64,000 nt of DNA, taken from the IMG/VR virus record IMGVR_UViG_3300037247_001116, positions 1 through 64,000 of that record, one strand, 5' to 3'. Both the position numbers and the translations under genes were made by a program. How positions within the stretch are numbered: position 1 is the stretch's first letter; every line of letters starts with the position of its first letter. Source of the DNA: a virus. Under the pieces are notes generated by a model. That model saw only the letters and a list, made by a program, of their open reading frames with translations, ran no database searches and was not told the origin of the DNA. This document shows positions 1 to 64,000 of the stretch, one piece after another.

Positions 1-274
1 TATCTAAATATACACAGATTAATCCCATTTTTTGGGCTGACGCAACCAAATGTAATGCTCTTGTTGATTTGCCTGTGTCTTCGCCACCAAAGTCAACAGT
101 ATATTTTCTTAACGGAACTCCTCCGCCCATAAATTCATCAATCGCTGGAATGCCGAAAGGGATAACCTCTTTATCAGGAGCTTTCTCTGCATAATCAAAT
201 TTAGCAGTAGAGTCTTTTCCTTTGTTTAATTCTTTCAAAGTCGCTTCTAATTTCTTACGTCTTTCATTATCCAT
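1..274 (-). CDS. recA: RecA/UvsX-like recombinase, N-terminal part (runs off the window edge)
   Basis: Manual translation MDNERRKKLEATLKELNK...IPFGIPAIDEFMGGGVPLRKYTVDFGGEDTGKSTRALHLVASAQKMGLICVYLD matches the RecA N-terminus and Walker A; AGGAGG RBS at 281-286. Confidence 0.85.
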   Translation of the reverse strand, partial: MDNERRKKLEATLKELNKGKDSTAKFDYAEKAPDKEVIPFGIPAIDEFMGGGVPLRKYTVDFGGEDTGKSTRALHLVASAQKMGLICVYLD

Positions 275-951
275 CATCTTCCTCCTTAATAAAAATTCCA
301 ACTATATTCCTTTTAATAATCACATATGACATAAGAATTTTAAGACTAAGACCTATATCATCATGCCATAACATTGATAAGAAAGTTTTATGTTTTTTCA
401 TTTCCTCTTTTCTCCTTTTTGATAACTCCATATAAACTATCGGTCATAATTTTAATACATTTTTTCCTATCTGTTTTATTCATACAATATTTGGGTTTCA
501 CATCTTCTTTACTTGTAGAATCACACCACAAACATCCGTTTTCCGTAATAAATGTTTTATTTGGTAATTCTCTTTGACAAAAACAGCAAAAACTTTCGTT
601 TATTTTAAGACCTAAACGCTTTGCTTCTTTTATGCTAAATAGAAGTTTTGTCATTAGAATTCTCCGCCACAAATTAATCCAAAATACCCACTCCTAGCAT
701 CTGGTCTGCATTTTAAATTATCACAACCACTTGAGCTTAATAAAACACCGACTATGATGATTGTTGCTATACCAAATATGACGTATTTTAGGATTTTCTT
801 AAATATCTTCATGATTGCCCTTTACTATATCTTTTAAAATATCTTCTATTGGTTTATCAAATCTTATTTCATGTATGTCCTCTTTACATTGAAAACAATA
901 AGTTCCTATGATAAATAATTTACATTTTGGACATTGGTGTGCGTCGCTCAT

Positions 952-1290
952 TTAAAAATCCTCTCTGTATTTTGTTAATTCAATAAACATATCTAAAAAA
1001 TCATCTAAATCTAATACAGCCCATTTATTTCCTTCCCCATCTTTCAATGCATACATGGGAATTCTGCTACTATGGAGAGGTAATTCTGAAAGTAGCTTCT
1101 TCCAAATATCCCTTTTAAGAGAGATAGATTTTTTATCGGTGTACTTCGCTTCGATCAATAAATATTTATTATCTACATCCCCCTTGATCCCTTTATTACC
1201 AGAGCCAGGAGTTCTTTTAGCATACTTATCAATACATAATAATTTTCCCACTAAGTATTCTTCAAATTTTTTCCAATCAGGAATTTTCAT
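952..1290 (-). CDS. PD-(D/E)XK Holliday junction resolvase-like nuclease
   Basis: FEE...RTPGSG...GDV...LIEAK motif typical of phage/archaeal-type resolvases. Confidence 0.7.
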   Translation of the reverse strand: MKIPDWKKFEEYLVGKLLCIDKYAKRTPGSGNKGIKGDVDNKYLLIEAKYTDKKSISLKRDIWKKLLSELPLHSSRIPMYALKDGEGNKWAVLDLDDFLDMFIELTKYREDF

Positions 1291-2117
1291 CTGTTTCCTT
1301 TATAAAATCATAAATTGCTTCAGATATTTTATCACACATTTTTAAAGCTGGTTCTTCAAACTTTTTGTCATTCACTTGAATGCCATGACCTGTTGAGTGC
1401 GATATAGGATTTAAAATGTTGGCATAAGTGAAATCTGTTGTTTGTTGATTATTTCCTGTCTCAATGTTTACCGTGCCTTGTAAATATTCAACTTTAAAAT
1501 TAAGATTCTTCATTTTCAACCTCTTTCCATGTTTTATTTAAAGGGGCGTAATCACCTTTCCTAGATAAATCAAAAGCAAAACTCTCAGTCGTTTTAGTGT
1601 GCCAAAAACAATTAGGGTATTTCGCGCTTGCAAAAAACCTAAAGTATGATATTGCCTGAGATCTATTATTTTGGACTTTTATCATGATATTTTACTTTCT
1701 TAAATTTAATTGTTACATCAGGTACAATCTCAAATTGAGTAACTATATCAATTTCTAATTCTGTACTTTTACCATAATAGAAATCAACATCAGGATTACA
1801 TCCGCTTGCCTCATCAACGCATTGATTAATTAATTTTTGTAAGTCTAAAAGTTTCATTTAAAATTCCTAGATTTTTTTCGTTCTATAAGTATGTTCGGTT
1901 AATGTGAAAACAATTAAATAATTATCTTCTAAATAATCTTTTCTTAACTCTTTTTGTTCTGGATATTCGTCTAAATAAATGCGGGCAGTTAATTGATAAG
2001 TTTTTAACTCGACCAATTTTCTTTTATTCTCCAACACTAGATTTTGCATTTTCAGCCCTAAACGTGCGGTTTTCCTCAAACCTTCCGCAAATTCTTTTAC
2101 TGTAAAACCGTGAGCAT

Positions 2118-2690
2118 TCATTTCTTTTTGTCCTTTTTTATTTCTTCAGCACTTCTGTAATCCAAATCTATTAAAATACCAAGTAGAGCTAAAATAATTG
2201 CATCAGAAGCATCTTCATCATCTAATTTAATGTCAAAATTATTATTAAGCCAATCAGCTACCGCTTTTTTTGCTAGACCCTTACCATAACCAGCTTTTTT
2301 AGAGCATTTAATCCCCAATTTACTTCTACAAGACACCGCCGAAATAGTTTCGTAATCAACCCCTTTTCTTATACTTTCGCTGATAGCAAACGCGTGATAT
2401 TTTGCTAATTCCATTGACCCTGCTCGGCTATATCCAATAAATACATCTTCAATCACTGCTAAATCTTCACTGTTAATTAAATTTTCTAAAGTCTTAACCA
2501 TTAATTTGTATTTCTCTTTTGAGTCATCTGTTTTAAATTCAATAAAGATAAAATCAATTGTAGCGTATTTATCTGTTGTTTTAATAAAAGAAACACCAGC
2601 CCTGGTCGCCCAGTCGAACCCCACTGATGTGAAATTTTTCTTAATTTTATATCCAGTGACTTCTTCAATTTTTTTAATTGGTATTTTCAT
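2118..2690 (-). CDS. RuvC-like (RNase H fold) Holliday junction resolvase
   Basis: VGFDWATRAGVS, VIEDVF and DDEDASDAIILA give the RuvC-type acidic tetrad. Confidence 0.7.
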   Translation of the reverse strand: MKIPIKKIEEVTGYKIKKNFTSVGFDWATRAGVSFIKTTDKYATIDFIFIEFKTDDSKEKYKLMVKTLENLINSEDLAVIEDVFIGYSRAGSMELAKYHAFAISESIRKGVDYETISAVSCRSKLGIKCSKKAGYGKGLAKKAVADWLNNNFDIKLDDEDASDAIILALLGILIDLDYRSAEEIKKDKKK

Positions 2691-2877
2691 TATTCAATTT
2701 CCTCTATTGTTATACGGACTTTGGTTAATTTATTCAGCCAAGGCAGTTTTGCTATCGTTGCAACATAAAGGTGGGCAAAAATAAACAAAGGAGGTATTTG
2801 GTCTTTTATCTCTTTACTCCAATGACAATATTTCTTCCAATCGTTAACCATATATCCTTCCCAACTTTTCTTTTTCA

Positions 2878-3924
2878 TTAGTCTTTATCCTCCCTGAAGC
2901 GAATCATTTCATAATCTGTTTCACATACGGGGTGTCTTGGAACATCTTTAGAACCTACCAACATTCCCTTATACTCGATCATTTTGCCTATATATGTGCT
3001 TCTAGTAGCCCATACATCCTCTTTTTCTTCATCAGTCATAGCTAGAGTCACTTTTAGCCTATACGGAGCGCCACAGTCACGACAAGTGTTTTCTTGTTTA
3101 ATAATCACCCCTGTTTGACCATCAGCAAGGCATTTATCACATAAAGCCTTGTATTCAACCTCAAATCCTGCCGCTTTTTCAATAAGAACGCGATCACCCA
3201 ATTTTTTGCTGGTAACGCTCCTCCCTAATTCATTAATCTTCTTTTCGGCATTAGGATCAACTTCTGTGGCTTGAACCACTCCTAAAATCTCAGCATCAAA
3301 AGTCACAAAAGGTTTCACTTTATAAATAAGCCCCTCTTTAATAGTGCCTCTACCACATTTATATCTCCCTTTTGGGTCTTTTAAAATAAGACCTTCATAA
3401 TCATTTTTTAATGCTTCTTCAAAATATTCTTCGACCTCTTCTTTAGAATTCACAGTGATTTGATTTACAGGAGATATTAAATTTGGATGTAGCTTTTGTA
3501 CCCTTTTTATTAAATCATTTCTAGCACTAAAATAGCAATCCATCAACATGCCTTCATCCACATAATCAAAACAATAAAACTTTAAGTCTTCTGGAATAGT
3601 TAATACTTCTCCATGTTTTTTAATTGTTTTTGGATCTTCAAAATCCTTCGTCATAACGAAACCTGTGATTTCTTGGAAAGTCAAATCGGGAGAATATATT
3701 TCTCCATCTAAAATAATATCATGTTCTCTTGAATAATCAACAAGAGGTTGCATTTTTTCTCTTAATTGTTTATTCTGTATTGGTTTTAAAGACCTTGAAA
3801 GCATTTCCCCTTTGATAAATAGACAGCGTATACCATCTAATTTATAAGAAGCAAGCAATGGATATTTTATTTCATCTAAATTTACTTTCTGATTTGGCGC
3901 AAGCATCGGTTTAAAAGTTTTCAT
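2878..3924 (-). CDS. ATP-dependent DNA ligase
   Basis: Motif I KLDGIR, motif III LDGEIY, FYCFD, motif IV EGLILK, motif V YKVKP. Confidence 0.92.
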   Translation of the reverse strand: MKTFKPMLAPNQKVNLDEIKYPLLASYKLDGIRCLFIKGEMLSRSLKPIQNKQLREKMQPLVDYSREHDIILDGEIYSPDLTFQEITGFVMTKDFEDPKTIKKHGEVLTIPEDLKFYCFDYVDEGMLMDCYFSARNDLIKRVQKLHPNLISPVNQITVNSKEEVEEYFEEALKNDYEGLILKDPKGRYKCGRGTIKEGLIYKVKPFVTFDAEILGVVQATEVDPNAEKKINELGRSVTSKKLGDRVLIEKAAGFEVEYKALCDKCLADGQTGVIIKQENTCRDCGAPYRLKVTLAMTDEEKEDVWATRSTYIGKMIEYKGMLVGSKDVPRHPVCETDYEMIRFREDKD

Positions 3925-5789
3925 TTTCTTCCCTCGATTATTTTTGTGTCGTTTTCATAATGTGTTGGTAATGTCATAATCTGCCTACCAGTTTTTGAAT
4001 CTCTTATTTTTGATGTTAGAAAATATGTATTTTCACAGTCAACCCCATTATTCCCCCACAAATATTTACATACTAAAGAACCAAAACTTGCTACTTGGTC
4101 TGGTGCAAAGAATTTATTGTCTGTAGTTCTAATTTGGGTCATAACAATTAAAAACCCTTTATGAATTCTTAGTTGTTGTGCAAAATGGTCATATGTATTT
4201 TCTGTTTGTGTAAAATCTCCATCTTTCGGCTTCAACCAATCAATTACAGTTATTGCATTATCAACCAGTTCTACTTCTGTTGGATGTTTTACATTATGTT
4301 TTGGTACTAAATAAGCCTCATCGGGTATTTTTAAATGATGACAAATACGAGCTATACCACCATCGGCTTCTGTGTCAATTAAATGAGTCACACGTTTTTG
4401 CGCCCACAGTTGTTTAATAAAATTTCCTGTGATATGACTCTTGCCTCTTCCTGTTGGAGAGCCAATAATCAGTAACCCGCCTTGATTAAACCTTGCATAA
4501 TCATGAAAATATGGCATACGGAAATCTATCGGAACACCCATTTTGGCTTTATCAGCAACCCATTCGGCTTTCGTTAAGACCTGATATTTTCTCCCTCTTA
4601 ATGCCATTACTTTGTTATCATCTTCTAAATGTTTTAAAACATCTTCAATATCTTTTGTTTCTCTTTTCAATGACATAGCGATTTGATAGGCTGTACCTTC
4701 TTTGATAATTTCTAATCGTTTTAGTACATCAGAAGCCAATTCTTGTTTGTCATATGTTCGGTACTTTTTGAGTTGTCTTAAAATACCACTCATATCCTTT
4801 TTTGCCATTGGATTTTCAAGCATAGCATTAAAGTGGTATAAAGCCCAGGAAACTTGATCATCCGTACATTTCTTTCTAAGAATACCGCCATAGGTAATAA
4901 AAGTGTCGTTACAAACCCCGTCAAGACCTTTAATTCCCTCTGTAAAACTATTATTGTCAATTGATTCCTGAATTGTATCATCGACCGATTTCGTGTCATC
5001 CCCAATCAAATCTAAAAAGAATTTCTTCAATTCTTCAGGCATCTTCTTAATAGGTTTATTATTCCATTTTCTAATTTCTCCTTCTACCGACGTTGGTGCA
5101 ATTACAGTATAAGCATGGTTGCCTCTTAATTCCATATCATAAGGGGTCTTTTTGTTATGTCTGAAATTTTTATGAGTAATAATATCAAAATCTTTATCGT
5201 ATTTAAAAATCCAATGACGACCTCTTTTTGTTTCTTGAATTAAGGTATCTTCTCCTAATTTATCTTTCATTTTTTCATACGTGACATCACTATCAATATC
5301 AATTGCTATTACGCCACTGACTTCTCCTAATCGAATTGCTAGTCCATAGCCCCGATCCAGCCACTCTTTCCAAATTTTAGGATCTTTATGTTCTTTTTCT
5401 TCCCACATGAATCCACTAACAGGTCTTTTATCACCAGTGCCTGTTGGAAATAAGCAAAAACCCTGTTTGACATACATTTTAAAAATATCATCTATGTCAT
5501 CTTTAATTTCAATTTTATACTTGTGGGATAAATATGATGCAACGTCTTCATCAGAAAACTTGGGGTTTTTTAATGTTTTGACCAAATCAAAAATATCCCC
5601 TTTTTTGAAGGAGCATTTAGGATCATTACAATAAAATTTTGTGACGTTGTTTGGGTAAAGCTGTGCTTGTTCTTCCTTACATACAGGACAGGAGAATGTT
5701 TGTTTATCCCCTTTGATCTCAATACCTAATATCTCCTGCAAATACTGAATCAAATATTGATTGTACTGGTTTTTAATATACGCGTTCAT
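3921..5789 (-). CDS. Zn-finger + bifunctional primase-polymerase (Prim-Pol) + RecA-fold helicase fusion
   Basis: N-terminal CPVC..CNDPKC; Prim-Pol motifs IAIDID, TKRGRHWIF, ELRG..YTVIAPT; C-terminal Walker A GSPTGRGKS and VIDW. Confidence 0.8.
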   Translation of the reverse strand: MNAYIKNQYNQYLIQYLQEILGIEIKGDKQTFSCPVCKEEQAQLYPNNVTKFYCNDPKCSFKKGDIFDLVKTLKNPKFSDEDVASYLSHKYKIEIKDDIDDIFKMYVKQGFCLFPTGTGDKRPVSGFMWEEKEHKDPKIWKEWLDRGYGLAIRLGEVSGVIAIDIDSDVTYEKMKDKLGEDTLIQETKRGRHWIFKYDKDFDIITHKNFRHNKKTPYDMELRGNHAYTVIAPTSVEGEIRKWNNKPIKKMPEELKKFFLDLIGDDTKSVDDTIQESIDNNSFTEGIKGLDGVCNDTFITYGGILRKKCTDDQVSWALYHFNAMLENPMAKKDMSGILRQLKKYRTYDKQELASDVLKRLEIIKEGTAYQIAMSLKRETKDIEDVLKHLEDDNKVMALRGRKYQVLTKAEWVADKAKMGVPIDFRMPYFHDYARFNQGGLLIIGSPTGRGKSHITGNFIKQLWAQKRVTHLIDTEADGGIARICHHLKIPDEAYLVPKHNVKHPTEVELVDNAITVIDWLKPKDGDFTQTENTYDHFAQQLRIHKGFLIVMTQIRTTDNKFFAPDQVASFGSLVCKYLWGNNGVDCENTYFLTSKIRDSKTGRQIMTLPTHYENDTKIIEGRK

Positions 5790-5915
5790 AAAACCTCATT
5801 CTTTAAATCGTTTATTAAGTTACGAAGAAGTTTGTGTTTTAATTTTAAATCTTTTTGTTGTATTTTTATATCTTTAATTTCTTTTTCACACTTTTGTATC
5901 GATTCTATTCTACTT

Positions 5916-6485
5916 TCAATAGAGAATGATTTCATCCACTATCCCCTTTTCTAACATTTCATCGGCATATAAATATAAATCTTCACTATCAACTTTTTTG
6001 ATATCCGCTTCAGTTAATTTAGTATAAGTTCTTAGTTGATCATTGAATAATTTTTTATATTTTTTGATAAAATCATTGTGATTGTCCAATTGCGAACTGC
6101 CGCCCTCAAAATATGTTTTTAACTTATGGTCGAACCATACCGCGTCCTCATAACAGACTCTTTTATCTCCTGCAATTGAAATATGTGATGCTACGCTAGA
6201 TGCTTCGCCTGAAATGATTGTTACTACGGGAGATGAAATAATTTTCATAGTGTTTATAATTGATAAACCACAAGAACAACTTCCTCCTTCGCTATTAATA
6301 TATAACATAATAGGTTTGTTATTGAGAGTGTCTAGTGCAAACAATTCTTTGTTAATTCTTAGTGCTAATTCTTGCGTGACCTCTTCACAAATAAAAAGTT
6401 GCCTGTTGCCTAGAACCGTTAAATCGACATCAAATTCGTGTTTTATTAGGCTTCTTTTGTGTGCTGGTTTTCTTTTGGGTGACAT
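5916..6485 (-). CDS. Divergent ClpP-like serine peptidase
   Basis: PIMLYINSEGGS, ASSVAS (Ser), FDHKL (His), DLYLYADE..EKGIVDEI. Confidence 0.85.
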   Translation of the reverse strand: MSPKRKPAHKRSLIKHEFDVDLTVLGNRQLFICEEVTQELALRINKELFALDTLNNKPIMLYINSEGGSCSCGLSIINTMKIISSPVVTIISGEASSVASHISIAGDKRVCYEDAVWFDHKLKTYFEGGSSQLDNHNDFIKKYKKLFNDQLRTYTKLTEADIKKVDSEDLYLYADEMLEKGIVDEIILY

Positions 6486-6487
6486 AA

Positions 6488-7027
6488 TTAACCTTTCATT
6501 ATAACAAAAGGCGGTCTAACACCGCCACTAAATTTTACTGCTGTTTCTAATGCTTTCTTAATTATTGTTTCTGCCGATAGGTTTGTTGCTTCTAAAAGAC
6601 TTAAAGCTCCTTTTGCATAGTCAGATCCACATCCTACTGATTCAAAATTATAATATGATACGCCGACTTGTAAATCTCCTTCTAATTTATAGAGTCTTCT
6701 TTTATAACCTACCAAAAAAACCCCTATTCTTTCCGCGCTGTCTTTTATAGTGGCGAAAGCACCGTCTTTCAAACATTTTCTAACAGCATCAATAAAAAGA
6801 GTACACATGTATTCATAGTCGCTTATTTCCTCTGGTTGAGAAGGCACACTTAATTTAAATCGTAATAATTGCCCCATCCGAAAAGAAGAAGTGTAACCCA
6901 TAATAAACTTTCCATTACGAAAAACCTTTGCATCTTTTCTTGGCGTAATATGCAATCCTGCCACTCCTGCACTATCACCGCCGATATAAACTTTTTTGTT
7001 TTTTATATACCCAACAATGCAAGTCAT
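6488..7027 (-). CDS. HslV/proteasome-beta-like Ntn peptidase
   Basis: N-terminal MTCIVG (Thr nucleophile), GGDS, KVF, SVGCGSDYAKGAL. Confidence 0.8.
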   Translation of the reverse strand: MTCIVGYIKNKKVYIGGDSAGVAGLHITPRKDAKVFRNGKFIMGYTSSFRMGQLLRFKLSVPSQPEEISDYEYMCTLFIDAVRKCLKDGAFATIKDSAERIGVFLVGYKRRLYKLEGDLQVGVSYYNFESVGCGSDYAKGALSLLEATNLSAETIIKKALETAVKFSGGVRPPFVIMKG

Positions 7028-7030
7028 AAT

Positions 7031-7780
7031 TTATTCCTTATTTTTTAAGTCTTGGATTAACTTATAAGAATGAGTCGCAATTTTAGTAATCATTGATAAA
7101 ACATCATCTGCCTTGCTGTCTTTATCAACTATAGAAGAAATAATGGTATATGCCGCTTTCATTGCCGCTTGTGCTTCGATTGAATTGCCAGTTCCTTTAT
7201 AAGTTTTCTTAGCACTACCAGTTTCTTTCCCTGTTTCTTTTTCTTCCTTTTTTTCCTCTACTTTTACAACATAACCTTTAATAACATCGTTGCCCTTCTC
7301 TTGTGGCAAAACTGTTATCTCTACTTCTTTGCCCGTGCATTCAGACTTGAATTTTTGAATCTCTATTGTGCTATCGAGATCATACCAAGTCTTTGTTTCT
7401 TTATCTTCTTTAAGTTTTACCCCGCCTTTTGCAGAAACACCAGCAATGGTTGATAATTTAACCACTAAGTCGCCAGACACATTTGGTTTTTCCGTATCTG
7501 GTTTCTCACCGCGACCATCTTCCTTTACGGGTTCTGCTTTGCCGTCAGACAGCTTCAACATCGTGATAGTACCTGATGACTCTCCTTCTTCGCCTGTTGC
7601 TGTTGATTCATCAATCTCGACATCAACGGTCTTATCTGCCAAGTCATCCCCAAGAAGCCCTTTTCCATCTAAAAACTTTGCAACTGCATCTGAAATATCA
7701 TATGTCTTATTTACTTTTTCCAACTTCAAAAATTTTTCGTCCTTCATTACCCACGAAACTACATCTGTTACTTTGCTCAT
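7031..7780 (-). CDS. Hypothetical protein, possibly ssDNA-binding (two beta-rich repeats plus a C-terminal helix)
   Basis: Internal repeat KL...KT(W)YD(I/L)...K(T/E)V(D/E)(V/I); located among replication genes. Confidence 0.3.
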   Translation of the reverse strand: MSKVTDVVSWVMKDEKFLKLEKVNKTYDISDAVAKFLDGKGLLGDDLADKTVDVEIDESTATGEEGESSGTITMLKLSDGKAEPVKEDGRGEKPDTEKPNVSGDLVVKLSTIAGVSAKGGVKLKEDKETKTWYDLDSTIEIQKFKSECTGKEVEITVLPQEKGNDVIKGYVVKVEEKKEEKETGKETGSAKKTYKGTGNSIEAQAAMKAAYTIISSIVDKDSKADDVLSMITKIATHSYKLIQDLKNKE

Positions 7781-7794
7781 AACATCTCCTTATT

Positions 7795-8433
7795 TTAATA
7801 TTTATTAGCTTTTTTTAAATTATCTTCTTCCCATAAAGGTTGTAGATTGGTATAGTTAAAACATAATAATTGTTCTGATTTTTTACTCAAATCAAATAAC
7901 GCACATGGTTTGATATGGTCTACTACCCATCCGACTCTCCCATAGTTATCCCAACTCATTCCTTTAGTAAATTGGGATTGTAAATGATACATTAAATAAT
8001 CGGCTTCACACCCTATTAGAAACATTGTTGAAAGGGATTTTGTTTCTCCTTTTAAAGCATTGTATATTCTAGTTCTTAAATTCCCTTTCATTCTAAAATT
8101 CATATCATTCTGTCTGCGGTTTTTATTGACTTTAGACATTTTTTGCTTATCCCTACGGGCGTTGCGTATTTTAGCCTGTTTTGCTATTTTTACTTTATTA
8201 TTTTTATTCCATTCTTTTATCCGTTTTGTGATTTTTTCTTTATTATTATCTCTATATTCTTTATGTTGTTTAGAGATTTCTTCTTTATTTTCTTTATACC
8301 ATGTCTTTTGATATTCTTTAATACATTCTTGGCATGTGTTACGGCGATTATCATTGTCGGAACGAATAGAAAATTCGTTCATCAGTTTCTCTAATCCGCA
8401 ACCATATCTGCCTGTACATACTTTTGTTTTCAT
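7795..8433 (-). CDS. HNH-type (putative homing) endonuclease with N-terminal Zn finger
   Basis: MSWDNYG..W..DHIKPC..FDL...CFNYTNLQPLW..DN..K; paralog of 41015-41776. Confidence 0.75.
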   Translation of the reverse strand: MKTKVCTGRYGCGLEKLMNEFSIRSDNDNRRNTCQECIKEYQKTWYKENKEEISKQHKEYRDNNKEKITKRIKEWNKNNKVKIAKQAKIRNARRDKQKMSKVNKNRRQNDMNFRMKGNLRTRIYNALKGETKSLSTMFLIGCEADYLMYHLQSQFTKGMSWDNYGRVGWVVDHIKPCALFDLSKKSEQLLCFNYTNLQPLWEEDNLKKANKY

Positions 8434-8437
8434 AATT

Positions 8438-8707
8438 TTAAATTTTGCAAATTGCTTGTTCAAGCAACTTGATCAATCCTTTTGCTTCATCTTTTGTGAT
8501 TGAACTAATACTATGAACATTTATCCATGTTTTGTTCGCATCAGCATTTGGATTAGTGTTCTTATTTGCTGGCTGAATCCTCAACTTCTTTTCGCCACCA
8601 TTATACTGATAAGCAATAACATTAAGGTATCTTTCCCCTCTTTCTTTTCCAACATTAACACCCTTCTTAAATAACTCTACATTTAACTTTGGGTCAAATT
8701 CACTCAT
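8438..8707 (-). CDS. PC4/YdbC-like ssDNA-binding protein
   Basis: LNVIAYQYNGGEKKLRIQ...W....SITKDEAKGL fits the PC4/whirly-like pattern. Confidence 0.45.
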   Translation of the reverse strand: MSEFDPKLNVELFKKGVNVGKERGERYLNVIAYQYNGGEKKLRIQPANKNTNPNADANKTWINVHSISSITKDEAKGLIKLLEQAICKI

Positions 8708-9225
8708 GATTTATTTCTCCTTTAATTTTATTCATTAATATATTCAATTTCGCATTGAAGCGCGGCTAAGGCATTATCGACTTCATCTTCACAAACATCA
8801 TAGTGTCCTAAACAAATTAGTTTTTAAATAAACATATGTTTTCATCCTAATTCTCCTTTTTAAGTTTTGCCCAATGGCTCAATGGCACTATTAATTTCAT
8901 TTCCCCACCCAATAATAATCTCGAACCATAATTTAAAGCATCACTTCTGCTTATTGAATAAATATTTTTCTTAGTTTCATAAATAATCAAATCAATAGAA
9001 AATATGTTTAATTCATCTAAATTAATAGTCCAGGCTCCGCCTTGCACCATTTTTAATTTAGCAGATTCCTTTTCGTATTTTTTATAAACTCTATTTTTAA
9101 TAGTGCCAAGCATATTTATTCCTTTTCATATTGATCACACACATAACAAAACAAAAACCCAGCAAGCCATCCAAAAGTAACAGGACAACTATTTAAAAAC
9201 CAAAATATTAACCATAAAATAGTCA

Positions 9226-9483
9226 TTAGGCTTCCCCATTAGCATTAAGAGCTTCATCTTCCCTTTTATCTAAATGTAATCTTTTGAATTCTTCTCCTGA
9301 ATGAATAACTCCATAAACAGCATTGTGTAAATTTGAATATTTTCGTTCTCTAGTTGACATATACGCTTTCATTAATTGATAAACTAGAAATTCAAGATCG
9401 CCTTTTGTAGCAATTTTAGTTGTTAAAATTTTATCGGTTAATTCTTTGTATATCTTTTTTGATGATTCTACTATATGTGGCAT
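9226..9483 (-). CDS. Conserved phage protein (DUF6899-like)
   Basis: MPHI...GDLEFLV...Y..LHNAVYGV....EEFKR..LDKREDE....NGE pattern. Confidence 0.5.
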   Translation of the reverse strand: MPHIVESSKKIYKELTDKILTTKIATKGDLEFLVYQLMKAYMSTRERKYSNLHNAVYGVIHSGEEFKRLHLDKREDEALNANGEA

Positions 9484-9494
9484 TTTTAGCCTCC

Positions 9495-10559
9495 TTATAC
9501 TTTCACCTTTGTTTTCTTCTTAGGTTTATGTTTATCGAGTTCGTCTTTTAATTTTTTGTAGTTCGCGTTCTTTTCATATAATTGTTCGGTAGTTTTTTTA
9601 GATCTTTTCTCAATCACTGACATCTCTTTTGAATAATATCTTACAAGCGATTCTTTAAATGTTCTTATCCCTTTTGTTTCATAAATTTTATCGAAAGCTT
9701 TTGCCAAACTATTTTGAAAGGGTAATTCTTCGTAGCAAGTCGTATTACCCCATTCTAAATTTTTTAAACCTTCGATAATTGGATGTTCCAACCAATCAGG
9801 CATGTTGAGCATATCAATAATAAATTTTCTTATCTCAACATCTTTAACTGTGTCATTCTTTTTATCAACCAAAATATTATCTGATACATCACCTGTACGA
9901 ACTTTCTTAGAAATAATTTTGAGTGGTTCATTCTCAACAACATAGAATCCCTTTTTTGCTTTATTGGTAGGACTCTTTAATTTCGGATTAAAAATCTTTA
10001 AATTCTCAAAATAATATAATTGATGTAAGTCTTGATCTGTAGCCACCAAAATAACTTCATGGTCTGGAAATACTTTAGGAGCCAATGCCATTACATCATC
10101 GGCTTCAAAGCCGTACTCTATGGCATAATCTAAATCATAGTCCTCAATTTTTAAATCGTCACCTTGTTTTGTTAAACATAAATCGGCATAATTAACCGCT
10201 TTATTAAATTGAATAAAATTCCAGTTTGTTGATTCTTGTAATCGTTCTTCTAATCCGTTAATATCAGCATATTGTTTATCCCAATCGATCTCTTCATGAG
10301 ATTCACGCCCTGCTTGTCTCTGTGCTTTGTAAGGTAAATAAAACGCCCTTCTCCATGAGTTTCTTCCGTCCTTTGCAAATAGGATCTTATCATCTTTGTC
10401 TATGCCTATTTTCTTTAACACGCTATAAACAGTGTTTAAATAGTTATAAGACGCGGGTAAAACAAAAGAGCCATCAGTTTTTAATTTAAGCTGATTCGCC
10501 CACGCATAGATACTCTGATGGGTCAAGAATCCGCAGTCGAAGATACATAGCTTTTTCAT
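9495..10559 (-). CDS. 5'-3' exonuclease / T4 RNase H-like flap endonuclease
   Basis: IFDCG, DGRNSWRR..Y..YKAQR, EADDVM, TDQDLHQL, GDVSDNI; start moved to MKKLCIFD. Confidence 0.88.
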   Translation of the reverse strand: MKKLCIFDCGFLTHQSIYAWANQLKLKTDGSFVLPASYNYLNTVYSVLKKIGIDKDDKILFAKDGRNSWRRAFYLPYKAQRQAGRESHEEIDWDKQYADINGLEERLQESTNWNFIQFNKAVNYADLCLTKQGDDLKIEDYDLDYAIEYGFEADDVMALAPKVFPDHEVILVATDQDLHQLYYFENLKIFNPKLKSPTNKAKKGFYVVENEPLKIISKKVRTGDVSDNILVDKKNDTVKDVEIRKFIIDMLNMPDWLEHPIIEGLKNLEWGNTTCYEELPFQNSLAKAFDKIYETKGIRTFKESLVRYYSKEMSVIEKRSKKTTEQLYEKNANYKKLKDELDKHKPKKKTKVKV

Positions 10560-10909
10560 AAAAATTTTTCCAAATATTTTAATGGTTCTTTTTCTAAGAC
10601 CATTTGTTGAAGATGATCTTTCCATGTTTCTTTTATAATAAATCCATCTTTATTACAAACACATGTGTATTTTTCATCTGTTAATGGATCTGTAACAGAA
10701 TGTAAGCCGTCGCAAACTCTACATACTCTTTTTTCTTCTCCAAAAATTGCTTTTGCAAAATCATGAGAGAAAATAATAGGAGAAGCCCAATAATATTTAA
10801 GTATATTATCACTTTGTTCTCTACACATTGGATAATGAAAATCTGAATTTTTATATCCATTCTTCTCGGCTTTTTTAATCGCTTTATATAATATTTCTTT
10901 ATCACTCAT
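10556..10909 (-). CDS. Hypothetical phage protein with Cys-rich insertion
   Basis: IIFSHDFAKAIFGE...WKDHLQQMVLEKEPLKYLEKFL with an internal CRVC...CVC. Confidence 0.55.
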   Translation of the reverse strand: MSDKEILYKAIKKAEKNGYKNSDFHYPMCREQSDNILKYYWASPIIFSHDFAKAIFGEEKRVCRVCDGLHSVTDPLTDEKYTCVCNKDGFIIKETWKDHLQQMVLEKEPLKYLEKFL

Positions 10910-11111
10910 TAATATTCCTCTTCAATAATTGCTTCTTCATCATTGTCTAAAAATTCCGAAATAAGTTCATGAAGATATGTATAACGGTATGTTTTTATTA
11001 CTTCTTCACCCAAGACATCTTCGACGACTTCGATGTACTTTTCGTCAATTTCGATAATTTCTTTATCATAGAGACACCACAAATCATCACTGTTATAATT
11101 AATCTTGACTT

Positions 11112-11462
11112 TCATTTCTTCCCCTTCCGTAGTTCTTCGTGAGCATAACCTTGAACATTAAATAAAAGCGCCATCAATGCTTCCTTTTTAGTTATTTCTT
11201 TTCCAGTTTTTTTGTCTACTCTTTTATATCCTCTATGCAAAGCCCACACATCAAAAAAATGACGAAACATAGACTTCATATAAACTGCCTGTGTCATACC
11301 TTTTTGCCAATTGTCCGAATCCCTCAATTTCCCATCTGCCTGTTTTCTATGAACCGTCATATAATCACCAAACGCTTCTAAAACTGGATAACTTAAAAAC
11401 CCATCATAGTCATTCTTTCCTTCGTCTGAATCTCTAGTAGCACCTGAAGCAAACTTACGCAT
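11112..11462 (-). CDS. dATP/dGTP diphosphohydrolase domain protein (DUF5664-like)
   Basis: RKFASGATRD..GK.DY, DNWQKG, SMFRH, ALLFN. Confidence 0.75.
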   Translation of the reverse strand: MRKFASGATRDSDEGKNDYDGFLSYPVLEAFGDYMTVHRKQADGKLRDSDNWQKGMTQAVYMKSMFRHFFDVWALHRGYKRVDKKTGKEITKKEALMALLFNVQGYAHEELRKGKK

Positions 11463-11476
11463 TTTCCTTCCCTTCT

Positions 11477-12082
11477 TTAAATAGCTGTTATTCTTCTTTT
11501 TAATTTATATTTTTTATCTAAGAATTCGAGCAATTCTGTTTGTGTTTTAAATACAACCCCTTGTTCATGTCCGCTATCTAAAATGAAATATAAAATGCTT
11601 TTATTAATTTTAGATTTAGGCACAGAAGTGACCAAATAAACTGGAATTCCTCTATACCAGGCGATTACTAATTCAGCAATAGTACCGCCGAGTTTATCAC
11701 CATCTTCTAAATTCATAATTAAAAAGTTACTGTGTTCAACATAATCCACATCACCAAAAATCCTTACTGCCTGTGGTTCTTTAGTATCAGGATCTTCTTG
11801 GAGATACGACACTCCTCTCCAAATTTTTCTCATGTACTTTAAAAATAATTCCCAATTTCCAGAAAGTTGCCAGCCGTTTAACTTTTCCATTAATTCTTCC
11901 GTTGGCATTCCTACTTTCTTGATCTCTTCTCTTGTTGGGTTAAAAGCATAGACTCCTCTTGCTAGAAGTTCTGGTTCCAATTTATCTCTCCAACCCCTTC
12001 CTTCATCTTTCTTAGCGGGGTCTTCCATCGACCCAATTAGATATGTCTTAAAAAGACAATTGACTATTGATGTTTTTTCCAT
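11477..12082 (-). CDS. Nucleoside 2-deoxyribosyltransferase-like protein
   Basis: YLIGSME, WR, FNP, D..EHSNFLI, GTIAEL..AW...IPVY. Confidence 0.7.
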   Translation of the reverse strand: MEKTSIVNCLFKTYLIGSMEDPAKKDEGRGWRDKLEPELLARGVYAFNPTREEIKKVGMPTEELMEKLNGWQLSGNWELFLKYMRKIWRGVSYLQEDPDTKEPQAVRIFGDVDYVEHSNFLIMNLEDGDKLGGTIAELVIAWYRGIPVYLVTSVPKSKINKSILYFILDSGHEQGVVFKTQTELLEFLDKKYKLKRRITAI

Positions 12083-12094
12083 ATTATTTCTCCT

Positions 12095-12610
12095 TTAAAT
12101 TATGCCAATTCTTTTTAGAATCAACTTATCGAACACTTCTATGTTTATGGTTTTATATAATCTTTTAAACTTTTTAAATTTGATTCTTGCATCATCTCTC
12201 CAATACCCCTTTATTTCAATCCATAAATCAAATTCAGGAAGATAAAAATCAGGAGTATATGTTGTGTTTCCTAATTCAAAAGTTTTTGATTCATAAACCC
12301 ATTCAATTCCTGATAAGTCACACCATTTAGCAAAATTTAATTCCCAAGAACTACGCATCCTAATGTTTTTATAAGTTCCCCAAATTCCATGTGTGGGAGG
12401 CTTTCCGTATCTACAACTATTTTTGCCTGAAAATAATTTCTCCGAACATTTTTTACAATAAGTGGCTGTGTATAGTTTTAATATTTTCCCACAATCTTTA
12501 CAATATCGTATTTTAAGAGTCCGACCGTCTTTATAACCACTATTTAATTTGCCTTTTTTACTACAAGCTTTGCATTTGGTTGATCTATAATCTATTTTTT
12601 TAAAACAACC
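12095..12610 (-). CDS. PD-(D/E)XK endonuclease with upstream Cys-rich zinc-finger region (start uncertain)
   Basis: RSSWE..FA, YTPDFYL, IEIKG; the frame stays open upstream of 12358 through CKAC, CKDC and CKKC motifs to about 12625. Confidence 0.65.
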   Translation of the reverse strand, partial: GCFKKIDYRSTKCKACSKKGKLNSGYKDGRTLKIRYCKDCGKILKLYTATYCKKCSEKLFSGKNSCRYGKPPTHGIWGTYKNIRMRSSWELNFAKWCDLSGIEWVYESKTFELGNTTYTPDFYLPEFDLWIEIKGYWRDDARIKFKKFKRLYKTINIEVFDKLILKRIGII

Positions 12611-12995
12611 CCCCGCATTTTTTCTCTATTAAACTTCTCCCGTCAATATATCCTGGTAACATAATAACACCTTATTTTAAAACTAACTTACAGACCTCTC
12701 TTTTAGTGTCGGTTAATTTATGCCCCATCAAACGCGGTACATCAACAGCCCACGCAATTCCTGATTGTCCTTTGATAATAACATCTTGTTCATCTTTGTA
12801 CAATTTCAAATACTCTTTCAATTCTTTAACTTTCATTTATTCTTCCTTCCATAATTTTATCATTTATAAAATTAGTTAATTCTTCAATCTGTTTTGTATA
12901 ATCACCAGCCCATAAAGCAAAATCATCGCGTTCTTTATTTAAAAACCTGTAAATTTCCATTGATGATATTTTATCCATGTTTCTCCTTTAATGGA

Positions 12996-13053
12996 GAAGT
13001 GGGCAAGGCGCGCTTTCCGAGTTGCAAGGATGCATCCAGGCAATACCCACTTC
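12996..13053 (-). ncRNA. Candidate structured 5' leader RNA
   Basis: 10-bp closing stem GAAGTGGGTA/TGCCCACTTC with an inner hairpin; GC-rich; starts right after promoter 13062-13090. Confidence 0.4.
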
Positions 13054-13061
13054 ATATTTCA

Positions 13062-13090
13062 AGTATAGCATAAATTTAAGTTTGTGTCAA
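13062..13090 (-). promoter_or_regulatory. sigma70-type promoter with extended -10
   Basis: TTGACA-17bp-TATACT with TG at the extended position. Confidence 0.8.
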
Positions 13091-13305
13091 CTATTCTATC
13101 TCATGATTCCATAAATCCATATTTGTTATACCAAGCAATGCTTCCGATCCATCTTGATAAGTAAAATCGGATTTGAAAAATCCTTTATTAAATTTCTTTT
13201 TGCCTTTTTCTTCGGCTTCTTCTAAAGAATCAGCATTAACAAAAACACTTACAATCGCATTTATTCGTTTTGTAACTTCATATTCTGCCATGATTTATTT
13301 CTCCT

Positions 13306-13884
13306 TTATTCCTTCGCTCTTAATAAATTAATAATCTTTTTAGATGATTTTGTATCTACAGAATCGCTAATTTTTCCCATAACATCATCTAATGCTTTTT
13401 GATAAATTTTCTTTTCATCATCATTATATTTATCACCATTGCTTCTAACATACCTTTTAGCACTTCCGATGCCTCTTACAAGATCCCTAGCAACCCTGCC
13501 AGTACCCCTTAGAACGCTAAAGAATGCCCCTACAACCCATCCAAAGCCACTTAATGATAGTACGATCATAATAATAATACCCCAAAACATATAGCCCTTG
13601 GCATTAAGGATGAACTGAGAGATTTTTTCACGCAATTTTAGCTTGCGTTCTTCTTGATTAAATGTTTTTTCATACGAATAATAATTTGATCCACATTTTG
13701 TGACTCTTCCCACATCATCAAGAGTTATTTCTCCTTTACAAGAGATTTTACGTTCTGCTTTACTGACTGATTGTGGAACTTTTGAAACAGTGTTTTTAAA
13801 TGGCTGGGATGCAATCTTTAAAAGACTACAACCAGAAGTCATAAAAACGATTAACAATGTTAATATTACATTTTTCTTATTCAT
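13306..13884 (-). CDS. Predicted lipoprotein with an internal transmembrane segment
   Basis: MNKKNVILTLLIVFMTSGC lipobox-like signal; hydrophobic YMFWGIIIMIVLSLSGFGWVVGAFFSVL. Confidence 0.55.
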   Translation of the reverse strand: MNKKNVILTLLIVFMTSGCSLLKIASQPFKNTVSKVPQSVSKAERKISCKGEITLDDVGRVTKCGSNYYSYEKTFNQEERKLKLREKISQFILNAKGYMFWGIIIMIVLSLSGFGWVVGAFFSVLRGTGRVARDLVRGIGSAKRYVRSNGDKYNDDEKKIYQKALDDVMGKISDSVDTKSSKKIINLLRAKE

Positions 13885-14549
13885 CTTTTTTCTCCTTTTT
13901 TACAAAGCTATTTCTCCACACGCAATTGCATTTTCTGTCGTTTTCGCGTATTAACCATAGTGCATGACCTGGCGTACATGCTTCCCATATATCGTTGACT
14001 ATATTAGATTTTTCCATCATTGTCCTTTGGTTTTATAATTGTGGAACCGTCTTCATCGATATTTAAAATCGTTTTTCCATGCGATGTAATTTCTTTAATT
14101 AATTCCTCTTTGTTTAGTTCAGTATTTCCAGAAGGTTTAATATTTTTTAGTTTCATAAATTCTAAAAATAAAACCTCTGTTTGTTCTGTTGTTAATACCT
14201 TTTTAGAATAATCTTGAATATCCCTTAACACATCATACCATTCAAGAACTGTGTCTATATCTAAATTCCAAAGAGCGTTCATTTTTCTTTTCCTAATAGA
14301 TGAAGCCAATCTCTTAATTGAATAAATCTTAAATTAAACCACTCATGCCACTTTAGGTTTCTGCTCACAATCCCAAATGCTACTTGCCATTTTCTGTTTA
14401 CTTTAATATAAGTGTTCATTTTGTTTTCCAAAATCTAAAAGAATAATCTATAATTAGATTATAATAATAAAATCCGATTTCAAAAATTTTATTCCAATTA
14501 TGAAATCCAAAATATCTATGTTCTTTTCTTAATTTATAAAAATAAATTT

Positions 14550-14972
14550 TCATTTGATATATCCTTCTTTTTTCAAGTAGAGCCACATTTCGGCAAGAGC
14601 ATTAGGTAATTTTTGCTCTGCGAATTTGATATATTTGTCTGGATGTTCTTCATCACTTTTTAAATACATACTTATAAAAGATACTTCATAATAATCATCT
14701 AAATGTTGATTTGTAAAATGCCTAATGTTAATATCATATCTTGTATAATTTGGAATAATTATTTTTGGTAACTCTTTCAATATTTCATCAGAAATGGGGG
14801 CAGAATATAAAGCTTTGAATTTCATAAAAGGACTATTTTCTTTCGTATCACAAAAATCAGTAAATTCACCAATACCATCTTTTTGTATTCTATGATAAAA
14901 ATGGGTATTTTGAATAAACCCATTTTCTTTCAATTCTTTAGCCAATTCTAAATCTACACAGAATTCTTTCAT
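14550..14972 (-). CDS. Hypothetical conserved phage protein
   Basis: LELAKELKENGF.Q...SAP...EIL..LP...ALAEMWLYL pattern. Confidence 0.5.
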   Translation of the reverse strand: MKEFCVDLELAKELKENGFIQNTHFYHRIQKDGIGEFTDFCDTKENSPFMKFKALYSAPISDEILKELPKIIIPNYTRYDINIRHFTNQHLDDYYEVSFISMYLKSDEEHPDKYIKFAEQKLPNALAEMWLYLKKEGYIK

Positions 14973-15550
14973 TTTGTTATTCCTCTATATTAAATCTTTT
15001 TATGTCACAATTTTTATAAACATCTTTCCACCAACAAGTCATTTTTGTATCTCTAAATGATTTAGCATCATATTTTGTTTGAAATATCAAACATCCATAT
15101 ATCCCTTTAAATTGCGGGTTAGATTGGATTATTTTACCTTTTTCATCGACTATCGCGTAAACTCTCATTGCTTGTCCTCTTTTTCGGGAGGAATCACCGC
15201 TATCTTGTATGGTTTGTTGACTTCTTCTACCACATCTTGTGGTTCGGGCTTCAAATATGATGGTAATTGACCGAATGCGCCTAATGTATGTTTTTTCTGT
15301 AACCCCTTGTTACGATTATAGTTATGGATAATGGCACGTTTCTCTTTGCGATTTATAATTGGTTGATCTTCTTTTACATTTCTGTCCATTATATTCTCCT
15401 TATTTTTCAACTATAGAGTAAATTAGTACTAAAACGATCACGACACACATAACTGCTAATAAGAGTTGCGCGCAAGCAATTCCAGCATCATAACTATTTA
15501 TGCCCTGAAATACAGAAATAAATCCGTCTAAAAAATACATAATATTCTCC

Positions 15551-15579
15551 TTTTCTTTTCATATGTAAAGTATACCATA
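15551..15579 (-). repeat. 29-bp repeat, exact inverted copy of 28886-28914
   Basis: Reverse complement is TATGGTATACTTTACATATGAAAAGAAAA, identical to 28886-28914. Confidence 0.9.
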
Positions 15580-15597
15580 TTGTTGCTTCTATGTCAA
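15569..15597 (-). promoter_or_regulatory. sigma70-type promoter with extended -10
   Basis: TTGACA-17bp-TATACT. Confidence 0.8.
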
Positions 15598-16150
15598 GTT
15601 TTATTAACTATTGTTTGCTCGTTGTACCGCCCAAGCAATAGCGTAAACACCCGCACAAACACCGATCACTATTCGCCCTTCGGGGAAGGTAAACACCCAA
15701 CCAATCAAAGCCAGTAACCCTATCACTGTCATTGCTAAAATAACCCCTGCTAATGCATCTAAAAATAGATCTTTCATGATAATTACCTCCTTTTGTTAAA
15801 TTAATCTTAAAAATATTTGCCCAACCCTTATTAATGCCCATAGAAAAAATAATGTTATAATAGATCCTAAAACAAAATGCAACAGCATAATTGGATATAA
15901 AATCCCCAATACAATAATAGATATTACTAAAATAAAAGATATGATGTCTTTAAATAAACTCATTTTTCTCCTTTCAATTAACAAATATTAAATATAAACA
16001 AACACAAAACCAAAACATATTATTTTTAATCAATGCTTTCTGAATATCTGTCATAATACTCCTTTTTAAATTATAAAATTTAAAATCGGTTCCCGTCGAA
16101 CTTCTGTTCGCAATTAATATGGCATTTCAATCCGAGAAAAAGATAGTTCC

Positions 16151-16277
16151 TCTTTTTTATCTTTAGATAAAAAAGATCTTTAATATAAAGTGGTAAAAGT
16201 TTTATACCACTTTTATTAAAAGTGCAATAACTATATACTGTATATTGTCACTTATACCTGTATATAGTATACTATAT
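16151..16277. repeat. Cluster of three inverted repeats in a non-coding gap
   Basis: TCTTTTTTATCT-tt-AGATAAAAAAGA; TTTAATA(T)AAAGTGGTA...TACCACTTTTATTAAA; perfect palindrome ATATAGTATACTATAT. Confidence 0.8.
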
Positions 16278-16997
16278 GTATATTATAACTCTTCAATAAA
16301 CTCAATTAATGAATTCTCAGAAAACTCAATCCTTTCAATGAGGTCTTCAGATTCTGCTTTTGAAATATCTTCGGATAAATAAATAGTGACATTGATTTTT
16401 CTCATAACATTCTCCTTTCATTTTAATAAGGACATTCAATTTTTTCAACATCAACTTTTCCACAAACATTACATCTAAATCTGTAACTATCTCCTTCACG
16501 TCCTACAAGTTTCCATTTAGCAGTGAACCAATGAAACATTTTATGAAAATTCATATCAATCTCCTTTATAATGGTTTACAAGTTCTTTTTAAAATATCAA
16601 GAGTTATATTTAATTCTTTTTCCTTTTTCTTTTTCATTGTTTCAGCCTTTTTAAGACTTTTAAAAACATGGCTTCGCCCAAGCACAGGGTGAAAATCATA
16701 TCTATACCTTTTATCTTTTTTAGCTAATACATACCAAGTCGCGCACATTTTAAATTTTCCAATCTTTAATTTGTTTTAATTGAGTTTTTAAATGAATCAA
16801 ATCTTGGATTTCTTGTATAGATGGAATATCAAAAAAATCATTACAATCTCTCCATAAACAATTCCAAAATGGAGTTCCATTATAACCATATTCCATAGAC
16901 CCTCGATCACATTCGGGGCAAATAACATAAATTTCTTTATTATTTTTTACAGCATCAATTAATCTTTCTGTTTCAATTTTAACTGTTGTTTTCATAA

Positions 16998-17792
16998 TTA
17001 TTTCTCCTTTCTTATTTTTTCACAAATTTCTTTAATCATTTTTTCATCTGGTTCTGCGTATAATTCGGTTATAGCTATATTTGTGTGACCCATGACTTTT
17101 TTAAGATAAGATATATCCATGCCTTTTGTTAAACAATATTTTGCAAAACTAATTCTCATAGTTCTTGGTTCTACAATTTCGTGATCTGCAATATTCATAT
17201 CTCTTTTAATATCTTTAAACATCTTTTTTAACTGACAGTAGGTAATACTAAAAACATTTCCTCTCGTCAAGGACTCACAGTGGGCTTTCATATCATTATA
17301 GAGTTTATTATTAAGGAATGGAACATTTCTGTCCTTGTTTCCTTTAGCATTATAAAAGATTATATCCTTAGTATTAAAATTAATATGCTCTCTTTCTAAG
17401 TTTTTTAATTCTGAAGGTCTTGCCCCAAAATAAAACATAAACCTTAATATTAAATCTTTTTCATCATAATAAGTTCTTAAAATACTTTCTAAATCTTTTT
17501 CATTAAAATAATATTTGATTCCTTTTCGTTTTGTTGATTTCCATTTCGGAAACTCTAATTCTATTTTAGAATAATTTGTGTAAGCAATCATGGCTCTCTT
17601 GAAAGAGTTAATGGTGTTGTTTGATTTACCATCTTCTCTTAATTTAATTAAATAATTATTCAAGGTTTCTTGGCAAATATTATATTGACAATATTTACCA
17701 TAATAATCGACTTGTTGAAAATAAGCCATTACAGTTTTTTCAGAATTTTTATTTAATTTAAGCCATTCAAGAAATTTATCTAGTAGATTCAT
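16998..17792 (-). CDS. Tyrosine recombinase (XerC/D-like)
   Basis: GARPSEL, KGNKDR, RTMRISFA (HxxR position), MGHTNIAITELY; SAM-like N-terminal domain. Confidence 0.9.
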   Translation of the reverse strand: MNLLDKFLEWLKLNKNSEKTVMAYFQQVDYYGKYCQYNICQETLNNYLIKLREDGKSNNTINSFKRAMIAYTNYSKIELEFPKWKSTKRKGIKYYFNEKDLESILRTYYDEKDLILRFMFYFGARPSELKNLEREHINFNTKDIIFYNAKGNKDRNVPFLNNKLYNDMKAHCESLTRGNVFSITYCQLKKMFKDIKRDMNIADHEIVEPRTMRISFAKYCLTKGMDISYLKKVMGHTNIAITELYAEPDEKMIKEICEKIRKEK

Positions 17793-18517
17793 GTCTGTAT
17801 CCTTGTTTTAATATTTTAACAGTTCTATCCATTTCAAATTTTTCTTCTCCTTGTCGAGCTTGTTAGCCACTTTTGCAATCTCCCAAAAAGCATCATAGAG
17901 ATCGGGAACATTAGGATTTTCGATTCCATTCACCGTCATTATTTCTCTAGCCACATTAAAATAAGGACTTATGCTAAAATAATCTTCTTTTAAATCTTTA
18001 ACAGGAGTGGGTTTATAATGATTATTAGGATTGGTTTTGGTCATGATTTTTCCTTTCTTAAATCCTCAATACATTTTTCTAAGATTAAAACACTGTCTGA
18101 ATGACTATCAGCACCTTGAATTTTTCTGCATTTTACATCTGTATTTACATATTTCGCCCTCATTGTTTTACTCACATATGTTTTTGATTGTTTTATATCA
18201 TTTAAAGTATATAATACACCACAGCATATCATGACAACAATAGATAAAATTGTACAAAATAGAATATATTTCTTGTCCATTTTATTTCTCCTGTATTATA
18301 GCTAGTATTAAAATTATTAATAAGGCTTCCATTTTACATATCCTTTACGATTTGCCACATTTCATCTTTTGCACTTTCAGTAAATCCTTTTAACCAATCC
18401 TGTAATTCCACCCTGCCTATGTTCCGATTGTAATTATCAAAACCTTTAAGCTCCGCTTTTGTAAGCATTCTATCAAATTGTTTTATATCTTTTCTAGTGT
18501 AATTTTTCTTTTTCATT

Positions 18518-19576
18518 TTATATCTCCTTTAAAAATTTAATTCCTTTTTCTGTTATTTTCCTCTTATTTTTAACCTCTAACAATTCTTTATGAATTAAGT
18601 AAGGCTCAATCTCAAATTCATACGTCGAGGGTTTGACTCTTAAAAAACACGCGATACTACCCTTGCTTGCGCCACCATTGCCTTTAATATAGTTAAGCAC
18701 CTTAATATCTACATCTGTTAGCCCGTCTTTGACTATTTTATTCATCTTTAACACTCGTTCCCAATCTCTACTAAAAATATATTTTCTAACCAATGTCCTT
18801 GCCATTCTCGGAGTATTTTTACAGTTTTTAGCTATTGCTCTATAAATATCTTCTGATACATTTTTGTTTGGATATTGTTTGTTTTTATAATGTTTTAAAA
18901 TTGTAATCAATTCTTCCTCATTATAATGGTTTAATTCTAATTGCAAATCACACCGTTGGATTAATGCGTCAAGATTTTTTGCAATATCTCCTTTATGTGT
19001 TGTCATAAAAATTACTGTGAAAGGTATCAAAGATTTTCCATCAACCTCAAATTTTTCAATCGTTGGTAACATGAAGAAACCAACTTTATCAGGCAATTTA
19101 TTTGCTTCATCAATAATAATAACCCCACCTTCGCACTCATTGATCTTATCCACAAACTGTTGCTCTGATTTTAACTGTCCTCCTGTTGTGAATACCACTT
19201 TTTTATTCAATAGCTCTGCAATAATTTCGGCAAGTAAAGTCTTACCGTGACCTGCGGGGGCGGAGATAAATGTGTGAGAGAATGGTTCATTGTTTTCTTT
19301 ACAGCCCTTGATTTCATCTAATATCAATGCTTTAGCTTCTTCTTGACCAACATAATTATCAAGTGTCTTAGGGCGGTACTGTTTGCTTCCAGAGCCTCCC
19401 TTTAATTCAGAAGTGTCTAATATCTCTGGTTTAATAGTGATGCTTAATGGGCTTTTATCTTCTTCTTCATTCCATCCATTTCTTTCAGCTTGTCTATCTG
19501 ATATAGCCTCTAATTCAATAAGACACTCCATAACATCCTTTTTATTTTCGGCATTTAAATCGTCTAGTAAAAACAT
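18518..19576 (-). CDS. ruvB: RuvB-like AAA+ branch-migration ATPase
   Basis: RPKTLDNYVGQE, APAGHGKT, IIIDE, TPRMA, DGLTDVD, EIEPYLI winged helix. Confidence 0.85.
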   Translation of the reverse strand: MFLLDDLNAENKKDVMECLIELEAISDRQAERNGWNEEEDKSPLSITIKPEILDTSELKGGSGSKQYRPKTLDNYVGQEEAKALILDEIKGCKENNEPFSHTFISAPAGHGKTLLAEIIAELLNKKVVFTTGGQLKSEQQFVDKINECEGGVIIIDEANKLPDKVGFFMLPTIEKFEVDGKSLIPFTVIFMTTHKGDIAKNLDALIQRCDLQLELNHYNEEELITILKHYKNKQYPNKNVSEDIYRAIAKNCKNTPRMARTLVRKYIFSRDWERVLKMNKIVKDGLTDVDIKVLNYIKGNGGASKGSIACFLRVKPSTYEFEIEPYLIHKELLEVKNKRKITEKGIKFLKEI

Positions 19577-19579
19577 ATA

Positions 19580-19861
19580 TTACTCCTTATTTTCTAAACA
19601 TATTGGGCAATGTCTTTGTGGTTTTTTCACTTTTGTTTTAAGATGTTTTTCATGCGTTTTCGCTTCTGAATATCCGTCATATTCTGCAATAATATTGTAC
19701 TTAAACCCTATATTGTTTCTATTTAAAACAGCCATTAATTTTGAACCGTTCCCGCTTCTATGTAATTTCATTCTCTTTTCAACATTTTTGGCTATACCAG
19801 TATAATGCTTGGCGTGTTTGTAAGGCTTATCGAAATGGATAACATACACTTTCCAAGACAT
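19580..19861 (-). CDS. GIY-YIG nuclease
   Basis: VYVIHF...HYTG....KRMKLHRSG.GS...E..LK. Confidence 0.75.
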   Translation of the reverse strand: MSWKVYVIHFDKPYKHAKHYTGIAKNVEKRMKLHRSGNGSKLMAVLNRNNIGFKYNIIAEYDGYSEAKTHEKHLKTKVKKPQRHCPICLENKE

Positions 19862-19876
19862 TTTTTCATAACTTCC

Positions 19877-20149
19877 CTATATTAAAATAATTTTTAATTT
19901 TTCTTTCAATGTAAATTTATTGTCCTTTATTCCATTACATTCGCTATGAGTCAATCGCAAATTATCCAATTTATTATTGCCACCCTTTGATTTTGGCAAG
20001 ATATGATCTATAGTAGAATTGGTCAGTATGCCCTTGCATATATCACATTTCAATCTTCCATACTTCTCTATATTAATTATTTTTAACACTTCTAATTTTG
20101 AAATCCATCCCATTTCATATGCTAAATATATAAGTGTTTTATCCTTCAT
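19877..20149 (-). CDS. Small HNH endonuclease
   Basis: CDIC, TIDHILPKSKGG.N..DNL...H..CN..K. Confidence 0.85.
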   Translation of the reverse strand: MKDKTLIYLAYEMGWISKLEVLKIINIEKYGRLKCDICKGILTNSTIDHILPKSKGGNNKLDNLRLTHSECNGIKDNKFTLKEKLKIILI

Positions 20150-22476
20150 AATTTCTCTCCCTTTATCATGGCATAATATTCTTTAAGCATATAATCCCTT
20201 AACTTGGGTGCTAATTCATAAATATGTTTTATTTTATCCTCTGCTCCTTCTAAACCATATCTATTAATCGCCTTTTGTAAGCTCTCTCTTGCCATTAATT
20301 GTATAATGTCATAAGACTTCATTTATTTTTAACCTCCAAGCAAACACCTCTTACATCTGTGATTCTGTTGGTTACTTCTCCCCCTATGAGCTTTTTAGAT
20401 TGGACTCTGGCTTTTTCACACATTTCTATGTTGTCCATTGGAACTTGAACTGTATGAGAACCCGCAAAATTAGTTGTGATTAATAAAATAAGTAAAAAAT
20501 TCATCATTGATCTCCTGTTATAAAGAATTATAAAATTTTACAGCTTCTGACAACCATATAATAACAAGCCTTTTTATTTCATAATTAAGAAAATCATCTG
20601 TTTTAATTTTATGTGTCATTATATCCCCCTTTCATGCATTCAGTATAACATATTTCTGCCTGTAATTCAAGATCGCTTGTTAAAATATCTAACATATCCT
20701 TCTCTGATTGCATCATCATTCTTTCATCTGCATTAGAAAGAAGATAATACATTTGTTTTTTAAGTTGTATTAGTGTATGTTTCATTTTAATCTTTCCATT
20801 CAAAGCCAAGCAATCTATGAAAATTACTTACTCCAAATTCTTCTATGCAATGCCAATTTATCCACGATATAAAAGTGACACACTGGCTTGGTCTTATCCA
20901 ACCTAAATATTTCATTGTATTACCCTCCTTTTTAAACATTAAAATATTCGCTTGTTGTGTTTACTAAAGTCTTTTTCCTAAATACCCTATGTACTTTCCT
21001 ACCTTCCTTATAATAGTACCCTCTGTTAAAATTTGTCTTAGTGTATTCCTTCCCTCTGTGGGTAAAATCTACCCCTATTGGAATAAATTTAAAAGCTATT
21101 TCAATCACTGTCATAATTATTTTCCTTTCTTTTCTCTATAAGCAACCCATACACCGTTTAATTTTAAATACCACTCCTTGCCCTTTATTATGTTCTTTCT
21201 TATCTCTTCTTCTGACGAACTCCATTCTACCCATTCATAATCATTGCCGACTGTAATTTTTAAAGCCTTTGTTATATCTCTTTCAAATTGTGTTTCGTCT
21301 TTCATTTTAGATTGTCCTCCCGTTTTTCCATTTTTTAGATACCCAATCATAGCGGTATTTTTCTAAAAAAGATTTAACATAGTCTGAATTTTCGGGAAAT
21401 TTAACAACGTATTCGTTCATTTCCTTCGGATTCATTAATTTATAAAGTGCTAATTCTCCCTTTCGTAACTTCGGCATAAGATATTCCTTTCTATTTAATA
21501 TATTTTATAAAAACACCCACCCACAATATAGTCCAACCCGAAACAAAGAAAATTGCTTCGCTCAGCTCGGCATTGGGGAACATCAATCCTATAACAGCCC
21601 CTACAAACAAATAACCGCCAAAGAATATCATTACATTTGCTATTGATTTTTCCATATTATCCCCTTTTCTATTTTATTTCAAAAGTTTCTGCGAAATTAA
21701 CCATTAAAAGATCGCACATATCCATTTCATCTTTAAATTCGCCTTTGTATGTTCCCGCTTTTTCTAGTCCATTATATTCTTGTTCTAATAGACCTTCAAT
21801 AAAACATTTTTCTTCATGTGTTAAATTGATTGTGTACATATTATTCTCCTTTTATTTATTATCTATTTTCCACCAACCATAAAATGTGTCCTCGTCATGA
21901 TCTACATATATTACTTGGCATAATTCGCCTTGATTACACCCCGCTTTAATCATCTTTTCGATATGTTCTATACTACATTCATCTAATACCATTCCTTCTT
22001 GATCTCTGAAAAAATACTCTATATTGTGCATTAAAATTGTCTCTGTCATTTTTATTATCTCCTTTTAAATTATTATATTCTGTGATCTGATTATATCGCC
22101 ATATTCTCTTTCCCATTCCTCAAAATTAAGAGGTATTTCATCTTCCGTACAATTATCAATATAAAAATCATAATGTTGCATGAAGTCATAGCTGTCCATT
22201 TTAAATTCCTTTTCTTGTAGGAAGGGATAAGAAAAGCATCAACTGATCTTACCCCTTCCAGTTTGTGCAGGGAGGATAAATCTATTCAAATATCTCTTTA
22301 TATGTATCTTCAATCTCTGTGTCAAGCCATTCATTATAACCTCGAACACCATATTCCAACATTTCTGATAATTGCTGTTCGCTCTGATTCCCAAGAATGA
22401 CACTAATATCATGTCCGATTAATTTGTCAATCATATCTTGTCTTTTCATGTCTCTTTTCTCCTTTTCGTTGTTCTA

Positions 22477-22545
22477 AGTATACCATAATTTTTATAAAAT
22501 TGCCACATTGTCAAGTTTTTTAAATCGTTATATTGCAATATGTTA
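22477..22545 (-). promoter_or_regulatory. Extended -10 promoter (TATGGTATACT) with upstream 25-bp dyad motif
   Basis: TGGCAA-17bp-TATACT; a further TTGACA at 22509-22514 preceded by CGATTTAAAAAAC, as at 39931-39949. Confidence 0.6.
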
Positions 22546-24191
22546 TGATATTTTTTTCAAAGCAATATTAAATAATTCCCTTTTCTTAAATCGACTTAGT
22601 GCGTCTTTTGTATTTTCGATTTCTTCCCAAACATCATAAAGCCCTTCTTCCTTTATATTGCACATCATATTGTCTAATAGCGATAACTCACAAAATTTTA
22701 ATTTCTCTTTCATTATATTAGCCTTTCACTATCCCATCAATCCACAGGTTATCATTTATACTAACCTGAATAAATTGACCTCTTAATTTTATACAATTAT
22801 TTTTTAGCCCTTCTTCAAATTCCCGATCTGTTATATCATGTATTCTATTTGTCAAAGCATCCAATATTGTCCACCTCTTTATGTCTGACGCTATTTTCTG
22901 CATTATATTAGCCCTTCCATTATATTGTTGGCTCTAAAATGTTCTACCTTCGTGCTCTATACATATTAAACATACTAATTCAGGCTTTTCATCATCAACA
23001 TATATTAATGGATTGCTCTCTATATAATAATCCAAGCCACAGTGCGTACATTTTTCAGGTTCTTCTTGATACATTCTTATAGCATTGTTTAAACTGCACA
23101 TAATAAGCCTTTCTATTTAAAAATTGTTTATATTGCTTTTTATAATTTTTAATCAAAATCCTTTGGTAACAATTCCGTCCGATCTACATATTTGTCATAT
23201 TCATTAATATCTTCAATAAAGATATTTTCATCTTCACTATTTCTGATTTTCAAATTTAAGTTTGACATATCATTCCTTTCTATTTTAAAAGTGTGTATAT
23301 TGGTTTAGATTTTAAGAACCCTTAACAAATTGTCATAATCAGGCTGTAAATATATCCGTTCTTCATTAGCTTCTTTTCGGCTATCGTATGCCTCTATTTT
23401 GCCCCTTTTATTCTTGACAGGTTTAAAATGACGTTCCCCGACTAATTCATAAACAATAAAACTTGGCTTGTCCATAGCAACCGCCTTTCTTTTTCTATCT
23501 GACTATATAATAACTTTTTTAAGAACATTAAAATATATCTTAATACCATATTTTTGTAAAATATCAAGATATTTATAAGCCGTATTTATGTTTCTTATAA
23601 TCCTTTCCATTATATAGCCCCTTTCAGCCTGTCCGCTTCCTTATTATGAAGTTTACGCCCTATGTTGATAGCCCTAAACATAAAAGGCTTACTAACATTA
23701 TAAGCCTCTGCAAAGCAATCTATTGTTAAATAGTCATTCCAATATTGCCTAAACATTTGTTTTAATTTCCAGCGTGGATATTCCATTTTTATTCCTCTTT
23801 CTTAATTGTTATATTGATGTAATAAGTATCGGCATTGATCGAAAGTCAAGTCATACTCTCTTTTAAAGCCCCTTAATGTCTCGTAAGCTTCTTTAAGTGT
23901 TTTTGACCTTCTAAGCTCTTTTAATATTTTGGAATACATAATATCATTCCTTTATTTTATAAATCTGTTTGATCTACAGAATAACCAACGGCAAGTGTGA
24001 TGTTTTTGCCATTTACATTAGCAACAATTTTTTCATCATTTACACCATGTAAATCGCTACACTCCGAGCAATCAAAACTTATATCCGCATTGTATCTTGT
24101 AAGTAATTTCTTCAAATCATTTTTAAATTGCTGTAATTTTTCTTTTGGCATTGTTATATCCTTTCAAAATTAAAAAGTATTATATCATCCT

Positions 24192-24647
24192 TTATTTAGC
24201 TGTTTCAAATACTCCTATACCGTTAGAAAATGTGCCAACTCTATTTAATATTTGTCCACCTGTGTCTTGCAAGGCTTTTTCAAGCGTTTTTCTGACCTGT
24301 TTAGCATGATGTTTTCCAAAACATTCTTTATAGCTGTCTCTATAACCATAAAATTCATCATCTTTAGCACGTACACTTAAAGAATACAATCCACAATATT
24401 CAGATATTCCAATTTCACATAATTCATTTTCCAAAAAGATTTTTACTTCCCTATCATCCCATTTATCACACTCACAATATGATTTTAATTTACTACATAT
24501 TGATGATGTTAGATTACACATAAAATCATCCCAATTTTCAGAGCTTATATAATCATCTAACATATTATCATCGTCCATATTAATCCAGTCGGCTTTAAAA
24601 TAGATTACATACTCAGCATTATTTAAATAATTTACCGATCTTCCCAT
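24192..24647 (-). CDS. Hypothetical early protein
   Basis: ORF with GGAGG RBS; acidic. Confidence 0.6.
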   Translation of the reverse strand: MGRSVNYLNNAEYVIYFKADWINMDDDNMLDDYISSENWDDFMCNLTSSICSKLKSYCECDKWDDREVKIFLENELCEIGISEYCGLYSLSVRAKDDEFYGYRDSYKECFGKHHAKQVRKTLEKALQDTGGQILNRVGTFSNGIGVFETAK

Positions 24648-27421
24648 AATTTTATCCTCCATTTTTGTTTATAGGTTATATTTATTCATCATCTAATTGG
24701 TCTATGCTTCTATATCCAGTCTTGGCATATAGAACATCATTAAGCGTTTCAACATTATATCCATTAATATTAGTTATAAGTTCCAATTCGTCCTGTGTAG
24801 CTATTTCATTTTCTAGTAAATAATCCCATATTTTCTCAATTTCTTTATCCATTTTTAAACCTCCATTTTTCTTGACTGTTTTTTATTATATTCATATTAT
24901 CACTTTTTCAAATATTGACTATTCCTACGCCTTCCAAAAGGTCATTGTCCACATTGTATTTTATTTCATTGATTGTAATATCGACCTTTTTTAGTTCCTG
25001 TAATAATGCCTTTTCATATTCCTTTATTAGCGCATAACCCCTTTGTTTTAGCTCTACCATGCTTAAATCGGTTATATCAGGAAAAGGATAATACAGGCGT
25101 ATATAGAGCTTTTTCTCGTATACAATAACTCTTATGTACTCATCAAAGGCTTTTTGTTTCCCTTTATTGTAAAGGCTCACACTATGCGATTGATCGCAAT
25201 AATGAAAGTCTTTTGTAAATGGATTGTAATTATATCTTTTTTCAGTCATAATCAATTATCCTTTGATTGTTTGTAACGCTTCAAAGTCGGACGCTACCAC
25301 GCAACAGCTACACCCATTATCAGCAATGTATAATTGCGCTTGTCCATTTTTATACTTTACATCCAGAGAGTAAAAGCCATGCGTAAATTTAATTGTACCG
25401 TATAAGCTCATTCTTGTAATTTTTGACAATGGCACATTACACTCTTTTATAACTGTTTTTAGAGCTTCACCCTGACAAAATGGTAAATCATCTGTTCTAA
25501 ACGCTTCCCATTTTACTTTTGTTATTGCTGCATTGATTTCCTTTTTTGAATAATCACTTCCAACTTTTGTATAAGTACGTTCCATGATCTTATAACCTCC
25601 AATTTAATTGGTGTATACTTCGATTAATATATAGCCTTTTTTGTTGTAGACTGTACAGCCGTTAAATTTTTTGATTATATCCTTAATTTGCTGAATGTTT
25701 TTATAACCTTTTTTGTACTTAAATTCAAGCCTTTTGTTTAAAATGGTTTTATCCCCTTTTTTATCTTCTATAATCGCCTTATTACCTTCCCTATATAATA
25801 CAGCCAATTCACCGTTATTAAAAAGCCTATCTTTAACCGTCTTTAATGCCTTTTGATTATTACATATTATTAGCTCTATGTTATCAATAAAAACCTTGTC
25901 AGAGCCTTGCCAGTAACCTTTCACGCTCGTTTGGTGCTTCACTATACTATAAATGGTATGTTTCATTTTAGCCTTTGCCTTGTATAGCTGTTAGCAATTC
26001 TTGAAACATATCAATATCTTCTAACAAATGATGTCTATAATTAATATATCTTGGCAAGTCACTTCCTTCCAAAAGATTAGCCTTTGTTTTTAAAGCGTTG
26101 ATAATTCTCCTAACTGTTTTTTCTGATAAACTGATTTGATTGATAAACATTTTTACCCCTTTATTATTCTCAGCCAAAACTCTATCCATAATCAATTCTT
26201 GAATAAGAATTTCTGCAAAAAATTCTCCATTATTAGTGAATATCACTTTATTTCCTACAATTTCCCATATCATATCATCTGATAGATTGTATTCTTTGCT
26301 GAATAATTTCATTTTATTCTCACTTCCCTATATAATCCAGGTTTAAAATTTTAGTTTGTTTCCATTCCATATGAGCTTTTAACTTTGCCCTTTTACGTGC
26401 CTTTTCAATAGCTTTTTTAATTAGTTTTACCATGATCTTATTATCCTTTACTTTCAAATACTCGTTGGTCAATTTAAAGTTTGTTTTGGTTCTTTTCATG
26501 ATTAAACCCTTTTAATATTGTATTGAGTAAAGACAATCGTTGTCACTATCAAAAGCATCTAAAAATATTTTGGTATAACCTTTTTTCTTAAAATACATAG
26601 CAATTTTCTGAGCCTCTTTTTTTGTTGTGAACTCTTCAAAGTCTCTCTGATTATCTGTATTTGTATAAATAATTTCATAACGTAACCTTTTCATGATCTT
26701 ATACCTTTCCTAGCTTGTCGATTAATCTACCCTTTGCGCTGTCTTTGCCAACTAATAAACCATATGACCCTAGATAGCCTGTAATGACCCTTGTATGCTC
26801 GACTTCACTATATAAGGGTAGTAAGTTGCGCAAATCGCTAAAAGCCTTGTCAAATTCTTTTCTTGCCTTTGTATCGGTTCTTATAGTACAAGTTGAAATA
26901 TTCATTATATTTTACCTCCCTTTAGTAGCCTAACCATTCCATAATATCACGATAGATATAATGCTGTTTAACACCAAAACAATCAAAAAACGATGTGTTT
27001 TTGACCAAAACGCCCTTATTTGCCATTGAATCGTCAGTCGGATTGGATCCGTGATACCTTAAAATTTCTATCATTCTTGCATGTGTAACTGTCATTTTTC
27101 TCATTGTCTTTGCCTCCCATTGAGGGGCTATCTAGCCCCGTAACCATGAACCTTCAATATACCCATATTGTTTCTCTAGTTTTCTCAAAAATTTCTCAAT
27201 AGATTTGTTCATATCTTCACGTTCTTTGCCTTCTGGTATATCCTCTAGATCGTATATCACGTGCATTGCCCTATTGAGTATCATTTCTTGCGCCTTTTCT
27301 TCCCGTTCTTTAAGTGTCTTTTTCATCGTTTTAGCCTCCGTGTTGTTCGTTGCGTGTCTCATACTATAGAGTACCATGTGTGCAGAGCAATGCAAGCCCT
27401 ATACAAAAATAAATTAATTCA

Positions 27422-28003
27422 TAACCCCTAGAATGACAGTGTGTTATAAATTAAAATAAATTAAATGTAAAATAATTATTGTATTAATTCCCTTTTATAG
27501 CCCTGTTTTAAAGAAAAAACGTATTTAATACTCTTTTAATGCCTCTTCCCCGCCCTAGTAAGAGAGAGTAGAAGATAATAGTAGATAATAAGAGAGGATA
27601 ATAAAAGAATTCATAAGTGCTAGAATGACAGACACTTAGAGAAAAAGAAATAAAAACAATTAAATAATAAAAAAGAATTCATAAAGTGTTGCGCCGCATA
27701 CACTTAGAAGAAAAGATGATTTAATTATCTTTGATATATTAAAAGGTCAAAATCGACACTATTAACCTTAATAGTGTAGGTGTCCATTTTTCATAAGTGT
27801 ATATATATCAACACTTAGCTATAAAGAAGGCGGGCAGGGTCAAATTTCGCACCGTTTTGACGGCGGAATTATTCACTACCACCATATTTCTTCGTTCCTT
27901 GGTTTAAAAACCTATATCAGCTCTTTTCCTCTATTTTAGCCATTTTATTAAATTCTATTCTTTTACCTCTTTTTGTCATAAGTTGTTTATTCCCAACTAT
28001 TTA
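27422..28003. repeat. Five copies of a 24-25-bp dyad motif TAA-N4-TTG-N5-CAA-N4-TTA
   Basis: Copies at 27422, 27614, 27682, 27794 (24 bp) and 27979, each preceded by TCA. Confidence 0.75.
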
Positions 28004-28380
28004 CGACTATTTTGGACTTTTATACAATGATCATCTTCCCTCTTATTTAAAGCTCTTTCTCTCATTCTTCTCTATATATGGATTACGGATAAAAGGGGTA
28101 TAATTAGGTTTTTATTAGGAATAATTACGGATCTACAAGATTTTAGGTATTTCTACAAAAAATTAACAAAAACTATACGTTTTTTGTTAAAAATAGGTCT
28201 GATCTACAATTATTGGAAGGAAGGGCTAAAGTGATCATTAATACATCATTTTTGATTAATTACCGAAACGAAATGGGGATAAAACATCATAGTTGATAGT
28301 TTATAGTAAACTAACAATAGAACACTTGTCCTATTTTATAGAACGGCATCTAAGCCGCCAAACGGCGCAAAGAAGGCGCA

Positions 28381-28443
28381 GGGCGGCGCAGGGCGGCGCA
28401 GGGCGGCGCAGGGCGGCGCTGGGCGGCGCAGGGCGGCGCTGGG
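28381..28443 (+). repeat. GC-rich tandem repeat (GGGCGGCGCW)x6
   Basis: Six 10-bp units plus a partial unit on each side, in otherwise very AT-rich DNA. Confidence 0.95.
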
Positions 28444-28675
28444 TTGATTATCGCTAAAAGATCCAAATAAGGCATAGTACGCGTTTATTAAATGATCAAT
28501 AAGCATAGTCAGGCTATGTCATTTATAGCATAGATAAACCAATAATTTATGTCAAATATAGCATAATTATTAAATTTAATAATGTCCATTAGTTGATGCA
28601 GTGTTGAGATAATACTAATAAAATTAGGAACATCTTGACATCAGATCCATGTCAGTTAATTATTTAATTTAAAAC

Positions 28676-28704
28676 TTGACACAACTAGAAAAATATGTTA
28701 TACT
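28676..28704 (+). promoter_or_regulatory. sigma70-type promoter with extended -10
   Basis: TTGACA-17bp-TATACT. Confidence 0.8.
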
Positions 28705-28867
28705 TTAGCATAAGAAGAATAATCGGTAACACACTTAGAGTATCTTTGTCTTGGGAAACATCGTCCAATAACAATAATCGGGGAGCGCGTTCCTTCATTA
28801 TTTAACCGTCTCAGTAGATTTTTATGGTTTGTAGGCTGGGTTCGGCGAGATACGAAAACCATTTAAT

Positions 28868-28896
28868 TTGACAAAAACCATTAATTATGGTATACT
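28868..28896 (+). promoter_or_regulatory. sigma70-type promoter; probably yields a leaderless mRNA for 28903
   Basis: TTGACA-17bp-TATACT; ATG begins 7 nt after the -10 with no SD. Confidence 0.8.
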
Positions 28897-28902
28897 TTAC
28901 AT

Positions 28903-29277
28903 ATGAAAAGAAAATGGATAAAACAAGGTTCTAAACGCAATTGTGGACAAATCGCTGTCGCGGTTATTACAGGAGAATCTTTAGAAAAAGTATCATATGT
29001 GATCGGTCATGATCATGGCACAAAGACAAAAGAATTAGCAAAGGCTTTAAGATTTTTTGGCTATGATTGTCCTGACAGGTTACAACGCTTAAAAGAAAGA
29101 CCGAAATTAGCAATAGCCAAACTATCAACTTATGGTAAATCTTCTTGGCATTGGGTTGTTATTGATGGTGATAAAATTTATGATGGGGTGAATGGCACAG
29201 AAAGCGGAACGGTGAATTGGACATGGAGCAATTGCAAAAGAATAACATCTTATTTACCTATTAAAAAGAGGAATTAA
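28903..29277 (+). CDS. C39-like cysteine peptidase domain protein
   Basis: Q....CG.IAVA, GT..KEL..AL, HWVVID. Confidence 0.65.
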   Translation: MKRKWIKQGSKRNCGQIAVAVITGESLEKVSYVIGHDHGTKTKELAKALRFFGYDCPDRLQRLKERPKLAIAKLSTYGKSSWHWVVIDGDKIYDGVNGTESGTVNWTWSNCKRITSYLPIKKRN

Positions 29278-29278
29278 A

Positions 29279-30511
29279 ATGAGAATTTATGAAACCACAA
29301 TCAGAAACAGTCCTATTTTATCTTGGTGTATGCATCCAGAAGAGGGCGCATTAGATCAGGCGAGAAATTTAGCATCTTTGCCTTTTATTTATCGTCATGT
29401 AGCTCTTATGCCAGACACACATCAAGGTTATGGAATGCCAATAGGAGGGGTTGTCGCGACACAGGGCGTTATTATCCCAAATGCCGTCGGCGTGGATATT
29501 GGCTGTGGCATGTGCGCTGTTAAATCGAGTTTAACCGATGTTACCACAGAACAATTGAAAAAGATTTTAGGCGGTTCTGAAGAAAACCAAGGTGGGATTA
29601 GAGGAAATATCCCTGTGGGTCGTAACCGTCACAAAAAAGATCAAGACGAATTATTAATGCCTGATAATAATAATATGGTAGATTGGTGTGAGACACACTA
29701 TTGGGATGAAAAATATAATTCTGTTGTACAAAAAGAATACAATTCTGCATTAAAACAACTCGGCACTCTTGGAGGCGGAAATCATTTTATCGAAATCCAA
29801 AAAGGAGATGATGGGTTTGTTTGGATTATGATTCATTCAGGAAGTAGAAATTTAGGTTATACAGTTGCGAAACATTATAATAAGGTAGCACAAGATTTAT
29901 GTAAACTGTGGTATTCGGATATTCCTGAATATAAAGGAGAAGATGGATTAGCCTTTTTACCTATCGGAACTGAAGAAGCCAGTAATTATATTAGAGAGAT
30001 GAATTATTGTATAGAGTTCGCTCATGCTAATAGACTTCATATGTTAGACAATGTGATACGTGCGTTTTTCAATGCTGGAATAGATTGTATTTTTGATAAA
30101 GAAATTAACATAGCCCATAACTATGCACAATTAGAAAATCATTTTGGTAAGAATGTTTGGATTCATAGAAAAGGAGCCACATCAGCCAAAGAAGGGGAAT
30201 TAGGTATTATCCCAGGATCTCAAGGAACATCATCTTATATTGTGAAAGGAAAAGGAAATAGAGATTCTTTTAATTCCTGTTCTCATGGTGCAGGAAGAAA
30301 AATGAGCCGTAAGAAAGCGCGTAATGAATTAAGTTTAGAAGATGAACAAAAAATGTTAAACGATCAAGGAATTCTTCATGCTTTAAGGGGCAAAGGCGGA
30401 TTAGATGAAGCGCCAGGAGCTTATAAGGACGTTAAAATTGTAATGGAAGAACAAAAAGATCTTGTTGAAATAGTGGTCAAATTAACCCCATTAGCTGTTG
30501 TGAAAGGATAA
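29279..30511 (+). CDS. rtcB: RtcB RNA 3'-phosphate/5'-OH ligase
   Basis: MPDTHQGYGMPIG, VGVDIGCGM, GTLGGGNHFIE, HSGSR, HNYA, HRKGAT, PGSQG, SHGAGR, DEAPGAYK. Confidence 0.97.
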   Translation: MRIYETTIRNSPILSWCMHPEEGALDQARNLASLPFIYRHVALMPDTHQGYGMPIGGVVATQGVIIPNAVGVDIGCGMCAVKSSLTDVTTEQLKKILGGSEENQGGIRGNIPVGRNRHKKDQDELLMPDNNNMVDWCETHYWDEKYNSVVQKEYNSALKQLGTLGGGNHFIEIQKGDDGFVWIMIHSGSRNLGYTVAKHYNKVAQDLCKLWYSDIPEYKGEDGLAFLPIGTEEASNYIREMNYCIEFAHANRLHMLDNVIRAFFNAGIDCIFDKEINIAHNYAQLENHFGKNVWIHRKGATSAKEGELGIIPGSQGTSSYIVKGKGNRDSFNSCSHGAGRKMSRKKARNELSLEDEQKMLNDQGILHALRGKGGLDEAPGAYKDVKIVMEEQKDLVEIVVKLTPLAVVKG

Positions 30512-31180
30512 TCATGGAAGAAATGAAATTAACAAAGAAGGCTTATTTAAGACATGAAGTAAAGAGAGCAAATGATATTGCTCGTTATGAGGAATTAAAT
30601 GCTTATTATACTTCTTATGATTATGATGGTAGAAAAGCCAAAGAGAGGCTTGAAGAACTCAAAAACAGAATCGGAATGAAAGCCGTTTAAAAAGGAGAAT
30701 AAAATTATGAGATACGGCAATAAGGTAAAAGTCATAGAAGGATTTTATAAGGGTTTAACAGGTTTGATTACATCTGAAGAAACCAGGCATCATAAACCCA
30801 CTCAATATTATTATGTAGAAATGAGCTGGGTAGAAGGTAATAATGCGTCATCGCCTTGCTCTTGGATTCGTGAAGAGTATTTAAAAAAGGTTATTTAAAA
30901 TGATCCGTGCAACACTTACTTACAAGAATGGCAATAAGGTGACTGTGATAATACCAAAGATGGTTCAATTTATTGATGTATCGCCAAATGATCTTATATC
31001 ATCTGGCGTAGAAGAGTTTGTTGATTTAACACCTGATAGTATTATTAGGAAAGGCGGATTTACTGAAGTTGAAGAATTAAAACCTCTTATAATAAGATTT
31101 GAATTATGTGGCAATATGCCTGGGTTTGGTACTAATGACAAAAATTTATATTATGAAGAAATTTGACAAAAGGAATAATT

Positions 31181-31813
31181 ATGTTACCATTTGAAAAATT
31201 TAATAAAATACCGCGTTTGAGCAGAGAAATGGTTATCACTGAAAAAATCGATGGCACTAATGCTCAGATTTATATAGTTCCTTTTAGTGAGTTAAGGGAT
31301 GAGGCAAGCAGTGGTGAAGGTTGGGAAGAACTCAAAAAACATATTTTATATGAAAGACGTGTTGACGACGAATCATGCTTTATGTTTGCTGGTTCAAGAA
31401 AAAGATGGTTAGATACCTCTTCTAAGGGCGATAATTATGGTTTTGCTAAATGGGTAGAAGCGAATGCAGAAGAACTTTTTAAATTGGGTGAGGGTAGGCA
31501 CTATGGTGAATATTACGGAAAAGGAATACAAAGAGGGTACGGATTAGATGAAAAAAGATTTGCTTTGTTTAATGTTAAGAAATGGGAAGATCCCGAAGTA
31601 AGACCAAAATGTTGTGAAGTCGTTCCTATTTTATATAGAGGAATGTTTGATACAAATATGATAAACATACAATTAAAATTGTTAAAAATTTCTGGCAGTA
31701 AAATAGCACCTAATTTTATGAATCCTGAAGGAATTGTCATTTATCACAAGGCATCAGGTAAATTATTTAAGAAAACAATAAAGAACGACGAATCACCTAA
31801 AGGAAAGGAATAA
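31181..31813 (+). CDS. Rnl2-family ATP-dependent RNA ligase (adenylyltransferase domain)
   Basis: [42 protein letters not shown]. Confidence 0.85.
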
Positions 31814-31815
31814 TA

Positions 31816-32412
31816 ATGCAAGAAAAGAATTATTTAGTTCCAATGGTTATTGAGAAGACACAAAACGGAGAGAGGTCATATGATATTTATTCCAGACTTT
31901 TAAAAGACAGGATTATTTTTCTTGGCACACAGGTTAATGATGATGTTGCAAATCTTATTATTGCTCAATTACTTTTTCTACAGGGCGATGATGCCAATAA
32001 GCCAATCAGTATGTATATTAATTCACCAGGAGGGGTTATTACCGCAGGGATGGCTATTTACGACACCATGCAGTTTATTAAACCGCCTGTCAACACTTAC
32101 TGTCTTGGTCAATGTGCAAGTATGGGCGCGTTACTTTTAACTGCTGGCGCAAAAGGCGGAAGGTTTGCACTTCCTTATTCTCGCATTATGATTCACCAGC
32201 CATCAGGCGGTACAGGAGGGCAAGAAACAGACATTCAGATTCAGGCGAAGGAAATAGCTAGAATGAAAAAAGAATTAACTCAAATAATTGCAAATCGTAG
32301 CGGTCAAAAATTTGCCAAGGTAGCAAAGGATTGTGAAAGAGATTATTTTATGTCAGCACAGGAAGCAAAAGATTATGGGCTAATCGATGAAGTGCTTGGA
32401 AAAAAATTGTAA
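31816..32412 (+). CDS. clpP: ATP-dependent Clp protease proteolytic subunit
   Basis: Canonical bacterial ClpP: [52 protein letters not shown]. Confidence 0.97.
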
Positions 32413-32824
32413 CCGTTAGGGTATAATTTTACTACAAACGGTCAAAAAGTGACAGTTTCATACCCGATAGGGATATTATTTAATATGTATTGTAACTTAG
32501 TTATAACTAAATAGGAGGCAATATAATGACTGAAGAAAAAAACAAAACTGATGAAGAAAAAATCGAAGTCCTCACTTGTCCTATGTGTAAAAAAGTAACA
32601 GATTCAAGTGAATGGAATGGTTATTATCATGCTTGCGATCAGTGTGTTAGTGGGGCAGGAAGGATAGGAACATAATGAAAAATAGAATATTTGCCATTAT
32701 TTTAACTTTATTTCTATTTTCTATAGTTATATGTTCGCAAATTTTTGATGAACCCATTCTTCTTCTAATCCCAGCATGTTTTGGGCAATTTGCTCTAATG
32801 TTTTTTATAATCGAGGAATAAATA

Positions 32825-33427
32825 ATGATAGTTAAAACCTTAAAAGAGCTTTATAGTATTTTTCACAAATTAGAGGAAACCTTTTTTGACAAACCTCTTG
32901 AAGAACCTGTGATTCTTATCCAATCAACCAAGAGAAAGATCCTTGGCACTTGTTCGGTTCATAAAGTGTGGGATAATAAAAATGATGATAAGAAATCGAA
33001 ATACGAAATCACTGTTGTTGCGGAAAGTCTAAACAGACCAACTGAAGAAATTGTCGAAACTCTTTTACATGAAATGATCCATCTTTATTGCTCTCTTAAC
33101 GATATTAAAGACACTTCAAACAATTTTGTGTATCATAACAAAAAATATAAGGAAGAAGCAGAAAAGAGAGGCTTAGAGGTTTCTCATGCAAAAACAATCG
33201 GTCACGCAATTACAACATTAAAACCAGAAACGATTGCTACAATAAAATCGTATGGCATTGATGAATCTGCTTTTGAATATTATCGCAAGCCCTTCTTTGG
33301 TACACCAGGGAAGAAAGTTGTTTATATTAAATATGAATGCCCCGAGTGTGGTATTAAATTGTCTACTTATAAATTGTTAAATCTTATGTGCGGCGATTGT
33401 AAGAAGCAGTTGGAAGTGAGGGAATAA
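32825..33427 (+). CDS. SprT-like zinc metallopeptidase with C-terminal Zn ribbon
   Basis: TLLHEMIH, YHNKKY, CPEC..CGDC. Confidence 0.8.
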   Translation: MIVKTLKELYSIFHKLEETFFDKPLEEPVILIQSTKRKILGTCSVHKVWDNKNDDKKSKYEITVVAESLNRPTEEIVETLLHEMIHLYCSLNDIKDTSNNFVYHNKKYKEEAEKRGLEVSHAKTIGHAITTLKPETIATIKSYGIDESAFEYYRKPFFGTPGKKVVYIKYECPECGIKLSTYKLLNLMCGDCKKQLEVRE

Positions 33428-33595
33428 TGGGTAGAAAAATTTATTTAGGTGGTATTATTATATACACTCTTTTGTCATTTATTGTTCAGGCAGTTACGGG
33501 AATTAGATGGATCGATGCTTTTACCGTATTTATGCTTAGTGGAATCTTTTCTCAAATTTTAGATTGGAAATATGGAAGAGATCAGGAGGAAGACA

Positions 33596-33928
33596 ATGGA
33601 CTTTAATGAATATCAAAAAGAATCAAGAAAATTAAATATTTATCCTAATGGCAGTGTAGGTTTTCTAGCACATACACTTGGAATATGTGATGAGGCTGGA
33701 GAAGTTGCAGGTAAAGTTAAAAAACAAATTAGAGATAAAAAAGAAAACTTTACAACCAAAGAGTTTAGGGGAAACATGAAAGCAGAATTAGGAGATGTTC
33801 TTTGGTATATAGCTAACACTGCAAAGGATCTAGGAATAACTTTAGAAGATATCGCTAATTATAATATAGAGAAATTAAAGGATAGAAAGAACAGAGGTGT
33901 ATTAGGCGGATCAGGAGATGAGAGATGA
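33596..33928 (+). CDS. MazG-like nucleotide pyrophosphohydrolase
   Basis: LGICDEAGEVAGKVKK, ELGDVLWY, NIEKL..RK.RGVLGGSGD. Confidence 0.9.
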   Translation: MDFNEYQKESRKLNIYPNGSVGFLAHTLGICDEAGEVAGKVKKQIRDKKENFTTKEFRGNMKAELGDVLWYIANTAKDLGITLEDIANYNIEKLKDRKNRGVLGGSGDER

Positions 33929-34414
33929 ATCAATTATATTTAAGATTAAAATATGGATATGCGGATGAAAAATGTGATTATGAGCTATACCGAACAGAAT
34001 CTGGATATAGATTAGAAAAAAATTATTATTTTTCTAAAAAAGGAACATTAAAAGAATTAAAAGATTTTTTACGAAAAGTTTATAAAATTTGGTATAAACA
34101 ACAACAAAAACGAATTGCCGAAATTATTGGTGAACCGTATAGTTCACCGTTGCCTATGGTTAATGTAGCGAGGTATCTATGACACTAAAAAGAGGACGCA
34201 AAAAAGGATCTAAAAACAAACACTCTGGCGAACCTCACGGTTACGCCTTTTGGAAGGAAACTTTAAAAAAGCAAGAGACTGTTAATGCCTTCTTAGAGAG
34301 AGGATCTAAACAACAAAAAGAGACTATTAAAGAGATTGTAACTTATTTAAAAAGACATGACCCCGATTATTTTGAAAGAATAAATGGAGAAGAAATCTTG
34401 AAGGAGATAGGATA

Positions 34415-34711
34415 ATGAGAGAACGAGTTCAATCGTTATATGCTATAAAATGCAAAGAATATTATAAAATTGGAATTACTTCTAATATAAAGGATCGTAT
34501 ATACACATTACAATCGAGCAATCCATATAAATTAAAAATAATCTTTTTGAAAAAATTTAGAACCAGAAAAACAGTAAGATTAAATGAAGTTAAACTACAT
34601 CATCATTTTCATGATAAAAGAGGAATGGGTGAATGGTTTAAATTAAATTCTGACGATGTTAAATATATAAAAAATTTTAAATTTATTAAACCCCTTAAAG
34701 ACAATGCATAA
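34415..34711 (+). CDS. T5orf172/GIY-YIG-like nuclease domain protein
   Basis: YKIGIT..IKDR..LQSSNP..L, E..LH..F...R..GEWF. Confidence 0.8.
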   Translation: MRERVQSLYAIKCKEYYKIGITSNIKDRIYTLQSSNPYKLKIIFLKKFRTRKTVRLNEVKLHHHFHDKRGMGEWFKLNSDDVKYIKNFKFIKPLKDNA

Positions 34712-35240
34712 AAACTATTTTATATCTGACCCTCATTTTGGTCATCATAACATTCTTACTTTTGAAGATAACGAGGGCAAGCTTTGTCGCCCATTTTCGT
34801 CTATAGAAGAACATGATAATTTGATTATTGATAATATTAATAAAGTTGTTAGGGATATGGATAAACTTTATATATTGGGCGATGTTGTTATGAATAGACG
34901 TATGATGCCTATCTTAGATAGAATTATAACAAAGAAAAGAATTTTGGTAAGAGGAAATCATGATATTTTTAAATTAAAGGATTATTTGCCTTATTTTAAA
35001 GATATCCGCGCTTATAAGGTAATGCCTAAACATAATATTATTTTTTCTCACATACCGATACATCCAGTTCAATTCGAAGGAAGATGGGAAATGAACATTC
35101 ACGGTCACATGCATAGCAATTTTATTCATCATCATATGTGGTGTGGCTCTCCAGATTTAAGGTATTTTAATATATGCCCTGAACAAGTCGGATATGCCCC
35201 GCTTGAATTAGAAGAGATTTTAGAAAGGAAACCAAAATGA
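34704..35240 (+). CDS. Calcineurin-like metallophosphoesterase
   Basis: SDPHFGH, LGD, GNHD, SHIP, HGHMH. Confidence 0.9.
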   Translation: MHKNYFISDPHFGHHNILTFEDNEGKLCRPFSSIEEHDNLIIDNINKVVRDMDKLYILGDVVMNRRMMPILDRIITKKRILVRGNHDIFKLKDYLPYFKDIRAYKVMPKHNIIFSHIPIHPVQFEGRWEMNIHGHMHSNFIHHHMWCGSPDLRYFNICPEQVGYAPLELEEILERKPK

Positions 35241-35827
35241 AAATTGATATTCAACCAGGCGATTTCGCAATAGTAGATAGCAAAAAGAGAGCGCCCAAGT
35301 TAGTTAAATATTTGATGCGAAGCCCTACTTTATGGATTGATTTATTTAGAATGGCTACTGGAAAATTGGAAGAACCTCTTCATTATCATGCTCTCTTATT
35401 TATTGATAAAGATACAATAATTGAACAACAAGGCAAAGTACAATCTGTTTCTTCTGAAAAATTATTAAATACGGACAATAGGTTATTTATTTTTAGATTA
35501 AAATCCTCTGTTGATTTGAAAGAAGATTACCTAGTTTGGGAGGCAGAAGATAATATAGGACAATGGTACGGAGTCATGAGTTGTATTGCTAAAACACTCA
35601 CATGGTTGACAGGGATTAAGTTTTTTGCAAGATATATTCATATTCCAAAAACTGAAATATGTATCAATAGAGTTTGCAAATGGTACTATGATGTGACAAG
35701 AGAATTATTTGGTAAAAAAACTTATTTAGAGTCTACTACATGGTCTGTTTATAAATATGTCATAGCACATCCTGAGAAATTTGAGATTGTATATGACGAC
35801 AATCCGCGTGAGGATAAGTTAGTATGA
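35237..35827 (+). CDS. Permuted papain-like (NlpC/P60, YiiX-like) protein
   Basis: QPGD, HYHALL, IGQWY, EIC in permuted His-before-Cys order. Confidence 0.55.
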   Translation: MKIDIQPGDFAIVDSKKRAPKLVKYLMRSPTLWIDLFRMATGKLEEPLHYHALLFIDKDTIIEQQGKVQSVSSEKLLNTDNRLFIFRLKSSVDLKEDYLVWEAEDNIGQWYGVMSCIAKTLTWLTGIKFFARYIHIPKTEICINRVCKWYYDVTRELFGKKTYLESTTWSVYKYVIAHPEKFEIVYDDNPREDKLV

Positions 35828-36450
35828 AATTAGTTATCATCTCAGACACTCATAGACAGGAAAATAAGGTCATTTTACCAGAAGGGGATATACTCATTCA
35901 TGCTGGTGACTTCGACATTTATGATCAAAATAATTTAGATACTGTTATTGATTGGTTTAAAAAATTGGACTATAATCATATTATTTTTACAGGTGGTAAT
36001 CATGATAAATATTTACAACACTTTTCTTCTGACGAAATAAATAAACAGTTACCTTCTAACATTCACTATTTAATGAACGATAGTGTTGTAGTGAACAATA
36101 TAAAATTTTGGGGAAGCCCTTATTCTCCCGCTTTCGGTCAAGGTTGGGCGTATAACGCTTTTATTGATGAACTTAGAGAAAAATGGGCGACTATCCCTTC
36201 TGATACAGATATTGTTATAAGCCACTGTAATTGTTTTGGTATTAATGATGTGGTTAGAGGTATTAGCCAGGGCTGTCCTGCCCTTCGGGATAGAATAAAA
36301 GAAATTAAACCTAAATTACATGTTTCAGGACACATACATCCTGGTTATGGAGTTTATCAAGATAAAAACACTATATATGTTAATGCTAGTATTTTAGATG
36401 ATTTTTACCAAATTGCGAATAAACCCATTATAATAAATTATGAAAACTAA
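35824..36450 (+). CDS. Metallophosphoesterase (MPPED-like)
   Basis: ISDTH, HAGDF, GNHD, WGSPY, SGHIH. Confidence 0.9.
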   Translation: MKLVIISDTHRQENKVILPEGDILIHAGDFDIYDQNNLDTVIDWFKKLDYNHIIFTGGNHDKYLQHFSSDEINKQLPSNIHYLMNDSVVVNNIKFWGSPYSPAFGQGWAYNAFIDELREKWATIPSDTDIVISHCNCFGINDVVRGISQGCPALRDRIKEIKPKLHVSGHIHPGYGVYQDKNTIYVNASILDDFYQIANKPIIINYEN

Positions 36451-37063
36451 AATTTGTACAAAATGCAGGTGTGAAAAATTATTATCTGAATTTTCTAAAG
36501 ACAAAAATAGAAAAGATAACAGACATCCTTATTGTAAATTATGTCAATCTCAGTATCATAAGAATCGTAAAGATGACAGAAAATTTTATAATGATAAGAA
36601 TAGGATAAAACTTGCATTTCAGCAAAGAAATTATATTAAAAGAAATCCTTGGATGACAAGTTATACTTCTGCAAAACAACGATGTACAAATCCAAAAAAT
36701 GAAAAATACCATAGATATGGCGGAAGAGATATAAAATTTCTTTTAACAATTGATGAAATTAAACATTTGTGGTTTAGAGATAAAGCATATAATTTGAAGA
36801 AAGCATCGATTGATAGAGAAGACAACGATGGCGATTATATATTGCAAAACTGTCATTTTATTGAACATTCTATAAATAGCCAAAAAGATCAAGATATGCG
36901 TGTTATTAAACAATTTAATCTACAAGGAAAATTTATAAGAGAATGGGAAAGTATTAGCGAAGCTGGTAGACAATTATTTACATCACCAGCTAATATTGTA
37001 GGTGTTTTAAAAGGATATCAAAAGACAGCAAAAGGATTTAAATGGGAATACAAAAATGAATAA
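36440..37063 (+). CDS. HNH-like endonuclease with Zn finger and NUMOD1 DNA-binding tail
   Basis: CTKC..CKLC; RC.NP....YGGR.I, SIDR.DNDGDY...NC; IREWESISEA...G..KTAKGFKW. Confidence 0.75.
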   Translation: MKTKICTKCRCEKLLSEFSKDKNRKDNRHPYCKLCQSQYHKNRKDDRKFYNDKNRIKLAFQQRNYIKRNPWMTSYTSAKQRCTNPKNEKYHRYGGRDIKFLLTIDEIKHLWFRDKAYNLKKASIDREDNDGDYILQNCHFIEHSINSQKDQDMRVIKQFNLQGKFIREWESISEAGRQLFTSPANIVGVLKGYQKTAKGFKWEYKNE

Positions 37064-37264
37064 ATTAAAAATTAACAGAACCCACTTTGTTGAACTCACT
37101 AATATTGAAAAAATTGTTATTAAGAAAAATGAAGATGTTTGGGTTTATAGAAAAAGAGGTTATCCCCGCATTTATAAATGCTTAGAAGGCATTTACATGT
37201 TGAGAAAGAGGATTGTAAATTTGGGATATACCATTCATGATTTTAATGTTGAAAGAGAGGCATA

Positions 37265-37708
37265 ATGGACACAATAAAAATGTTGATGACAATTTCATTT
37301 CTTAAAAAGAAGATAAAAAAGTTACGAAGAAATTATATTCCTAATCAGGAAATGTTAGATTTCAGGAATCGTCTTGTTGAAACAATTCCTAAAATTAAAA
37401 ATTTGAAACAATTTAGATTACGGTCAGGAGTGTGTAATTTTTCTTTATGTGACATCGCTGATATGGCACAATTAGTAGCTGACAAGGGAAATTTTTATGT
37501 TTTGTTATTAGGAGACTATTGTAATTTAGATCTTGGTCGTGGGGCAATGAACGACGAAATTGATATAGATATTATTTTAGACAATTGCGATATTAAGAGA
37601 ATGCCTGATACTTCATTAAATAAAAATGACGCATATTTGATTGCTGTTGATAATTTAAAACAGACATCCTTTGATAATAAAAATGTTGTTAAATTTGTTA
37701 GAGAATAG
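37265..37708 (+). CDS. Hypothetical protein
   Basis: ORF with RBS in the co-oriented operon. Confidence 0.5.
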   Translation: MDTIKMLMTISFLKKKIKKLRRNYIPNQEMLDFRNRLVETIPKIKNLKQFRLRSGVCNFSLCDIADMAQLVADKGNFYVLLLGDYCNLDLGRGAMNDEIDIDIILDNCDIKRMPDTSLNKNDAYLIAVDNLKQTSFDNKNVVKFVRE

Positions 37709-37749
37709 TTCAAATCCCATTTATATGACTTTAAAGTGGAGGAAGAGAA

Positions 37750-38241
37750 ATGAAATTTAAAGTTTTTTCTAGGATAGAATTCGAAGAGTTCATACCCCAT
37801 GAACCGTTCATTGCTATATCTATTACAGATCCAAATTCAGAGATTGTACAACCTCAAAATCCCCCACATGCAATACTATCTCTTGAATTTCATGATGCAG
37901 ATAAAAGATGTAAAAGAGAAGATTGTAAGATGTGCGCTGGCACTGGTAAAATAGAAAGATTTAAAGACATAAATAATGGAAATTGTTATAGCTGTTCTGA
38001 TCAGATGGTTGTTAATCTTTTTACTGAAAAAGACGCAGAGAATATTTTAGATTTTGTAGCTGTATATAAAGATTTTGTTGATTTAATCGTGGTACATTGT
38101 GAGGTCGGCATTAGCCGTTCCGCAGGAGTAACGGCGGCACTATCTTTTATTTTAAATGGAACTGACCAGTATTATTTTGATAACTATATTCCCAACATGC
38201 TGTGTTACAGAAAGATACTAAATGCTCATTACAATTCTTAA
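37750..38241 (+). CDS. Protein-tyrosine/dual-specificity phosphatase-like protein
   Basis: ISITDP, LEFHD, VVHCEVGISRSAG (CX5R), PN..CY. Confidence 0.85.
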   Translation: MKFKVFSRIEFEEFIPHEPFIAISITDPNSEIVQPQNPPHAILSLEFHDADKRCKREDCKMCAGTGKIERFKDINNGNCYSCSDQMVVNLFTEKDAENILDFVAVYKDFVDLIVVHCEVGISRSAGVTAALSFILNGTDQYYFDNYIPNMLCYRKILNAHYNS

Positions 38242-38782
38242 AGTTTGTTCTAAATGCAAAAAAGATAAATCGTTTTCTGAATTTCATAAAGATAAAAATA
38301 GAAAAGACGGACATTATTGTATTTGTAAACAATGTATTTTAGATTATAAAAAGAAATATCCTTGGAAAACAGTATTTCGATCAATAAAAACTCGGTGTAA
38401 TAGCCCGAAATATATCAATTATAAAGATTATGGCGGTAGAGGAATAGAATGTAGGATAACCGAAAATGAACTCAAAGAGTTGTGGTTTAGAGATAAAGCC
38501 TGGCTACTAAACAGACCAAGCATTGATAGGAAGAACGATGATGGCGATTATGAGTTTTCTAATTGTCAGTTTATCGAATTGAAAGATAATGTTTCTAAAC
38601 GTAACACAAAATTTTTATCTTTACAAATTCTACAATATTCAAAAACTAAGGAACTTATTAAAAAATGGAACAGTATTAGAGAAGCAAGCCGAACATTGAA
38701 TGTAGATAATGCTGATATCACAAAATGTGCAAAAGGTAGAGTAAAATCCGCAGGTGGTTATATTTGGAGGTATTTTAAATGA
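38222..38782 (+). CDS. HNH-like endonuclease with NUMOD1 (paralog of 36440)
   Basis: Same CSKC..CKQC, YGGRGI, LWFRDKA, SIDR.NDDGDY..NC and NUMOD1 tail. Confidence 0.75.
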   Translation: MLITILKVCSKCKKDKSFSEFHKDKNRKDGHYCICKQCILDYKKKYPWKTVFRSIKTRCNSPKYINYKDYGGRGIECRITENELKELWFRDKAWLLNRPSIDRKNDDGDYEFSNCQFIELKDNVSKRNTKFLSLQILQYSKTKELIKKWNSIREASRTLNVDNADITKCAKGRVKSAGGYIWRYFK

Positions 38783-39414
38783 TTAAATTATTAATTTTAA
38801 TAGCACTTTGTTACCCTCTTTACCATATGGCTCGTATTTGGTGGATAATAAATAAATGGATTATACCAATTGTTTTAAGTATGTGGCTTATTACTCTATT
38901 TTCATGGGTTTTAATAATGAGTTAAAATAGGAGATCTAAAATGGATGAGTATGTAAGAATAATTCAATTAGAAGAAAATATCCTAAGTTTAAATAAACAG
39001 TTAGAGAATTTAACAAAAATTAATGGTAAACTATTTAATTACTTTAACGATAAATATCCAGATGAAATGAGAACTTTTTTATTGGAGGAATAAAATGACA
39101 AGAGAAGATGCTGAAGAAATTATTTATAATTATGAAGAATATGAAGATAAATCTTGCTCATGTCATATGGGCAATCCTCCTTGTTCCAAATGCGTAAATT
39201 GTCCTTCAGAAGAAGACTATAGAGAAGCGATCCTTTTTGATTGGAGTAAATAATCTATGTTATCCCCACCTTTCTACAATTTATTTCACTATCTTATGAC
39301 AGGATCGTTCTTTATCCTCTCTATCAACCAAACAACAATGAGAATGAAAGCTATCGGCGTATTGATCACTGTGGTCAATTATTTATTGTTTTTGAAATAG
39401 GAGAAAAGCTAATA

Positions 39415-39459
39415 TTCCCTAATTGTATACACTTATTTATATCTATACAAGTTAGGGAA
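39415..39459. repeat. Intergenic inverted repeat/hairpin
   Basis: TTCCCTAA-TTGTATA...TATACAA-G-TTAGGGAA. Confidence 0.7.
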
Positions 39460-39912
39460 AATAAAAGGAGTGATTATGGAATATGTCTATTTACAAGGAT
39501 CTGAGGATGTGCAAAGAGCAGGGAATAATATTGCTAGTTCTGCAAGTCTTATGCAATCGGCTTCAAATAATATTATGGGCGCATTAGAACAGAATCAGCG
39601 ATTTATGACTGAGTGGCTAGATCGATTTGAAACGGTCTTAAAAGAAAATAAAAGGAGTCAACTATGATTAAGGAAGAAAAAGCGAGTATTAATGCTCAAT
39701 TGATGCTCATTGCTGGCAGAGTAAGCGATCTTGCCAATGAAACGAGCCAAGATGAGGTATACGCGATAGTTGAGGAACTACAAGCGGTATATGATAAGAT
39801 TTTTAATTTGTAATTGATTTTGAAATTAATTTCATTTATTTTCAATCGAAATAAAGAATTGTAACTCTTACTCTCCCAACTACTTCGATTTTGAATCGGT
39901 TTTTCTCCCTCG

Positions 39913-39972
39913 TAAGTCATTGATATAACACGACTTAAAAAACTTGACACAACCTCTAAAATATGTTATACT
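39913..39972 (+). promoter_or_regulatory. Promoter upstream of packaging genes with an adjacent IHF-like dyad site
   Basis: TAAGTCATTGATA matches the IHF consensus YAANNNNTTGATW; TTGACA(39944)-17bp-TATACT. Confidence 0.75.
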
Positions 39973-40172
39973 TAACCGTAAGGCTAAAATAGGGCTTACT
40001 CTGTTTTATGTATTTTTATAATTCGTAAACTATTGTAATTAAAGAAGTTAGTGTTTTAAATTAAATAATTAAAATGGAATCCCTAGAGATAAAGCTAATA
40101 AAAAGTGATTTATCTCTATATATTTTTTTTTACACTAATAATCAAATTATATGTATATTCCGCGTCATTACA

Positions 40173-40201
40173 AGTATAACATATATTTTTAACAATGTCA
40201 A
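40173..40201 (-). promoter_or_regulatory. Antisense (convergent) sigma70-type promoter
   Basis: Reverse complement TTGACA-17bp-TATACT with the same TATGTTATACTT core. Confidence 0.7.
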
Positions 40202-40223
40202 GGGGCAACCATAAGGATCATTT

Positions 40224-41015
40224 ATGTGGACTGAAGCAGATTTAAACAAAGAAATAAAGAGAATCAGCCATTTGGTTCAAAACAAGGATAGGTCTGAAGA
40301 AGATCTTTTTCCTTTAGCCAAGATAAATATGATGGTTAGAGATTTTAAGTCCAATTCTCTTTTCACTGATGCTTCGGAACAAGATCTGGCAATAGAAAAG
40401 TTTCGTAGCTATTTGACCAATAATGAAATTGAGTCCAATTCTGATCTTGATACATTGAGATCTCTTATTTTTAACGAAGTGCTTGAATCAAGAATTCAGA
40501 AACAATTTAATAAATTAGCAGAAGAAAAGAAATACCCAACCGATAAACTTATCAAATCACTTGTTGACATTCAGGATCAAAAAAGTGCGCTAAAAATAAA
40601 ACTTGGTATTGATAAGAAAGCAGATGAAGTCGATGATTTAAGTGCTTATCAACTTTTACATAAAAGAGTAGATAAATATGTGAATGACCACAAAGATGAG
40701 TTCACTATAGGTTTGGGCTTTGAATGCGAAAAATGCTCCCACCAAAATTGGGAAACATTTCTGCTTTATAAAAGAGTCAAAGATTTTAAGATGATCAAGC
40801 ATGGTTGGTTTGCAGGTCGTTTTCTTTTCAACTATGAACTAATGCTAGATGTCAAAAACAAAAAGATTTCGAAAGAACAGGCGACACGCTATTTAATGTG
40901 TAGCGGTCAGGGTAAATTTTATCGACCTCAAGCCGAAGACAAAAAATGGTGCAACGACTACGTTGATTATTTATTAGAAAATTGGCTTGAAATAACAGAA
41001 TTGTTACCGAAATAA
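40224..41015 (+). CDS. Hypothetical protein, possible terminase small subunit
   Basis: Helical protein at the head of the late operon, upstream of TerL (positional inference). Confidence 0.35.
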   Translation: MWTEADLNKEIKRISHLVQNKDRSEEDLFPLAKINMMVRDFKSNSLFTDASEQDLAIEKFRSYLTNNEIESNSDLDTLRSLIFNEVLESRIQKQFNKLAEEKKYPTDKLIKSLVDIQDQKSALKIKLGIDKKADEVDDLSAYQLLHKRVDKYVNDHKDEFTIGLGFECEKCSHQNWETFLLYKRVKDFKMIKHGWFAGRFLFNYELMLDVKNKKISKEQATRYLMCSGQGKFYRPQAEDKKWCNDYVDYLLENWLEITELLPK

Positions 41016-41776
41016 TGCAAAATAAAACTTGTACAAAATGTAATGATGAAAAAGAGATTTCTGAATTCAACAAACAATGTTCTCACAAAGACGGTCATAG
41101 GTCTGCTTGCAAAAAGTGTATGAGAGAATATAGAGATAACAATAAAGAAAAAATCAAAAAGCAACAACAAACCTATCATATAAATAACAAAGAATATGTG
41201 TCACAAAAACAGAGTCGGTATAGAGAAATAAACAAAGAAAAAATTTCTAAACAGAAACAATTGTTTTCTAAAAATAATTCTGAAAAAATAAAAATTCGTG
41301 GGCAAAATTATTATTTAAAAAATAAATCTATAATTAATAAAAAATCCAAAGATTATTATTTAAAAAATAAAGGAAAACTTTTAGATTATCAATCGAATTA
41401 TAACAAGAATAATCGAGAAACAATTTCGCAATATCAGAAACATTGGCAAAAATTAAAAAGAGATACTGATATTTCTTTTAAACTCAAATCAAATTTAAGA
41501 ACTAGAATTCATCATGCGATTGAGGGCAACATCAAATCTCTCAGAACAATGTTTCTTATTGGTTGTGAGGTTGATTATCTCATGTATCATCTTCAAGAAC
41601 AATTTCAACCTGGCATGTCTTGGGATAATTATGGCGATTGGCATGTAGACCACATCAAACCATGTGCAAGATTTGATTTAAGCAAACCCGAAGAACAACT
41701 AAAATGTTTTCGCTACACAAATCTTCAGCCCCTGTGGTCTGAAGATAATTTAAGAAAAGGCTCAAAATATGCGTGA
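41015..41776 (+). CDS. HNH-type endonuclease (paralog of 7795)
   Basis: CTKC..CKKC, long basic repeat linker, MSWDNYGDWHVDHIKPC...NLQPLW. Confidence 0.75.
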   Translation: MQNKTCTKCNDEKEISEFNKQCSHKDGHRSACKKCMREYRDNNKEKIKKQQQTYHINNKEYVSQKQSRYREINKEKISKQKQLFSKNNSEKIKIRGQNYYLKNKSIINKKSKDYYLKNKGKLLDYQSNYNKNNRETISQYQKHWQKLKRDTDISFKLKSNLRTRIHHAIEGNIKSLRTMFLIGCEVDYLMYHLQEQFQPGMSWDNYGDWHVDHIKPCARFDLSKPEEQLKCFRYTNLQPLWSEDNLRKGSKYA

Positions 41777-43412
41777 GAACATTACAGAGAGTCAAATTTC
41801 GTTTATCTGCGGTCTTCATGATCCAGTGTGCGTGAAGGAGAGCTTGTACCCTGAGAACCTGAAGGCATGTCATACTTGGATTGAACCTGATTGCAAGCTT
41901 TTCACGATAAGGAATTACCAGCGCGCATGGCAACCTTATAATTGGCTACTTTGTGATGACACTTCTTTAAGGAAAGAACAAAACTTAAAGAAAAAAATAT
42001 TAGCTGGTAAATGCTATAATTTAGGGGCAAGAGATATAGGAAAGTCATATGACTTTGTTCAAGCAGATTTTCCGTTACATATTGTTTTAAATCCAGGCAA
42101 AGAGAGTTGTTTGATTTCTGCAACTTCAGGATTTTTACAAAAAGTAGCAAGTCCTATTTTAAACATTTTCCGTGACCATGCCTTCTTCAAACTATTTCAG
42201 AAGAAAGGCAAGTCTCAAGGTATTAAAGCTGGCGAAAATATGGAGATACAAGCCAGGACAGGTCATACTTGGTATGGTCGAAATGAAAAAATCAGTGACC
42301 CCGAACCAGGACAAAAAGTACAGGGTCTTCATTACGAGATACTTGGATATGAAGAATATTCATATGCTACATCAAAGGGCGAAGAAAAAAGGATTGACTC
42401 TGGAACTTCGGTTGGCGAAATAGAAAGATTTAGTGGCATCCCTGATATTCGTATTGATTCTCCCCTTGGCGATGTCTTTAACGATGAACAGAATAAAAAA
42501 TTTATTTGTCGTCTTCCTCAATACGTACGCGAGGATTGGAGCGAAGCACAAAAAAAGAAAAGAGCCGATAAATATAAAGGCGAATCTTCTCTTGCCTTCA
42601 AATTAAATGTTATTGGCGAAAAACAAGAAGGTGCATTCGGGTTTTGGGATATTCCAAAAATCAAAGAAGCTTGTCTTGTAAAATCGAAACTAATAAAACA
42701 ATTTGATATTGACGAAAAAAGATTCAAGAATTTTGAGAAGTATTTAGTTATTGACAGATTGCCAGCCCAACAAATTTATATGTGTGCTGATATTGGTGCT
42801 GGTGCAAGACCAACAGAAATAGCGATTTTATTCTTTAACGGCACTCATTATGAATTGACTTACAACGTCACATTGAATATCAAATCAAGTCAAGCACAAG
42901 CAGAGGTTTTTGCTTATATTTATAAACAATTGGGTGGAGCTTTTGTTGGTATTGATGCTACGACAGATTACGGTATTGCTGAAAGATTAAAGAATGATTA
43001 CGATTTTATAAAACCTGAACATATTTTTGCTATTGATTTGCGGAAAAATATTCCAGTCGCATACGAAAGACATCCTGATAAAAAAGATGGCACACCTGGA
43101 TTAATAAAAAGAAACCGTGATGGTTCTCCGATTATCAAATATATGATCGCGATAGATTTTGCAATGACACAGTTAGAAGATTTGTTGTACAATGGAAAAA
43201 TAAAAGTTCCTTTAGATAATAAATTTTTCAAAGAGTTTTCGGATTTTCTTGTATTACAATCAAAGATAAGAAAAACATACGATACATCAAGCACAGACGA
43301 TTATCACCAAGCATTTCAGATTTTTGCCATCGTAAGACACGAATATGAGTGGCAACAGTTAATTAATATGAATAACACAGACACAAGCTCTGGTTGTTTA
43401 GGCTCAATTTAA
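41769..43412 (+). CDS. Terminase large subunit
   Basis: Walker A GARDIGKS, Walker B-like LGYEE, nuclease motifs MCADIG, GIDAT, DDYHQA. Confidence 0.8.
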   Translation: MRENITESQISFICGLHDPVCVKESLYPENLKACHTWIEPDCKLFTIRNYQRAWQPYNWLLCDDTSLRKEQNLKKKILAGKCYNLGARDIGKSYDFVQADFPLHIVLNPGKESCLISATSGFLQKVASPILNIFRDHAFFKLFQKKGKSQGIKAGENMEIQARTGHTWYGRNEKISDPEPGQKVQGLHYEILGYEEYSYATSKGEEKRIDSGTSVGEIERFSGIPDIRIDSPLGDVFNDEQNKKFICRLPQYVREDWSEAQKKKRADKYKGESSLAFKLNVIGEKQEGAFGFWDIPKIKEACLVKSKLIKQFDIDEKRFKNFEKYLVIDRLPAQQIYMCADIGAGARPTEIAILFFNGTHYELTYNVTLNIKSSQAQAEVFAYIYKQLGGAFVGIDATTDYGIAERLKNDYDFIKPEHIFAIDLRKNIPVAYERHPDKKDGTPGLIKRNRDGSPIIKYMIAIDFAMTQLEDLLYNGKIKVPLDNKFFKEFSDFLVLQSKIRKTYDTSSTDDYHQAFQIFAIVRHEYEWQQLINMNNTDTSSGCLGSI

Positions 43413-43424
43413 TAAGGAGAAAGA

Positions 43425-45416
43425 ATGTCACTTCCAATCACATCATTTTCAGAAATATTTAATTCATTGAGAAAACTTCGATCTAATATAAAAGTTGCTT
43501 GTGGATTTTCTAATCAAGTGACTCAGGTTGATACTATTTTAGACAATGACAAAACAGGAATGGTATCGCCTATTTATAATTTCATGGTTCAGGCGGCAAC
43601 GGTTCCAATGAAGATAGAAACAGGCAATGAAACACTGAATGAAGTTTTACATATTTGGCAAACCAAAGTTTTAAACCGCAATACTAACATAGCTATTCAA
43701 AGCGGATTAAGAGCATTATCTACAGAAAATTTTAGGGAACGATGGCGCAGTTCTTTGCTGGGTTTGAATGTTCAGTGGGGCGAAGAGGATTTTGGCGGGA
43801 ACACAGGCAAATGGATTGTTCCAAAACGGATGTGGTTTTTTAATGGCGGAGCAATCAGGACAGAAGAAGGTAAATCATTAGATGTTCGCAAATTTTATTT
43901 AAAGGTTAGTAAAAAGAAAGATGAAGACATAGAATTAAGGTCTGTCTTAAACAAATCGATATATATTCGCAGACCATTCACGGCGTTGCATAAAGATGAG
44001 GTTGTTCCTTATTTTACTCAAAGAGGAACAGTTTTTAATGCATTATATAAAAGTTCTATTACTCAAAAACAATCCGATGTAATCGAAAGTTTAATTCCTC
44101 TTATCTTAAAATTACAGGCTGGCAGTGATGATTTGATGAAACAAGGGATTAAACCTTCCAAAGAGGATTTTGATGATTTAAAGAAACAACTCACCGATGC
44201 ATATGATAACTATCGGGAAACAGGAAACGTAAGTGATTTAATTGCTTCATTAAGACATGATGTAAATTTAGATTATTTAATTCCTGATTTAACAAAGATT
44301 TTTAGTGACGGAATTAGTAAATCTGTTAATAGAGATTTAATGTCTTCTTTGGGCATGATTGAACTTCAGGGGTTTGGTACGCGCCAGGAAGCAATGTTGA
44401 ATCCAAAAGTAATGATTGAAGAAGTAGTTGATGCGGTAAAAGATTGGTCAGATTTACTTCACGAAGTCATGCTTGATATGCTTCAGAGAAATGAAGCGAC
44501 ACATCCTACTTTGGCTAATGCCGACGTTCAGATTATCCCTGGTATTATTCAGGCGTTCCTCACAGACGAAATGAGAGCAATGATTCGCTCAATGTATGAT
44601 AGAGGCGACATTTCGCGTCAAAGCGGCGTAGAAGAAACCACAGGTCTTGATTTTGAAACACAGGTTCAGCGCATTATTAAAGAGAAGGAAAGGGGCTTAG
44701 ACAAGATTTGCAAGCCGCCTGTTATACAGAATCTTGAGCAATATTTAGATCCTATTGTTGATAATACCAACTTGGAAGACCAGGGGAAAAAACCTGGAAC
44801 GCCCGAAGCCGATAATTTCAACAAGGCTATTTTAGAAAATTACAAAAGTATTTTGGAACAAAAGAAAAAGGCTAAGTCAGATGAAATAAAAGCAACAAAA
44901 GAACCTGAAGTGGAAACCTCTCCTTTTGAGAATATTGACTCTTTACCGAAAGAATTAAAGGATGCTTTGCCTGTCGGCGCAAGACTTATTTGGACAAAAG
45001 AATTCAACGATGCATTTAAGTTATCTGCGGATAAAGAACTTGCATGTCAATCTGCTTGGTCAAAAGTAGATGAGAAGTATGAAAAAACTCCTGATGAAGA
45101 AAAATGGGTAAAAAAGGCTAGTATCGAATCGCACAAAGATTATATGTCTTCCGCAACATTCAAGTTTTTTGAAGAAATTTATAAATCAGCATTGATCAAC
45201 AGTAAATCAACAGAAAATGCTATAGAAACTGCATTGGCGATCACAGAAAAGGTTTCTAATAAAAACAAAAATGGTATTTTGGTTAAAGATAAAAAAATTA
45301 CGAAGGCTCAACTTAAAAAATTAGATGATTCCAATGTAATTGATGCCCTTTTGAACCTTGAGTTACGAGAGAAAAAACTTGACTTGCTCAATAAACTCTT
45401 AAAATCGGAAGAATAA
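43425..45416 (+). CDS. Portal protein with C-terminal ChaB-like domain
   Basis: Follows TerL; helical portal-like body with an ISRQS..E..G.DFETQ..R...E tail; ChaB-like LP..LKD.LP..A..IW...FN.A......A...AW..V..KY....W. Confidence 0.7.
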   Translation: MSLPITSFSEIFNSLRKLRSNIKVACGFSNQVTQVDTILDNDKTGMVSPIYNFMVQAATVPMKIETGNETLNEVLHIWQTKVLNRNTNIAIQSGLRALSTENFRERWRSSLLGLNVQWGEEDFGGNTGKWIVPKRMWFFNGGAIRTEEGKSLDVRKFYLKVSKKKDEDIELRSVLNKSIYIRRPFTALHKDEVVPYFTQRGTVFNALYKSSITQKQSDVIESLIPLILKLQAGSDDLMKQGIKPSKEDFDDLKKQLTDAYDNYRETGNVSDLIASLRHDVNLDYLIPDLTKIFSDGISKSVNRDLMSSLGMIELQGFGTRQEAMLNPKVMIEEVVDAVKDWSDLLHEVMLDMLQRNEATHPTLANADVQIIPGIIQAFLTDEMRAMIRSMYDRGDISRQSGVEETTGLDFETQVQRIIKEKERGLDKICKPPVIQNLEQYLDPIVDNTNLEDQGKKPGTPEADNFNKAILENYKSILEQKKKAKSDEIKATKEPEVETSPFENIDSLPKELKDALPVGARLIWTKEFNDAFKLSADKELACQSAWSKVDEKYEKTPDEEKWVKKASIESHKDYMSSATFKFFEEIYKSALINSKSTENAIETALAITEKVSNKNKNGILVKDKKITKAQLKKLDDSNVIDALLNLELREKKLDLLNKLLKSEE

Positions 45417-45419
45417 ACT

Positions 45420-45728
45420 ATGAAAGATTTCAAGCTGTATTTAGACAAGACACTACAAATCCCTGCTGGCGACCCTATTGAATTAGGGAAACTCAAAGCT
45501 GGGGAAACCAAGAAATATAAATATTATATTTATAATTCAAGCGTCTTCCCTTATGAAGAAATCAAGTATGAGTTTGATGCCAACGATGTAAAAGTTTTAA
45601 AAGCACCATCTGAATTATCCGAGAAGGGAAGCACAGAATTCGTTATTGAATGGAAGCCAAAAGTTGATGTTGAAAAGGGTTTAAAAACAACTTTAGAAAT
45701 TGACGGCTACCGCGTTATAAAGGGATAA
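45420..45728 (+). CDS. Small Ig-like beta-sandwich structural protein
   Basis: IELGKLKAGETK...YIYN...APSEL......FVIEW pattern. Confidence 0.45.
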   Translation: MKDFKLYLDKTLQIPAGDPIELGKLKAGETKKYKYYIYNSSVFPYEEIKYEFDANDVKVLKAPSELSEKGSTEFVIEWKPKVDVEKGLKTTLEIDGYRVIKG

Positions 45729-45729
45729 A

Positions 45730-47076
45730 ATGCCATTTCTTAAAAAAAGCAATAATGCTCAATCAACTATCAATCAAGTGGGTGGTCTTACCCTTTTAGA
45801 CACAGAGTTAATTGTAACAGATGCTTCCAGTTTTCCAGCAACAGGTGACTTTTTACTGACGGTTTGGAATAGTGAAACACATCCTGACCCAACTGATGAT
45901 GTCGGCAGAGAAATTATTTTAGTAACTGCTGTGGCTGGAAACACATTTACAATAGTACGTGGTCAAGAAGACACAGTTGCCAGTTTACATGCTAACGGCA
46001 CAATTGTTGCAATGCTTATTACAGCAGGTACATTTGAGGAAATTGAACAAGCAATACCAGCTAGTAGTCATGATCAAAATACTGATACGATTTTACAAAC
46101 AGCAGGACTCATACTAGACCAGAGCCAATTACTTTTTGATACAGATGCAAAGTTCTATAACACTAATACAGGCGTTCAAATCGCTCAATCTTTCATACCT
46201 GCTAACTCTGGAAATTTATCAAGGATTATTGTAAAGGTATTTAGAGCAAGTGGTGGCGCAAACGATCTTATTGTAGAATTAAGAGGAACTTCGGCTGGTC
46301 TGCCTACGGCGGGAGTTTTGGCGACAGAAACAATTCTAGCATCATCGTTAGAACAAGGCGAATGGGTAGATTTAACGATAGATTTTTCTTCCCCATTTTC
46401 GGTGACGACTGGAACTACTTACGCTGTTGTTTTTAGACAAGAAGGAAGTGAACAATATTATTTTGAAAATGAGCCGTTTGTAAACCCTTATCCTAATGGA
46501 TCAGCTCAAGTAAAAACTGGTGCAGGTGCTTGGATACCCGATGTGGCAGATGATCTTTATTTTCAGATTTTTACCTTTATTGATGCCACCGATTTAATCA
46601 ACAATGGAACTTTAAAAAGTGATTTAGATGCTGATGGAGGAATTCTAGTTGATGGTCGTGACCTATCAGTTGATGGCGCGGCACAAGATTCGCATATTGC
46701 TGATCAAAACAACCCTCATAATGTTAGCAAAACAAATGTCGGGTTAAGCAATGTTCCAGATTTAGACACAACTGATGCTGTCAACCATGTTTCTGATACA
46801 AATAATCCACATGGCGTTGAGGCTGACCAGATAGCGACTGATGATAGCGGTGTTACAGTTCAAGAAGCCTTAGATGCTTTAGAGGCTGGCGGAGGACAAC
46901 TTGAAAGTTTGATGGCACAAGATATAGATGGAGATTTAAGACCGATTGATGATTATATTCTTCAAGGCGGAAGCTTTGAATTAGATTCAAACTATGCTTT
47001 ACAACCAAAAACTACTATTGAAGAAGATTTGTTTTTTGAATATGATATTAATAACGATTTAATACCAAAGGAATAA
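45730..47076 (+). CDS. Virion fibre/decoration protein
   Basis: EII.VT.V.G..FTIVRGQE.T domain, AQSF jelly-roll-like domain, H....NPH.V repeats. Confidence 0.6.
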   Translation: MPFLKKSNNAQSTINQVGGLTLLDTELIVTDASSFPATGDFLLTVWNSETHPDPTDDVGREIILVTAVAGNTFTIVRGQEDTVASLHANGTIVAMLITAGTFEEIEQAIPASSHDQNTDTILQTAGLILDQSQLLFDTDAKFYNTNTGVQIAQSFIPANSGNLSRIIVKVFRASGGANDLIVELRGTSAGLPTAGVLATETILASSLEQGEWVDLTIDFSSPFSVTTGTTYAVVFRQEGSEQYYFENEPFVNPYPNGSAQVKTGAGAWIPDVADDLYFQIFTFIDATDLINNGTLKSDLDADGGILVDGRDLSVDGAAQDSHIADQNNPHNVSKTNVGLSNVPDLDTTDAVNHVSDTNNPHGVEADQIATDDSGVTVQEALDALEAGGGQLESLMAQDIDGDLRPIDDYILQGGSFELDSNYALQPKTTIEEDLFFEYDINNDLIPKE

Positions 47077-47078
47077 AA

Positions 47079-49589
47079 ATGGGCACTCGGAATATAGTTC
47101 CACGCGAAAATAACGAAGGAAATATCGGTACATCTGTAAAAAAATGGCTTAAAGGCTGGTTTGCTTCTGTTTTTGTCAATGGCAATATTACAGATGGTGT
47201 AAACAATGTCACTGTTGCTGAGTTGAGAAACCAACTTGATAATCCATCCACTCCTGATGCAGACCAAATCGCAACAACTGATTCGGGCGAAACAGTCCAA
47301 TCGAAAATTGACGATGCAGACGCACATGCGGTAAACACATCAAACCCACATTCTGTAACACCAGCCCAGGTTGCTACTGCACATACTGATTTAACTGACA
47401 TGCCAAGCGCGAGCAATTCTGACCATGACGAAAGATATACTTCAAGGTCACTTGTTAATGGATCATTTAAAGAAACATTTAACTCTTTGGCTTCCTCTGA
47501 TGGCGCAACTGTTTTGGCTGATTTAGAGCAATCAGGTGGTGGAGATTTAACGATGCAGTTTAGTGATGGAGATACAATTTTAGATACCACTCCTTCTCCT
47601 ATAACAATCGAACTTACTGCGGGAACAGACACTAATCCTCAATCAAATTATATTTATATCCCTCAATCAACAAAAATACTTACTAAATCTATTTCTGGAT
47701 TTCCTACAGATACAGAACACATTAAGGTAGCATATTTCTTGGTTCCAAGCGCACCATATGTAGCGGCAGATGGAGTTTATATCAATCAGAACTGGAACGA
47801 CCATTTAATCGGCGGAGATAATCAAGGACATCTTTCTCATATGTCTGAAAGACAAAGGCGAATGGGAGCCTCTTATTTTAGCGGATTAGACCCTGCTGGA
47901 ACAGATGATTCGGTAGCTACATCATATTTTGATTATGTCGGCGCGTCAGAGAGTTATTTTAAATGTTCTTCGGGTGTTATTTACCAGTTACACACCCATC
48001 CTGTATTAGCAACTGATAGCAGAACTGACATCATTCATGTTATAAACTGGAATGGAAATTCTTACAACGATATAAACAACCTTGCTGATATTATTTCTGA
48101 TTCGGAGGGCGTTTCATTAGGAAATAAATATTTCAATTTATTTTTCTTTGAAGTTGGAAATAAAACAGGCGCGTATTCTCCAATAATGTGTATGTTGCCT
48201 AGTGGATCATATAATTCGGAAATAAGTGCTTTAAACGATAGTTCTGGTTATGGAAATCTTAACATGCCTAGAGAGTTTGGTTTAGAGTCCTCTACTGGTA
48301 TTCCTATATGCAAATTGACTTTGAAGTGGTCTGGTGGAACAACAACATTAACTCATATATCCACAGTAGATCTAAGACAAGGCGCTGGCTTGAGTGGTGG
48401 CGATGGAGGAGTAACAGATCACGGAGCATTGACAGGCTTGGCTGACGACGACCATTCTCAATATCACAATGATTCAAGGGGCGACACAAGATATTTATAT
48501 AAAGAGAACACAACACCGTTTACGCCAGATGCGGATCACGAACCATCAACAAAGAAATACACTGATGATACAGTAAGCACTCATGCTACCAACACAAGCA
48601 ACCCCCATTCAGTAACAAAAACACAGGTGGGTTTAACAAACGTCGATGATGTTCAGCAAATGCCTTTATCTTATTTAGATACTGACCCTGCACTCGCCGC
48701 AGATTCAGATACAAAGGTTGCTTCTCAAAAAGCTGGAAAAGCATATATTAATGCTCTCTTAGAAGCCAACGATGCAATGGTTTACAAAGGAGTTATTGAT
48801 TGTGGTGGAAATCCTGATTATCCCGCCGCAGAAGCAGGTCATACTTATAGAATTAGTGTGGCTGGAAAACTCGGTGGAGCCTCTGGTGAAAACGTAGAAG
48901 TTGGTGATATGGCTATTTGTGTTGCTGATAGTACAGCATCGGGCGACCAAGCGGCTGTAGGTGAATTTTGGAATATCATTCAAGTAAACATTGACGGAAA
49001 TGTTGTAGCATTAAGTCCATTTATTTCTGTTGATGATAACATACCAAAATATAGCGGAACATCTGGAAGAATTCTTGAAGATAGCGGAGTAGCCATTTCT
49101 GATGTCACAGGTCACATTGCTGATACAGCCAACCCTCACAGCGTTGTCGCGGATCAAGTAGGAACCGATGATAGTGGTGTTACAGTCCAGTCGGCTTTAG
49201 ATGCAGTTGAATCCGATGTCGTTGATTTAAAAGAATCCGTTCTTACCTTTGTTATTGATGGTGGCGGAAGTGAAATTTCGACAGGTGTTAAAGGTGATTT
49301 ATTAGTTCCTTTCGGATGTACGATTACCAAAGTCACTTTATTAGCAGACCAAACAGGAAGTGTGGTTATAGATATTTGGAAAGATACTTATGCTAATTTC
49401 GATCCTACGGTTGCTGATTCAATTACGGCAAGTGCTAAACCGACGATTACAACAGCAAAAAAATCGCAAGATGCAACATTAACTGGTTGGACAACTGCGA
49501 TAACTGCGGAAGATATTTTAAGATTTAATGTTGACAGTATTACTGACATTCAAAGAGTTTCAATTATTTTATCGATAACGAGGAATTAA
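47079..49589 (+). CDS. Long fibre-like structural protein
   Basis: H....NPHSV repeats, DHGALTGLADDDH.QY motif, YKG..D...GHTY.ISVAG..G....VEVGD module, C-terminal GS.V.DIWKD domain. Confidence 0.65.
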   Translation: MGTRNIVPRENNEGNIGTSVKKWLKGWFASVFVNGNITDGVNNVTVAELRNQLDNPSTPDADQIATTDSGETVQSKIDDADAHAVNTSNPHSVTPAQVATAHTDLTDMPSASNSDHDERYTSRSLVNGSFKETFNSLASSDGATVLADLEQSGGGDLTMQFSDGDTILDTTPSPITIELTAGTDTNPQSNYIYIPQSTKILTKSISGFPTDTEHIKVAYFLVPSAPYVAADGVYINQNWNDHLIGGDNQGHLSHMSERQRRMGASYFSGLDPAGTDDSVATSYFDYVGASESYFKCSSGVIYQLHTHPVLATDSRTDIIHVINWNGNSYNDINNLADIISDSEGVSLGNKYFNLFFFEVGNKTGAYSPIMCMLPSGSYNSEISALNDSSGYGNLNMPREFGLESSTGIPICKLTLKWSGGTTTLTHISTVDLRQGAGLSGGDGGVTDHGALTGLADDDHSQYHNDSRGDTRYLYKENTTPFTPDADHEPSTKKYTDDTVSTHATNTSNPHSVTKTQVGLTNVDDVQQMPLSYLDTDPALAADSDTKVASQKAGKAYINALLEANDAMVYKGVIDCGGNPDYPAAEAGHTYRISVAGKLGGASGENVEVGDMAICVADSTASGDQAAVGEFWNIIQVNIDGNVVALSPFISVDDNIPKYSGTSGRILEDSGVAISDVTGHIADTANPHSVVADQVGTDDSGVTVQSALDAVESDVVDLKESVLTFVIDGGGSEISTGVKGDLLVPFGCTITKVTLLADQTGSVVIDIWKDTYANFDPTVADSITASAKPTITTAKKSQDATLTGWTTAITAEDILRFNVDSITDIQRVSIILSITRN

Positions 49590-49590
49590 A

Positions 49591-50328
49591 ATGGCTGGTA
49601 ATAACGTAGACACAAAATTGCTTTTACATATGAACGGTGCTGATGAATCTATTACATTTATTGATTCAAGAGCAACAGGAACTCCGCATACCGTAACTGC
49701 CGTGGGCAATGCTCAGATAGATACGGCACAGTCAGTTTTTGGTGGAGCAAGCGGTTTATTCGACGGCGCGGGGGATTATTTATCTATGCCCGATTCGCCT
49801 GATTGGGATGTATTCGCGAGTAGCATTGATGATTGGACTTTGGATGCACATATTAGAAGGATTGGCGATGGAGGCAATACATCAGAGCCTATATTTTCTC
49901 AAGCAAATACAACCGCTTCTATGTATTGGCGTTTTGAACATCACAGATCTAGGGGGCTTCGCATTGTGGTATATGATTCAGGACAGATTATTGTCACTGC
50001 TGATCTTACTCCTTTATCCAATGATACTTGGTATCACATTGCTATGTGTAAAGTGGGTAGTTTATATGGAATATACATCGACGGAACACAAGTATCTTTT
50101 GTTGATGATAGTTCTACACTTAGTATAGCGGGATTATTCGCTATCGGAACACGACCACAATCTTCACCTGTTGCTTTTTTTAATGGAAACATAGACGAGG
50201 CAAGAGTTCAAAAGAGCAATTATTTTACCGCATCGCCAAATGTGGGTTTATCTGATACAATTGTTGTTCCTACAGAAGAATATTCGCTTGCAGGGTTTCC
50301 ACATAGTCAAGGATATATTGTTTCTTAA
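49591..50328 (+). CDS. LamG/concanavalin A-like lectin domain protein
   Basis: LLLHMNG, FGG.SG.FDG.GDYL, WYHIA, YIDG, FNG.IDEARV. Confidence 0.85.
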   Translation: MAGNNVDTKLLLHMNGADESITFIDSRATGTPHTVTAVGNAQIDTAQSVFGGASGLFDGAGDYLSMPDSPDWDVFASSIDDWTLDAHIRRIGDGGNTSEPIFSQANTTASMYWRFEHHRSRGLRIVVYDSGQIIVTADLTPLSNDTWYHIAMCKVGSLYGIYIDGTQVSFVDDSSTLSIAGLFAIGTRPQSSPVAFFNGNIDEARVQKSNYFTASPNVGLSDTIVVPTEEYSLAGFPHSQGYIVS

Positions 50329-50337
50329 AGGAGTTAT

Positions 50338-50877
50338 ATGTTTAATTCGTGCAAATTTAATACTGTTAAATATAACTCTGTTTGTGTAGCAGAAGTGGTC
50401 ACACCAGTTATTCCAGGCAAAGTTCAAATAACCAAAAGAAGACGCAGAAGACAACATGTTTTACAACATTTTCAATTCGTTGGTACTAAATTAATTCCTA
50501 AAGTTCATAGGCTTGATTTTATAGGAACAGTTCTTGTCAACAACACAGAAACAATCACATTTATAGCTCAACTTTTAAACAAGAAGGTTTCAACGATAGA
50601 ATTAAATGGCGCGTTATGTTTCCCATTTAATGCGACACAACAAGTTAATGGAAGAGTCAAAATTTTAACAAAAGATAATATCGAGATAACTGCATCGACT
50701 TTATTTTTAGGAAAACATCAGTATAGAATTCAGGGAACCAAATCCCTTCATTTTAGAAACATACAAAAAGTAAACGGAAAAGTTAAATTTCCTTATAGAC
50801 AAAAGCAATTGATCAAAGGCAAAAAAGACATTACAAACATATTCGAAGCATTAGACCTCTTCGATATTGGAGATTAA
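50338..50877 (+). CDS. Hypothetical beta-repeat structural protein
   Basis: FNSCKFNTVKYN N-terminus and ~15-aa periodic G-T/G-K repeats. Confidence 0.45.
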   Translation: MFNSCKFNTVKYNSVCVAEVVTPVIPGKVQITKRRRRRQHVLQHFQFVGTKLIPKVHRLDFIGTVLVNNTETITFIAQLLNKKVSTIELNGALCFPFNATQQVNGRVKILTKDNIEITASTLFLGKHQYRIQGTKSLHFRNIQKVNGKVKFPYRQKQLIKGKKDITNIFEALDLFDIGD

Positions 50878-50878
50878 A

Positions 50879-52384
50879 ATGAAACAAAAAATTTATTCAA
50901 AATCAGTAACTGTAGCTAAAGAAACAGAACACATCAAAGCCGTTGCAGAAAAGTTAGGTATTGTTTTGCCTTCCACTCATACTGCTTTATTCCAAAGCGT
51001 TTTTGCCCCTCTTGATGAGGCGAACTTAAACGGTCATCGTCTTGACAGTAAAATTGTTGATGTTGAAATTAAAAAAATGATTGGCGCACAAGCTAATCTT
51101 GAACACATGGGTTATGGATGGATTGTTGGTGTTATATTAGATGCTTGGGTAAATGATTCAAACGAAATAGAAATCATTTATTCTTTTGCTAAAAATATTT
51201 ATAAAGATGAATATGTATTGGCATTAGAAGCAATGGCTAACGGTGACCTCGCAGTTTCATTTGAACTTGATGCTGAAATTGCAGGACAGGAAAAATTAGC
51301 TGACGGAACACTTTTACTTCATGATTACAGTTTTACAGGCGTTGGAGTATTGATCCAGAACCCCCCTGCATATGCAAATGCAAAAACATATGAATTTGCA
51401 AACGCGATTAAAGACAGATTGCAAGAATCAACAAATAAAGAATTTGTCTTTGCTTCACAATTGGAAAAAACATGTGATAATGTTCTTTCTAATACCAATG
51501 AAAAAACAGAAACCCCCGCTTTGACTGAATCGAAGATTGATTCAGATAAAAATGATATAAAAGACAAAGATTTAGAAAACAAAACAAGTAAAGAGGGAGG
51601 AAACACAAAAATGGAATTAACAAAAGAACAAAAAGCCGAAATCGAGAACCTTAGAGCAGAGCTTGGTGATTTAGCAAAAGATGTTTCTGATGAAGAATTG
51701 CTTGACGAAACTATCGTTGCCGAACTTCGCACTAAAGCCGAAGAAGCAAGAGTTACACAGTTAGCTTATCAGGTAGACGTTGTAGAAGTCCGTACATATT
51801 CGTTGGTTGAAAAAGACGGAGTTGACACTATCAAAGAAACAGTTGAAATTGTCAAAAGAATCGACTACAATTCTCAGCTTGCCGCAGTTGCTAAAGTTGA
51901 AGAACTTGAAGCAACATTGTCCGCTAAAGATTCAGAAATTGAATCTGTTAGGGAAAATGCGGAAAAGGTTGGCAAAGCAAAAGTAGAGTTGAAAGACAAT
52001 ACATTTGCCGCTGATTTTACTGATGAGGATTATCTTGATGATGTCAAGGTTGCAAAGGCTATTCAGGATAAAACTGATGCCGAGGTTATTGCCACTCGCA
52101 AAGAAGAATTGAAAGACAATAAATATGCCACTGACTTTTCAGATGAAGATTATCTGGATGAAACGAAAGTTGAGTTAGCGGTTGTTAAAGCGGAAAAAGA
52201 CGAATTAGTTGCTAAAGTTCCAGCAGAAGAAGTAGTTGCAACAACCGTTGTTGAAAAACCAACACCGATGAATGCTGGCGTAAAGACTGAAACTACTGAT
52301 GAGAATAAATCAGTGGAAGTTATGGCTTCAATTCGAAAAGCAAATAAAGATGGAAGAGAAGCAATCAAAGTTTATACAAAATAA
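50879..52384 (+). CDS. Prohead protease fused to scaffold
   Basis: NLNG, NLEH, VSFEL (Ser), FTGVG...PAY; acidic coiled-coil C-terminus; lies immediately before the capsid gene. Confidence 0.75.
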   Translation: MKQKIYSKSVTVAKETEHIKAVAEKLGIVLPSTHTALFQSVFAPLDEANLNGHRLDSKIVDVEIKKMIGAQANLEHMGYGWIVGVILDAWVNDSNEIEIIYSFAKNIYKDEYVLALEAMANGDLAVSFELDAEIAGQEKLADGTLLLHDYSFTGVGVLIQNPPAYANAKTYEFANAIKDRLQESTNKEFVFASQLEKTCDNVLSNTNEKTETPALTESKIDSDKNDIKDKDLENKTSKEGGNTKMELTKEQKAEIENLRAELGDLAKDVSDEELLDETIVAELRTKAEEARVTQLAYQVDVVEVRTYSLVEKDGVDTIKETVEIVKRIDYNSQLAAVAKVEELEATLSAKDSEIESVRENAEKVGKAKVELKDNTFAADFTDEDYLDDVKVAKAIQDKTDAEVIATRKEELKDNKYATDFSDEDYLDETKVELAVVKAEKDELVAKVPAEEVVATTVVEKPTPMNAGVKTETTDENKSVEVMASIRKANKDGREAIKVYTK

Positions 52385-52416
52385 CAATATTGGAAAAAAA
52401 CAGGAGGAAGTAAATA

Positions 52417-53394
52417 ATGAAAGTTAAATTAACTGCTGAACAAAAATCAGCACTAAAAGAAGAAATGCAGAAAGCAGGAGCAATGTCTGCGGCTGATAGA
52501 GAAATTTTTATCGCCAAGACGATAGGTGAGGTCTATGATTTAGAACTCCCTATTCCTGAAGTTATTTCTGCAATTGCTCGTTTCGAGCGCGTTGCTGTTG
52601 GAGAGCATTTGTTTTATAATGTTCCTGCCGCAATTACAAAAGCCGTTAGAACGATTACATCAGGTTGTGTTTTAACGCAAACCAAAGTTAGCCCGAACAC
52701 TCGTACAGAGGTTTCTTGGACTGACTTGGTTTCTGAACAAGTATATGTTTGTTTGCATGATTGGGTCAAAGGCGATCACGACGTGCTTACATTCAATGCT
52801 GACGCGATTCAGGAAGCAATGGATCGTAAGGAAATCTATCTTGTATTAGCTTTGGCTCTTGCAGGAGCAGTTTCCGAAAGTAATGTGTATACACTTCGCA
52901 GTGGTGAAGATAAGTTCGTTTATCCTGACCTTGTTGATATGGCTCGTTCTATCGCAAGATATGGTAAAGATCTTGTGCTTATTACTGGTGGAGAAATCAC
53001 GACTGACATTCAGTTGTTGAATTATGATGCTGATAAAAATAGTTCGGTTTCTATTTTTGACGTTGTTCAGAAGCATATTCCAATTGAAGAGTTAAGCGTT
53101 ACGATTAATGGCACACCTACGGTTGTGCTTGCGGCTGATGTAGCCATTTTGGTTGCTGTATCTGATGCCAAAAAGAATCGTTCCCTGCTTGTCGCTCGTC
53201 GTCAGATGGGTCAAGTTGTACAGAAAAGCGATACGGAATACATGGATCAAGCGGCTGAACGTATTGTTATTTCTACTGGCAACACGGTAGGTGTTGGAAC
53301 TGACATGTTGTTAGCAAAGGGTTTTGTCGGTTTTGAAGAGTTTAGTGGCACGTCTTTGAATGACAAGACGTATGCTAAGTTCACGCGAGAATAA
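52417..53394 (+). CDS. Major capsid protein
   Basis: 325 aa directly after the protease/scaffold, strong GGAGG RBS, followed by a stem-loop. Confidence 0.7.
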   Translation: MKVKLTAEQKSALKEEMQKAGAMSAADREIFIAKTIGEVYDLELPIPEVISAIARFERVAVGEHLFYNVPAAITKAVRTITSGCVLTQTKVSPNTRTEVSWTDLVSEQVYVCLHDWVKGDHDVLTFNADAIQEAMDRKEIYLVLALALAGAVSESNVYTLRSGEDKFVYPDLVDMARSIARYGKDLVLITGGEITTDIQLLNYDADKNSSVSIFDVVQKHIPIEELSVTINGTPTVVLAADVAILVAVSDAKKNRSLLVARRQMGQVVQKSDTEYMDQAAERIVISTGNTVGVGTDMLLAKGFVGFEEFSGTSLNDKTYAKFTRE

Positions 53395-53408
53395 ACCTCG
53401 TTTAGTAA

Positions 53409-53441
53409 AGAGAAGGGGAGAACAAGATTCTCCTCTTCTCT
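53409..53441 (+). terminator. Stem-loop after the capsid gene (weak U tract)
   Basis: AGAGAAGGGGAGAA-caaga-TTCTCCTCTTCTCT. Confidence 0.6.
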
Positions 53442-53468
53442 CCGATTAATATTTAACAGGAAATAAAA

Positions 53469-53987
53469 ATGCTAAGACAAATTACTCCAAAAGATAGATC
53501 TAATTTCATTCATTTCTGTCAATTTCGTGATCCTTATTCAGATTTTTTTATCACAAAGAATAATAAACGATTATATTTGACCAATATCAAAAATGCATCA
53601 CTAGCATTCGATGACTGTTTAAAGCGAGGAAATAAATGCTTTATTAAAGAAGAAAACGGTGAAATAAAAGCTGTTCTTTTGGTAGTCGGTTTCAAAGATA
53701 AATTTGAAAGAAAATATATAAAAGTTTTAGCAAAATCAAAGAGAGACATCTTAGATTTATTTTCGTTTCTTCAATGGCAGGACTTGACCGATTTATTCAT
53801 GAAAGTCAAAGTGTCAAACACAAATTTTGTTCGATATGATGAAAGAATTAAGCGTTACAAACCATCATATGTTCTTAGGAAAAACGGTTTTTCAGTCATC
53901 TCAATAAGAGATAGAGAAGCCCTTCTTAAAAAAGAAGAGATGAAATTCAAATATAACAAAATAAAATTTAACAAAGATGAGGAATAA
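53469..53987 (+). CDS. Hypothetical protein, possibly a degenerate GNAT fold
   Basis: LRQITPKD, FIKEENGEIKAVLLV, KV..SN......LRKNGF. Confidence 0.35.
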   Translation: MLRQITPKDRSNFIHFCQFRDPYSDFFITKNNKRLYLTNIKNASLAFDDCLKRGNKCFIKEENGEIKAVLLVVGFKDKFERKYIKVLAKSKRDILDLFSFLQWQDLTDLFMKVKVSNTNFVRYDERIKRYKPSYVLRKNGFSVISIRDREALLKKEEMKFKYNKIKFNKDEE

Positions 53988-53989
53988 TT

Positions 53990-54592
53990 ATGGCTATCGT
54001 CAATACAATAACCAGTGTAACCTCAATTATCAGGGGATTGATTCAAGATCCTTTAAGAACTGATGGTCGTATTGCCTACACTTATAAAACATCTAACGTC
54101 TTTACATTGCCTGACCCGTATTTATCGTCTGCAACAATAGTGGTTTTTCACAACGGTGCAGAACTTGTATTAAACACGGATTATACTTATAATTCGGATA
54201 ATAATCAAATCACCATCACAGCCTCTTTAACAGCTAACGATAGTATTGTTGTCACATATTCTTATTATAAGAAATATTCTGATAACGAAATCGAAGGTTA
54301 TTTAGCAAGTTCTTTCGTGTATTTTGTGCAGTATAAATACAAGAAAACATTTTTACTTAATGATGACGATGAAATTGTTGCTGAAAATGACTATGATCCA
54401 TCAACAGACGAGTTATACTTTATTGCTATTATTGCGTCAATTTTGATTGATCCACAGAACATTAAAATTTCTATTCCAGATTTGGCTATTGATGCTAAAA
54501 GGGATAAATCAGACCAAGAACAGATAAAAGATGCATTTAATAATTTTCAAAGTTATCTTGGCTCAATTGATTTTACAAAATATATTAATTAA
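53990..54592 (+). CDS. Putative head-tail adaptor with inserted beta domain
   Basis: IRGLIQD...YSDNEIEGYL pattern; position after the capsid gene. Confidence 0.5.
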   Translation: MAIVNTITSVTSIIRGLIQDPLRTDGRIAYTYKTSNVFTLPDPYLSSATIVVFHNGAELVLNTDYTYNSDNNQITITASLTANDSIVVTYSYYKKYSDNEIEGYLASSFVYFVQYKYKKTFLLNDDDEIVAENDYDPSTDELYFIAIIASILIDPQNIKISIPDLAIDAKRDKSDQEQIKDAFNNFQSYLGSIDFTKYIN

Positions 54593-54603
54593 AAGAGGTA
54601 ATT

Positions 54604-54864
54604 ATGGCTGGTAGATGTTATGAAATTAAAATATCAAATGAAATTATAACCAATGAAATTCCTGACGGTTCTGTTAATTCGTCAAATAAAGATTTTGAGT
54701 TATTAAATACGCCTGTTATTGGAACTGTTGAGGTATATTTGGGCGGTTTAATACAATCTCCTGGTGCTGGTCTGGATTATACGATAAGTGGCAAAACCAT
54801 CTTGTTTATCAAAGCTCCTAGAAATAACAGTGAACTTTTGGTTAGTTATATTAAAGACAATTAA
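54604..54864 (+). CDS. Small virion beta-domain protein
   Basis: NEIPDG..N..N..F.L.NTP..VYL.G..Q..G..DY...F.KAPR; same domain ends 55177-55857. Confidence 0.55.
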   Translation: MAGRCYEIKISNEIITNEIPDGSVNSSNKDFELLNTPVIGTVEVYLGGLIQSPGAGLDYTISGKTILFIKAPRNNSELLVSYIKDN

Positions 54865-54886
54865 TAATTTAAAAAGGAGAAATAAA

Positions 54887-55135
54887 ATGGCTTCTTCAAG
54901 ACCAAAAAAAACTATAGCGAAGAAAAGAGTAACTAAGAAAAAAGTTATAAACACAGATATTAAAAAAGAAATCATTGAAAAACTGTTGAGTGAAAAAAGA
55001 GCAGAAATTCAAAAAAAACTTGAACTTGTTAATAAAGTCAAACAATCTTTACAAAATGAAGCTAAAAAATTATCCGAACTTGAAGGAGCAATTATCGTTC
55101 TTCATGAATTATTAACAGGCGAAAAGGTAGAGTAA
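54887..55135 (+). CDS. Basic coiled-coil hypothetical protein
   Basis: AAGGAG RBS; Lys-rich N-terminus, heptad-repeat C-terminus. Confidence 0.5.
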   Translation: MASSRPKKTIAKKRVTKKKVINTDIKKEIIEKLLSEKRAEIQKKLELVNKVKQSLQNEAKKLSELEGAIIVLHELLTGEKVE

Positions 55136-55176
55136 AAGAGTAGAGGAAATAGAAAGAGTACAAGGAGGATTTAAAA

Positions 55177-55857
55177 ATGGGAAATAGAAATACAGTTATA
55201 TATGGTGATCAAATTGATGATACAGTCCTGGGTGCTGGTTTAGTCAAGAATGTTTCTGATGATTTCACACATAAGCTCGATGTTAATGTCGATGATTCAT
55301 CTATTGAAATTGACACAAACATAGTTAGAGTTAAAGCATCAGGTGTAACCAATGATATGTTAGCTGGTTCAATTGCTGATGGAAAATTGTTACAGGATTA
55401 TATCCAAACTTCTGAAGTTGATGATAGCACAATCGAATTTGGTGGAGGAAGTCTTAATGTTAAAGCATTAGGAATTAATACTGCTGAATTGGCTAATGAG
55501 GCTGTCACTGAAGGAAAAATTGCAATCTTTAATAGCCCGACCATTGGAGAGTATTTAAAATTTACTTCTAATGGAATGGAATGGATTGCTCTTTCTACTG
55601 AGTTTGTTGAAATAACAGATGTTGTTACTAATGAAATTCCAACTGGCTTAATTAATTCTAGCAATACAGATTATGACTTAGCTAATACACCTGTCGAGGC
55701 TACAGTAGAAGTATATTTAAATGGTATATTTCAAGCTCAAGGAGCAGGTTTAGATTATGAACTTAATCCTTCATCTGGTCAAACAGAAACTATTGTTTTC
55801 TCTAAAGCACCGAGAACTAATAGTGACATTTATGTGAGTTATATAATCAATAATTAA
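55177..55857 (+). CDS. Virion fibre/decoration protein
   Basis: VDDS(S/T)IE...(V/L).VKA.G repeats plus a C-terminal domain shared with 54604. Confidence 0.6.
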   Translation: MGNRNTVIYGDQIDDTVLGAGLVKNVSDDFTHKLDVNVDDSSIEIDTNIVRVKASGVTNDMLAGSIADGKLLQDYIQTSEVDDSTIEFGGGSLNVKALGINTAELANEAVTEGKIAIFNSPTIGEYLKFTSNGMEWIALSTEFVEITDVVTNEIPTGLINSSNTDYDLANTPVEATVEVYLNGIFQAQGAGLDYELNPSSGQTETIVFSKAPRTNSDIYVSYIINN

Positions 55858-55870
55858 CAATAATATTTTC

Positions 55871-55896
55871 AGGGGCAGTTAGAAATAACTGCCCTT
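55871..55896 (+). terminator. GAAA-loop hairpin, possible terminator
   Basis: AGGGGCAGTTA-GAAA-TAACTGCCCTT. Confidence 0.55.
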
Positions 55897-55921
55897 GTTA
55901 ATACTTTTTAAAGGCTAAATC

Positions 55922-57400
55922 ATGGCAGATGATGATAGAAGAACGACAATAGATGGCGATCAAATCACTCAGCACACAGTAAGTCCAGAGGAATTAAGAG
56001 AAACTGGTACTCCACAAGTAGGTCAAACACCAGTTTACAAAGAAAATCCTTCAGGTACACCTGATGAATTTAAATGGGTAGGCTGTGATTTTGCACAAAC
56101 TGTTACTGTAGCAAAAGAAGGCGGTGATTATACTACTATTCAAGATGCAATAGATTCTATCACCGATGCTTCTATTGCTAAATTATATGTTATTTTAGTA
56201 TATCCAGGTACTTATACAGAAAATATTATATTAAAATCTTTTGTATCTCTTATAGGAACCAGTGGCACTCATACCTCTATTGCTGGAACAATAGTTTTTC
56301 CTGACGATGCATTAAATCTTGCAGAAATAAGAAATATAGATATTCAGTGGACTTATTCTACCGCAGGTAGTCTTGAAACAGTTATATCTATTCCTAACTG
56401 TGCATTGATAATCTTTGATGCTGTAAGATTAGCTATAGATTCTACTACTAATGATAGTCAAGTATGTATGCTTAATATACAAGGAGGAACTGTTTTATTT
56501 ATATCAAGCAGGATTTTATTAGATCATACTGGCACAAGTGCCTCATCAAACACAATTAATTTAATAAATATTAATGGATCTGGAACAATAGAATTTAATA
56601 ATAATAGTATAAATGTTAATTATGATGATGAAGTTGATAATGTTAGATTTATTAATGAGAATAGTAGTGCAGATATATCTGCAACTTTTAGAAGTAATGT
56701 TATTTTTATGACTTTAGGACATGATTCTTATTCTGGATTAGCGAGAATTTTTAGAATTAGAGGAACAGCATCTGATAAAATTTTTCATAATAATTTTTTT
56801 AGTCTTAAAGCAACTGGTGGATCTGTAACGGGAACTGCTGATTGTATTTCTACCAATACTGATGCTGGTGGTGCTGTAATAAGACTATTCGCCAATCAAT
56901 TAGAAGTAGATGGATTTACCGATAACGATGGTTTCCACATTGCTTCGGGAGATACAGTTATTAATAGAAATACTGCTGTACATGCGACATCGCCCTTTGT
57001 GGGAAGTGGTAATAAAGATTATTTACCTCGGAATGAATATGATTCCAGTGAATCATCATCCACTACAACATCGACTTCTTTACAGGATAAAATATCTTTA
57101 ACAATTGTACCAGGCGCTTCTTCTGAAGTTTGGAGAATTCATGCGTCTTTTGAAGTTAGAGGTAATACTGCTGATATGTATGTAAGAGCAAGATTAAGAG
57201 ACACCACAAACAATGATACTTTATTTGAAAATTGGGAACACATTCATTCAGTTGTTGTTGATGAAGAAATTCAAATAAGTGGATTTGAACAATTAACAAT
57301 CACAGAAGATACCACATTTGTTATACAGTGGCAATCAAATAATGGAGCGAATACTGCTTCTATAAGAAAAGCCCGAATTTGGGCTGAAAGAGTATCATAA
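55922..57400 (+). CDS. Pectin-lyase-like beta-helix spike protein
   Basis: VTVAKEGGDYTTIQDAIDS...ILVYPGTYTENI.L...SLIG cap followed by Asn/Ile-rich beta-helix repeats. Confidence 0.75.
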   Translation: MADDDRRTTIDGDQITQHTVSPEELRETGTPQVGQTPVYKENPSGTPDEFKWVGCDFAQTVTVAKEGGDYTTIQDAIDSITDASIAKLYVILVYPGTYTENIILKSFVSLIGTSGTHTSIAGTIVFPDDALNLAEIRNIDIQWTYSTAGSLETVISIPNCALIIFDAVRLAIDSTTNDSQVCMLNIQGGTVLFISSRILLDHTGTSASSNTINLININGSGTIEFNNNSINVNYDDEVDNVRFINENSSADISATFRSNVIFMTLGHDSYSGLARIFRIRGTASDKIFHNNFFSLKATGGSVTGTADCISTNTDAGGAVIRLFANQLEVDGFTDNDGFHIASGDTVINRNTAVHATSPFVGSGNKDYLPRNEYDSSESSSTTTSTSLQDKISLTIVPGASSEVWRIHASFEVRGNTADMYVRARLRDTTNNDTLFENWEHIHSVVVDEEIQISGFEQLTITEDTTFVIQWQSNNGANTASIRKARIWAERVS

Positions 57401-57632
57401 TGGATTATTTGTATACAAATATTTCAAATCCTAATTTACAAAATATAGAATCGGCAATAATAAATTCTGATATGTTTGATAAAACTATAGAATTTAGTCG
57501 ATGGGATGAAGATCCTGAAGAATTAACTGTAGGTATTTTAAATTTAATATTTACCAATATATTATCTGATGATGACAAAAGTAAACTTGACATCATTGTG
57601 AATGATAATACATAAATAGGGCATAGCCGATT

Positions 57633-58133
57633 ATGGCAAAAATAGATATAGGAACAACTTTTTATTTAGAAACATTAGTATTAGATTCTAATGGCGATCC
57701 TATCACAAGTTTATCTGTGAGCTATAAGGTCATTCGAAGTTCTGATAATACTCTTTTAGATTCTGGAAGTCTTACTCATATAGCCGATGGTGTCTATCAA
57801 AGCTCATATGTTTTTAGTGCAACAGGTCAATATAGAGTTTTATATATAACACCAACACAATATACTGATGATATTGAAACAATTTTAGTAGAAGCAATTT
57901 CCAATAGTGATATCTATGATTTATGCAAGAGAATTTTAGGGTTATCTCAAGAAAATTATAGATTCACCAATCAAGTGTATGATGGCGAAGGATGTTTAAC
58001 ATCTGGAAAAATATCTATTTATTCTAGTGTTTCTGATACAGATAATGAAATTAACCCTATTACTGAATACGCTATAGTTGCTGTCTACAATGCAAACAAA
58101 GAATTAATAGACTATAAGGTAACGGAGATTTAA
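57633..58133 (+). CDS. Hypothetical Ig-like structural protein
   Basis: D..G.PIT...V...G.Y....TGQYRV; RILGLSQEN. Confidence 0.45.
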   Translation: MAKIDIGTTFYLETLVLDSNGDPITSLSVSYKVIRSSDNTLLDSGSLTHIADGVYQSSYVFSATGQYRVLYITPTQYTDDIETILVEAISNSDIYDLCKRILGLSQENYRFTNQVYDGEGCLTSGKISIYSSVSDTDNEINPITEYAIVAVYNANKELIDYKVTEI

Positions 58134-58392
58134 TTTATGTCAGGTCAATCAATTGCGTTAGCTACTAAAGGAATTATTTGCATGGGAGGGGATCGAATTA
58201 TCCGAAGAGTTCTTCCATTACATATGAATCTATTAAATACTACTATTAAATTAAATTTAAAATATTTAGAAACGATTAAATTAAATACATTTTTAGACCA
58301 GAAGAAATTAAGTTTGAAATTAGATGATTTAAAATTAAGCCAAAAATTTACAAATAATTTGAAATTAAATTTGAAAAAATGCGAGGAATAAT

Positions 58393-58755
58393 ATGAAGCG
58401 AAAATATAAACCAATCACCAATATTATAAAAGGCGACTCTTTTAATTTAGAAGGGGATTTAGACACATCCATAGTTGATTGGAAACTTCGGTGTGAAATC
58501 TATGATGGTTGTAATTCTATTAAATTAGCTACTGAAAATAGTGGCGGTTCTGATGATGAAATTGAAATCGCCGACGCGGCAAATGGACAATTTATTATTA
58601 ACGTCGGAAAAAACCTAACAACATGTTTTGATAATAAAAGTTATATTGAAATAGAAGGCGAAACAGCAGATACACCGACAAAGATTTTTACAATTCACCA
58701 AGGCGAAATTTACTTTGAAGATGAAAAAATAATCTGGACTGACCCAAATGCTTAA
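58393..58755 (+). CDS. Structural protein, BppU-N-like beta domain
   Basis: I.KGDSF, I.I.DAANGQF.I....T, YIEIE, TI..G. Confidence 0.45.
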   Translation: MKRKYKPITNIIKGDSFNLEGDLDTSIVDWKLRCEIYDGCNSIKLATENSGGSDDEIEIADAANGQFIINVGKNLTTCFDNKSYIEIEGETADTPTKIFTIHQGEIYFEDEKIIWTDPNA

Positions 58756-58797
58756 AGGTTATTTAGGTAATATAAACATAGATTGGACAGAAAAACA

Positions 58798-59217
58798 ATG
58801 AGTTTCGAACATATTGACCAAAAGATATTTGATGATATTTTTCGTAGAACAGCAGTAAGAGCAATGGTTACTTTGCGAAGTTCTAAGACTAAAGGTGCTA
58901 ATTTCGATCCTAGCAGAAATACGGGGTACGACCACACAAATCAGAACCCATTTGCTGTCAATGTTATTACAAGAACGGTCACAGCAGGTTCTTTGATGTA
59001 TAATCAAATCGGCTTAGTAAAGGCTGGCGCAATTCAAATTATATGCAGTAATAATGATGTTTCGTTGATTGAAAACAGTGAAGTAATTACGATTAATGAT
59101 GTCAATTATTACACCAGAGATGATGCTGTAGGGAACAAATTTTTAATATTTCCTACCCAATTTGCTAAGTATAGTAAAATAATTATATTCAGAAAAGAAG
59201 TGGGCGAAATTGGCTAA
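58798..59217 (+). CDS. Putative head closure protein
   Basis: Position and size before the gp10-like and tail terminator genes. Confidence 0.4.
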   Translation: MSFEHIDQKIFDDIFRRTAVRAMVTLRSSKTKGANFDPSRNTGYDHTNQNPFAVNVITRTVTAGSLMYNQIGLVKAGAIQIICSNNDVSLIENSEVITINDVNYYTRDDAVGNKFLIFPTQFAKYSKIIIFRKEVGEIG

Positions 59218-59698
59218 CGGAAAAGTAACAATTACAGGTCTTGGCGCAAAATTTGTACAAAATCAGGTAACAGCTATTGTCGCAATATCTGAAAGACAGA
59301 TGGAAGCGATGGCTAGAGAGACTGAGTTGGTTATTCAAACCAAGATCCAAGAGCGCATTAAAAGAGATGGTTCCACAGGTAAATTAGCGAAATCTTTTTA
59401 TACAATTAAAACTCCTGGTGGTTGGGGTGTTGGCGACATAGACTACTTAAACGCGAATGCAAAACAATGGTATTGGTTGAATTTCGGAATTGCACAGTCT
59501 GGAAGAACAATCCCGCCTGGTACAAATGAAAATAGTAGAATTAGAGGTCATTTTTCACCAGCTACCAAGGGGCGGTTCGTAAAAGGTTCACCCAGTTTTC
59601 CAATGAATCCAACTAAACCAATCGAAGCTATTAATTATATTCAGGCAACACTTAATGAAGTAAACAGTATCATTGCAAAGGTACTGGCGAGAGGATAA
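59210..59698 (+). CDS. HK97 gp10-like tail completion protein
   Basis: TGKLAKSF, A..W..LNFG, NYIQ. Confidence 0.55.
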   Translation: MANGKVTITGLGAKFVQNQVTAIVAISERQMEAMARETELVIQTKIQERIKRDGSTGKLAKSFYTIKTPGGWGVGDIDYLNANAKQWYWLNFGIAQSGRTIPPGTNENSRIRGHFSPATKGRFVKGSPSFPMNPTKPIEAINYIQATLNEVNSIIAKVLARG

Positions 59699-59700
59699 AC

Positions 59701-60195
59701 ATGGCAAATATTCCTTGGAGTATTGAAAGAAATTTAGAAACTTCTTTAGAAGAATTTTTAAACACTGAAGTTTCTGGAACAACTGTTTTTTATAAAGGCG
59801 TGGCGCAACCTATTAATATTCGTGTAGGCAATGCTTACAAAGATAATTGGTCTATGCCCGTCATCTCTGTTTATGCTGATAGCAAAACTTCTGAGCGCGG
59901 ATTTATTGGAAGTAATAAACGATTAAAATCATATTTAATGATTATTGATGTGCGCGCCCTAGATTTTGGAATGCGTTCTGATTTAACAGATTGGGTAGAA
60001 ACCACAATTAATGATGGCTTTCCAGTCTATACATATACACCATCCGTGTCAACGCCTGACACTCCTGACAAAGTTCTTTTTGGTAAAGCGTCAATAGATT
60101 TTCTATCCAACGCTCCAACGCGCGACACACAGGACTTAAATTTTTATGAGAAGTTCAGACAGAATTTGAGTATTTCTGTCACAATATCTTTATAA
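59701..60195 (+). CDS. Putative tail terminator
   Basis: P.ISV, IDVRA....RSDLTD; position before the tail tube. Confidence 0.45.
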   Translation: MANIPWSIERNLETSLEEFLNTEVSGTTVFYKGVAQPINIRVGNAYKDNWSMPVISVYADSKTSERGFIGSNKRLKSYLMIIDVRALDFGMRSDLTDWVETTINDGFPVYTYTPSVSTPDTPDKVLFGKASIDFLSNAPTRDTQDLNFYEKFRQNLSISVTISL

Positions 60196-60205
60196 GGAGA
60201 TTAAT

Positions 60206-60439
60206 ATGGTAATTTTTTCAGATTGGAAATTTTGGTTATTTGTAGTTGGTATATCTCAGATTGCCTTGACGACATATGGCTTTGCAATTATTAAATTTAA
60301 TGATTTAAAACATCTTTCTAAAGATGTTGGTGATATTAAAACGAATGTAAATGTATTAACAAGTAAGGTGGTTAAAATAGATAAAGGATTGGCAGTGCAG
60401 AAACAAAGAATAAACGATTTAGCGAAATCTAGTAATTAA
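60206..60439 (+). CDS. Small membrane protein with coiled coil (holin-like?)
   Basis: N-terminal TM segment, NDLKHL followed by heptads. Confidence 0.35.
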   Translation: MVIFSDWKFWLFVVGISQIALTTYGFAIIKFNDLKHLSKDVGDIKTNVNVLTSKVVKIDKGLAVQKQRINDLAKSSN

Positions 60440-60454
60440 GAGGAGAAATAAATC

Positions 60455-61687
60455 ATGGCAGATGAAATTTTACATGGGAGAGCAATTAGTCCTTGGATCA
60501 TCCCAAACAAGGGTGGAAGTCCTGACGACTTTCATGGATTGACAAATGTTGGAGCAGACCCAAGTGTTGCTTCAGAAAAAGTTTATGTTATTGGAAAAAC
60601 GGCGGCATGTGGTACAGATAAAGAAACACCAGTGGTAACGGTTCCGTTACCGATGTTAGAAAGAGGAGAAATTGATTCGTATCTTACGCTTGCAAATTTA
60701 GATGCCGAACCTGCTGGTGGTTTTGACCTGCTTGATTTCAGTTCCTCTTTGGTTGATGTAGTTTATTATATTAGAGATGCAAATGCTGGTAATGTTTTAG
60801 CGTCCATGTGGATGCCGAAATGTGCATTAAACAGTTTAGCGATCAATTTCGACGACCCCAAGGGTAGGATTACAAGGGATTTAGAAGTTGGAAGCGACGA
60901 TAGACGAGTTTTCTTAGGTGGAAATAAATATCTTATCCATCTTGAAGACACTGCGCCATCTGGAACTTCTGGTTCTTATGAAATAGATGTTTCTGATCCT
61001 GCACCTGTTGTTGACCCAAATGTTGCATTGTCATATATTCTTCGTATTGATAGAACAAGAGCTGGTGTAACAACCTCTTTGGCTATCACAACGGATTATA
61101 CATATACACATGGAACTTTTACGATTGATGTCCTAGCCGCATTAGCTGATGATGTTTATAATGTTTATTATAGTGCCGCGTCTTTTGGTACGCCAGCAGA
61201 TCCGACAAGTATTGATTCGGATTCGATTTGTTATTTGAAGGCAGAAAACATCACGGTTCTTATTGACGACGGATCTACAGAAGTAGAGATGGACAGGTTA
61301 AGTTCATTATCAATTTCTGTAACGATTAATCGTATTGATGAGAATGTTCTTGGAGATGACGAAACAATTCTTCGTGAAATTACGGACACACCAGTTACAG
61401 TAGCATTTTCTGGTCGTGTTAAAAATTATAACGGAGAAAAGGCATGGATGGCTCAGTTAGGCGACACAGAAGTTATTTCAAGTGTCAAACTTTTTAGCGA
61501 TGCTGTTAAAATCTCTGTTAAAATCCACGACAATGCAGATAAAGACACCTTTTTGATTGGTTATCAGGTTGATAATCTGTCTTACACAGACGGAAGCTTT
61601 TCAACTGATGCTAATGAATTTGGTACGATGGATGTGACCGCCGAAGGCGATAATCTTTTGATTACCACTACTGAAGGCGATCTGTAA
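60455..61687 (+). CDS. Major tail (tube) protein
   Basis: Acidic, beta-rich, 410 aa with tube-like repeats; between terminator and chaperones/TMP. Confidence 0.65.
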   Translation: MADEILHGRAISPWIIPNKGGSPDDFHGLTNVGADPSVASEKVYVIGKTAACGTDKETPVVTVPLPMLERGEIDSYLTLANLDAEPAGGFDLLDFSSSLVDVVYYIRDANAGNVLASMWMPKCALNSLAINFDDPKGRITRDLEVGSDDRRVFLGGNKYLIHLEDTAPSGTSGSYEIDVSDPAPVVDPNVALSYILRIDRTRAGVTTSLAITTDYTYTHGTFTIDVLAALADDVYNVYYSAASFGTPADPTSIDSDSICYLKAENITVLIDDGSTEVEMDRLSSLSISVTINRIDENVLGDDETILREITDTPVTVAFSGRVKNYNGEKAWMAQLGDTEVISSVKLFSDAVKISVKIHDNADKDTFLIGYQVDNLSYTDGSFSTDANEFGTMDVTAEGDNLLITTTEGDL

Positions 61688-61693
61688 TCTACT

Positions 61694-61927
61694 CTGAAAT
61701 CATTGCCGTAAGGCTTGATTGTCAGTTATGTCTAAATCCACATAGGTATAAAGGCTGAGAATTTTATATTTGATATGTGGAGAATGGAATTTGGTGACAC
61801 CTTCTCAGAGGTAAAACACCATTTTCCGATATATGAATGGTAGATAATTGTTGGGTTTCCCGAAGGTTATCTATAAAATGTTTTGAGAAGGAGTGGGATA
61901 CATGAGCGTCCTACCCTTCTCTTACAT
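61694..61927 (+). ncRNA. Candidate structured RNA: five hairpins with a kissing loop
   Basis: Five consecutive stems with G-U pairs, a GNRA loop and complementary loops CTGAGA/TCTCAG. Confidence 0.65.
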
Positions 61928-61943
61928 AAAAAGTGAGGAACGT

Positions 61944-62213
61944 ATGGATAAGAAATTGAAAGAATTTATAAATAAACTCTGTAAAGATCAGAGCCGAACC
62001 CTTGTAGGAAGAATTTGCAAACAAATAGAAATTCTTCAGGATCAACCTAATCTTTCTATTGAAACAAAACAGACTTTAGACCTTTTAAAATCTCTTAACA
62101 AAGAACTCATTTATGAGGAATTTAGGGATTTGAAGAATGCTGTTGTTTTTTATTCAGAAGGTCGCGAATACGAAAAATATCCAATCTACACCCCCACTAA
62201 AGAAACAAAATAG
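61944..62213 (+). CDS. Hypothetical helical protein downstream of the candidate RNA
   Basis: GAGGA RBS and ATG at 61944. Confidence 0.6.
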   Translation: MDKKLKEFINKLCKDQSRTLVGRICKQIEILQDQPNLSIETKQTLDLLKSLNKELIYEEFRDLKNAVVFYSEGREYEKYPIYTPTKETK

Positions 62214-62230
62214 GTGGGGTCTTTTTATTT
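62192..62230 (+). terminator. Rho-independent terminator
   Basis: CCCCAC..GTGGGG stem followed by TCTTTTTATTT. Confidence 0.6.
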
Positions 62231-62403
62231 ACCGAAAGGCTTATTATGGAAGAACGAATGAAGGCATTAGAAGTTGAGATTTCCTATTTGAGAAAAGTTA
62301 TCGAAGAGTTAAAAGAAATGCGTACTGTCGAAATTCACACCCATTTTACAAGTCAATATTTACAATGCCCTGGAAACAAGGAATAATCGTAAGGAGTAAA
62401 AGC

Positions 62404-63042
62404 ATGGATATTTTATCACCCGAAAAAATAGCGCAACTCAAAGCCGTTTTGAAAGAGATGGATGTGAGTTCTGCAAACGAATCATTGATTCAAGATAATA
62501 AAATTGTGTTCCCTTATAAGGATAAAATTTATCGCGTCCGAATGCCTAACCAAATCGAACAGACACTTGCCGAAGAAGCACAGAACAAAGTCAAGCTCCG
62601 TTTAACCCAAGAGAAGGGCAATCGTTCAAGAAACCAGCTAATAAGAGATTTGAAAGAGAACAACGGTCTTGATGTGAAAGCTCTTGAAGCCGAAAAAGAT
62701 GGAATTAAAGAAGAGTTGCAGTATGTTTATTTAGAATTGGCAGTTGTTCCTTCTGAGTTTCCTGATAAGATTGAAGCACTTATTAAAAAGAAGGAAGAAA
62801 TCGAACTGCGTTTCATGGAAATTTTTGTCGAGCTTGCAGAAGTTCTTGAGCCTTGTATTCAAGAACAAGCAAAAATCGAATTTTATAGATTTTTAGCTTT
62901 TACATGTGCAGAAGTCAAAACAGGAAAAGAAGATTTCACTTCTGTGTGGGAAACTTATGATGATTGTAAAAAAGATGGTAGTGGATTATCAACACTTTTC
63001 TTAAATAATCTTCAAAGTTTATTGCTAAAGATTAAGGAATAA
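62404..63042 (+). CDS. Putative tail assembly chaperone
   Basis: Between tail tube and TMP; YRVRMP then helical; AAGGAG RBS. Confidence 0.5.
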   Translation: MDILSPEKIAQLKAVLKEMDVSSANESLIQDNKIVFPYKDKIYRVRMPNQIEQTLAEEAQNKVKLRLTQEKGNRSRNQLIRDLKENNGLDVKALEAEKDGIKEELQYVYLELAVVPSEFPDKIEALIKKKEEIELRFMEIFVELAEVLEPCIQEQAKIEFYRFLAFTCAEVKTGKEDFTSVWETYDDCKKDGSGLSTLFLNNLQSLLLKIKE

Positions 63043-63043
63043 A

Positions 63044-63427
63044 ATGTTATTAGAAGCCCATATCAGAAAACTTGCGAGAAGCAATTACTGGCAAGAAATT
63101 TATAATTCTTCTAAAACTTGTTCTGGAATTTATTTATTCGAAAATCAAACAAAATTTAGCGGAATCCAATACCTCTTTTTATATTGGTTGAGAGTATATG
63201 CAATGATATATTCTGAACTTGCTCAATTAGAGTGGACAAATTTGGATGAGGAAGTTATTGAAAACAATGATAGATTCGATGCTTTTATGTATTGGCGGTC
63301 AAAGCATATAGAAAAACAGATAAGAAAATCGAAGTCAGAAGAGAAAAAACATAAAGAGAAACCAGGAATGTTAAATGTTCCGATTTATACTGGTAATAAA
63401 AATAAAGATAAAGAAGGTGACAAATAA
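63044..63427 (+). CDS. Putative second tail assembly chaperone
   Basis: Directly precedes the tape measure gene. Confidence 0.4.
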   Translation: MLLEAHIRKLARSNYWQEIYNSSKTCSGIYLFENQTKFSGIQYLFLYWLRVYAMIYSELAQLEWTNLDEEVIENNDRFDAFMYWRSKHIEKQIRKSKSEEKKHKEKPGMLNVPIYTGNKNKDKEGDK

Positions 63428-64000
63428 TGGCTGAAGGATTAGGAGCAACAGCAGTTATCAATTACAGATTAAATGTTGAGGATGTCAAACGTCAGGTGAA
63501 ACAGTTACAGCGCCTCAATTCGATTATGGCAAAAAACCTTGGTAAAGATTTTACCAAAGGAGCAATTATTGTTAGAAAAGAACTGACAAAAATTTCAGAA
63601 TCAGTTAAACCCATCACATTAAAATCTGGTAAAACAACCAAAGAAATAAGAACTTTTACAACCGTTGTTCGCGCCGCTAATGGACAATTAGCTACAATCA
63701 CGCAGAGAACTGCTGGGCTTGGTAAAAATTTCAAAGTTTTAAACACCACTATTAAATCTGGTGCGGCTGGTATGCGAACATTTGGTCAAAACCTTGCCAC
63801 TCTTGCCAAAAGAGCCGCTTTGACTATTCCATTATGGTTTGTTTTAAGACAAGGCATAGGTTCTGTTTTTCGAACCATCAAAGAAGGTTTATCAAGTATT
63901 GTTGCCTTTGATGCGGCATTGCAAAAAGCAAAACGAAATCTTCAAGGAACTACTGCTAGTATTGCACAAAATTTTGCCACATTAAAAACGGAAGTCACTA
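63427..64000 (+). CDS. Tape measure protein, N-terminal part
   Basis: Open frame MAEGLGATAVINYRLNV...LAKRAALTIPLW...IVAFDAALQKAKR running to the window end. Confidence 0.75.
   Translation, partial: MAEGLGATAVINYRLNVEDVKRQVKQLQRLNSIMAKNLGKDFTKGAIIVRKELTKISESVKPITLKSGKTTKEIRTFTTVVRAANGQLATITQRTAGLGKNFKVLNTTIKSGAAGMRTFGQNLATLAKRAALTIPLWFVLRQGIGSVFRTIKEGLSSIVAFDAALQKAKRNLQGTTASIAQNFATLKTEVT

What the first reader, a model, noticed from the sequence alone, without database searches (positions are those of the whole stretch)
61694..61927. Unannotated five-hairpin RNA with a kissing loop inside the tail operon
Seen in sequence: nearly the whole 250-nt gap after the tail tube stop folds into consecutive stems. 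H1 (61694-61725) is CTGA-AATCA-GCC[GTAA]GGC-TGATT-TCAG with a GNRA loop. H2 (61737-61781) pairs TCCACATA/TATGTGGA and GGTATAAAG/TTTTATATT around the loop GCTGAGAA. H3 (61786-61827) is GGAA-TGGTG-ACCT[TCTCAG]AGGT-CACCA-TTCC. H4 spans 61841-61873 and H5 spans 61878-61927 (GAGAAGG-GTGGGA/TCCTAC-CCTTCTC). The H2 loop CTGAGA is the exact complement of the H3 loop TCTCAG. The many G-T pairs only work as G-U on the plus strand, which points to RNA rather than DNA structure. Established: loop-loop pairing drives assembly of phi29 pRNA and of large phage ncRNAs. Inference: a new phage structured RNA, which could be an oligomerising or virion-associated RNA, an antitermination element for the terminator at 62192, or the RNA partner of the 89-aa ORF that follows.
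Basis: partly seen in the sequence, partly recalled or inferred. Interest (0 to 1): 0.88.

Follow-up and report, generated by a model that had tools for sequence, protein, structure and literature searches.

The report
Kissing-loop RNA after phage tail-tube gene
The gap after this uncultured phage's tail-tube gene encodes a real folded RNA whose core is two hairpins with co-evolving loops (a "kissing" pair); it matches no known RNA family, close relatives gain and lose it quickly, and its function is still unknown.

Summary
Window 61688-61945 folds into the five hairpins described: -84.6 kcal/mol, z -6.1 against shuffles, and stronger on the + strand than the - strand. It matches no Rfam family.

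The five hairpins are not one conserved RNA. In about 30 related metagenome loci with the same gene order (tail tube, ~89-aa ORF, terminator), the gap runs from about 15 to about 400 nt. It is a mosaic of interchangeable hairpin modules.

The conserved unit is H2+H3 (61731-61833). It occurs in 7 loci, always at this spot.
- 30 of 37 modelled pairs show compensatory changes.
- Four of the six loop-loop pairs covary, and 41 of 42 cells pair. The kissing interaction is therefore supported.
- H4 plus a conserved linker accompanies H2-H3 in 3 loci.
- H1 and H5 are separate modules.

The module is patchy among near-identical tail tubes, so it is accessory. The downstream ORF and terminator are conserved whether or not the module is present. 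That argues against the antitermination and RNA-partner ideas.

Best reading (inferred, not shown): a cis-acting, compactly folded barrier or insulator in the late mRNA, just 3' of the abundantly needed tail-tube cistron. No expression data could be obtained.

The scan's only earlier notes on this are first-reader notes on this same stretch. It has not been seen on other DNA.

The parts
60455..61687 (+). Major tail-tube gene (410 aa, duplicated tube domain). This is the upstream cistron.
   Evidence: AF2 model with pLDDT 84. Foldseek top hits are the SH-Ab15497 major tail protein, the P74-26 tail tube and T5 pb6, E 5e-10 to 3e-9. More than 170 metagenome homologues.
61694..61725 (+). H1, an optional hairpin module with a GUAA loop.
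   Evidence: Folds as drawn, with bulges. A hairpin of similar architecture is present only in L004 and L010. It is absent from four other loci that carry H2-H3.
61731..61738 (+). Conserved unpaired 5' flank of the module (UCUAAAUC).
   Evidence: UAAAUC is invariant in the six close members.
61738..61780 (+). H2: 7 + 9 bp stem with a 3' bulge and an 8-nt loop.
   Evidence: 15 of its 16 pairs show changes on both sides in 7 sequences.
61755..61760 (+). 5' strand of the kissing helix (CUGAGA, in the H2 loop).
   Evidence: Covaries with 61803-61808.
61786..61827 (+). H3: 11 + 4 bp stem with an A-rich 3' internal loop and a 6-nt loop.
   Evidence: 13 of its 15 pairs show changes on both sides.
61803..61808 (+). 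3' strand of the kissing helix (UCUCAG, the H3 loop).
   Evidence: 41 of 42 cells pair. Four of the six positions show double changes. Only 0.7% of 5040 loop permutations do as well.
61826..61874 (+). Conserved linker (CCGAUAUAYGAWGG) plus H4.
   Evidence: Present after H3 in the window, L002 and L011. The H4 stems differ in sequence but keep their pairing (read by eye).
61878..61927 (+). H5, a purine-arm/pyrimidine-arm hairpin just upstream of the ribosome-binding site. It is an independent module.
   Evidence: Related hairpins occur in L002, L005, L008 and L027, the last three without H2-H3. Nearly every relative has a stable hairpin at this position. The scan flags it weakly as terminator-like, but it has no U run.
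61933..62213 (+). Shine-Dalgarno sequence (GUGAGGA) and the 89-aa ORF (61944-62213).
   Evidence: The ORF is conserved in 24 loci. AF2 gives pLDDT 90 and two long helices. No fold match better than E 0.5.
62191..62230 (+). Terminator-like hairpin plus U run, straddling the stop codon of the 89-aa ORF.
   Evidence: A hairpin followed by a U run is conserved at this position in all 22 loci examined, with or without the kissing module.

Best explanation
The gap is transcribed as part of the late tail-operon mRNA and folds into independent hairpin modules. Its core is a ~100-nt module (61731-61833) of two neighbouring hairpins of matched length. Their terminal loops form a 6-bp kissing helix, which gives a compact tertiary fold. 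I propose that it acts in cis. It sits directly 3' of the tail-tube cistron, whose product is needed in far more copies than those of the genes downstream. There it would serve as a hard-to-unwind barrier that protects the tube message from 3'-to-5' decay, or otherwise insulates it from the downstream cistrons. This would set the tube-to-downstream expression ratio. Other hairpin modules would do the same job in relatives, which would explain why the module can be exchanged. Shown: the structure, the strand, the covariation including the kissing helix, the fixed position, and the turnover. Inferred: co-transcription, and the stabilising or insulating function.
For: Structure: z -6.1 for the whole gap. 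Each of 7 homologous modules folds on its own into the same two hairpins, z -2.6 to -6.35. Across those modules 92.9% of cells pair, against 72.6% in shuffles (0 of 500 reach it) and 40-54% when the partners are slid. 30 of 37 pairs have double changes. Kissing helix: C-G to U-A in L002, G-C to A-U in L003 and L007, and G-C to A-U plus A-U to C-G in L018. 41 of 42 cells pair. Position: the model finds the module once in the 102.7-kb genome and only at the syntenic spot in relatives. Context: the upstream gene is the tail tube and the gap has no promoter-like site. Nearly every relative keeps at least one very stable hairpin here, even where the sequence is unrelated. In this genome, the gaps that fold far better than shuffles are those after structural-region genes. 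One is a strong hairpin right after the probable major capsid gene, z -4.2 to -4.3. Turnover among close relatives fits a role that any sufficiently stable fold can fill.
Against: There are no expression, 3'-end or half-life data. The tools for sequencing runs and for further contigs were closed. A generic barrier does not need conserved unpaired nucleotides, yet the 5' flank, the H2-H3 linker, the loop flanks and the A-rich internal loop are conserved. That hints at a specific partner or a precise 3D fold. Only 7 members are known, the alignment used for counting was fitted to the model, and some members are close kin. Covariation cannot tell an intramolecular kiss from an intermolecular one. 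A ROOL kissing loop first read as tertiary proved to be quaternary (10.1101/2024.12.08.627333). The capsid assignment rests on a language-model look-alike only.
Confidence: 0.42

Rival explanations
1. The module is cut out of, or accumulates from, the operon transcript as a stable small RNA that acts through a specific partner. One example would be a decoy or sponge for a host nuclease or defence protein, swapped between phages like other accessory cassettes.
For: Unpaired nucleotides and loops are conserved beyond what stability needs. Presence and absence are patchy among near-identical tail tubes, and the site carries alternative complex modules. That pattern resembles accessory or arms-race loci. 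The phage invests heavily in RNA repair, for example RtcB.
Against: No promoter lies in the gap. No partner gene co-varies with it. There is no evidence of processing. The module is single-copy and seen in one narrow clade only.
Confidence: 0.25
2. A put-like cis antiterminator. The two hairpins would modify the transcribing polymerase so that it reads through the terminator after the 89-aa ORF.
For: Two adjacent stem-loops lie in the nascent RNA about 360 nt upstream of a conserved terminator-like hairpin.
Against: The terminator is conserved in all 22 loci, yet only 7 carry the module. Sister phages without the module keep the same terminator. The module is not promoter-proximal. From my own knowledge, HK022 put RNAs are not known to use a loop-loop kiss.
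Confidence: 0.08
3. A sensor (riboswitch-like, or protein-responsive) that controls translation of the 89-aa ORF. The kissing hairpins would form a binding pocket at their junction.
For: Parallel hairpins locked by a loop-loop kiss resemble purine and lysine riboswitch aptamers (own knowledge). The junction nucleotides are conserved. In L003 and L004 the ribosome-binding site follows H3 within about 12 nt.
Against: There is no conserved closing helix and no alternative pairing with the ribosome-binding site that I could find. H4, H5 or other modules intervene in other members. No Rfam aptamer matches. The module is dispensable in sister phages that have the same ORF.
Confidence: 0.08
4. A pRNA-like or nanocage-like RNA that oligomerises through intermolecular H2-H3 kisses and takes part in virion assembly.
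For: Covariation is equally compatible with intermolecular pairing.
Against: The RNA is embedded in an mRNA with no promoter of its own. It is absent from phages with nearly identical tail tubes. It matches no pRNA, ROOL or GOLLD model. The matched arm lengths of H2 and H3 in all members fit an intramolecular kiss.
Confidence: 0.04
5. No RNA-level function: a chance fold, or DNA-level inverted repeats such as protein-binding sites or recombination scars.
For: The region is AT-rich, and the - strand also folds better than shuffles.
Against: Compensatory changes occur in 30 of 37 pairs, and the slid and shuffled controls fall far below the real structure. There are 13 G.U against 5 A.C. The loops covary even in L018, where the stems have diverged.
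Confidence: 0.03

Closest known systems
Intercistronic mRNA-stabilising stem-loops (E. coli malE-malF REP hairpins, Rhodobacter puf operon hairpins; own knowledge)
   Same: A stable structure placed directly 3' of the cistron that must be expressed most. The position is conserved while the sequence is replaceable. It works in cis within a polycistronic mRNA.
   Different: Here two hairpins are locked by a covarying 6-bp loop-loop helix and have conserved unpaired nucleotides. Protection has not been shown. It is a single copy, not a dispersed repeat.
phi29 pRNA (Rfam RF00044)
   Same: A phage RNA with two loops that are complementary to each other.
   Different: No model match. It has no promoter of its own, lies inside the tail operon rather than next to the packaging genes, is dispensable in sister phages, and its hairpin arm lengths fit an intramolecular kiss.
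HK022 put antiterminator RNA (own knowledge)
   Same: Two adjacent stem-loops in a nascent phage transcript, upstream of a terminator.
   Different: It is not promoter-proximal. The terminator is conserved whether or not the module is present. No kiss is known in put.
Kissing-loop riboswitch aptamers (purine RF00167, lysine RF00168)
   Same: Side-by-side helices of matched length held together by a loop-loop interaction.
   Different: No model match. There is no conserved closing helix or expression platform. The stems are about 15 bp long, and the kiss is fully Watson-Crick over 6 bp.
ROOL and GOLLD large phage RNAs (10.1101/2024.12.08.627333)
   Same: Phage-borne RNAs of unknown function, with covarying kissing loops.
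   Different: Those RNAs are 500-800+ nt, usually lie near tRNA islands and form nanocages. This module is about 100 nt, lies in an mRNA gap, and gives no model match.
Exoribonuclease-resistant RNAs of flaviviruses (xrRNA; own knowledge)
   Same: The proposed logic is the same: a compact tertiary fold rather than a plain hairpin blocks a processive nuclease.
   Different: The fold is different (a ring-like pseudoknot), the nuclease direction is different (5'-3' Xrn1) and the host is different. This is an analogy only.

Membership tests
phi29-type pRNA | Matches the Rfam covariance model | tested here: not met
   No hit in the gap at E up to 10. No gathering-score hit anywhere in the window.
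phi29-type pRNA | Separate transcript with its own promoter, next to the packaging genes | tested here: not met
   No promoter-like site in the gap. The RNA lies between the tail-tube gene and an 89-aa ORF.
phi29-type pRNA | Intermolecular loop-loop pairing that gives multimers | not testable with these tools
   Covariation cannot tell intra- from intermolecular pairing.
put-type processive antiterminator | Two adjacent stem-loops in the nascent RNA | tested here: met
   H2 and H3 are separated by about 5 nt.
put-type processive antiterminator | Occurs together with the terminator it must overcome | tested here: not met
   The terminator is present in all 22 loci, the module in only 7.
Intercistronic stabilising hairpin | Lies directly 3' of a cistron needed in excess over the downstream genes | tested here: met
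   The upstream gene is the major tail tube. The module starts 10-45 nt after its stop codon in all members.
Intercistronic stabilising hairpin | Stability beyond chance, kept at this position in relatives regardless of sequence | tested here: met
   z -6.1. Most gaps in relatives hold a hairpin of about -19 to -29 kcal/mol or more. The two shortest gaps (L019, L031) do not.
Intercistronic stabilising hairpin | Upstream mRNA segment ends at, and is protected by, the structure | not testable with these tools
Kissing-loop riboswitch aptamer (purine or lysine type) | Matches an Rfam aptamer model | tested here: not met
Kissing-loop riboswitch aptamer (purine or lysine type) | Closing helix that makes a multi-way junction, plus an expression platform | tested here: not met
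   The short outer pairing in the window's fold is not reproduced in L002, L003, L004 or L011. What follows H3 differs between members.
Small self-cleaving ribozymes (hammerhead, pistol, twister, hatchet) | Rfam model match or conserved catalytic core | tested here: not met
   No hits. The CUGAGA loop varies and covaries, so it is not a fixed core.
ROOL / GOLLD | Model match, size above 500 nt, neighbourhood of tRNA genes | tested here: not met
   No hits. No tRNA genes in the window. The module is about 100 nt.

The most novel reading that the evidence does not exclude
The tail-tube/89-aa gap of this phage clade is a swap site for compact, tertiary-locked RNA cassettes. Two classes are seen: the kissing-loop module and an unrelated pseudoknotted module. 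They would act as autonomous functional RNAs, for example nuclease-resistant RNAs or decoys against host RNA-targeting defences, possibly as dimers formed through the kiss. That would be a new class of accessory phage RNA.
Probability: 0.2. Interest if true: 0.8.

Novelty: new variant of a known kind. Interest (0 to 1): 0.5.

Why it matters
Few tertiary-structured RNA motifs are known inside phage structural operons. This one has unusually clean support from very few sequences, including a covarying loop-loop helix. It also sits at a site where related phages exchange different complex RNA folds. If the fold is a nuclease barrier, it would be a bacterial-virus counterpart of viral exonuclease-resistant RNAs, and a compact part for tuning operon stoichiometry. 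If it is a trans-acting or oligomerising RNA, it would add a small member to the phage RNAs of unknown function. Either way it is a well-defined ~100-nt target for probing, native gels and loop-swap genetics.

Tried and rejected
- **Rfam:** nothing in the gap, the whole window or 13 related loci.
- **tRNA and tmRNA:** none.
- **Cultured relatives and prophages:**
  - No DNA or protein match in the INPHARED phages.
  - No tail-tube relative in GTDB genomes.
  - Only two relatives in IMG/VR, and both lack the module.
- **Pattern scans for more members:** 46 hits in IMG/VR and 46 in GTDB genomes were all chance. The best model scores were 18-22 bits, and L066 lies inside a long open frame that looks coding.
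- **Flanking proteins:** PHROGs and Pfam give nothing. The ESM Atlas gives nothing for the 89-aa ORF.
- **Readthrough, frameshift or bypass of the tube stop codon:** rejected. An in-frame stop follows after 8 codons, and the gap holds no other + strand ORF of 30 aa or more.
- **Three-way junction closed by an outer helix:** rejected, because the pairing is not conserved.
- **Hammerhead-like reading of the CUGAGA loop:** rejected, because the loop covaries.
- **Anticodon-loop mimicry by the H2 loop:** considered, but left as an unsupported curiosity.
- **Dispersed repeat or MITE:** rejected, because the stretch is single-copy in the genome.

Full report
**Observation.** The 256-nt gap lies between the stop codon of the 410-aa gene (60455-61687) and the start of an 89-aa ORF (61944). 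It contains the five hairpins at the coordinates given.
- The + strand RNA folds to -84.6 kcal/mol. Dinucleotide shuffles average -56.9 +/- 4.5, so z is -6.1 and 0 of 200 shuffles are as good. The minimum-energy structure is exactly H1 to H5.
- The - strand folds less well: -64 kcal/mol, z -4.3.
- The H2 loop CUGAGA (61755-61760) and the H3 loop UCUCAG (61803-61808) are exact complements.
- Rfam gives no hit in the gap at E up to 10, and no gathering-score hit in the window.
- There are no tRNA genes and no sigma-70-like promoter in the gap.

**Context.** The window is part of a 102.7-kb IMG/VR virus record, estimated to be 57% complete. It has no cultured relatives.
- The 410-aa protein has no Pfam or PHROG match.
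- Its AlphaFold model (pLDDT 84) matches duplicated-domain siphophage tail tubes: the SH-Ab15497 major tail protein, P74-26 and T5 pb6, E 5e-10 to 3e-9.
- The 89-aa ORF models as two long helices (pLDDT 90) with no meaningful fold match.

**Relatives.** The tube protein has more than 170 metagenome homologues. Forty loci with flanking DNA were fetched.
- The gene order is conserved: tube, ~89-aa ORF, small ORF, ~212-aa ORF.
- The gap ranges from about 15 to about 400 nt and is a mosaic.
- H1-like hairpins occur in the window, L004 and L010.
- H2-H3 occurs in the window, L002, L003, L004, L007, L011 and, diverged, L018.
- H4 with a conserved linker occurs in the window, L002 and L011.
- H5-like hairpins occur in the window, L002, L005, L008 and L027.
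- Other loci carry unrelated hairpins.
- All but the two shortest gaps hold at least one very stable hairpin, typically with a purine-rich 5' arm and a pyrimidine-rich 3' arm.
- The "five-hairpin RNA" is therefore not one evolutionary unit.

**The conserved unit.** A covariance model built from six H2-H3 modules gave these results.
- It scores those six loci at 93-112 bits (they match by construction) and L018 at 29.8 bits (E about 1e-3). All lie at the same syntenic spot.
- It finds the module once in the phage's own genome.
- Each of the seven modules folds on its own into the same two hairpins, z -2.6 to -6.35.
- On the model-fitted alignment, 92.9% of cells form standard pairs, against 72.6% in shuffles (0 of 500 reach it) and 40-54% when the 3' partners are slid by 1-3 columns. 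30 of 37 pairs show changes on both sides.
- That alignment leans towards the modelled structure. The slid controls and the single-sequence folds argue that the result is not an artefact.
- The stems contain 13 G.U against 5 A.C, as expected for a + strand RNA.

**The kiss.** The loop pairs in the seven members are:

| Locus | H2 loop / H3 loop |
|---|---|
| window, L004 | CUGAGA / UCUCAG |
| L002 | UUGAGA / UCUCAA |
| L003, L007 | CUAAGA / UCUUAG |
| L011 | CUAAGA / UCUCAG (one A.C) |
| L018 | CUGAAC / GUUCAG |

- The stems of L018 have diverged almost completely, yet its loops still match.
- Four of the six positions carry double compensatory changes, and 41 of 42 cells pair. Only 0.7% of all 5040 reassignments of H3 loops to H2 loops do as well.
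- The loop-loop pairing is therefore under selection.
- The 5' arms of H2 (about 16 nt) and H3 (16-18 nt, 21 in L018) stay matched in length. That fits two side-by-side helices closed by an intramolecular kiss.
- Covariation cannot exclude an intermolecular kiss. A ROOL kissing loop that covariation had suggested was tertiary proved to be quaternary (10.1101/2024.12.08.627333).
- Also conserved are the unpaired 5' flank, the H2-H3 linker, the nucleotides flanking the H2 loop, and an A-rich 3' internal loop in H3.

**Distribution.**
- On a tail-tube tree, the module is confined to one fully supported clade of 14 sequences but is patchy within it.
- L004 and L007 carry the module. Their close sister L005 (branch lengths 0.03-0.08) has other hairpins instead. 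Parsimony needs 5 changes, and well-supported branches force at least 2.
- Pattern scans of IMG/VR and of GTDB genomes gave only chance hits.
- The family is so far a narrow, accessory element of one uncultured phage clade.

- A hairpin plus U run straddling the stop codon of the 89-aa ORF is conserved in all 22 loci examined. It does not track the module, which speaks against a dedicated antiterminator.
- The 89-aa ORF is conserved in loci without the module and shows no RNA-binding fold, which speaks against an obligate RNA-protein pair.
- An essential virion or packaging RNA is hard to square with its absence from sister phages.

**Most likely mechanism (inference).** The gap has no promoter-like site, and the module always begins 10-45 nt after the tube stop codon. 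I therefore read it as part of the late mRNA.
- In this genome, the gaps that fold far better than shuffles all follow genes in the structural region: 53395-53468, 57401-57632, 61688-61892 and 67409-67561.
- The first of these is a strong hairpin right after a 325-aa protein. The ESM Atlas places that protein with YonB-type capsid proteins at score 0.98, which is a lead only.
- A stable structure just 3' of the most abundantly needed cistrons is the classical arrangement for protecting an upstream message segment and uncoupling its level from the downstream genes (own knowledge: malE-malF REP, puf operon).
- The kiss would turn two hairpins into one compact block that is hard to unwind.
- Interchangeability with other modules fits a role defined by stability.
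- The conserved unpaired nucleotides do not fit a purely generic barrier. They keep a specific-partner or trans-acting reading alive.

I put about 0.9 on [quoted passage not shown]. I put about 0.4 on the cis barrier/insulator function.

**Limits.**
- Only seven members are known.
- There are no expression data.
- Three routes were closed or unavailable: the look-up of encoding contigs, the look-up of sequencing runs and with it read laying, and whole-record searches of the related metagenome contigs.

Noticed in passing
L007:1891-2003, L010:3792-3908, L027:750-863: A second, unrelated ~115-nt structured module sits in the same tube/89-aa gap in three relatives. It has two hairpin domains and a long-range 6-nt pairing that covaries: UCUCUC/GAGAGA, UGUCUC/GAGACA and UCUCUU/AAGAGA. 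It has no Rfam match. L007 carries both this module and the kissing module.
   Followed up: partly
window 53395-53468: A 14-bp hairpin (about 53409-53441; GAGAAGG... 5' arm, ...CUUCUCU 3' arm) lies right after the 325-aa gene that looks like a YonB-type major capsid protein. It has z -4.3 and the same purine-arm/pyrimidine-arm style as H5.
   Followed up: partly
window 62191-62230 and the equivalent place in 21 related loci: A terminator-like hairpin plus U run straddles the stop codon of the 89-aa ORF. It is conserved across the whole family, with stem sequences that differ between loci. It would end transcripts between the 89-aa ORF and the next small ORF.
   Followed up: partly
window 28375-28443: A GC-rich tandem repeat (10-bp unit GGCGCAGGGC, 6.9 copies, 94% matches) in an otherwise low-GC phage. 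It lies in the strand-switch region just before the rightward genes.
   Followed up: no
gaps of L006, L016, L025, L026, L028, L030, L032, L035, L041: Each distant relative has a single strong hairpin in the gap. Its 5' arm is Shine-Dalgarno-like (GGAG/GAGG runs) and its 3' arm is the matching pyrimidine run, 10-20 nt upstream of the real ribosome-binding site. Whether the pyrimidine arm can alternatively mask that site was not tested.
   Followed up: no
window 29279-30511, 2878-3924, 3921-5789: The phage encodes RtcB (Pfam E 4e-113), an ATP-dependent DNA/RNA ligase-like protein and a primase-polymerase.
   Followed up: partly
window 61944-62213: The 89-aa protein models with high confidence (pLDDT 90) as a two-helix hairpin with a Pro-rich tail. 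It has no Pfam, PHROG, Atlas or PDB-fold relative. By position it may be a tail assembly chaperone, but that is unproven.
   Followed up: partly
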